From Basidiobolus ranarum (taxonomy: Eukaryota): a stretch of 39,918 nucleotides of DNA. The notes beneath the pieces were generated by a model, which was not told the origin of the DNA, did not search any database, and saw nothing but the letters and a program-made list of their open reading frames with translations. Position 1 is the stretch's first letter. Every line of letters begins with the position of its first letter. The DNA is taken from the NCBI GenBank assembly GCA_040143965.1, contig JASJQH010006916.1:1-39918 (forward strand), given 5' to 3'. Position numbers and translations under genes: made by a program. This document shows, piece after piece, positions 1-39,918 of the stretch.

Positions 1-1080
1 AGAATATAGGGGCTATAGATACATTGCTTTCTGTTTCTGATATATGTATCATAAATAAAGTTAACTAAGATGTTGAATAAAGATTAATTATCTAACAGTA
101 TTATGAGTGGTAACTGTTAAAGTATTTTGGGAGCCTGTTGGAAGTGGTCTGGAGAATTAGAGAAATTGGTGATTTTCACTTATTGATGTATTGAGTTGAA
201 AGTTGACATTTATAGTTTTGTAAAGATGTAAACAAACTAACATGTAGAATGTGTTGAGGAAAGTCACAGAAACATGTGTGCAATGTTTGGTGCTTCTTTG
301 AAAAATCTATATATCTTCAAACTTCTAAGTAAATTCCTCTTGAGAATAATGGGTAATATCATAGTTCAATATAAGATAACTAAATACTAAGCTATATATG
401 ACTATGTAGGTGTTTAGGCAATGCTAATTTTAACAGTAACACTGGTTAGATTATGCAAAAACTCTGAATTTGCCATATATCAAGTAGTAGAGAAGCCTGG
501 AATCTCTATATCTAGATGGGGTTTGTGACTGTCTTTTTAACCAGTGGAGTAAGCATTAGGATATTACGCTCTCCCTATTCCAACATTGATGCTCAAACTA
601 CCAACTACCTACAGCAGAATGAAAAGGGTTAGTGACACTTCAGTGAGACGATAGAGTACAAAGCGCGGGAGTTTATGGTCAAGTTTGAGGAAATAATTAT
701 TATGACTATATTAAGTAGTTACTCTGAAAGTAAAAATATTGGATAGCTAAACCCTAGTCTACCTAAACATGCTCTATAAAATTCTGTATAAGAAATATAT
801 TTTGAGGAAATGATTTTTCGTGTAAACAGCTAAAGCTACGATAGTGGCTAGACAGTTAGGTGTAGAGATCTTTGGTTGAGCATGGATTTACACAGAACAT
901 ACAAATGAACAGGTCTTGACAAGCATTTCAAATCTGACTCCATGAACGATTCCAACGTTTGTTTATTTCAAGATATTTTATTTTTTGTTAAAATAATATA
1001 AAGAAACCAATGGAGATAAGCGATATATCCATCTTTTATAAATTATAACGTGAAGAAAGCTGAATAAAGTGATATTCTAA

Positions 1081-1964
1081 TCATTTGTCTTTCTTGCTAG
1101 CGGCCTTAGCGGCTCTCTTCAAGTCTTTCTTGGTAATGGTCTTAGGTCCAGCATTACCACTAGATATTATATAAAGAGGAATTTAGTAAAGGATCTAACT
1201 CAAGCGAAAAATATTCGCTTATTTACCCAAATGGAGTACTGGTTTTCCAAGGACGCTTCAATTCACCTTCAGCTCTCTTATTGAAAAAGTAAATCTTGAA
1301 AACTTTGTTTTCAAAAAGACTCTTGAAGGGCATGAAAGTTTGAAGGAAAAGTGGTTGAACATAACCCCATTTGAGATGGACAAAGGTTAGAATAGCAAGT
1401 GAAATAAAAGTCTGTTTGACGATTTTCAAAAGTTCCTCATTATCATAATCACAGTAAGTAGTAGTAATAGGAACTGGCTCTCTATAATGAAAAGATCTAA
1501 CATTAATCTCGACCCAAAGAAAAGTGGAGTTACTAGAACGTAAAACTTACTCTCCAGTCCAAGTGTTGGGTTCAATGTACATGAGTTCAGTGGTATCTTT
1601 GTTATATCTATTAGAACATATACCAATATAATAAAATTTCAAATAAATCGAAATATACCATTTCTAGCCTTGATAAGAGTTCTAACGTAATAGCAGAATC
1701 CGAGGATTATGACGACTGAGGTGAGATGAAGACAACGCATCCAAAATAATTTATTTGGATCTTCGAGGTTTAACATACGGGCCTGGTAGGTTTTCAGAAA
1801 GTAATAAAACACTTCATCAGAATAAATGGTCAATATGATATCATAATAAGCAACTTTACCACTTGGATCAAGCCAAGGACCATCACGAGGTTTTGTAACT
1901 AAAACAACTGAATTAGATAAAGAGGTTTCAACGGATTACTAGCATGCCCTACCTGAGGATTCAT
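1081..1964 (-). CDS. PHO88: Pho88/Snd3 ER-targeting membrane protein (multi-exon)
   Basis: Spliced reading: MNPQ (ATG 1964) | LQNLVMVLGLIQV | ARMLNLEDPNKLFWMR... | DTTELMYIEP... | ...TTTYCDYDNEELLKIVKQ...FVHLKWGYVQPLFLQ...KRAEGELKRPWKTSTPFG | GNAGPKTITKKDLKRAAKAASKKDK* (TGA 1083-1081). Colinear with yeast Pho88 (MNPQ...RRIDMEDP...HLYLKYTNPLFMQ...GDLKRPFK). Introns are GT-AG. Confidence 0.9.
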
Positions 1965-3035
1965 TTTGTAAATCTACGAGACGTCAGAGCGTTAAACTCA
2001 AGATGATACTCAAATATAGTATCTACAGTCGCCCATGTCGTTGACCCAAAAAAAAATCACTCACTTTTGACTCTGCTTAATTGGACCTCAGCCAATTGCA
2101 GATTCTTCGATGGAAATGTATAGATTAACTGCTGTCTAAACAACATTTATGTACAATTTATTTAGTTGAGATATATATTAACATAAAAAATTAGGCGCCA
2201 TAATAATAGAGGCAAGATCACGGCCAGAGCCGGAGTCGTAGAACAGAGTCTGTTCAAGTAACAACATTTTAGAAGGTTATATCTGGATTCCAACTCCAGC
2301 TTCGTGGTGCTAGCTGCTGACTCTCCTCAGCATCGTCAAGGGATATTGGTGCAGCGTGGGTTATCGCAATTAGGCCAAGAGCGTTTATCAGTAGTAGAAG
2401 TACAACTTTAGGAAGCATGTTGATCGGTGTACAGTTGATCGGGGGCGTGTTAGACGAAATAAATAATAATTCAGAATGAGGTCGCGCGATGGATGTTTAT
2501 ATTGAATATCTCTTCTTGGCCCAGGCTCATAACGGGTTGAGATTAAACGTTTAATCGAGGCGAGACATTATAATTTTGTTTGACATTTGACGCCATTGGA
2601 GATCAGGTGACTAGACCAAGGCCATAACTGAAAAGCACATGTGTTATCTACGGTCAAATGCAGGTCTCTAAATGGTTTAAAGATTGTCTATCCCAATCCT
2701 AGCTCTTCACCCAACCAACCTACATCAGTCTCTAAGGCGAGAAAGTCCAACCAAGGTCGTCTCCGTACGTCACTTTTGATGTATGCCAGATTCTGGTCAA
2801 GTCTAATTATGCTGGTCTCGCTCAAATTCGAGCTGTAAGGAATCTAGAGATAAGTAACGAATATCCAGACTTAAGCCTACAGAACCAGATTAGCCGGCAG
2901 TCCTTATCTGGCTCTAGTATTCTGATTCAGTGAGCAAATATAGACTAACTTATTTTTGGATTACCACAGATTTAGGTTCACTGTGGTCATACGGGATAAA
3001 GAACAATCTAACTACTAACCATATTCATAATCATA

Positions 3036-3111
3036 ATTAACTAAGTATAATCACAAAGATAACCATATTAACTAAGTATAATCACAAAGATAACCATATT
3101 AACTAAGTATA
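3036..3111. repeat. 31-bp tandem repeat (2 full copies + partial)
   Basis: ATTAACTAAGTATAATCACAAAGATAACCAT at 3036-3066 and 3067-3097, with a partial copy at 3098-3111. Confidence 0.9.
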
Positions 3112-3283
3112 TCATATTGCGGTTAGTACAAATTGGAAGGTTTTTTTTTTGAGGATGAAATTTCACCTGGCAAATTTCTATTCTATGAATTTCGGCTTAA
3201 TCAATTTGGAATTTTTAGGTTAGTAGTTGCTACCTGTTTACCTACCACTTCACCCAGTCGAGAACGTCAAAGATAGAAGCACT

Positions 3284-4882
3284 ATGTTTGGCCTATGTCG
3301 ACTTACTAAACAGCTCAACCTCGGTAAAAGCCTATTATGCTACGAACATAATGCTACTATTATAGGAAAAAGGGGAGTACCCAAGGCTTTCTTTTCAAAC
3401 ACCAGTTTATTGGAAGCACGTAATGCTAGTATGAAGAAACCAAACGTTAGTACCTTGACAAAACATATGAAGCCGGACGGTATGACCGGTTACCAACGTA
3501 GAGCAAAGTTGTTACGTGAACAGAGTAAGAAAAAAAGTCCGGTGTCCAAAAAGACCAGAGGCTTCGTGCCAGTTAGATTCAAGCTTTTGTCGGTCGATTC
3601 GGACGTGAAAAGCCCTTCCACCAAAATTAAGAAAAATAAACCTGGTGAAGAGACAGTCAAAGACTTTGTAAAGAGGGCCAACTCTAGTCAGTTCGAGGAT
3701 TTCAAACTTAGAGAGGAAGTTTATGCTGCCTTGAAGAAAGGACCTTTGTCTCACGTTGGTGAGCATGTACGTCCTACTGAAATCCAAACTCTTGCTATAC
3801 CAGAGATTTTAAAGGGACGGAGCCAAGTCCTCTGTGCTGCCGAGACAGGATCTGGTAAAACTTTGGCTTATCTGTTACCACTTATTAATAAGTTGAAGGA
3901 GCAGGAGGCTGCCCATGAGAAACAAGTAAGTACTACAGCTGTGCGAAAGCTCAACAAACCGCGTGTAGTTATCTTAGTTCCTAGCAGAGAGCTTGTCAAC
4001 CAAGTTATAAACGTTGGTAAAAGCATGTGTCATCATGCCAAATTCCGTATTGCTGCCATGACCAATGCTATGACTAAGAAAAATGTACTCCGCGCTTTTG
4101 AGAGTCCCGTTGATGTTTTAGTTGCTACCCCGGCTAGTTTATTGCATTATTTCAATGATAAGGACATTTCATTTGCTGATACCTTTTCAGTGGTGATTGA
4201 CGAAGCTGACAGTATGTTCGATGGCGGATTCGGCGATGAAATCAAAGATATATTCAAGTATATCAAAAGATCGCGAGAGACCCAGAATTTAGATTGCCAA
4301 TTTATTGTGGTTTCGGCTACTCTTCCAAAGAAGGTGAATGAATCTCTGGATAAAATGTTCCCACAGCTCTTCAAGATCACTACACCATCCCTTCACAAAG
4401 CTCTTCCTAGACTCCGTCAAAACTTCGTGGATTTAGCTAGATTCCAAGGAAACAAGCAAATGGCAATATTGGATGTTTTGCGTGGAAATTCGCAAGATCG
4501 TACAATGATATTCACCAACACAAAACATGGCGCCAAGTTGCTTCACAACTTCTTGGACGAAAAGAACATCAAGACTTACTTGTTATCTGGTGACACCTCT
4601 GATGATGCTAGAGACGAGATGGTGAATTCTTTCAAAGACGGTACTCAAGAGTCCAGAATTATGGTATGCACTGACATAGCATCCCGTGGTCTGGACGTTA
4701 GCAATGTTCATCATGTCATTCTTTATGACTTCCCCAGTTCTGTTGTGGACTATTTGCATAGAGTTGGCAGAACTGCGCGTGCCGGTAGTAAGGGTAAAGC
4801 CACAAGCTTGGTTGCCCGCAAAAATCGGAATCTCGCTGATCGTATCCAACGGTCAATCCGAGATGGCACCGTTTTAAGTTAA
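3284..4882 (+). CDS. MRH4: Mitochondrial DEAD-box RNA helicase, Mrh4/DDX28-like (intronless)
   Basis: Q-motif (PTEIQ), AAETGSGKT, PSREL, DEAD, SAT, TDIASRGLD and HRVGRTARAG motifs. First ATG is 3284 (MFGLCRLTK...), a basic, acid-poor presequence-like N-terminus. AAETGSGKTLAY is typical of Mrh4/DDX28. Confidence 0.85.
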   Translation: MFGLCRLTKQLNLGKSLLCYEHNATIIGKRGVPKAFFSNTSLLEARNASMKKPNVSTLTKHMKPDGMTGYQRRAKLLREQSKKKSPVSKKTRGFVPVRFKLLSVDSDVKSPSTKIKKNKPGEETVKDFVKRANSSQFEDFKLREEVYAALKKGPLSHVGEHVRPTEIQTLAIPEILKGRSQVLCAAETGSGKTLAYLLPLINKLKEQEAAHEKQVSTTAVRKLNKPRVVILVPSRELVNQVINVGKSMCHHAKFRIAAMTNAMTKKNVLRAFESPVDVLVATPASLLHYFNDKDISFADTFSVVIDEADSMFDGGFGDEIKDIFKYIKRSRETQNLDCQFIVVSATLPKKVNESLDKMFPQLFKITTPSLHKALPRLRQNFVDLARFQGNKQMAILDVLRGNSQDRTMIFTNTKHGAKLLHNFLDEKNIKTYLLSGDTSDDARDEMVNSFKDGTQESRIMVCTDIASRGLDVSNVHHVILYDFPSSVVDYLHRVGRTARAGSKGKATSLVARKNRNLADRIQRSIRDGTVLS

Positions 4883-5151
4883 TTTATTGATCTCTATTTC
4901 ATACATAGAATTACACTATTTTATCATTTCTCCATTTTCATGTTATCCACCTTTGTACTAGAAATCAGTCTATCCTGTTACACCTTTATACCTTCAAAGC
5001 ATCCATCATTGTGTTATTTTCCACTACCTTTGCCGTTATTTTCCTCATTTGTTCGGATGCTCTTTTGTGGTTGTTAGTTTAGCTTTAGCATGTTGTTGAA
5101 TAATCATTAAATCGAAAGCCTTTCTAAGGGTCTTTATTACGAATACTTGTA

Positions 5152-6712
5152 TCAGTTCTCTGCATTATTAGGCCAGAATACATTGCAGGTATTTTGGTAT
5201 ACTATCTCGGCAACATCTTGAGCGTCCCGGGCATGTAGGCCAGCAATGACTTCCAAAACTTGTCTACTCATTAGAGATTAGTAAAAGCTAATGTTCATGG
5301 ACTAAAGAGTTTGAAAAGAGCTACCTTAAAGTACAAGGTTCATTTCGACTTTTGACCATCAATCCCAATTCAAATCGCTCCTTCTTTTTACTTTCGAATA
5401 ACAGCTCTGGTTTGTCTTTGAGATATTTGTAACTGGCATGAGTTGGACGAATATCACACCAAGGTGCATCTACGAGTTTGAGGTATTGGATTAGTTATCT
5501 CGGTGTTGGTATGGTCTTTGAATAAGAAAAATGGCTATTTTACCAGTCTCAATCATCATCCGCTCGATAGGAATTGACGCTACAGTGTCAAGGTTCTCTT
5601 GAGTCTTTAGAGAACATCCATTGATTCCAATATAAAGATCCAAATCCAATATTTCCTTGGCTTCCTCGGGGGTTCCGGTGAAAGAGTGAACTACCCCTTG
5701 AGTGAATCGGTGGCGATTTTTTCTTATCATCTGTATGATTAGGTGAAGGATAGAAAACAGTATGTAGTGCTAATGGTATCAATATCATTCCATGTAAAAA
5801 AGGATATCGACAAAGTCACCATCCGTATTTCGATTGTGAAGGAACATCGGAAGTTTGGTAGTTTCCGCTAGTTGGAATTGCTTCTCAAAATATCTGTTAC
5901 AGTAAGCATTATTTATCACCGGAAGAATACTAAGCATTTACGTCAACATACTTGATTTGTGTCTCTTTGTCGCAAAAATGAAGTCTATCATAGTCTACAT
6001 GCATTCATACACGAACCATCAATAGAATGCATCATATATACGTTAGGTATTGTTTTCTTACCTAAACCACATTCACCGATGGCCACTACTTTGGTATGTT
6101 CGCTACGAGCAATTTCCAATAATTCCTCATAATAAGCTTCAGGTGAAGCTTTAATTGAGGTATCTTCAAACTCAGAACAACGGGTAGGATGACAGCCAAC
6201 AGTGGAAAATAAATAATCTACATAGAGAAGAAAGATGAATTTCGATAAGATTGCTTCCTGTTTTTAAATTATGGGCTGTTTGAAATAACCTTTGCTTCTG
6301 GCTAATTCGAGAGCTTCTTTACTTTCGGATAGAGAACCACCAGTAATCATCATACGTTCTACACCTACATCAAGTGCTCTTTTCAAGACATATTCCAAAT
6401 CGTCTATTTGTAATATCCAGGTGAGTATTAGTATTTTCTTTTTTTTGGGTGGGGGTTAACCCAAACCTATAGGTAAGATCACCTTCGTGGGCTATTTTGC
6501 CTCGATAGTCCCCTCGAAACATAGGGTCAGTCAAGTTAAGTCCAATATCTTGGTTTGAAAAGTAGTGCAAGCATGTTAATCCAATATTCACTAATAGGCC
6601 ATAAAAGTACAAAATGTTTTGACTACTTCTTACCAATGAGTTTCATACTGCTGGTAACGGAAGCGAGTGATAAGCACCTTCGATTAATGGTGTTTACCAG
6701 TGTACTTAACAT
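5152..6712 (-). CDS. TATDN1: TatD-family DNase (TATDN1-like), 9 exons
   Basis: Spliced motifs [84 protein letters not shown] and VKSRNEPC; stop TGA at 5154-5152. Start is either ATG 6646 or the upstream in-frame ATG 6712. Confidence 0.93.
5733..5807 (-). other. U12-type (minor spliceosome) AT-AC intron in TatD
   Basis: 5' end ATATCCTTTTTT, branch-like TCCTTCAC (5750-5743) about 11 nt from the terminal AC. Removal restores the frame (DFV-E-MIRKNR); retention gives an in-frame TGA. Confidence 0.85.
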
Positions 6713-7312
6713 GAAAAGTGTATTATCATTGCTAATAACTATTTCCACTTTTATTGTAACACCCATGCTAAATCTACCGACAAAATTTACTTCTGAAATA
6801 GGATAATTTAATTCATATAGTTTGAGCCATTATATACTCTGTATATTTCCTGGCGTTAACGACCAAACTATTTAATAATTGTGTGACAAAAGCCGAGTTT
6901 TATTGACGAAAAGAATTCAATCCAGTCATTATGTTGATGCAGAATTCCCAAAACCATTGATATCAGTTTAAGTACTGTATCTTGGTAGGGCTATGGCAAC
7001 TATCTTCAAATGCGATAGGTTCTTCACAGCCTAAATGCGAAGATGTTCCTCAAAATACTAGCCAATTCAGCACTACTCAATGATCAATTTATTGTTATAG
7101 TTCGCTCACATTAAGTTAATGTAGATCCCTTCGGAGTATGAAATCTCTTTAATGAGATGCACAGGCTAGCATAAAACCAGTAGGGTATCACCAATATTGC
7201 TTGAACGGGTTAATTTGATCAAGTTTCGAATATTTCCCATGAGGCACATGCACCATTTGCTTGAGCATTAGCATAAAATGAGATCGTGTCAGCGTTTAAT
7301 CGGCAATAGTCA

Positions 7313-9919
7313 ATGATGGTACATGAAGTATTGAAGGCTATTTCCGTGAATTCATTCCTCGAAACGATCCAATCTGCTCTTACTGATGCACTCTACTTCC
7401 TAACGAGAAACATAACCGCTGTTGGATTTATTCTTATATGTGCGCATATCTTACACTGGACACTCGCTCCCAAAATCCACTATTTCGGCGGAATTCATGG
7501 GCGACGGTTCATTTACGGTGTCTTTGTAGGGATATGGTTTTCGAGAACAGTAATGGACTACGGTCCAATCTATGATTTAGGTATTGATCTGTTGCTGCTG
7601 AACTTGTACTTCTGTTGGGTGCAATTTGCACCTATACTAGAAACTAGGTTTCCAAGATATTCAAACTTGATCTTGCATTCGTCCTCAAAGCAGGCCTTTC
7701 TTGGCTTTAGTTTGCCAGTCATTTTCGCATTTATCAGCATATGGTCGTTGATACTGGCACTACCAGTCAATATTGCGTGTACCTACGCGGTGCTTTTGTA
7801 TAGACTTGAGAGAACCAACAAATCACCCAAACGGAGGCAAGAAACATCACAACTGTTCCAATCTGTCCCAGAGATAGAAGTACCTTTCCTAGCAATGACA
7901 CTTTATATTCCCGTTGACTTTGTCAGTTCGTGGCTTGGAATTGTTACTGCAACGATGATATGGGCAACCCTATTGGTCAAGTGTAATATAATTCAATTTA
8001 CTGCCAATTTTCGACTGACATTCGCACCAGACATTTTAATCTCGATTAGAAATTTTCACGATAGAGATTCAGTATTCTCTCCCCTTGTAAACTTGGCACT
8101 TGCGGCTATAGTGAGATTCGTGTTACTACCACTTATTTCCTACAGCACGTCTTCGAACCTAGTGGGTATCACTGTATCTGTTGGCCTCTACATATATAAT
8201 TTTGGGAGCTTTCGGGAAAACCGTGGGGAATATTATTCTTACTTGAATAAGTTCGAACAGGTTTTCGAGTGGTCATCAGACTGGATTCAGTATGTGGAAC
8301 AGGTGGAGAGTTTACTCATAACGGCACAACATTTGCGGTGGTCCCATACAATTGGGGTGTCGATGGCGGTGTCATTTTTTCTATCGGTCATTATCAATAG
8401 GAATCCACTCGGGGGATTACTGACAGTTACTGCTATTGGGGCTATTCCATTGGTAAAGTACCTATTGGATACCATAACAGCCGGTGAAGAAGAGAGAAAT
8501 GAATACCGATTTTCCATGACACAACTGATTTCCTTTCTATACCAAACTGTCAGTGAAATACTCGATCGACAAAGCTCCATAAGAGACCAGCTGGCTCCAG
8601 TGATGTTTGGCATATTCGTCACAGGAATTCTGGAGATAGTGGTTGTTGGAACATGGTTCTCTATTCCGTGTAATATTGGAAAGATTCTGGGACTGATGCT
8701 AACTCTCCCAAAATTAATACTTGTACTATCTAACGTTCTTGTACTGGTAGTGGCACTTAAGAGTCTATATTTTCAGCCACTGGAGACCAGACTTAGGATG
8801 GTTATGGAACTGATAGAGCGACCTGATCGTGATGCAGAAAATACCTTGTACTGCCAGTGTACTAGGCATTCTGATCTATTCTTTATTCAAAGTATGCAGT
8901 GTCTAAGCGATGTCCTCACAATGGATAAGTGCTCGTATATATCAGTAGATTTTGATGGAGAGGATGGTGTTGACGTAGGCGGACTCAGACGTGAATGGAT
9001 GACAATGATTTCCAAAGAGCTGGTGCAACGAGGGCTTCTGAAACGCGAAGGCACATCATCACTTCGATTTTCATTAGATCACAAAGCGGATGGCTACTTT
9101 TGTATTGGAGTGTTATGTGGATTTTCTCTTATATATAGAGATACACCACTTGGACTCGATATTGCTGAACCCATACTCCGCTCGCTATGGGAGACACGTC
9201 ATGAAAAATACCTTGTATCCTTTTCGGACCTCAAGAAAGTAGAGCCAGAGGTGCAACGTAATGCCTTATCACTTTTGAATTATACCCGCGAGGAACTAGC
9301 TGCACTCTATCTCCACTTTGAGATTCATAGCGACGATGGTCATACCTTCAAAGAATGTGATCCGAATAACCCCGATGAATCTAAACAGATCACCAAGGAG
9401 AACCTTCCAGATTACTTCCGATTCCTTGCGCGAACATATCTCCGTGACAAAATTAGCTTACACATTGAACAATTTAAACTGGGATTTTCTCTTATCGTAC
9501 CATATGATATATATAAGCACATTTCATCTCACGACCTGTTCTGTATTCTTCGCGGGTCGGTAAAAATCGACACTGAAAGCTGGAAGAAACACACGAAATA
9601 CTCTTTTGAAAGTGACTTACAGCATGAACTGACGCAAAAGATGACAATCTGGCTATGGGAAATCATTAACGAGTATCCACAACAAGATAAAATTCGATTT
9701 CTTCGTTCAGTGACATCGTTAGAGACCCTACCGGCCAATGGGTTCAAATTACTTCAACCACCATTTAACATCTTGTTTACCTCTCAGCCCGCTCACTATA
9801 TTCCCAAAACTCACACTTGCTTTAATAGACTGGATCTTCCTCTATACAGATCTAAAGAGCAAATGAAAGAAAAATTGCAGATGCTATTGGATCATTCCGA
9901 TTCATTTTCTATTGCGTGA
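7313..9919 (+). CDS. HECT-domain E3 ubiquitin ligase with a multi-pass transmembrane N-terminal region (intronless, 868 aa)
   Basis: The C-terminal ~350 aa carry HECT hallmarks: FDGEDGVDVGGLRREW, FKLGF, LRSVTSL, catalytic PKTHTCFNRLDLPLY and terminal DSFSIA (-4 Phe). The N-terminal ~490 aa contain about 12-13 long hydrophobic segments. Confidence 0.85.
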   Translation: MMVHEVLKAISVNSFLETIQSALTDALYFLTRNITAVGFILICAHILHWTLAPKIHYFGGIHGRRFIYGVFVGIWFSRTVMDYGPIYDLGIDLLLLNLYFCWVQFAPILETRFPRYSNLILHSSSKQAFLGFSLPVIFAFISIWSLILALPVNIACTYAVLLYRLERTNKSPKRRQETSQLFQSVPEIEVPFLAMTLYIPVDFVSSWLGIVTATMIWATLLVKCNIIQFTANFRLTFAPDILISIRNFHDRDSVFSPLVNLALAAIVRFVLLPLISYSTSSNLVGITVSVGLYIYNFGSFRENRGEYYSYLNKFEQVFEWSSDWIQYVEQVESLLITAQHLRWSHTIGVSMAVSFFLSVIINRNPLGGLLTVTAIGAIPLVKYLLDTITAGEEERNEYRFSMTQLISFLYQTVSEILDRQSSIRDQLAPVMFGIFVTGILEIVVVGTWFSIPCNIGKILGLMLTLPKLILVLSNVLVLVVALKSLYFQPLETRLRMVMELIERPDRDAENTLYCQCTRHSDLFFIQSMQCLSDVLTMDKCSYISVDFDGEDGVDVGGLRREWMTMISKELVQRGLLKREGTSSLRFSLDHKADGYFCIGVLCGFSLIYRDTPLGLDIAEPILRSLWETRHEKYLVSFSDLKKVEPEVQRNALSLLNYTREELAALYLHFEIHSDDGHTFKECDPNNPDESKQITKENLPDYFRFLARTYLRDKISLHIEQFKLGFSLIVPYDIYKHISSHDLFCILRGSVKIDTESWKKHTKYSFESDLQHELTQKMTIWLWEIINEYPQQDKIRFLRSVTSLETLPANGFKLLQPPFNILFTSQPAHYIPKTHTCFNRLDLPLYRSKEQMKEKLQMLLDHSDSFSIA

Positions 9920-11027
9920 AGTAAATAATGTATTCATTAATTAATAAATCAGTATTGCATGCAACCAACATGTCATTTCTAATATTAAGGTATATACATA
10001 TATGTGATAACCAGGCTGTTTTGTAGAATAAGATAGATTACCTAATAAACCATGTAGCTTCATGTATCTGTCTACTACTAACCGGCCCATCTGGACCGTA
10101 AGATATTACATGTAGACAAATTTAGCAATAGTAAGTTGAAACCTTTTGTGGTTTCATTGCTTCAATAGAGTGGATGAGAATACTTAATCTAGATTCAATA
10201 TTCAAATAAGCGAGGAATGATCACCATAATGATATTTGAAGTTCTACAAGTTTTTAGGGCTGGATTTCGAGCCTTATAATTCAGTTTACATGCACAGTGC
10301 AAAAACTGTCAGATAAACCTCCAGTTTGTAAAACCATTATATCATCATGAGAATTTTGCTGTTTGAAGTATGTGTAGTACAAGCAGTAGTTATAACCTAT
10401 TAATATTTATTATTTCTATGTTACAATCTTTACGATATCAAGCAAATTAGGAACTATGGTGTACTCAAGAAGCCCACTATACATTTATGTAATCAATAGA
10501 ATATATATACTGAATACTACTATAGTGATAGAAAAAACTACCAGCACTGTAGCAGAATTGACAGTATTTGGAATCACTAGAAAAGGTTGATTTTTCTTTA
10601 TGTAAAATGAAGTGAAGAATTTGTGTCTATATTGAATATGGGCACTGATATATTAATCGCCCAGATCATTAGGGAGACGATAAAGAAACAAGCAATTCAT
10701 TTTACACATTTCCAAGAAATGTGCAGAATTACTGTGAAGTAAAAATCGTTAAAAGTTAATGTATATAATGGAATTCTTACATAGGTCATTTCGCTCTTGA
10801 TTGCTCTTTCGAATCTTGACCTGACACAGGCTTTGGATATTTCATAATTATTATTTGGCTATCATCACCATGACAACAAAATCATATCACTTCGACGCCT
10901 CGATCAATCAGTCGGTCAGTTTCAATGCTTAATTGAGATCAATGATCAATCGTTTAAACTGTTTCAACGATCATCAACTTCGGAATAGCGGTAATCAAGC
11001 ACACAGATTGCACTGATATCTTACACC

Positions 11028-11034
11028 TATATAA
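11028..11034 (+). promoter_or_regulatory. TATA box upstream of small secreted ORF
   Basis: TATATAA about 35-40 nt before ATG 11068, which has a CAACATG context. Confidence 0.5.
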
Positions 11035-11067
11035 GACGTATTGCATACTCCTTACAAACCCATCAAC

Positions 11068-11232
11068 ATGTCCTTCAAATCCATCCTCACCATCTTCTTG
11101 ATAACTCTCATCAGCATGAGCCACGGGCAAACTGAGGAGCCTGAATTCGTCACTGAAGTATCCACTCAATATGTCACTCTAAGCCAATTACGCTCTGCTG
11201 CTCAACCAACCGCTGGCCTCCAAGCCATTTAA
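11068..11232 (+). CDS. Putative small secreted peptide (54 aa)
   Basis: MSFKSILTIFLITLISMSHG looks like a signal peptide (basic n-region, hydrophobic core, S-H-G|Q cleavage), followed by QTEEPEFVTEVSTQYVTLSQLRSAAQPTAGLQAI. TATA and good start context upstream; AATAAA downstream near 11296. Confidence 0.55.
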   Translation: MSFKSILTIFLITLISMSHGQTEEPEFVTEVSTQYVTLSQLRSAAQPTAGLQAI

Positions 11233-11535
11233 GATTTGTCTTCATATTCATCTAAGTAGTTATTGGTTAGGAATTATCGCAAGGGAATTACTGAAAATAA
11301 ACAGTTACTCCACCTTTTTGCCAAAACTTCAACCAAGTATATTGATTATGTATTATCAAAATGTTTATTTCATGCAGGATAAATTTAAAAATATTGAGCG
11401 ATTCTTGTATATATATTGGTAGATGAAGAGGGAAAATGAGGATTGTGAGCTAAAAGTAGAAAAAATACCAAGATGCAGAAGAATGTATGTATATATAAAT
11501 TGGAATTAATCTAATACAACCATGTAAATGTGTCA

Positions 11536-14499
11536 TTAATAGGCATCCTTCTCGTTGTCTACGAGAACAACGTCTTCTTTCATGGCCTTTCTCTTGATGA
11601 ATTTGTATATTTCCGAAGAGACAAGGAAAATAACAATCGAAACACCAACAATTCCCCACTCCCAGGTAAGATATTGATGCTTGAAGATATCAGTGTTAAC
11701 ATAAGGAATGTACAACACAGGAATCAATAGACCGCAACCGAGGAAAATGGACCAGAAAAGAGGTCTGTTGGAATAGTAGTTTCTAATGCCAGGAGGCAAC
11801 CATTGGGGTTCACGAAGACTACGGCAGTTATAAGCGTGTAAGAGGATCAACAAGGTAAGGCAAGAAAAGGCAGCGCCACGAGCACGGAATACTAAATCAC
11901 ACTCGGTGGAATAAGTAGAGTTGCAGTCACGTCCGAGATTTCCATCACCAAAACCAAACACCACAAGAACGAAGTTGATTAGAGCAAGTCCACCCATTAA
12001 AGTACCATAAACCAAGATATCCATAAAGATCTCTAGAGTGAAAATACCACTGATTGGTGGACGAGGAGGCATACGCATTGTCAAAGGATTTATGGGCTCT
12101 AAGCCTAAAGCCATAGCGGGAGGAGAACTGGTTACCATGTTCAAGAAAAGAATTTGAACGGGTGACATGGGATAAACTGTGAGACCACTGGAGTCAGCGA
12201 AACAAAGACCGATTACTAAGGCGATGATTTCGGAGACGTTACCAGACATCAAGTGAAGGACAAACTTCTGGATGTTGGCAAAGATACGACGACCTTCTTC
12301 GACAGCTCTAACGATAGTAGCAAAGTTGTCATCAGTTAAGACAATATCGGAAGCTTGTTTAGCGACATCAGAGCCGGCCATACCCATGGCAATACCAACG
12401 TTGGCAATCTTAAGACTAGGTGAGTCATTTACACCATCCCCTGTCATAGCAGCAATTCTCTTTCTTCTATGGAGAGCCTTGATCATCTTTACTTTGGTAT
12501 CAGGACTACAACGAGCAATAACATAAGGGAGTTCTTCTAAGGCGTCAACCTCACCATCAGTCAAAGCATCAAATTCAATTGCAGTCATGACCAACTTGGG
12601 TCCTTCTTTACCAGGGCTGTAATTAGGTGGAATGATAGAAACTTCTCTAGCGATAGCAGCGGCAGTGGCAGGGTGATCACCAGTAAGCATGTGAACTCTG
12701 ATACCAGCACGGTGGCATTCTTCGACACTGTCCTTGGATTCAGCACGAGGAGGATCATAGATACCAACCAAACCGACAAAGACCATATCACGTTCAACTT
12801 GTTCACGAGTCCAATAATCTGGATGGGTTTCGGAGAGTTGGGGTTCAATATAACGATATGCAAGGGATAATACACGAAGTCCGTTGGAAGCCATTAGTTC
12901 AACTTGATGACTGATCATTTGATGCAATTGGTCGGGCTTCTCGATGGTCTCCTCTCTGTCACCAATTCTTATACGTGAGCAAGTCTCGATGACCCGCTCA
13001 GTAGCACCCTTCATATAAGCGATGTGTTTGCCGGATTTTTCTTCGGTGTAAACTACACTCATTCTCTTGACGGTGGAATCAAATGGATATTCCGCATGAA
13101 GGGTGAACTCTACGTGGTTGTCTTCAGATTCTTTGGTCAGCTCAGGTCTTCCGCGGCCAACTTTAGTGGCAAATACTTGGAGAGCAGTTTCAGTTGGGTC
13201 ACCAACACCCATCCATTCACCGGTAGTTTTATCATGCTTAAGAATTGCCATATTACACAATGAGGAAACCTCAACCATTCTTCTAAGGGGGGCACTCATA
13301 CTTTCGAAACTGACAGTTTCTTTATAAGAATCCGAGCTTCCAGATAAGGCCAATTCATTAGCAGAAACATCACCAAGACGAATTACTTGTCCTTCGGGTA
13401 CAAAGCCAGCGCCAGATACATGATAGAAACCATCCCCTGGAACGTAGGCTTTGGTCAAAACCATCTTGGATTGAGTAAGAGTACCGGTCTTATCGGAGCA
13501 AATGTTGGTAACGGAGCCCAGAGCCTCAAGAGCATTAAGTTGTCTGATAATAGCCTTATTCTTGGCCATGGATCTGACTCCAGCAGCCATAGTGAGAGTT
13601 ACAACAGCAATCAAACCTTCGGGAATTACAGCAATACCTAGAGAAATAGCATAGATAGCTACCTCAGAACTGATCTTGAATTTGTTTACAGCAAACACCA
13701 CAATAGCCAGAATGATAGCGACAAAAAATAGGATATAGGCCATCTTGTCCATACTTTTTTGGAGTTTGGTTTTACTATCACCACTACTCTCGATAAGACT
13801 CTTGGCGATTTTACCAATCTCACTTTGCATTCCGGTGGCAATAACAATTCCACGACCACGACCCTTAGTTACGGTGGTGCTAGAATATACCAGATTGATA
13901 CGATCACCAATAGGTTCATCCGGATTCTTCAAGGTTTCCAGGGTCTTGGGGACTGGAAGAGATTCACCAGTAAGCAAAGCCTCATCAACCTCAAGGTTGA
14001 ATTGTTCGCTCAGACGAGCATCGGCACCAATGACATCACCATTCTCAAACACCAGAATATCGCCGGGAACAAGTTCGTTGGTAGAAATGTGAGCCAAGTT
14101 GCCATCACGCATAACGCGTGAAGTGGGAGAAGCCATTTTACGAAGTGAGTCCATGGTTTTCTCGGCACGGTACTCTTGGAAGAAACCGATGGTAGCGTTT
14201 GTTACAATAACAACACCGATCACAGCACCCTCTACCCAATCTTTGGCAGAAAAGGCAATGGCCATGGCGATTACGAGAATGATCGTAAGTGCGTTGGCAA
14301 TTTGTCTGAAAAGCACTTTCCAAGGACTAACACCTCCGTTTCCGGACATTTGGTTAAGACCATATTTCTGAAGGCGGTCAGTTACTTGCTGGGAGCTGAG
14401 GCCATCCTCTAGATTGGAATCTAATCTCTGGGCAACATCTTGGATATCGTAGATATGATACGGCGTAGGTTCTTCGGGAACAGGAGTAGGTTTGGTCAT
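11536..14499 (-). CDS. ENA1: Na+/K+-exporting P-type ATPase, type IID (ENA family), intronless
   Basis: TGES, IPEGL, CSDKTGTLTQ, KGATE, MLTGDH and MTGDGVNDSPSLK motifs, plus ENA-type NMVTSSPPAMALG and FFQEYRAEKTMDSL. Confidence 0.92.
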   Translation of the reverse strand: MTKPTPVPEEPTPYHIYDIQDVAQRLDSNLEDGLSSQQVTDRLQKYGLNQMSGNGGVSPWKVLFRQIANALTIILVIAMAIAFSAKDWVEGAVIGVVIVTNATIGFFQEYRAEKTMDSLRKMASPTSRVMRDGNLAHISTNELVPGDILVFENGDVIGADARLSEQFNLEVDEALLTGESLPVPKTLETLKNPDEPIGDRINLVYSSTTVTKGRGRGIVIATGMQSEIGKIAKSLIESSGDSKTKLQKSMDKMAYILFFVAIILAIVVFAVNKFKISSEVAIYAISLGIAVIPEGLIAVVTLTMAAGVRSMAKNKAIIRQLNALEALGSVTNICSDKTGTLTQSKMVLTKAYVPGDGFYHVSGAGFVPEGQVIRLGDVSANELALSGSSDSYKETVSFESMSAPLRRMVEVSSLCNMAILKHDKTTGEWMGVGDPTETALQVFATKVGRGRPELTKESEDNHVEFTLHAEYPFDSTVKRMSVVYTEEKSGKHIAYMKGATERVIETCSRIRIGDREETIEKPDQLHQMISHQVELMASNGLRVLSLAYRYIEPQLSETHPDYWTREQVERDMVFVGLVGIYDPPRAESKDSVEECHRAGIRVHMLTGDHPATAAAIAREVSIIPPNYSPGKEGPKLVMTAIEFDALTDGEVDALEELPYVIARCSPDTKVKMIKALHRRKRIAAMTGDGVNDSPSLKIANVGIAMGMAGSDVAKQASDIVLTDDNFATIVRAVEEGRRIFANIQKFVLHLMSGNVSEIIALVIGLCFADSSGLTVYPMSPVQILFLNMVTSSPPAMALGLEPINPLTMRMPPRPPISGIFTLEIFMDILVYGTLMGGLALINFVLVVFGFGDGNLGRDCNSTYSTECDLVFRARGAAFSCLTLLILLHAYNCRSLREPQWLPPGIRNYYSNRPLFWSIFLGCGLLIPVLYIPYVNTDIFKHQYLTWEWGIVGVSIVIFLVSSEIYKFIKRKAMKEDVVLVDNEKDAY

Positions 14500-15020
14500 A
14501 CTACTCGGAATATATATATAGGAAGTTCTTGAAGCTCAACAAAATGGATATTTGTAAGGAGGAAAGGCTAAAATATATTAGTAAGCTTCAGTAATGAATA
14601 TGAAGTTGGAACTTTGTTGGCTATCAACTACTCCAGACCAAGGCTTTTATAGTTCTTCGAAACTTTAATTATCTACAATCAAATAAAAGCAATATGAATA
14701 AGAATAGAATGTGATTACCCCACTGAATCAACGCAACATATTTCTAATTTAAATATACCCACATCCATTTAAATATATAATAATAAATATAAACAAATTA
14801 GGTGGCCTTAAATTTCTATCCGTGTTTCGAATTCCCAATAGTCTCCATATGGAAAGAATATTCCATCGTAGAACAATCACAGGTGCATGTTCTATCTCTG
14901 AACGCTGATTGAGTTAGAAGACAACATTGCAACTTGTTGAGTTCCCCTCGTATCCTAAAGTTGCTCTTGATTCTAGAATCTTTGCTCTTGATTATTCTCG
15001 TAGTTTGATAAGTATTTTCG

Positions 15021-15053
15021 CCATATATCCGCCACCATATATCCGCCACCATA
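15021..15053. repeat. 14-bp tandem duplication
   Basis: CCATATATCCGCCA at 15021-15034 and 15035-15048, followed by CCATA. Confidence 0.8.
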
Positions 15054-15765
15054 CCCTCGGTGTTGTTGCTATGAAGGAGTATGTGACAAGTAAGCCATAC
15101 ACACAGTTTTGGTTGTGAACGTGTCTATGGTGACGAATGTAGCATCGGCGCTATCTTCACTAGAATGATTAGTCATTTAATTTGGCACACCAGGGTCTGA
15201 AACCATGCTCTACGTGAACAGTCGCCGGTATATTATATTACAAAGGACTTATCTGAATGAACCTATATAAGGGCGAAAACATTCAGGAAGTAGCTGACTG
15301 ATCTCGCTGACGGATCTAGCGGGCTAACCCATTCAGGTATTTTCCATTGTTTTATCGATCGCTGAGCTTAAGTCTCTGTGCATTATTCGGGAATTGTAGA
15401 TCCTCCAATCGACGATTCTCGGATGGATTCAGAAAAGCTTAAATGTCAGGGACTAGTGTCTCATACCTTAAACTATCGCTCAAAGCTGAAGGAAGATAAA
15501 CTCGGATAGCTATCAGCTAACCTAACTATGCTCTCTCATATAGTCTAACCATACATCACCACACCACCTAACCTTACAATGTTCTCGGAAAGTCGCTACT
15601 TCACTACTACTGCCATAAGGCTAAGCCCTAATATAAGCTTCCCCGAGATAAGCACTGCCTGGGAGGACAGAGGGACAGGAAACGTGTGTCAATGTGATGT
15701 GACAATTGGACGATTACTGGATTTGTATAAAAAATAAGGTTTGTACTTCAATTCGATTTTGGTTC

Positions 15766-16340
15766 GGTCCATTCGGATTTGATCGATTCAATAATGGATT
15801 TAGACAAAATAGTCTTGGTCCATTCAATAATGGATTTTAATCGCCAGTGGTCTTGGTCCATTCAATAATGGATTCCAGTCAACAGCCGCCAAACTTGATG
15901 TCATTTTTTTTCAGTCAGCTGATATATATATGTATATATGATCTGTTTTGCGGAACCTGATGAAACAGCCCCGAAAAGGCACTTCTATTTACGAATCAAC
16001 TTTAGTTACGATAAGAAACAGCCAACTCCTCAACAGCTGTGCGGTATGTTAGTGTTCTCTTGTCGTTTCCCGCAAATTACTCAGGTGTGTTTTAAGGCCA
16101 TAATGGCTGATTTCACTTGAGCCTCTTGAACTCTAATCTGTGGTCTGATTCACCCCTATCTCTGCGGTTACTTTGGGCAACGTGTCTCAAGAGAACATTC
16201 GAAGGTCTCGGTGTGACTCGAGGAGGTTTTATTTCATTGGGAAAAATCCATTCAATAATGGATTAGTGAAAGGTTCCGAAATCGATGTGACATTTGATAT
16301 ATAAACCCTTGCCCCGAGAAACCATTATCGAATGGATTTT
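15766..16340. repeat. Cluster of palindromic TCCATT-N4-AATGGA motifs (5 copies + 1 partial)
   Basis: Copies at 15782-15800, 15812-15836 and 15850-15874 (the last two share an identical 25-mer, GTCTTGGTCCATTCAATAATGGATT), 16245-16264, and an inverted copy at 16319-16338. Partial copy GGTCCATTCGGATT at 15766-15779. Confidence 0.85.
16026..16225 (+). ncRNA. Candidate structured non-coding RNA (family not recognised)
   Basis: Nested complementary segments: CTCCTC 16026-31/GAGGAG 16220-25; TGTTCTCTTG 16053-62/CAAGAGAACA 16188-97; CCGCA 16070-74/TGCGG 16163-67; CTCAGGTG 16080-87/CACTTGAG 16114-21; GGCCA/TGGCT. TATA-like run at 15922-15939 and TTTT right after the outer stem. Strand is inferred from G-U pairs. 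Confidence 0.4.
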
Positions 16341-17537
16341 ACTTCCTTTTTTTTTCTCTTTCTACCCCTTTCCCTTTCGGCCGATACTCAAGTTGTACTT
16401 TATTTTATATCCAATCATCTATTTAGATTGAGGCTGATGTAGTGTGAAATAGGAAAACATCGCTGCTGCTTTCCACTGATCAGATGTGAAATGTATACTT
16501 GGCTGTTAAGAAATTCCTAATCCACATTTAGCCATAATATAGGCATTATTAAAGACAAGTCCTGTAATCGTTAGAGTTAAGATTAGTCTTTACTTTTGGT
16601 ACAAGTATTTGATGGATACAATATAGCCTTACATAGCACACTCATGGGCATATTAAAGTACGATACTCTTATATATATAATAATTAGTCAAAGCTCGCTT
16701 CTCTTTCACTGACAAATCACATACGGCCTCTCTTCGCACTAAATTATCTGGACATCATAACATTTGCTTAACCTGCACAAAAATAATCATTCATCTGAAC
16801 ATATATGCGGCCATTGCTCCTTATAGGCTGCTCAGTACTTGATAACGTCATAATCTCGAATGTTTGTTCATTTCAATCGATATTGGTATTTGGTATTGGA
16901 ACGTTGATTTGCTTATTAATCTGGTGACTGTCAGGAGTTTGAAAGTACCCATTTTTCTATTAGCATAATTCTCCACCAATTAAATTTAGCCACTTTGCAT
17001 GAATTCAAATTCGATTTATTGGGGTTTTTTTTATGATGCATCTATCTCGTGAACCAAACAGACCAATGGGTTAGGGTTAAGTAAGTACTGTTGTTGAGAG
17101 CATAGGAGATATCTAAGCTAAATATGAACAGAACTTAAGGGAATTCTACCTGAAGATAGTCAACTCCTTGCTTTTATTGAATATTCAAACCGTACATGGA
17201 TTGAGAAAATTACATCGGATCACAAATAACGTATATGCATTTTGGAATTTTGAAAGTAATGGGGATTCTACTTGTGGATCATTTAAATGAAGTCTAGAAT
17301 TATAGACTGCGTTAGGAATACCAAATTCCCTTTCTTTCATTTATATGCCTATCTGTAGGCCAACTACTTGACTTCATTTTTTCTTTTTGTTAACCATTTA
17401 ATTTGTATATCGTTTCTTGTATTCTCGCGTCCAATTCCTTTATTTCCTACTTACTTTCACTACTGCAAAAACACTGTTTGCTTTATTAGCCTTAGTATAA
17501 CTTAATCCTCCTTTTAGATACGCAAATTCTGCCCCAC

Positions 17538-19854
<2,317 letters not shown>

Positions 19855-20417
19855 TAACGTACGAAACTGGATTTTGCGGCAGCAGATCATTCGATGTTAA
19901 CTGATTATAATTCATTTTAGAACCATAGAGTTACCAATATTTAATAGTTAATACACAAGACACACTTTGGCTCCGATCACAGCTGGGCTGGCCTGTATCT
20001 GTCCAGCCTATCGCTCACCCTTCTCTTCTGGCTACATTCCTAATTTATCTGTTGGCAGAACCTAATTAGTATCGAGGTTGGTAGGAGTCAAGGATTTTGG
20101 CAGTGCCTTTCTCTTCTCAACGTAACCCATCGTTTGGCTACTTCACATATAAATGATCGATTTACCTGATGTCCATATTTCTTTGTTACTTTAATTCTCT
20201 CAAAGATGAGTACACAACAGGTGGGTTGCTTTACCGAGTTAGGCTAACCTTCAACTCGAATATCATGATACAGATTTCTCATTTTGGTAAATTTATTTTA
20301 CAATTACACCACTACCTTCCAAATGTCCCGAGACTGCGGAGAGAACAACAGTGCTGCTTCTAGTGTTGATATCAATTTTTGGTTTGGATTAGAGTAAAGC
20401 AAAGTGTAGTAATATGT

Positions 20418-21635
20418 CTATAGCTCGTCATATGACAATTGGAATCCACAGGATTTGCATGTCTTTGTCATCTCTCCAGTCTCTTGGTCCTCTACAGGCT
20501 CATCATATTCATGAACATGTTCTTCTCGTTTCTTTTCCCAAGTGCTAGTTCTAGTTCTACGACGAAGATCTACAGTGTACATATAAAAGATTGAGTAACC
20601 AAATTAAGTGGTTACAGAAGATCCCTCATTACCTGCCAATTTGGCGCGAAATTTTTTATCTTTGCGTTTCTTTTTATCGCTTTGACGTTTTTCAAACTCT
20701 GCATCTAAAGCTTCCTCGCCACCCCATTTCTTAAACGCAAATTCTTCCACCTTGAACGAGTTCATAATTTAGAATGGATTTGGATAAGCAAACGGAAGAA
20801 AATTCCAAAGAATATTACCTGTTCCCGAACAAATAGCATCATATCATTCCATGTGGATTTTCTAGGGTTAGGTTTCTTCCAACAAGGAAACAAATCCCGA
20901 TCTTTCAGCTCAGCTGTGCGTGTAAGGTGACAGAAAATGAGACTTTGGATAGGGAATCATAAGAAATACGGCAAACTTACGATCAGTTAACAAGTAATCC
21001 TGTGAGAATGAATATTAGTTCAGTAAATTCATCTGGATAACCAGCCTTATGCTACAAGCTTCAATGAATATGAGAACGTACTTCTTTTGCTTCAGTTTTC
21101 GTGATCAAACTAAACTTATCTGGAAATTCTTCTTTACACTTTGAACATACGTGAAGATTAAATATGGTCAGAAATATTGGATCTAACTCTATAGAGCCAC
21201 ACTCTTTACATTTCGGATTTTCTTCGGGATTAAGACTCAAGTCTATAGTTAAGTTAGTTGCGTTAAAGTGAGAAATCAAGTGGTGTCAAGAATTCAAAAG
21301 TGAAATGCACCTAGTTCTGGAATTAATTTGGGTGGCTCGTACTTTTTCTTCTTGGAACCCTCCTCCTCCTCCTCATCTACTAGAAAGCCACCTCTGGTAT
21401 CTACCATATTGGATAAATCATACTCATAATACGGATTATTCCTTTTTAAAGGTCTCTTGGACTTTTCTGGAGAACTTTCAGTAGGGTCGGTGGGAATTTG
21501 CTTGGGATTTAACTCAGACTTGGTTGGACTTTGTTGTTGCTTTAAAGAAAGTTTTTTTTGAGCGATTTTACGGTTTTCCTCAATACGAAGTAGTTGTTCT
21601 TTACTTAAACCTTCGTCATATTTCTCTTCACTCAT
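20418..21635 (-). CDS. RAD14: Nucleotide-excision-repair protein Rad14/XPA (multi-exon)
   Basis: LSKEQLLRIEENRKIA, YYEYDLSNMVDTRGGFL, C4 zinc finger (CKEC...VCSKC), LITKTEAKE|DYLLTD, KPNPRKSTWNDMMLF, FKKWGGEEALDAEF and C-terminal HVHEY...KTCKSCG...YDEL*. Confidence 0.93.
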
Positions 21636-22104
21636 AATTTAATATTCGAAAAACTTGAAAAACGTTTCGGTCAAGTGGAATAAAGATAAAAAAAATCGGT
21701 GGTTACTGATATGGTTCAATCTTTTAAAGAAACTATTTACCCTCTACTCAGAATCTCTTGAATTATTCAAAGTCACATTTTTTAGAAATTTCAGTATTTA
21801 TAATTTAAAAAATTCCCCTCGTTATTGATTTGAACACTGAAGTTTGGAATTGCGGCAGATGATCCATTTGAATTTGGAATACCAAATTTAAAGGCTTCCC
21901 AGAAATTCTCACATACATCCAAGTGTAAAATCATCGTCACACAAGATTGGAATCCAGAGCGTTAGGGAAGAAGTATACGATTTATGGGGAGGATGAAATG
22001 GAGAAAGGGGGACAATTCGGGGGGGGGGGAGCATAGAGGAAACAGTAAAGATAATTTTCTAGGAAATAAGAAGTACACCTTGGTTACTTTTATTCCAAGT
22101 AAGC

Positions 22105-23701
22105 ATGACTTCGAGCAACATACTTAGTGACCCAGTTTCTTATGCTTGGTCACAAACGGACGACCAAGTTTCCGTCTCTTTCTTAGTACCGAAAACCTTC
22201 CGTTCTAGAGACGCCATCATAGAACTTCATACCGATGAGCTTCATGCTGGTTTACGCGGAACTGAACCAATCTTAAAGGTAAATTGATTTTTAGCCTATT
22301 TACTACATTCCCCCTTTGCCTTCCAGTTTGAGTGTAATACTTTTGTTCAATATTTCCCATTTCAAGTCTCTTTCTCGAGTAAATCCTTTCTTTCTATTCG
22401 AATTTCTATAGAAACTTAAGGCAACAATGGCTTATCCTACTTGTTAGTAACTTATTGCTATACTTTAGGGGAAATTATATGCACAAATACGTACCAGTGA
22501 CTCGGTTTGGCAGATAGAATCAGCTTCAGAATCTACATTGGTTGATAGTGCTTCGGCTTTGACATATCAACTTTTAACTGTACACCTGGAGAAATTGATT
22601 CGTGGATTAGATTGGCCAGTGGTAGTGATTGAACCAGCTAAAGGTAGTAACGAAGTGGACATAGCATCACGATTCTATTTAGGTAAAATGTATGAAAGTA
22701 TCGACCCGGTTAAAGCTTTCGAGTATTACATATCAGCGGCTAAGAATGATCACATCGCATCTCAACTAAAATTAGCCGCCATGTACGAGATCGGTAAAGA
22801 AAAGAGCTCCATCGTTGTTGTATATAGAAATATCGAGAAATCCTTCTATTGGCATTTACAAGCGGCTAAAAATGGGAATGCTGAAGCTAATTATATCGTT
22901 GGTACGTCCTATTCGAATGGTCATGGTGTTGAAAAATCTTACCTTGAGGCTATCAAATATTTTAAAAAGGCTATGGATTTAGCGTATCCTTCGCTCGATG
23001 GAGCCAATCATGAATCGGATTCTAGTCAAGCTAGAGGTTATTATGCTTTCTTTGTGAATTCTGCGTTCAGAACTGGTTTGATGTACTTGGAGGGCGGGAA
23101 TGGGATCGCTCCAGATCCATCCTTGGCTTTGGAATTTTGGAAGCAATCGGCGGCTACTGGACATGCGCAATCTATGTATAATACTGGTATTCTTTATTTA
23201 AATGGAGTTGGGACTGAGAAGAATTTGGATGAGGCGAGCAGGTACATTCAAAATGCTATTGAGTTGGATCCCAAGTTAAAATTACCCGAGGCCTTGGTAA
23301 ATTACAAGAAACCGGCGGATCCAAAGGTCGAAGAGGTCAGAAGAAGCCCTATGAATCGTACGTCAAATTCTCGTAAATCCAAGAAATATGCACCCGCAGA
23401 TACAACACAAGAGCCACGTTCCGTAGATTCTAATGAATCCCAAGAAACTGAGTCTGAGGAAGAACTCAAAGCAACGAAAGGTAGTAAACCAATTAGAAGA
23501 AAACGTAAAGCACGAAGATCAAGATCCGAATCCACATCCAAGTCCTCAGACGACGGATTAGCTTGGTTTTTACTTGGTTCTTTAGCAGCCTTTGCTTTAG
23601 GGTTGGTTGCATTCTCAGTTATCCGAAGACCAGCTGGGCACCATCCACACACAGTTCCACGCTCTGTGTCCCGATCAGTTGCCGGCGTTCAAGTCATCTA
23701 A
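22105..23701 (+). CDS. CS (p23/NudC-like) domain + Sel1-like repeats + C-terminal transmembrane protein
   Basis: Exon 1 YAWSQTDDQVSVSF... joins across intron 22279-22468 to GKLYAQIRTSDSVWQIE...LTVHLEK...WPVV (CS domain). About 5 Sel1 repeats follow (e.g. AQSMYNTGILYLNGVGTEKNLDEA), then a charged linker and TM GLAWFLLGSLAAFALGLVAFSVI. Confidence 0.82.
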
Positions 23702-24149
23702 CTCAGTAATGCCTGTATATTGCACAGTAAACAACATCTTCATTGTATAAATCATTATTTAAATCATCATTGAAATCGTCATTTAAATCATTGCTATAAT
23801 AAAGCCCCTTTCTGGAAGATCAACTCAACTGAGATAATAAACAACGGTAGGGCGATTATTAAATGGGAGAGTACGGGGAGGTACGGAGGAAATAGTAACG
23901 ATCATCCCTTTCCATTGGTTTCGTGGTGAGCACCAAACAAATCAACTCCAACTATAATGATCAGCATTGTGGGAGGTAGGCAATGGAGGGTAACAGTCTA
24001 TGGGCATTATTTAGGAGTCAGTTATCAACTCATTGTTATGACCCTTACTGATAGCCCATACGTTTCAATACAATGTGGTCGATGCTATTTAAATTCCCCA
24101 GTCTCCGACTTGATAAGCATCTGCCAACTTTGCAATCCAAAATACTTCC

Positions 24150-25370
24150 ATGCTTTTCACTAGTATCCCACACACGATCAGTACTTTAGGGTTATTTTAC
24201 GAGAATCACCCCCACGACTGTCCCGAAAGATTGGTCGAACTTTGGTTTGATTCAATTGAGAAAATGAAATTATTAGAAATATATAGACTGCTTTTCACTA
24301 ATCCTCAACTAATCAAAGTACGCTCAAATGGTCACCTTGTGTATCCAGTTCATTCAATGAAAGAAGCAAATCATTGTCTTGGTCCAGCAACATCAAATAT
24401 GAACTCACTTCAAGTTGCCATGCTCTACTTCTACTCAGCCAAAGAGTATGGTAATCACGAAGAAATTAATCTTCGTAAAGCAGTTGTCGATATTGTCTTT
24501 GATGTAAGTTACTTTTCTATGCCCCCCCACCATGGTCATTGTTCACCAACAAAATCTATTTTGGTGTAGGCCTCGAATGAGAAAGACCTGGCTACAGATG
24601 TTTGGGGTGATCGCAATACTACCTTACACCTAGCTGCCTTTATGAATGATGAAGAGTTGGTCCATCTCTTGCTACAAAAGGGGTGCACCCCTGATACAAC
24701 CAACCAACATGGTTACTCATGTCTTGGTGTGACTTCCAGTCCAATTATACTTGATCTATTCAGACGGGTATCTCCTTTATTAGATGCAGCACCCAAGCAT
24801 TATCCATCAACACTCCATGTAGAAAAAAATCAGTTACCATCCAAAATGACCTTGAGAAGCAAGGTTGAACAAGACCATGTTAATGAATTCCTAGAAATCC
24901 CCAGCCTAAACCAACTTTTGAGTCAACGCGATATAAGTCCTCCCTGGCCAATGGTGAATGATACGACACCATCATCACGTAAAGACTCCACCCTCCATCA
25001 AGATATCACGAACACTCTACTTACCACGGATTCTTTGGAGCGTAAAGTGTATTCACAGATGAAGAAATCATCACAACTTTCAACGAACCCCGCCAGTAAG
25101 GATAAAGGCACCCCAGATTTCTACTCAAGCATGAAAAAGAAAGGAAGCACCATGATGACCATTCACTACAAAAAATTCCCCCATTTCGAAAGCATCAAAA
25201 GTATGAATATCTCCCAATTCTGGAAGAAAATTAAACCACATAAATCGACCAGCGGTTGTATTAGTGGCTCAGATATGGATATAGAGAATTTCAATATTGT
25301 CCACCAGTCAAGAATGAAATGGAGTTGGAACTGGTTCAATACCTTGAACAAATCAAAGGCCCCCTTGTGA
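24150..25370 (+). CDS. Ankyrin-repeat protein (2 exons)
   Basis: Intron 24504-24569 (GTAAGT...TAG) joins the two ORFs in frame. Ankyrin motif GDRNTTLHLAAFMNDEELVHLLLQKGCTPDTTNQHGYS; a second degenerate repeat is MNSLQVA. Start codon uncertain. Confidence 0.65.
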
Positions 25371-26223
25371 GAGCGGTTTCACTTTACAACTCATTCTACT
25401 TCTTTGTATTCCGGATTCAGAGACATTCAATATTAGACATAAACAATTTCCAATTCTAGAATGTCAAAGCGAATGCTATTTGACCGCTAATTTGTAATTC
25501 CGCCCGTAATTAAAGACACATGACTGCATCATCTCTAACCAATCCAGCCTACTGACCTCATCTTTATTTCATATTGTCACGATTGCCACGATTGTTACTA
25601 GGCAGGGCTATTGCTTGGAATTTCGTCACTGTGGCTCATGAAACAATTTCAACATAAATTCTCCATCTCCACTCCACATTGCTTCCCTTTGGTGCCCTGG
25701 AAGATGCTCAGAGAGATGACCCAGTAAGAACAATGCACTCCTGCAGCTTAAGAAGATCCAAGCGTTTCACGCAAAGTGGATCAGTGAAGTATATATTCCA
25801 TTTGTAAATTTTTCTCACCCAAGAAAGTCCCGTGTCCCCCCAAAATTTCCATAACATCGGAAAGGGGGAGTTTGATCAGGGCACACTGACACGTTCATAC
25901 TGCTTTTGACATCATCGTACTCTTTGGGATTGACTGCAAGTCATATTAATTTCCGTGCAATAATCCATGATTGGGATAGTTTCCCCTCACTTCCTGGGTA
26001 TTTTCCATGGTTGCCAATTCGAGGATAGGCGAAGTGTAAACCATGTAATACAATAAACCTAACTATCCTATTCATCCATTATATCATTCAACAGGTTTTG
26101 CCTGTGTAACATTGGCTTTTGGAGTCTATAAAACCCATTTGCTTCCCCAGAAAACGCCAAATTCTCACCATCTAATCTTCACTCGACCACAGCCACATTG
26201 ATTTCTGCCCTTTATCCCAAGCT

Positions 26224-26901
26224 ATGCTTTCTGCTACATTAATGGCTTTAGACAGTTTGATCGCGGAATATCCTTCTAACCCGACCCCCTATTCAAACTG
26301 GGTAATCCCCGGAAAGGTGTTATGTGGTGCTTACCCGATGGTTAGAGATAAAAACGAGAGTAGGGATCATTTACGTTCATTGCTCGCAGCTGGTGTTACA
26401 ACCTTTGTATGCTTACAAGAGCAAAGTGAATTGAATATGCTTCCAGATTATAAAAGTGAGGTCATGGACTTACACAAGGAGCTCGGAGGCGAGAAAACTT
26501 GTCGCTCGATTCAATTCGTTCATTTTCCTATCAGAGATGGATCCATATTACACGATGTTTTATTGAACTCCTTGATAAGTGTGCTAGAACAAAGAGTCTT
26601 CAAAAATAATGAGCTTTTATATGTGCATTGTTGGGGTGGCCATGGCAGAACAGGAACCCTAGTCGCTTGTATGTTGGCCAAATACTATGGACTTCATGCT
26701 GACCTTGCTCTTGAGTTAACACAACGCCTACACGATACTAGACAGGACAAGGTTATTTCCAAGTCTCCAGAGACCAGAGTACAAGTCAGCCAAGTACGTA
26801 GAATAGTGGGGAAATACTCGATTGCAAGAACTGCCCCACCTGCCACTGCCGTTTCAGCGGTGACCCCTCCAAATTCAAGCATTGGTGCTGTTCCTGGATA
26901 A
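26224..26901 (+). CDS. Protein tyrosine/dual-specificity phosphatase (CX5R), intronless
   Basis: Active site YVHCWGGHGRTG, acid loop HFPIRDG, SNWVIPGKVLCGAYP and Q-loop SPETRVQ. TATAAAA at about 26127. Confidence 0.85.
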   Translation: MLSATLMALDSLIAEYPSNPTPYSNWVIPGKVLCGAYPMVRDKNESRDHLRSLLAAGVTTFVCLQEQSELNMLPDYKSEVMDLHKELGGEKTCRSIQFVHFPIRDGSILHDVLLNSLISVLEQRVFKNNELLYVHCWGGHGRTGTLVACMLAKYYGLHADLALELTQRLHDTRQDKVISKSPETRVQVSQVRRIVGKYSIARTAPPATAVSAVTPPNSSIGAVPG

Positions 26902-27157
26902 TCAGGTGTGAAGTCATAGCTCTGACCCTAATGTCTTTGTACACACTAGCTATCCCTTTAGTCCTCCGCCATCTGTGAATTTCCTTTACCTCCCCGCTTG
27001 TACCATGATATGTAACATTATAGATTCGACTTGTAATTTTCTAGAAATAATAAATCCTTGCTGGAGTGGCATCAAAGTAATTTCATTGGTCAGATCCAAT
27101 TCATGTCGTTGCAACTGAGCGCACTTTTCCCCAGGGAAATTCTAAGAAAACAGGGGG

Positions 27158-27209
27158 TGAATGAATTATTGTTTGAATGAATTATTGTTTGAATGATTTA
27201 TTGTTTGAA
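27158..27209. repeat. 16-bp tandem repeat x3 between convergent genes
   Basis: TGAATGAATTATTGTT twice, then TGAATGATTTATTGTT and TGAA. Confidence 0.85.
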
Positions 27210-27252
27210 GTAATAATATTAATAGTACACAAAATCAATATATTGTAGATCT

Positions 27253-28759
27253 TCAGGCAAAGATGACGATCGATTGCAATATGATTAAACGGTGCTTGCA
27301 CTTTTTAAGCACACTGGTGTCTCCTGAATCCCCTCCTTCCTCATTTCTATATCCCATTCTGAAAGCGGTCTGATGTGACCACCTCTATTTACATGGTGGA
27401 ACCAAGTCTTTGGATGCTCCGTACGTAATTTGATCGACGGATTATCCAGCTCCTCGAGATGAACCCAGCAGGCCCCATTGGTTTCGTAGTCGGGTAATGA
27501 TTTCGGTATTTGATGGTCGTATCTTGGCTACAAATAACTTGTCAGTCAATGAAAGAAGATCCTTGTTATTTCAGGAACTTACCACTCCCAAAAAGACCCA
27601 CAGCCGGGTCTCATATTTTGAATAGTCTTCACCATTCTTGTCACCCAATTCATGCTCATAATGCAGAAATCCTCGAAGCTCAATATCTATCCCCGACTCT
27701 TCTTTGGTTTCTCGTACGGCTGCTTCCATTGGCGTTTCTTCCGGATCGATCTCTCCGCCTGGAAACCAGTATCCTGCGTCACCACGCTCCTCAATCTAAA
27801 TATCAAGTTGTTGTTGAATATCTTCCTACTTTGATGGCCATTTGAATTAGACTTACCATTAGAAATTTCCCATCGCTTTCACGCCGGATCACTACCACTG
27901 CAAATCTACAATCCCCCGATGATGGCCGAGGCCTTCTCTTTCTAACTCCAAGCTCCTCGGCTACTAGACTTTGTGTTGGCCATATCTCATTGGACGAGTG
28001 TTCTTCTTGTAGATGGATAGGAAACCATCTGGGATTTTGTTTGGAAGGTTTGGAGCACTTGGTGGGGATCTCAAGGCATCGGGGACATTCATTGATAGGT
28101 ACATTTGATGCCGAAGTGTGATAGAGCGGAAGATGAGTTCTCAACGAAGGTTGTCTTGTTGAAGTAAAGGATGCGAAATTAGCCGGACATAATGGGCACT
28201 CGTAAGTTTGACCTAATAATGGTGATACGTCGGTGTGAAATTCTGGATTGATGATATGATCGAATGCGGTCGATAACGCTTGTTGAACGCTATCTTCACT
28301 ACGTGTCACCATATTCGTACCTGCTTTGATATACATGGATCTCAACAGTATCTCTTCACTTGCTAATTCATTCCATAACATTATGAATGTTCGATTGAAC
28401 TGTTTATGTGGTATCCCCGGCCTTGAAGGCTCGGGTAGCGAGCGGAGTCCTTGAATTAGAGACAACCCCACCTCCTTGTGAAACTTGTAGTTATTGATGC
28501 CTGGAAAGAGTATGAATGCTAATGCAGGTGGGGCATTAGCGAAAGCGTAACGTTCAGGGTTAAAGGTTCTCGCATTTAAGTATACGGTTTCTAATTGAAG
28601 GTAATCTAATATAGGCGTTAAAAAGGCTTCAACTCGGTTGTTCTTGGATAGTCGTTGGTCTGTGGGAGTAAATATCAAGGCTTTATCATGAAAACTTCGA
28701 AGTCTCTTAAGAGTCGTTTGTAGGTAGAATGAAGGACGCGAATTCAGTATTGATAGCAT
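27253..28759 (-). CDS. Nudix hydrolase with N-terminal extension and two C2H2-like zinc fingers (3 exons)
   Basis: Introns 27796-27856 and 27528-27582 (GT-AG). Exon 2 has the canonical Nudix box WFPGGEIDPEETPMEAAVRETKEESG. Exon 1 has CPLC...HLPLYH and CPRC...HLQEEH. Exon 3 reads PKSLPDYETNGACWV. The 3' end is less certain. Confidence 0.8.
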
Positions 28760-29365
28760 TGCTTAAAGGTTTTCCATGAATGAATTGCGGTAGAGTGCTT
28801 GGATGACAAACATCAATCAAGGAATATATGAGATACTCGACTAATGTATTTGATAGAAACAAATCAAACTCTTAACTAGGCCTGGATTCAGGTCAGAACA
28901 ATCCCTTGAAATGTGTATTGATTGGCCAACTCAACAAGTTTCCAGAGACAGCATGATTCAACGCTACTTGGGAAGAAACCAATAAGTGTTTGCAGCAAGT
29001 CGATCAAGCGGTCACAACTCAATGACACTAGGCATGTGATAATTACATAATATTTTACGAATCAACATTGTTCAGACTCGCAGTTGTTTCGTAACCGTCT
29101 CAAATTGTTAGTTTTCTTGTGTATACTAAACGTGTATGTTATGTACCAATGCAGAGAAGTATTGGTATTTTGGAATGCTATAACTTGATTATATTTAATC
29201 TAGTTATCTAGTTTTAACCTCGTTACAAATCAAATTGATTACCAATCAATCTCTGTCGTGACTTCGTAAAAAACCTTTTTTTTCTCCTTTTTTTTCGAGT
29301 TAAGTTCGCTATTAGTCAAACAATGTTAGATTGCTGAAAGTTTCTTACCAATTTTAGAGGAGACA

Positions 29366-31288
29366 ATGTGTAGTTTACAAGACGATATTGATATAGAGAG
29401 TATGTCCAACAACCATTTACAAACAAGTGAACTTCATAAATTAATACAAGTACCTATCTTACCACAGAAAAGAGTAAACCTCAACTCAAAACTTGCGTTA
29501 AATGCAAAGTCGAGAGGGCCCAATATCTGGTTCGACATGCTCAGTATTGCAAGTACGTTTATTCTATCTTTTATCTTTCATAGAAGGTTTTTGTGAAGTT
29601 GACACCTTTTTATTTTGTATTTATTCGAATAGGCAATGTTTTTTACATACTTTAGTGGGAAAATTTCGTGTCATGATTTCCAAATCAAAGTTCGTGGTGG
29701 GAAGAAAGGAGTGCAAACCTAATGTGTTGTTGGCTTTTTCTGGAGGCGCTTCTTCAAGGTATTTAATATATCTTTAGTAACCTATTGATAATTGGAATAT
29801 CTGTCTCTAATTCTCTCATAATAGAGCCCTTGTTCATATGATGAACGAGTTTCATGTCGGTGACCCTGCCGTCAAAAAGAAAACCATTCTAGATAACGTT
29901 AAAATTTGTCATATCGATGAGAGTATTATATGTGGTCCTGAGGTAAACCTTGAAATTCCTAATTTATCTTCGTGCATGAATTCTTACCTCGTTTATAGGA
30001 AGGGACTCTTAAGCAGGCTGAGAACATCATATCACAATACCCTTTCCAATTTATTGGGGCTTCTTTGGAGGACGTGTTTTCTTCGGAATACACAGATTCG
30101 GACTTTGAGCAAGTTCTTCGTACTGAAATTGTAACTCGTGAGGAAGGCTCAAAGAGTCACGATCGTAAGTGAAATTTCTGATTGAAACTCGTTGGACGTC
30201 ATTACTAACCTCCACTTTCTTCTACAGAATTAAAAGCGGTCATTGAAAGTTCTACCTTGACAAATAAGGAAAAAGCCAATGCCCTACTGAATAATATAGT
30301 CAAAGCTACTGCTAAAGAGGATATGATCTCATATTTGAAGAACAAACTTTTGATACAGATTGCTAAAAGAGAGAAGTACGCCAATTTATTCGTGGTATCA
30401 TTCAAAAGGTCTCTATTGAACGCTTGACTTACTGTTACTTTAGTTGCTCCATTATTCTTCTAGGTGATTCATCCACTCGCATTGCCGTGAAGTGTATTGC
30501 TTACACCAGTAAAGGTCGTGGCTTTAGCTTACCATATGATGTGGCGGCAGAGATTGAAGTTGAGAAGGGAGTTGGATATCTTAGACCACTTCGTGACTGT
30601 CTTACTAAGGAACTTGGAATCTATAATTATCTCCATAAGTTAGAGACTGTGTTTGTTCCAACAATCACCACAGGCGCACCAATTAAAGCCAGCATTGATA
30701 GACTCACCGAAGGTACACTTGACAATGATAAGGACAGCGAGATCTCGATGTTAATTCAAACTTTTCCTTTTAGAGTTCATCACTAGCTTGGATAGAGATT
30801 TCCCCTCTACTGTGAGTACTGTTGTCAGAACTGCTAGCAAGCTAACTACCTCGAAATCCTCGGAGCAAAATGAGAGATGTACCGTTTGTTTACGGTAAGT
30901 TTCAGTTAGACGGATCTTTTTCAAACAGAACCTTTTTTGAATTGATATCTTCTTCAGTCCTATTCAAAATGGAATTAGTGAGTGGCGGGAAAGAATTACT
31001 GTTATGGAGTTGCCCAAATCTGACGTGAATTCCGCAATTGCAGCCACCGACGAGAATGGAAATGGAAGCGCCTGTACATCCGACGGATGCTGTGGTCAAG
31101 GATGTGGGTCCCCTAAGGAAAGCAAATTCGATTTACTGCCATTGTTATGTTACAGTTGTCAAATTAATGCACGTGATACCAAGCCAACAATCTTGCCACC
31201 CTTTATGGCGGAGCGTGCTAAGGAAGCTTATAGTCGCGAGTCTTTGAGAGAACAGATCTCGGAATTCTTAATCGATGATTCGGAGTGA
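29366..31288 (+). CDS. CTU2: Cytoplasmic tRNA 2-thiolation protein 2 (Ctu2/Ncs2), multi-exon
   Basis: CVKCK...YC|QCF...GKFR, VLLAFSGGASS, ICHIDES, ILLGDSSTRIA...TSKGRGFSLP, RPLRDCLTKEL, LDRDFPSTVSTVVRTASKL, CTVCL and LCYSC. Confidence 0.9.
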
Positions 31289-31992
31289 ACTTGATTGCTA
31301 AATGAATAGTAATAAAGATACACCTAAGTTAATTTAATAACACATGCAGTGCTTCTCGTAGATGATTGGGTTAGGGTTAATAAATCAAGTGAATGTTCTA
31401 TGTCAGGTTCGTATCTCTTCAACTACTGGCTTCGATGATCAGTCTGGAAAATGACCATAAACGTGTATTCTCATTAGAAGTTTGAGTTCAAACAATTTAA
31501 TCTAAAGATATGGAATTTTGTTTACTTGTAATATATATATATATATGTATATTAATCCGTTTTCACACAATGCTACCCAAAGCGGTATGTAGCCTGATCC
31601 AGCCAATTTAGAGCCTGGTCTTAGTTATGGTACCATCAAATAAGGTGATTCCACACACACACAATATATCCGCTTCGAATAGCTCTATGGTCTACATGTT
31701 ACGTGCTACCTGCTACAATCCACAATTTTCTTATTGACAGTAACCCAATGATTCTGGTAAATCTACAGTCCATGCACGCAGCTCAATTCAGTTATCTCTC
31801 TGGCCTATCCTTTCTCTTTGTATACCCTCCTCATCCCCAGCAAAGTGGCTTCAAAGACGCCTCTGACGTACAATTTCTCTGGCTGGAATTTTCTTTCATC
31901 TTCGATTAACTAGTTAGAATTTGAATGAATTTCGGATATCAATAAATAGATACGTGTGAATATTGGTTCACCGAAATAATTTTAACATAATC

Positions 31993-32880
31993 ATGTCTCG
32001 CTCTGACCTTCTACAAACTGCTCGTTCTCAACAGAGTTCCCCACTTTATGCTCGTTTGGGCCTCGCTACCTTAGATTTGACTTCTTTAAATGATAACGAT
32101 ACTAACGAAGTTATAACAAACTTATGCCAACGTGCTTTAGCTTCACCTGAACCCGTTGCCGCTCTCTGCATTTATGCTCCATTTGCTGGTTTGGTGCGAA
32201 ACATCCTCCAAGAAAACCAGTATAAAGCTGGAGTTGCTACAGTGGTAAACTTTCCTCACGGAAATAACTCAGTAGAGGAAGTAATTGCTGAGACTAAAGC
32301 TTGTCTTGATCAAGTTGATGAAGTGGATCTCGTTTGGCCTTTCGAAAAGTACATTCAAGGAGATAAAGAAGCCGCTTGTAATATGATCTCGGAGGTTAAA
32401 AAGACCATCGTGGAATATAACCAAACTATCTCCTCCAACCGTAAACCAATTCTTTTGAAAGTTATCTTGGAATCTTCAGCTATTCCTGCTGATATGCTAT
32501 ATGATGCTTGTACCGATGCTATTCAAGCAGGTGCTGACTTCCTTAAAACCTCTACTGGTAAACATCCTACTGGTGGTGCCACTCTTGAAGCTGCTTATGA
32601 ATTGCTACGTGCTAGTAAAGATGCTAAAGATAAGCATGGAAAAGATATTAGCGTTAAAATCTCCGGAGGTGTTAAAACTGTCGCTCAAGCAGGAGCCTAT
32701 ATCTGGATGGCTGAGAAGATTATGACTGGTACCGATGAAGGTCTAACTGAAGGAAAGGAAAGTCAACGTTGGGTAAACGCCAAAAATTTCCGTATTGGTG
32801 CTAGTGGTGTGTTTAGTGAACTAGTAAATGTCCTTGCTCCCGGAAAGGAGGCCGCTTCACAAGGAGATGGCAGTTACTAA
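31993..32880 (+). CDS. deoC: Deoxyribose-phosphate aldolase (DERA), E. coli DeoC-like, intronless
   Basis: LDLTSLNDNDT, AALCIY, ATVVNFPHG, DEVDLVWPF, LKVILES, Schiff-base ADFLKTSTGK, VKISGGV, FRIGAS and C-terminal Tyr. First ATG is 31993. Confidence 0.93.
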   Translation: MSRSDLLQTARSQQSSPLYARLGLATLDLTSLNDNDTNEVITNLCQRALASPEPVAALCIYAPFAGLVRNILQENQYKAGVATVVNFPHGNNSVEEVIAETKACLDQVDEVDLVWPFEKYIQGDKEAACNMISEVKKTIVEYNQTISSNRKPILLKVILESSAIPADMLYDACTDAIQAGADFLKTSTGKHPTGGATLEAAYELLRASKDAKDKHGKDISVKISGGVKTVAQAGAYIWMAEKIMTGTDEGLTEGKESQRWVNAKNFRIGASGVFSELVNVLAPGKEAASQGDGSY

Positions 32881-33256
32881 ATTAATAGTTGCAGAGCAAT
32901 CACACTTCTGTTGAAAGAACCCATAAATATATAATGATAATAAACAAACCTTTCTGCCTACATACTAGTAACAGTATCGCTTAAATAGTTCGGACTGTAG
33001 TGCATTCAGAGACACTAATTGATACCTATAATAACAGTAATATTCACACTGAGCATATATTGCATATCAAGTGATAGTTAGAGTAAATTGTGACACCAAG
33101 TGGAAGTAGAGTCAATAAAGAATATTCAAGTTTAATTTTGGGGGATTAAATATAGCAAGAATCAAATAGATTCTCAATTATGGAACACTTGGTGTATACA
33201 TGGGAATGATCGAATTAAGCACAGTAGAAATAGGAAGTAGATTGAGGAGTGGGAAT

Positions 33257-35300
33257 TTATACTAAATACTTGATCTTCACACCATCTTTAGTCACACCGT
33301 CTCTGTCGATGATCTTATTTAGGCGGGTAAGATCCCACCTGATGAAAATGGTAGCAATAACACCAAGAACACTCAAACCTACATTGACCATATGACTACC
33401 AATGAATTTTGGGGCATCAGAGGGCCATCCTTGATACAAAAGATATGTGGTAAATATGACACCAAGTTGAGCCTGCGAGAGAAGAATAGTGCATAGTGAG
33501 CAAAGTAATCTTCAGTGTCATGCAAGATGTGAACTTACCATTGTTGATACTATTCCGGTGGTGGCAGCAACTCCCTTTTCTCCATTAGCAGAACTAGTAG
33601 TCCAGCCCATAGCCTAAAAGGTGAAATTATACAACAATCAGTATAATAATATCATAACAGAGCTATAGGGAAATCCACTCACAAGAGGAACCAACGGTCC
33701 TTGCCCTAATGCAGCCACAAGCACTCCGAAGTAGCGAACACCAAGTGGTCCAGCAAAGGACAAAATGCAGAATCCAACGGCAGTGATGGTAAAAAATATG
33801 CACAATGGAAGAGAGCGACTATTAAATTTATCAGCGAACCGAGGAACAACGATGGCAGTGGACATCATGCAAACTGAGTATGGGATAATTAGAAGGGAAA
33901 CCTGAATAGAAGAGAACTTCCCACCGCCAAGTCGAGAAATAATAATCTAGGGTTGGTGCAAAGATTGTTAGCCCAAGAAGAGAGGTCTTCAGTATTCTCA
34001 GGTTGAATCACTTACTGGTACATAATATTGAAGGGATGTTGAAACCATTACAGGGCACATATATAGAATTCCAAAAATGTAAACTGCCGAGGAAATGTCA
34101 GTATTTTGAGGAGGGATTTCCAGAGTTTAGGTTAAAATATACCTCGATAATTTCTCATCTGTACAAAGACATCTTTAAAGCCAGCATGAGAAGGTCCCTG
34201 GGCTTCAGACTCCACTCGAGCTTGAGCTACATATTTCTCTCTTTCTGACAGGAATCGGCAATGCTTGGGACTATCGGGAAGCATAAAGTAAACGGTAAGG
34301 CCCACTATAACGGTCAAGGTGCCATTGATAATAAGCAGCCTAAATTTAATTGTAGAAAAGTATCCATGAGAGTAAGAATGAGAGTTTTCCAAGTATTATT
34401 CTAACAATACTCCTTACCACATCCAACCATAGATTCCATTAATTCCGTCCATCAACTGCACACCCGCCGAAATGAAGTTTCTGAATAGAACATACATCAG
34501 CATCAATATACAGCATAGAAGTAACTGCCAACCTACCCGAATACACCGGAGGTACTGGCAGCAAAATAATATGTCCCGACACGACCGGCAATCTCTTTTT
34601 TACGATAAAATTTGGTCAAGTAAAGGGCCATACCGGGCCACAACTGTAAATTTGTAACCGGAGTTAATATCCATCGCGATGTAGTTTCACATCCAACTCT
34701 TACCCCCGCTTCGGCAACTCCTAAGAAAAATCTCATACTGAAGAATGATGCTGAATTGTTGACAAGAGACATTAAGCCAGCAATCGCACCCCAAGTGATA
34801 CAGATTCTTGCCAACCATTTCGAAGGCGAGACCTTAGTCATAATCAAGTTTGAGGGGATTTCGAAAAAAGTATAACCGATCTATTGATTGGCTCAGTTAA
34901 TCCATCATCACATCCTTGCTATAAACAAAAGTCACTTACGTAAAATATGGCAACGCCTAAAGCAGACTGCTGGGCAGTGAGATTCGCGGTAGTAAGTAGA
35001 TCGTGACCTTGCTCCTTATTCATAGTTAAAGCGACGCCAACATTGGATCGGTCAGCACTACTAAAGTAGTACATTAACCATAGTAATGGCAAGATATGCT
35101 TGTCGAGTTTCCTGTTCATTGACAGAAAGTAGTTAATACCCGAAAAGTATCGACCGATCGTTCCAGTTAGTACAATACCGAGCAAGCTTTGCTTCCTCCG
35201 TTGGAGTAAAGTCTTCGTGTTTCTCATTGCCCGAAGAGATTTCAAATTCTTCGATATCAACTGGTAGCTTTTCGAGATTTTTATCTTGTAAAGTTGTCAT
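33257..35300 (-). CDS. MFS transporter, anion:cation symporter (Dal5/Tna1-like) family, multi-exon
   Basis: KLDKHILPLLWLMYYFSSADRSNVG, FEIPSNLIMTKVSPSKWLARICITWG, RFFLGVAEAG|LWPG...FYRKKEIAGRVG, LPDSPKHCRFLSERE; C-terminus ...KIKYLV*. Start is 35300 or 35324. Confidence 0.85.
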
Positions 35301-37415
35301 ATTGAAAGTTCTTCTGTAGTTCATCTTGCCGTCAACCTGGTCTTATAGCTTCTCAAGAATGCTACCATGCCACCAATGTAAACCTCCCACACAGGTCTCT
35401 GTTTTTAATTAAGGAAGGGCTAATTTGGTTTTGGAATATACCTGCCTGCGCATTATTGGTTGTTGTATTCACACTAACATGGGAATATCAAGTGAGGGAC
35501 TTTAACCTGCTTAGCAAATAGGGTTTGTAATAAGATTTCACGCGATAGCTAAAACCTGCTTATTAGGTGTGAACACTTACTTTAATCTGATACTAATAAA
35601 TATTCTTGGTATCATAGTTCTATATAATTATAATATAGTACTAATACATACGTGCGAAGGCTAAACAGTTTAAGCTCTAAATGAAGTGAAACACTAGTTC
35701 ACAGGTACAGGTTAGCATATGTCAATGTTGGTTATACTGCTGGTAATGTGTGAGGTCGTGTGCGGGTACGTAAACCTTAATGTCATGGATTATACTTGAT
35801 TTTGCTGACTGATTTCTTGCTCAGTATTACGATCTTACATAGAATTGGCTGTACGACCATCGGCAAGACATTTTTCATGTCCGAAACACAGAGGAGTTTG
35901 GGTAGCTGCATCGATTATCTTATCTTTCAAGCATCGTTATGAGATCAGCTGTAGGTGGAATGCAAGTTCAGATAGTGTATAAAAGGCTTGTCGAGTACAA
36001 TATCATCTGTAAAATATACTCTCACACTGTAGTGAGTAATAGCTTGGCCTGAGCTAATTATCTGGATAGTGAATAAAGACGTACTACTCTCAGTTACGTA
36101 TTTGAATGTTTACTTAAGAGCCTAAGTATGTTCTGTGATTCACATTGCTTTTGTTGAGCTATTAGTTGAGTCGCCTCTTAACCCTGGCTCCTATATCTGA
36201 GACTTTCAGCAATTAAACTCTATTCAATAGTAGTATTTAGTAATTAGTAAGAGCAAGCTTATATTTCAGTAAATACAGAAATATGATACAGTAAGCTAGA
36301 GCAGGTTATAGTACAAGTTCATGAATATTGCACTATCTCGATTGAATTATATTTATCTACTGAGTTCGGATGGGTTTGAATTACACATAGGGTAAGTTGA
36401 GGATGATATCGGGAAGATTGAGTGCTCCTTTCTTTAGTTGCTTTTCTAAACTACCGACATGATGAGTAATTTGAGTGAGTACACGCTAGTCCTAAACAAG
36501 TATGATTGCCTGTGTTCCATTTGGATATTTTCTATCATTTGACCAATGATAAGGTTGACGGAAAGTTGCGCTCCAAATTGCTTACCATACAACGGTGCTG
36601 TTTTCCCTCCTTCAATTCTGATGTTTTCCACCGATGGTTTCTCTGTTAATCGCTTTGAGCGTATTGAAATTGTTGTTTTTGCAAGTAACCGTGGGTATCA
36701 ACTACACTATCGAATCCTCCAAGGTTGTCGCACTCTGTTACTCTCTAATTTGATCTACAAATGAATTTGGTGCTACCAAGCACTAGGAATATGCATAAAC
36801 CAACCCTCCAAATTAGTCATATAATACTATGCAAAGTATTGTCCATATACAGGTATAACCATCTGATGAACATAGAAGAGAGTTCATGATACTTGACCAG
36901 AAACCGACATACTCATCAAGTATTGCCTATATTAAGATGAATATTCGTTCTTTCAGTGTCATGGGTTTAGCCAGATATCCGCTATAGAAAAGCATTACAA
37001 GTAGGGTTTAGATTCTGAAAAGAGAGTTCTAAGTAAAAACTGGATCTCTGAAAAAAGTGGACCAAGTGCATGGAGGACGGAGTAATGTATGATTACCGGT
37101 ATTATAATTGGTTCTTTGTTAGCATATGATACCAAGCGAAGTTAAAGTTGTATGCTGTAGCAAGAAATGAAACATAACCTAGTGGCTTTGACTTTGAGTC
37201 CTCCAATCATCATTCGGTTAACGTACAATGCCGAAGGTTCTTCTCTTCCGTCTACCAACCGAATGGCCTGATTTGATACAGATATAAATGCATGAATAGC
37301 AGTTCCTCGCGAGTCATGCACATTTTAATAAAGCTATTAAAGCATTAGTTTAAATCAACAACATTGAAGTGATGTCCAAGTAAGGTTTATTTCTAAAATA
37401 TCCTTTCTACAAGCC

Positions 37416-38957
37416 ATGTCTTTCGAAACCATACCTATTTCTACAGTGAATAAATCTACTTTGGATATCCAAGTTATAAGTGTATCGTCTGGTGAATCAA
37501 ATGAACCAGACCCTCCACGTACCATGGGCGTTTTCACAGGTGCCTCAATGGTAGTAGGATCGATGGTAGGGTCAGGAATACTTTCAACTCCTGCGTTTAT
37601 ACTAAGTTTGGTTGGATCACCAGGAGCTGCACTTTTGCTCTGGGTTCTTGGTGCTATAATTACTTTAGGAGGGGCTTTGGCCTATGTTGAGATGGGAGTA
37701 ATGTGGCCACAAAATGGAGGCACACAACATTATTTAGCACACGCATACCCTAAACCAAAGACTATGCTATCATATACGTTTATTTGGTGCACTCTATTTG
37801 CAGACCAGCCGGCCGCTATTGCAGCTAATACTGCTGTATTCGGAAAGTTTGTCTTGTTCGCAATATACGGTAGTCCTGTTGAACATACAGCCGCGCCAAA
37901 CGGATGGCTATCCAGGTCCATTGGATTATTCGCTATTACGTTATTGTTAGTTTTAAACTCGTTTTCAGTTAAGGCAGCTCAACGGTTTCACACTTCTCTA
38001 ACAACAGTAAAGATTCTGATATTGTTAGTGATTTGTTTATCGGGTTTGCTGGCACTTGCGGGTGTTATTAAAGTTCCAGAAGAAGCAAGACAAAACTGGT
38101 CTCATCCATTTGCCAATACCAACATGAATGTTGGATCTACTGCATCGGCTTTGCAGAAAGTTTTTTGGGGATACGGTGGGTGGAGTACCTTATGCTACAG
38201 CCTGGGAGAGTTACGAGATCCTAGCAAGAATATGCCCAGAGCAACTACGTTGGGGGTGGGCCTTACGTCGATTCTATATATCACCGCAAATATTGGGTTT
38301 TTTGCTGTGGTACCACTGGCGCTTGCGTTGGAATCCAAAGAAATTTTAGCTGCCGAGTTTACGTACATAGTCTTTGGTAATTATGCTGGAAGAATTGTTT
38401 TACCAGTATTGATTGCCATATCAATACTTGGCTCCCTCAGCGCTCAAATATACACTGGAGCACGGATTACAGTTAGTGCAGCAAAAAGTCGTTTTATTCC
38501 ATGTTCACAGCGCATATCTCTTTTGCATCCGGTATATGGGACTCCGGTAGCTGCCTTATTCTTTAATTGTTCAATGATTTTGCTCTATCTACTTGCTTCA
38601 CCGCCTGGAGATACTTTTAATTTCCTTACTGGCTTTGTTCAATATCCCAATCGATTCTTCTATGGAATGTCCGTACTGGGGTGTTTACTACTAAGGCGCT
38701 ACCTACCTCATCACCCTAGAAGAACGTTTAGAGCAAGTAACGTGTTGATCGTTTCTTTTGTTATAACAAGCATATTTTTGGTTGTCTTTCCCTTCTTCCC
38801 TCCTGCAATATCCGTGACAAATTCTTTATACCCATACTGGTTATCACCAGTCCTGGGACTTTTAGTTTTAGTTGTTAGTATAATCATGTGGTACGCAAGA
38901 ATGGTTTGGTGGCCAAGGAAAACTCTAGTCGATAGTAAAGAAAGTATTGGCAGTTGA
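37416..38957 (+). CDS. APC-superfamily L-amino-acid permease (LAT/Mup1-like), intronless
   Basis: GSMVGSGILSTP, GALAYVEMG...GG...YL, WGYGGW...GELRDPSKNMPR and GTPVAAL; about 12 hydrophobic segments. Confidence 0.88.
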   Translation: MSFETIPISTVNKSTLDIQVISVSSGESNEPDPPRTMGVFTGASMVVGSMVGSGILSTPAFILSLVGSPGAALLLWVLGAIITLGGALAYVEMGVMWPQNGGTQHYLAHAYPKPKTMLSYTFIWCTLFADQPAAIAANTAVFGKFVLFAIYGSPVEHTAAPNGWLSRSIGLFAITLLLVLNSFSVKAAQRFHTSLTTVKILILLVICLSGLLALAGVIKVPEEARQNWSHPFANTNMNVGSTASALQKVFWGYGGWSTLCYSLGELRDPSKNMPRATTLGVGLTSILYITANIGFFAVVPLALALESKEILAAEFTYIVFGNYAGRIVLPVLIAISILGSLSAQIYTGARITVSAAKSRFIPCSQRISLLHPVYGTPVAALFFNCSMILLYLLASPPGDTFNFLTGFVQYPNRFFYGMSVLGCLLLRRYLPHHPRRTFRASNVLIVSFVITSIFLVVFPFFPPAISVTNSLYPYWLSPVLGLLVLVVSIIMWYARMVWWPRKTLVDSKESIGS

Positions 38958-39473
38958 ATCAAGAGTTAAAGACGGTTGAGTATTGGCAGGTAAATCAAAA
39001 ATACTAAGCAGTTGAATTAATAATAAAAAATTAAACTAGTTTCCTCTTTTGCCCAAATGTACCAAATATAAAAGCATCACCATTCATAGTAGGTTCTTTG
39101 AATCACACAATTAACTCACCACCGATCCGGTGATCCTTTGGTTGAAACGTGTAAGCACTTTCTGGGGAATTCATTGCTATTGGTAGCGGCTGGATAGATT
39201 CGCATATTCAGGAAAATTACCACGCCACTCAAGTATGCGATGCCCTATGGAGCAGCCCTTAATTAAACAGTGTCAGACAATACATTTCTCAATGCTACTA
39301 AAAGACCACTGAATGATATAAAAATCCTACCTTCCAAGAATTTGACACTGTTAACATGTGCTTTGGTAGGAAGTGAAGTGGCTGGAGCCAGTCTCTCAAT
39401 CTGCCAAAGTTTTTTAAATGCTAAACAAACAGAAAGCTTATTATTTGACTGAACTTCATTATAATAAATAAAT

Positions 39474-39703
39474 GATACTTTTAATTTCCTTAGTGGATTT
39501 GTTCAATATCCCAATTGGTTCTTCTATGGAATGTCAGTACTGGTGTGTCTGCTACCTCGGCGTCATCTACCTCACCACCCTAGAAGAATGTTTAGAGCAA
39601 ATGAAGTATTTATGATTGCTTTTGTCATCACAAGAATACTTCTGGCTGTCTTTCCCTTCTTCCCTCCAGTGACATCCATGGTAAATTCTTCATATCCATA
39701 CTG
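39474..39703 (+). pseudogene. Truncated paralogous fragment of the adjacent amino-acid permease
   Basis: Ungapped match to 38610-38839 (DTFNFLSGFVQYPNWFFYGMSV...FPFFPPVTSMVNSSYPY vs DTFNFLTGFVQYPNRFFYGMSV...FPFFPPAISVTNSLYPY). No upstream or downstream coding continuation. Confidence 0.85.
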
Positions 39704-39918
39704 TCACAATAAGGAACTGGACAAGGACTCAAAACAATGACAAGTGTCATGATTCTGATCTCGGCATACTGATCCACTGCATATGGAACTCTTCTATTAT
39801 TAGATTGTGACATCATATCTACTGTGCCATCCCTTCTTGGCAATCTGGTGTCAGTTCATCCAGATTACCTTATATGGAAGTCATGTTCTTTGGAACATTC
39901 CATGAAACTTGACCAATC

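Follow-up and report, generated by a model that had tools for sequence, protein, structure and literature searches.

In Basidiobolus ranarum, intron 6 of a TatD DNase gene of the TATDN1 type is very probably a U12-type AT-AC intron that is spliced at 5808|5732 on the minus strand, as suggested by its sequence motifs, by translation and by the spacing of conserved protein anchors. Splicing out this intron corrects the public record, a 153-aa and a 147-aa B. ranarum entry giving way to one 307-aa TATDN1 orthologue. The gene lies in a window (the whole stretch of DNA analysed) of 39,918 bases with 39% G+C and no N. The NCBI taxonomy assigns B. ranarum to Basidiobolomycota, one of the early-diverging phyla of fungi, while the minor-intron literature (PMC10639083) puts Basidiobolus in Zoopagomycota.

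The TatD gene extends from 6646 to 5152 on the minus strand and comprises nine exons coding for 307 aa; its model was built by tblastn with three mucoromycete orthologues and then checked by translation. Exons 1-5 occupy positions 6646-6634, 6548-6483, 6403-6290, 6217-6062 and 5994-5952, and exons 6-9 positions 5893-5808, 5732-5544, 5469-5325 and 5263-5152, with the TGA stop codon at 5154-5152. The first exon (6634..6646, 13 nt) encodes M-K-L-I plus one base and is followed by an 85-nt GT-AG intron; the start of one orthologue, ...KLIDIG, compares with it. Scored with an HMM made from 142 full-length relatives, which were taken from 237 proteins, the spliced model attains 504.6 bits (E 2.6e-155), and PF01026 is present in the precomputed annotation of both deposited halves. 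The relatives are about 290-330 aa long. Judged by its full-length profile match and conserved motifs, the product is a member of the TatD/TATDN1 metal-dependent DNase family (PF01026), which agrees with the fungal TatD (TATDN1-type) gene proposed in the initial annotation.

Seven of the eight introns of the gene are of the GT-AG type and 58-85 nt long, intron 6 being the sole exception. The donors of these seven are GTAAGA, GTGATC, GTTATT, GTAAGA, GTATGT, GTAAAA and GTAGCT, preceded by G in six cases and by A in one. Counting intron 6, six of the introns are in phase 1 and two are not. The ordinary donors GTGATC, GTTATT and GTAGCT are degenerate, so that a weak donor such as GTCGAT, which occurs at 5811, is not impossible in this gene.

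Intron 6 (5807->5733, minus strand, 75 nt, phase 1) starts with ATATCCTTTTTT and ends with ...CATAC. Its 5' splice-site box, ATATCCTT at 5807-5800, agrees with the consensus [AG]TATCCTT at eight of eight positions, and its branch-site box, TCCTTCAC at 5750-5743, agrees with the TCCTTAAC consensus at seven of eight, the one departure being a C in place of A/G at position 6; both comparisons are matches to the consensus string itself. The predicted branch adenosine (5744) is 11 nt away from C5733, with which the intron ends, and in U12-type introns this distance is about 10-15 nt. The sequence features of the U12-type AT-AC class are hence found together, namely the 5' box at the exon border, the branch box, the distance from branch point to 3' end, and the termini. 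The 75-nt length, the A of the branch box 11 nt from the end, the terminal AC and the U12-type nature of the signals had all been put forward in the initial annotation, and each of them is correct on the minus strand. Joining 5808 to 5732 yields ...D-F-V-E-M-I-R-K-N..., in frame and with a conserved product. Retention of the intron, as had also been foreseen, gives the read-through peptide D-I-L-F-Y-M-E and then reaches a TGA at 5787-5785, which is the stop of the deposited protein P0121. A second 3' site is present as an AG at 5731, 13 nt from the branch adenosine; its use with the 5807 donor would produce a frameshift, and some unproductive splicing of this kind is possible.

The k-mer frequencies of the window itself put the probability that one fixed site has the 5' box together with TCCTTNAY 8-18 nt from the 3' end at about 1.6e-7. 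Over its two strands, the 39,918-base window contains the string [AG]TATCCTT at five sites, and the four other than that of intron 6 were rejected, as they fall within long ORFs that match Pfam families (HECT, Sel1, dual-specificity phosphatase and amino-acid permease). A relaxed scan of the window for U12-like signals returned 20 motif combinations. Apart from intron 6, the only short combination with a GTATCCT start among them is 14950-15003 on the plus strand, which was dropped owing to stops in all frames on both sides. A further short U12-like combination lies at 32648-32605 on the minus strand.

The splice choice was also monitored through the spacing between two conserved anchors of the protein, the metal-binding LH-R strand and GVVHSF. 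Among the first 120 relatives an anchor is missing in 11; of the 109 with both anchors, 107 display a spacing of 19 residues, and the remaining two have 20 and 24. The same spacing of 19 is recorded in 196 of the 237 proteins (20 are odd and 21 are without the upstream anchor), and in 270 of the 334 relatives of the final set. Splicing at 5807->5733 gives 19 residues, as against 17 for a GT-AG splice at 5811->5731. When 1,493 in-frame, stop-free splice pairs were enumerated and those with known dinucleotides were listed, 5807->5733 was the sole GT-AG, GC-AG or AT-AC pair to restore 19 codons between the anchors, and the sole pair uniting a known 5' motif with the 19-residue spacing. The proposal that only the AT-AC splice keeps the conserved spacing is thereby borne out; the TATDN1 motif EFLDIMKRN, as given in the initial annotation, is right in bat and macaque and aligns without a gap. 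Cunninghamella carries at the site the residues that the AT-AC splice predicts. An identical full-length, transcript-derived protein was not found in the protein collection.

Scores of the alternative products against the HMM of 142 relatives (all minus strand) are 504.6 bits for the AT-AC product, 494.7 bits for the GT-AG product of 5811->5731, 488.3 bits for the product of a 42-nt GT-AG option at 5811->5770, and 504.8 bits for an AT-AG product of 5805->5731, in which D replaces E. The protein evidence counts against GT-AG, yet it cannot separate E (5807->5733) from D (5805->5731). With nearly equal scores for these two, it is the splice motif and the positional homology that decide for 5807->5733.

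Positional homology was addressed with 80 related loci from one metagenome contig scan. The site is uninterrupted in 71 of the 80, two loci stop at the contig end, and seven are interrupted (L002, L036, L047, L054, L058, L063 and L067). When GT-AG, GC-AG and AT-AC solutions restoring 19 codons were considered, the sole solution in all seven was an intron 22 nt past the upstream anchor in phase 1, the nucleotide and the phase being identical to those of intron 6 of B. ranarum. The seven foreign introns are all GT-AG, 35-90 nt long, and none starts with [AG]TATCC. The loci that carry them range in G+C from 0.21 to 0.68, and their nearest named proteins are not fungal. L002 was considered as a close relative with a recent conversion and was dropped, its nearest named relatives being non-fungal at 44-51% identity over the whole protein. 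The recurrence of the same nucleotide and phase in seven loci indicates that the intron position is old and widely shared, and the TATDN1 position holds different intron types in different lineages. This resembles minor-to-major conversion at conserved positions, the B. ranarum gene having a U12-type intron where the seven loci have plain GT-AG introns devoid of U12 motifs; it differs in that the seven loci are not close relatives and in that the B. ranarum intron bears no sign of being in transition. Such conversion is discussed in PMC10639083, and a U12-type intron facing U2-type introns at an identical position is useful material on the subject.

An overlapping, in-frame GT-AG interval of 81 nt (5811->5731, minus strand, GTCGAT...CAG), whose removal would drop V-E, is present as had been described, with its GT at 5811, a CTAAT at 5742-5738 and its CAG at 5731, and is judged coincidental. 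As a control, every TatD intron was inspected for in-frame and stop-free GT-AG pairs lying no more than 12 nt from its two borders. Of the seven ordinary introns, three have one or two such pairs each (I4, I5 and I8), and intron 6 has one. Since ordinary introns also possess in-frame alternatives at this rate, the presence of one at intron 6 carries no information, and a competent overlapping U2-type pair beyond chance was not found. The two residues removed, V-E, are both conserved, and the product scores 9.9 bits lower than that of the AT-AC splice. The alternative donor, ttt|GTCGAT, has a T at −1 and a C at +3, both of which are absent from the seven real donors, and it lies 4 nt upstream of the conserved intron position, in phase 0.

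These observations bear on the suggestion that the site is a dual U2/U12 or twintron-like one, used to give two isoforms differing by V-E, or an intermediate of minor-to-major conversion. Both dinucleotide sets exist and both products are in frame; U2-type introns occupy the same position in seven eukaryotic loci, so that a change of type has happened in evolution. Impaired minor splicing is known to bring cryptic U2-type sites close to U12-type introns into use, which also speaks for dual use. The in-frame alternatives near both ends of three of the seven ordinary introns, however, together with the poor and off-position donor and the lower score, do not sustain the dual, twintron-like or conversion-snapshot reading offered in the initial annotation. 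The sequence controls lend no support to a dual or transitional site, which appears improbable, though low-level use may occur.

It is a little less probable again that the functional intron is the U2-type GT-AG interval 5811->5731 by itself, with the U12-like motifs a relic or a coincidence. The GT and AG are present, in frame and stop-free, with a CTAAT upstream of the AG; other donors of the TatD gene are weak too, and the insect relatives P0159, P0165 and P0167 display a spacing of 16-17 residues. The shorter insect forms, however, lose their residues farther downstream than the spot of intron 6, and a 17-residue spacing is seen in none of the 109 anchored relatives. The score of 494.7 against 504.6 bits, the T at −1 where the seven real donors have G or A, the C at +3 and the displacement by 4 nt to phase 0 from a conserved phase-1 position weigh against this reading as they do against dual use. 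The adenosine of CTAAT is, moreover, merely 8 nt from the AG, and the 1.6e-7 coincidence of the U12 signals would be left unexplained.

A third alternative is an intron with AT-AG termini at 5805->5731, 75 nt long and in phase 0, which would give ...DFVDMIRKN.... Its length and 19-residue spacing equal those of the AT-AC intron, its HMM score is marginally higher, and D is the commonest residue at that place among the relatives. It is nevertheless highly improbable: its start, ATCCTTTT, fits no known 5' splice-site class, AT-AG termini are rare, and the pair lies 2 nt downstream of the conserved position in phase 0, whereas the homologous intron is in phase 1, two bases upstream, in all seven loci. 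The AT-AC intron 5807->5733 is preferred by splice motif and by position alike.

The break in the public record coincides with this intron. Deposited proteins P0121 ('TatD DNase', 153 aa) and P0001 ('hypothetical protein K7432_001704', 147 aa) both match the window at 100%. P0121 begins at Met13 of the 307-aa model, without the first exon (6646-6634), has introns 2-5, and runs into intron 6 up to the TGA. P0001 starts with MIRKNR at an ATG (5728..5730, minus strand; Met161 of the full protein) two bases past intron 6, and has introns 7 and 8 of the model. The two entries are halves of one 307-aa TATDN1 orthologue, wrongly split at intron 6. The public annotation cuts the gene in two because gene-finding software cannot read AT-AC minor introns, a mis-call which had been anticipated, and the locus illustrates how gene predictors fail on such introns. 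That the deposited annotation is right, with a split or decaying gene, the interval retained and two half-proteins or none, agrees with the lengths of 153 and 147 aa in the public record but is hardly credible, as the halves belong to one TatD fold of which neither is a known stand-alone form (relatives have about 300 aa), the nine exons are all intact, the other introns are common to the present and the deposited models, the U12 splice signals present at the break are complete, and a like break recurs in the models of five other genera.

For the AT-AC intron, the following course of splicing can be proposed. U11 and later U6atac snRNAs would pair with ATATCCTT at 5807-5800, and U12 would pair with TCCTTCAC at 5750-5743, leaving 5744 as the branch adenosine; the 3' cut would then fall past the AC at 5733, 11 nt downstream of that adenosine. 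Joining of 5808 to 5732 would generate a 307-aa enzyme reading ...GDFVEMIRKN.... Predictors that model GT/GC-AG introns only would carry the annotation into intron 6 as far as the TGA and restart it at the next ATG. Other early-diverging fungi with a minor spliceosome have probably kept this AT-start intron as well. Removal of intron 6 by the minor spliceosome is suggested by analogy with characterised U12-type introns.

The competence of B. ranarum for minor splicing is likewise presumed from its congener in the literature. Larue & Roy 2023 (PMC10639083) puts the number of minor introns in B. meristosporus at 249 (0.554%), a density above that of every other fungus in which they were found, and Olthof et al. 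2024 (PMC11347168) puts it at 237. The former also describes 205 minor introns, all four minor snRNAs and a phase bias of 1 > 2 > 0 in Rhizophagus irregularis, and states that no minor introns were found in Ascomycota or Basidiomycota. PMC11347168 gives genes for U11, U12 and U6atac in mucoromycote and zoopagomycote species; the U4atac that it names for B. meristosporus is putative and divergent. The presence of the minor spliceosome in this genus and its absence from Dikarya are thus published, in agreement with what the initial annotation had stated as established for Dikarya and some early-diverging fungi. The present result leaves the known picture unchanged, Basidiobolus having already been reported as rich in minor introns. 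An Rfam scan of the 39,918-base window gave no matches, so that these 40 kb are devoid of snRNA genes, and Pfam on ten long ORFs of the window revealed ordinary neighbours and no spliceosomal gene.

P120/NOP2, CMP and SCN4A are reportedly among the genes from which AT-AC U12-type introns became known. Intron 6 shares with the classical AT-AC introns of animals and plants the ATATCCTT box, a TCCTTAAC-like branch box about 10-15 nt from the end, the AC terminus and the lack of a clear polypyrimidine tract; it differs from them in being very short (75 nt), in having a C at branch-box position 6 and in its fungal host. The minor introns of B. meristosporus and R. irregularis come from the same genus or the same grade of early-diverging fungi, and have the same 5' and branch motifs, which are animal/plant-like according to PMC10639083; the phase 1 of intron 6 agrees with the 1 > 2 > 0 bias reported there. 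The published fungal censuses score annotated introns, whereas intron 6 of B. ranarum is unannotated since the gene model breaks there. The 'hybrid' and 'minor-like' classes of PMC11347168 resemble the dual-signal idea raised earlier for this site, but intron 6 has a minor-type 5' site and branch box, and would fall in the plain 'minor' class of that paper when judged from its motifs. The main texts of PMC10639083 and PMC11347168, their supplementary gene lists apart, make no mention of TATDN1, and a literature search, supplementary tables apart, gave no paper pairing TATDN1 with 'U12-type' or 'minor intron'. What is new here is the corrected TatD gene model, the position common to U2-type introns elsewhere, and a lead on an AT-AC intron across fungal phyla.

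This lead comes from a protein search with a truncated Diversispora model as query, in which the closest matches are truncated or aberrant at the codon of intron 6; failure at the same codon appears in the models of at least five other early-diverging fungal genera. The model of Diversispora epigaea reads ...DFIDIL and then FVNF..., that of Funneliformis geosporum ...DFMDIL and then QSF, that of Jimgerdemannia flammicorona ...DFVDIL and then SMCV..., and that of Dimargaris xerosporica ...DFIHIL and then PFPL..., while the Entrophospora sp. model ends with ...DFMDIL. The genera with truncated models belong to Glomeromycota, to the Endogonales of Mucoromycota and to Kickxellomycota (NCBI taxonomy). 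In other models the site is aberrant: in F. mosseae HRHRF follows directly on DILQ and the spacing is 18 residues, the Diversispora eburnea model passes straight from GECGL to VVHS, and Dimargaris cristalligena and Apophysomyces have internal deletions at the site. No orthologue model of B. meristosporus was among the matches of three protein searches.

Translated in phase 1, N|ATATCCTT gives the tripeptide [D/H]-I-L. Full-length fungal orthologues have E/N/T/Q/K-M/L/I at these positions, and among the 270 normally spaced models D-I-L occurs in five and H-I-L in none. After D-I-L or H-I-L no two of the genera continue alike (F, Q, stop, S and P), where V would be expected from an ordinary phase-0 GT intron and G, C, S or R from a phase-1 GT intron. 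The simplest reading of these protein models, and a likely one, is a single conserved AT-start U12-type intron. The broader proposal is somewhat favoured, namely that an ancient AT-AC U12-type TATDN1 intron survives in Basidiobolomycota, Glomeromycota, Endogonales and Kickxellomycota, which keep the minor spliceosome, at a position where other eukaryotes have an ordinary GT-AG intron, and that it breaks the gene model in nearly all of these fungal genomes. If it is true, the AT-AC introns of early-diverging fungi would be systematically undercounted in annotation-based censuses, and the TATDN1 locus would be a ready-made marker for intron-type conversion. As minor-intron censuses use annotated introns, the TATDN1 lead implies such an undercount, the published counts being lower bounds. 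In Funneliformis, the 'DILQ' could also be true coding sequence, with the intron four codons later.

Modelling of a 13-nt first exon (6634-6646, reverse strand), which codes for M-K-L-I plus one base, together with an 85-nt GT-AG first intron (6633-6549, reverse strand), restored the conserved N-terminus ...KLIDIGLNL of the TatD protein. The deposited N-terminal half of this protein (P0121) lacks the 13-nt exon and begins at Met13. Phase 1 was recorded for six of the eight introns of the TatD gene (5152-6646, reverse strand), and a G precedes the donor in 6 of its 7 ordinary introns.

Three teleost TATDN1 sequences (P0198, P0202 and P0230) are aberrant isoform models, which break immediately past EFI, at the codon where the fungal intron 6 lies. 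Because these models break at that codon, they suggest that vertebrates also carry an intron at this position.

Other U12-like motif combinations occur in the window. The segment 14950-15003 on the forward strand (GTATCCTAAA ... TCTTGAT, 12 nt upstream of TAG) is U12-like in appearance; as an intron it is unconvincing, with both flanks bearing stops in all three frames. The relaxed U12-motif scan also returned a 44-nt combination, ATATCTTTTC ... TCTTTAC ... TAG, at 32648-32605 on the reverse strand.

Among the related sequences, the TatD homologues of five metagenome loci (L019, L044, L049, L053 and L059) display in-frame stops at otherwise conserved positions, and the first three share the stop at one common codon, HSRST*GDF. 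The source organisms of these five loci probably have reassigned stop codons. Four models of 1,324-1,436 aa from Mortierella and Haplosporangium (P0204, P0209, P0216 and P0226) join a ubiquitin-hydrolase region (PF00443, PF13423) to TatD (PF01026), and may represent either genuine fusions or merged adjacent genes.

The neighbouring genes are ordinary housekeeping ones, namely a DEAD-box helicase (3227-4882, forward), a HECT ubiquitin ligase (7310-9919, forward), a P-type cation ATPase (11536-14535, reverse) and an amino-acid permease (37368-38957, forward). Further ORFs elsewhere in the window encode Sel1-repeat, ankyrin, dual-specificity phosphatase and DeoC-type aldolase proteins.

Follow-up and report, generated by a model that had tools for sequence, protein, structure and literature searches.

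A Basidiobolus ranarum open reading frame joining a polytopic-like hydrophobic region to a complete HECT domain

The window analysed here is the whole stretch of 39,918 nucleotides of the Basidiobolus ranarum contig JASJQH010006916.1. A single uninterrupted frame of 868 codons was found at 7313..9919 on the + strand, as the original prediction had stated; it is opened by an ATG, with an in-frame TAG immediately 5' at 7307-7309, and is closed by a TAA/TAG-type stop at 9917-9919. The translation contained both peptide strings quoted in that prediction (residues 127-162 and 425-487). The frame encodes a polytopic hydrophobic region at residues 34-486 (7412..8770, + strand) followed by a complete HECT domain at residues ~497-868 (8801..9916, + strand), and at the DNA level this combination of a membrane region with a HECT domain is a genuine and unusual architecture. 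The host is a fungus, and the flanking ENA-type ATPase was 89% identical to its counterpart in Basidiobolus meristosporus. A bacterial or viral origin of the ORF was rejected, as the neighbours are fungal and the scans of viral and prokaryote contigs were empty. The other flanking gene, a TatD-like one at ~5150-6640 on the - strand, has introns and comprises no fewer than five or six exons, and both flanking genes are ordinary host genes. The ATPase, DEAD helicase and permease genes in the window were also single ORFs.

At the base composition of the window, a stop-free frame of 510 codons would arise by chance with a probability of 2e-15, and one of 868 codons with a probability of 1e-25. Frame 0 had the top coding score in all ten of the 150-codon windows examined, and the GC content was 0.38 to 0.45 across the ORF compared to 0.31 to 0.37 in both flanks. 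Codon bias was weak, with an ENC of 56.5 for the whole ORF and of 54.8 and 57.7 for its two halves, and the RSCU correlation with six neighbouring genes was poor (r of 0.25 to 0.27, compared to leave-one-out values of 0.46 to 0.82). Similarly low RSCU correlations, of 0.33 and 0.41, were obtained for two further unassigned ORFs of the window, and the weak bias is therefore not peculiar to the HECT gene. The frame-0 coding signal, together with a weak bias and a GC content that were similar in both halves, fitted one gene with one history. An assembly chimera, in which two unrelated sequences were fused in frame by the assembler, is very improbable: the junction lies within continuous coding sequence, with a predicted membrane helix running into the first HECT helix, and an accidental stop-free join in the same frame would be improbable in itself. 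Furthermore, there was no step in GC or skew at the domain junction (nt 8700-9000), no repeats were detected in 6000-11600, and the weak codon bias was common to both halves. A minus-strand ORF at 8287-8613 was rejected as a real gene since the reverse frames scored below frame 0.

The 1.5 kb located 5' of the HECT region is open in the same frame (P of about 2e-15), has the top coding score in that frame and shows a coding-level GC content from nt ~7300 onwards. These features argue against a wrong gene model, in which the true product would be a HECT-only protein translated from an internal start or would be encoded by a spliced mRNA unlike the ORF. Short introns are abundant, with the many exons of the TatD-like gene as a nearby instance, but the HECT part could be aligned with its relatives without any intron-sized insertions and the other long genes of the window are single ORFs. 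A wrong model would be favoured by the sequence ...caatag just 5' of the ATG, which could double as a splice acceptor, and by the protein searches, which returned neither a self-match for the ORF protein nor an overlapping model, whereas the ATPase of the window has one. Overall, we consider an error of this kind to be unlikely.

The HECT domain was identified by Pfam, PDB and Foldseek comparisons and contained both the N and the C lobe. Pfam family PF00632 matched residues 582-867 with an E value of 7e-52 and 177.4 bits (cut-off of 23.9), covering profile positions 23-305 of 306. In alignments with PDB sequences, residues 497-865 were placed on positions 10-377 of the pub2 chain 9b55_C. Because these alignments reach back to residue 497, a start near nt 8801 is more likely for the HECT domain; the start proposed earlier, at about nt 8845 (residue ~511), was roughly right but is better moved to this position. 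A total of 76 PDB sequences were matched at E<=0.001; the best was NEDD4 with an E value of 6.7e-32, and NEDD4, ITCH and Rsp5 entries fell at 1e-29 to 1e-31. The groups were ordered from NEDD4/Rsp5 (114 bits) through HACE1, HUWE1/Tom1, E6AP and UBE3C to TRIP12 (52 bits), the last of which we take to be a UFD4-like ligase. When the predicted model was used for a Foldseek search, the top matches were whole HECT domains with 390 to 400 aligned columns, and the C lobe of this AlphaFold2 model had pLDDT values of 80 to 92.

The catalytic residues claimed by the original prediction were found within these lobes. Cys836 (codon 9818..9820, + strand) was aligned with the active-site Cys of NEDD4 in a column that was invariant across 13 sequences, and the surrounding motif, HTCFNRLDLP, is letter for letter that of NEDD4; its distance from the C terminus agrees with the ~32 to 35 residues expected for the catalytic Cys of a HECT C lobe. 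The -4 Phe of the HECT C-terminal tail has a functional role, and here it is represented by Phe865 (codon 9905..9907, + strand) in a near-invariant column of the alignment. A total of 24 invariant HECT columns were retained. Divergence was seen in the usually conserved LLQFxTGTSRVP stretch, which reads FLRSVTSLETLP in this protein, and a 6-residue loop was absent. No C2 or WW domain was detected before the HECT domain (Pfam, E<=1), and the protein does not therefore have the Rsp5/NEDD4 architecture.

Hydrophobic segments were determined on the Kyte-Doolittle scale with a 19-aa window and cut-offs of >=1.6 and >=1.2. Nine segments were detected at the higher cut-off (34-52, 91-109, 134-152, 204-222, 258-276, 343-361, 367-385, 427-445 and 468-486) and ten at the lower, all of which were inside residues 34-486. 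Weaker candidates read by eye at 62-80, 152-168 and 283-300 would raise the total to as many as 13. The polytopic pattern of the original prediction was thus observed, while its count of 12 to 13 segments is the top of a range of 9 to 13. Using an identical script at the 1.6 cut-off, the ENA-type ATPase gave 9 segments and an amino-acid permease gave 10; the DEAD helicase, PTP, DeoC and the two unassigned ORFs gave none and a Sel1 protein gave one. In 1000 shuffles of residues 1-490, the mean was 5.4 +/- 1.35 segments, and the nine of the real sequence were reached by 11 of the 1000. The variance of the windowed hydropathy was 0.916 compared to 0.478 +/- 0.107 in the shuffles and was equalled by one shuffle in 1000. 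Charged residues occurred at 0.029 per residue in the segments and at 0.185 outside them, an approximately six-fold depletion. Residues 34-486 therefore present the pattern of a polytopic region, with several ~20-residue hydrophobic helices separated by polar loops. A Hessa-type insertion scale was dropped as too strict, and Kyte-Doolittle analysis with controls was used; on the Hessa-type scale, only 2 of the ~10 helices expected in the ATPase were recovered under the strict setting and 3 under a looser one, and 3 to 4 of ~12 were recovered in the permease. Neither an internal duplication in the membrane part nor paralogues within the window were detected.

An AlphaFold2 model of residues 1-510 made without an alignment was all-helical with a pLDDT of 42.3, and because of this low value any fold matches to it would be meaningless. 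With a 13-row alignment of the full-length protein, residues 1-490 remained at a pLDDT of <50 and the gain was confined to the HECT part. The most basic loop was at residues 164-177 (RLERTNKSPKRRQE; 7802..7843, + strand), within a loop spanning 153-203 that contains 6 K+R, and of all the loops it is the strongest candidate for a cytosolic position by the positive-inside rule. In a 9-span model, the HECT domain would be on the side of the more basic loops (18 versus 12 K+R by hand count). If residues 447-465 are counted, giving a 10-span model, the HECT domain flips to the opposite side, which would offer no E1 or E2; the predicted side of the HECT domain thus hinges on whether 447-465 crosses the membrane. 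The last predicted helix is at 468-486 and the HECT domain begins at ~490-497, about 10 residues further on.

Relatives of the membrane part were sought in several collections. A phmmer search with residues 1-510 against 1.84 billion representative proteins produced 0 matches. Proteins annotated in B. meristosporus and B. ranarum are part of this collection and were named among the matches of the ATPase query. As no relatives were found despite the presence of Basidiobolus proteins, the gene may be very young, unannotated in its relatives or free of long-term constraint. Residues 1-490 had no match in the PDB (phmmer, E<=10), and the N-terminal part had none in NCBIfam (E<=10) or Pfam (E<=1), the HECT domain being the sole family found by Pfam in the whole protein. 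The original prediction had recognised no transporter family in the transmembrane region, and the Pfam, PDB, NCBIfam and representative-protein searches agreed with this statement. In the ESM Atlas, the top score for residues 1-510 was 0.76, which is at the noise level. No encoded relatives were detected in metagenome, viral and prokaryote genome contigs by scans that detect close relatives only. A word search with the whole protein gave no candidate at E<=0.001 among 8000 that were scored, a result that says little alone because hydrophobic words probably swamped the candidates. The N-terminal part contained no PY motif (PPxY), and two LPxY matches were both inside the HECT domain.

A word-based homologue search with the HECT region covered proteins of 477 to 1519 aa and was limited by shared 5-mers. 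The 22 nearest matches were mostly oomycete by source name and had 25 to 32% identity, with E values down to 1e-46; the nearest were ~620 to 680 aa in length and came, for example, from Lagenidium, Phytophthora, Peronospora and Globisporangium. No Basidiobolus proteins were present among these 22 matches of 477 to 1519 aa. One strong hydrophobic segment was found in the first 30 residues of 15 of the 22. None of them had more than two hydrophobic segments (1 to 2 each), compared to nine or more in the Basidiobolus protein. An 18-sequence HECT tree was composed of oomycete-named matches, Rsp5-like proteins and a single yeast HECT of 973 aa, and did not include TOM1, UFD4, HUL4 or HUL4A references; among these sequences, the Basidiobolus protein stood alone, with a branch length of 3.6 changes per site, and joined no group. 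Searching the ESM Atlas with the whole protein returned HECT clusters only, the best being a 777-aa HECT family with a score of 0.93 and 182 of 256 features in common, in which the only members of known phylum (2) were Fornicata.

The predominance of oomycete names among the nearest matches, rather than fungal ones, and the Fornicata members of the best ESM Atlas cluster raised the question of a transfer from an unsampled non-fungal eukaryote, such as a gut or soil protist or an oomycete-like organism. The tree, however, showed no tie to oomycete groups, an identity of 25 to 32% is the general HECT level for every match and the word-based search is biased by chance sharing of 5-mers. Codon usage was atypical and no homologue was found in the annotated Basidiobolus proteomes searched, but the GC content and weak bias were like those of other ORFs in the window. 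Fungal HECT ligases have been described as few, conservative and soluble, and six subfamilies are recognised (RSP5, TOM1, UFD4, HUL4, HUL4A and HUL5; Marin 2018). In the available text of Marin 2018, Ustilago is the single true fungus sampled for which HECTs outside these subfamilies are counted (PMC5913265). Basidiobolus is also reported to be rich in horizontally acquired genes (PMC7466969). A transferred gene would be functional and is compatible with the explanation that we prefer, but we regard a transfer as quite improbable.

The long branch and an identity of at most 28 to 32% to any HECT could also reflect a fast-evolving, lineage-specific offshoot that no longer works, or never worked, as a ligase, i.e., a drifting duplicated or captured HECT with an N-terminal extension lacking a specific function. 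A stop-free frame of 868 codons could not last long in the absence of selection, which is difficult to reconcile with such drift. The TGTSRVP-type stretch has diverged and a loop is deleted, but HTCFNRLDLP, the -4 Phe and the 24 invariant HECT columns are intact. Similarly, the N-terminal part has no relative in the proteomes searched, two Basidiobolus species included, but its charge-poor segments and polar loops are organised well beyond what composition would produce. The low codon bias (ENC of 56.5) and low RSCU correlation with the neighbours would fit an offshoot, although the two unassigned ORFs had RSCU correlations that were equally low (0.33 and 0.41). A defunct offshoot thus appears rather unlikely.

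The explanation that we favour, and hold to be somewhat better than evenly probable, is that this Basidiobolus gene encodes a membrane protein with ~9 to 12 transmembrane helices, the last of which runs almost directly into a competent HECT domain. Expression, membrane insertion, a cytosolic HECT domain, activity and the substrates of the ligase are what we infer from the sequence. In the proposed mechanism, the helical bundle would anchor the ligase in an internal membrane or the plasma membrane, and the HECT N lobe at the cytosolic face would bind a charged E2. Ubiquitin would then move to Cys836 and from there to lysines of proteins near the membrane surface. The ligase could act on itself or on adjacent membrane proteins that the bundle recognises, and a membrane adaptor and a NEDD4/Rsp5-like catalytic module would in effect be combined in one polypeptide. 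A more specific version of this explanation, which we put forward tentatively and as doubtful, is that the protein is a HECT counterpart of the polytopic RING ligases, with a novel bundle of 9 to 12 helices picking clients within the membrane and the HECT domain attached to its last helix ubiquitinating them at the surface, and represents a seventh, lineage-restricted fungal type of recent origin that was possibly captured from a non-fungal eukaryote.

To our knowledge, studies of ubiquitin ligases embedded in fungal membranes have concerned RING-type enzymes. Hrd1, Doa10/MARCH6 and Asi1/3 are polytopic membrane E3s of this type, and the Basidiobolus protein resembles them in having a multi-helix membrane domain and a putatively cytosolic ligase module, an arrangement suited to membrane-protein quality control. 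These ligases scaffold the E2 via the RING, whereas the Basidiobolus protein would use a HECT thioester on Cys836, and its membrane part has no sequence similarity to anything in Pfam or the PDB. Rsp5/NEDD4 ligases are soluble, carry C2 and WW domains and bind the PY motifs of the multi-pass adaptors Bsd2, Ear1 and NDFIP1/2. They have the closest type of catalytic domain, and their job would also be the closest to that expected here, namely, ubiquitination of proteins at the membrane with a membrane protein giving position and selectivity. In contrast to these two-part systems, the membrane part of the Basidiobolus protein is covalently fused, and C2 domains, WW domains and an N-terminal PPxY are absent; an identity of ~23 to 30% excludes orthology with Rsp5.

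The oomycete-named HECTs with a single anchor have the nearest HECT sequence and share a predicted membrane tether with the Basidiobolus protein. They have one anchor and a Cys-rich CxxC...CxxC stretch, which may be a RanBP2-type zinc finger, and their HECT domain is preceded by a long soluble linker. The Basidiobolus protein differs in being polytopic, in having no aligned Cys-rich finger and in not grouping with them in the tree. A further membrane-bound HECT is PfUT (PF3D7_0704600) of Plasmodium falciparum, which is described in the available text of two papers as a HECT ligase of the ER/Golgi with four putative transmembrane domains (PMC4022464, PMC6893019), so that in both proteins the HECT E3 itself would be integral to the membrane. 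PfUT, as described there, is a 3893-aa protein with long armadillo-repeat regions and a UFD4-like affinity. The Basidiobolus protein is set apart from this description by its length of 868 aa, its ~9 to 12 predicted helices, the absence of any other Pfam domain, including the ARM family at E<=1, and its NEDD4/Rsp5-type HECT. The existence of PfUT, as far as these texts describe it (PMC4022464, PMC6893019), and of oomycete-named HECTs with one predicted anchor segment (15 of the 22 nearest matches, mostly oomycete by name) does not support the premise that membrane-embedded E3s are RING-type only, which is therefore incomplete. Hence, the earlier interpretation as a membrane HECT held for the architecture at the DNA level but not for this premise.

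A polytopic region joined to a HECT domain is a rare but precedented design, found here in one genome only. The term "transmembrane HECT" and like wording were not found in the literature searched, which indicates that the architecture is little discussed but does not prove that it has never been described. The case presented here consists of a single sequence from a single genome, with no conservation, and PfUT already provides a precedent for membrane-bound HECTs. If made and active, the protein would add a membrane-integral HECT to the fungi, with essentially no linker between its membrane and catalytic parts. It would also be a compact, 868-aa system for examining the operation of a HECT thioester mechanism, in which the lobes must move extensively, when pinned to the bilayer and could show whether a membrane bundle alone selects substrates. 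The membrane part, for which no relatives were found, is in its own right a case study of a 490-residue polytopic domain appearing in one lineage.

Translation of the window yielded an uninterrupted 868-codon ORF with an ATG start at positions 7313 to 9919 (+). An in-frame TAG upstream of the ATG (7307 to 7309) made 7313 the earliest possible start. At the base composition of the window, the probability of a stop-free run was ∼2e-15 for 510 codons and ∼1e-25 for 868 codons. Codon-usage log-odds scores, for which six securely assigned genes of the window served as the training set, were highest for the ORF's own frame in 10 of 10 150-codon windows, and the three reverse frames scored below it. 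These results confirmed the ORF of the original prediction. Homologue searches with the whole protein, the HECT region or residues 1 to 510 detected no self-match of the product or of an overlapping model, whereas the ATPase of the window did match itself; an incorrect gene model was considered unlikely. The GC content was 0.38 to 0.45 over the entire ORF, compared to 0.31 to 0.37 in both flanks, and a profile along the ORF and flanks exhibited no GC step near the domain junction. An assembly chimera was deemed highly improbable.

The sole Pfam family detected in the window protein was HECT (E = 7e-52), with residues 582 to 867 aligned to profile positions 23 to 305 of 306. A PDB sequence search detected 76 distinct chains at an E of ≤0.001, and 60 of 60 among the matches listed were HECT ligases. 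NEDD4, ITCH and Rsp5 scored highest (106 to 114 bits), followed by HACE1 (∼90), HUWE1/Tom1 (72 to 87), E6AP (70 to 77), UBE3C (59.5) and TRIP12 (52), and the alignment with pub2 started at residue 497. In a 13-sequence alignment, all 24 invariant columns were retained, including the catalytic Cys836 within an exact HTCFNRLDLP motif, and the -4 position was occupied by Phe865. The same alignment revealed FLRSVTSLETLP where LLQFxTGTSRVP is usually conserved and the absence of a six-residue loop. A full-length AlphaFold2 model utilizing this alignment had pLDDT values of 80 to 92 in the C lobe and ∼55 to 75 in the N lobe. Foldseek with this model detected 116 matches at an E of ≤0.001, with whole HECT domains of Smurf1/2 and NEDD4 placed first (E of ∼1e-18; 390 to 400 aligned columns). 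The predicted intact domain with a catalytic Cys and -4 Phe was thus borne out, and the window protein is, on the sequence features that define the family, a HECT protein.

Hydrophobic segments were counted by Kyte-Doolittle hydropathy with a 19-residue window and non-overlapping segments. Nine were detected at a threshold of ≥1.6 and 10 at ≥1.2, all within residues 34 to 486; three weaker stretches (62 to 80, 152 to 168 and 283 to 300) extended the possible range to 9 to 13. The polytopic-like pattern of the original prediction was therefore upheld, while its 12 to 13 segments represent the top of this range, with nine being strong. With an identical script, positive controls from the window gave 9 segments (ENA-type P-ATPase) and 10 segments (amino-acid permease); the DEAD helicase, PTP-like protein, DeoC and two unassigned ORFs gave none and the Sel1 protein gave one. 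In 1,000 shuffles of residues 1 to 490, 5.4 ± 1.35 segments were obtained, with nine or more in only 11, and the observed windowed-hydropathy variance (0.916 versus 0.478 ± 0.107) was reached by one shuffle. Charged residues were ∼6-fold scarcer inside segments than outside. The segment pattern thus exceeds what composition gives. No internal repeat was found in the membrane part. AlphaFold2 predicted an all-helical structure for this part, at a pLDDT of 42 that permits no statement on its fold. At most ∼10 residues separated the last strong helix (468 to 486) from the start of the HECT domain, whose first helix was 490 to 501 in the model, leaving practically no linker between membrane and catalytic domain. 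A 9-span model places the HECT domain with the loops richer in basic residues (18 versus 12 K+R, tallied by hand from the loop table), on what would be the cytosolic side, and counting 447 to 465 as a further span reverses this side by parity.

The neighboring P-type ATPase (987 aa) was 89% identical to a protein of Basidiobolus meristosporus CBS 931.73, 70% to a full-length and 78% to a partial B. ranarum protein and 60% to Neoconidiobolus, indicating a Basidiobolus species as the source of the window. In a search of 1.84 billion representative proteins, with no restriction on length, residues 1 to 510 had no match at an E of ≤0.001, and the membrane part had none in the PDB (E of ≤10) or NCBIfam and none above noise in the ESM Atlas; together with the Pfam result, this agreed with its assignment to no recognized transporter family. 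Metagenome, viral and prokaryote contigs were also scanned and gave no encoded relative. The HECT region matched 22 proteins (25 to 32% identity) among 4,883 candidates of 477 to 1,519 aa, mostly oomycete HECT ligases by source name and none from Basidiobolus. A strong hydrophobic segment occurred in the first 30 residues of 15 of these 22, and more than two segments in none. In an 18-sequence HECT-domain tree, the window protein formed a solitary branch 3.6 changes per site in length, indicating that its oomycete resemblance is no more than the general HECT level. A fast-evolving, lineage-specific and possibly inactive gene was considered fairly unlikely. Codon bias was weak in both halves of the ORF (ENC of 54.8 and 57.7), and RSCU correlations with the six neighboring genes were 0.27 and 0.25, compared to leave-one-out values of 0.46 to 0.82; two unassigned ORFs were similarly low (0.33 and 0.41). 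Such codon usage is consistent with a young gene or one expressed at a low level, and the agreement between the membrane and HECT halves argues for one common history. A foreign origin is neither proven nor excluded by it; acquisition from an unsampled eukaryote, which is compatible with the proposed function, was judged quite unlikely.

On balance, we favored, with slightly better than even confidence, the reading that the ORF is a genuine gene encoding a polytopic membrane protein in which an active-looking HECT domain follows directly on the last helix. The analysis demonstrates the ORF, its HECT domain, the catalytic residues, the hydrophobic architecture and the orphan status; expression, membrane insertion, orientation, activity and substrates are inferred. 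The finding, which is built on one unconserved sequence, was judged real, and its architecture unusual but not categorically new. Marin 2018 (PMC5913265) places fungal HECTs in six conservative subfamilies; in its Table 1, which does not sample Basidiobolus, Ustilago alone among the sampled true fungi has HECTs outside named subfamilies. Neither Marin 2018 nor Grau-Bove 2013 uses the word "transmembrane" in its main text, and "transmembrane HECT" or similar wording was not found in the literature searched. The premise that membrane-embedded E3s are RING-type was too strong, as PfUT of Plasmodium falciparum is described in two reports as a 3,893-aa HECT ligase of the ER/Golgi with four putative transmembrane domains (PMC4022464, PMC6893019). 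The window protein lacks the C2 and WW domains of the Rsp5/NEDD4 subfamily and the ARM repeats of the PfUT/UFD4 type and belongs to neither, nor to a single-anchor HECT group that is mostly oomycete by source name. In its putative mode of action, it would most resemble an Rsp5-adaptor pair in one chain or a HECT analogue of Hrd1/Doa10. Such a membrane-resident E3 would fuse a membrane adaptor and a NEDD4/Rsp5-like catalytic module.

The single-anchor group (P0003 to P0017 and P0019 among the 22 matches; ∼620 to 680 aa) has one strong hydrophobic segment at the N terminus followed by a Cys-rich CxxC...CxxC stretch and is predicted from sequence to be single-pass membrane anchored. P0002 (Phytophthora fragariaefolia, 1,294 aa) has two HECT-like regions (BLAST matches at 240 to 528 and 884 to 1224), which could reflect tandem duplication or two adjacent genes merged in one model. 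Upstream of the HECT gene, a TatD-like DNase gene (5150 to 6640, -) is interrupted by several short introns, giving a minimum of five or six short exons, with two exon translations matching Pfam TatD_DNase (E of 1e-12 and 2e-8), indicating a genome with many short introns; the HECT, ATPase, helicase and permease genes, unlike this gene, are single ORFs. The ENA-type Na+/K+ P-ATPase gene (11536 to 14499, -) is intron-free, and its two B. meristosporus relatives (89% and 71% identity) suggest paralogues or homeologues in the genus. The HECT and ATPase genes converge, and their 3' ends are separated by a 1.6-kb AT-rich spacer (9920 to 11535; GC of ∼0.31 to 0.35), long for 3'-3' spacing, in which no ORF with a Pfam match was found. 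Unassigned ORFs of 226, 242 and 318 aa (17538 to 18218, +; 24642 to 25370, +; 27803 to 28759, -) matched no Pfam family at an E of ≤0.001, with chance-level matches at ≤0.1, and two of the three resemble the HECT gene in their weak codon bias. A single strong hydrophobic segment suggests possible membrane anchoring or secretion of a 337-aa Sel1-repeat protein (22688 to 23701, +; E = 2.5e-29). For a 225-aa phosphatase-like protein (26224 to 26901, +), the dual-specificity matches PTP-SAK (E = 3e-21) and Tc-R-P (E = 4e-10), described in Pfam as Swiss Army Knife and polymorphic-toxin-system phosphatases, outscored the ordinary DSPc family.
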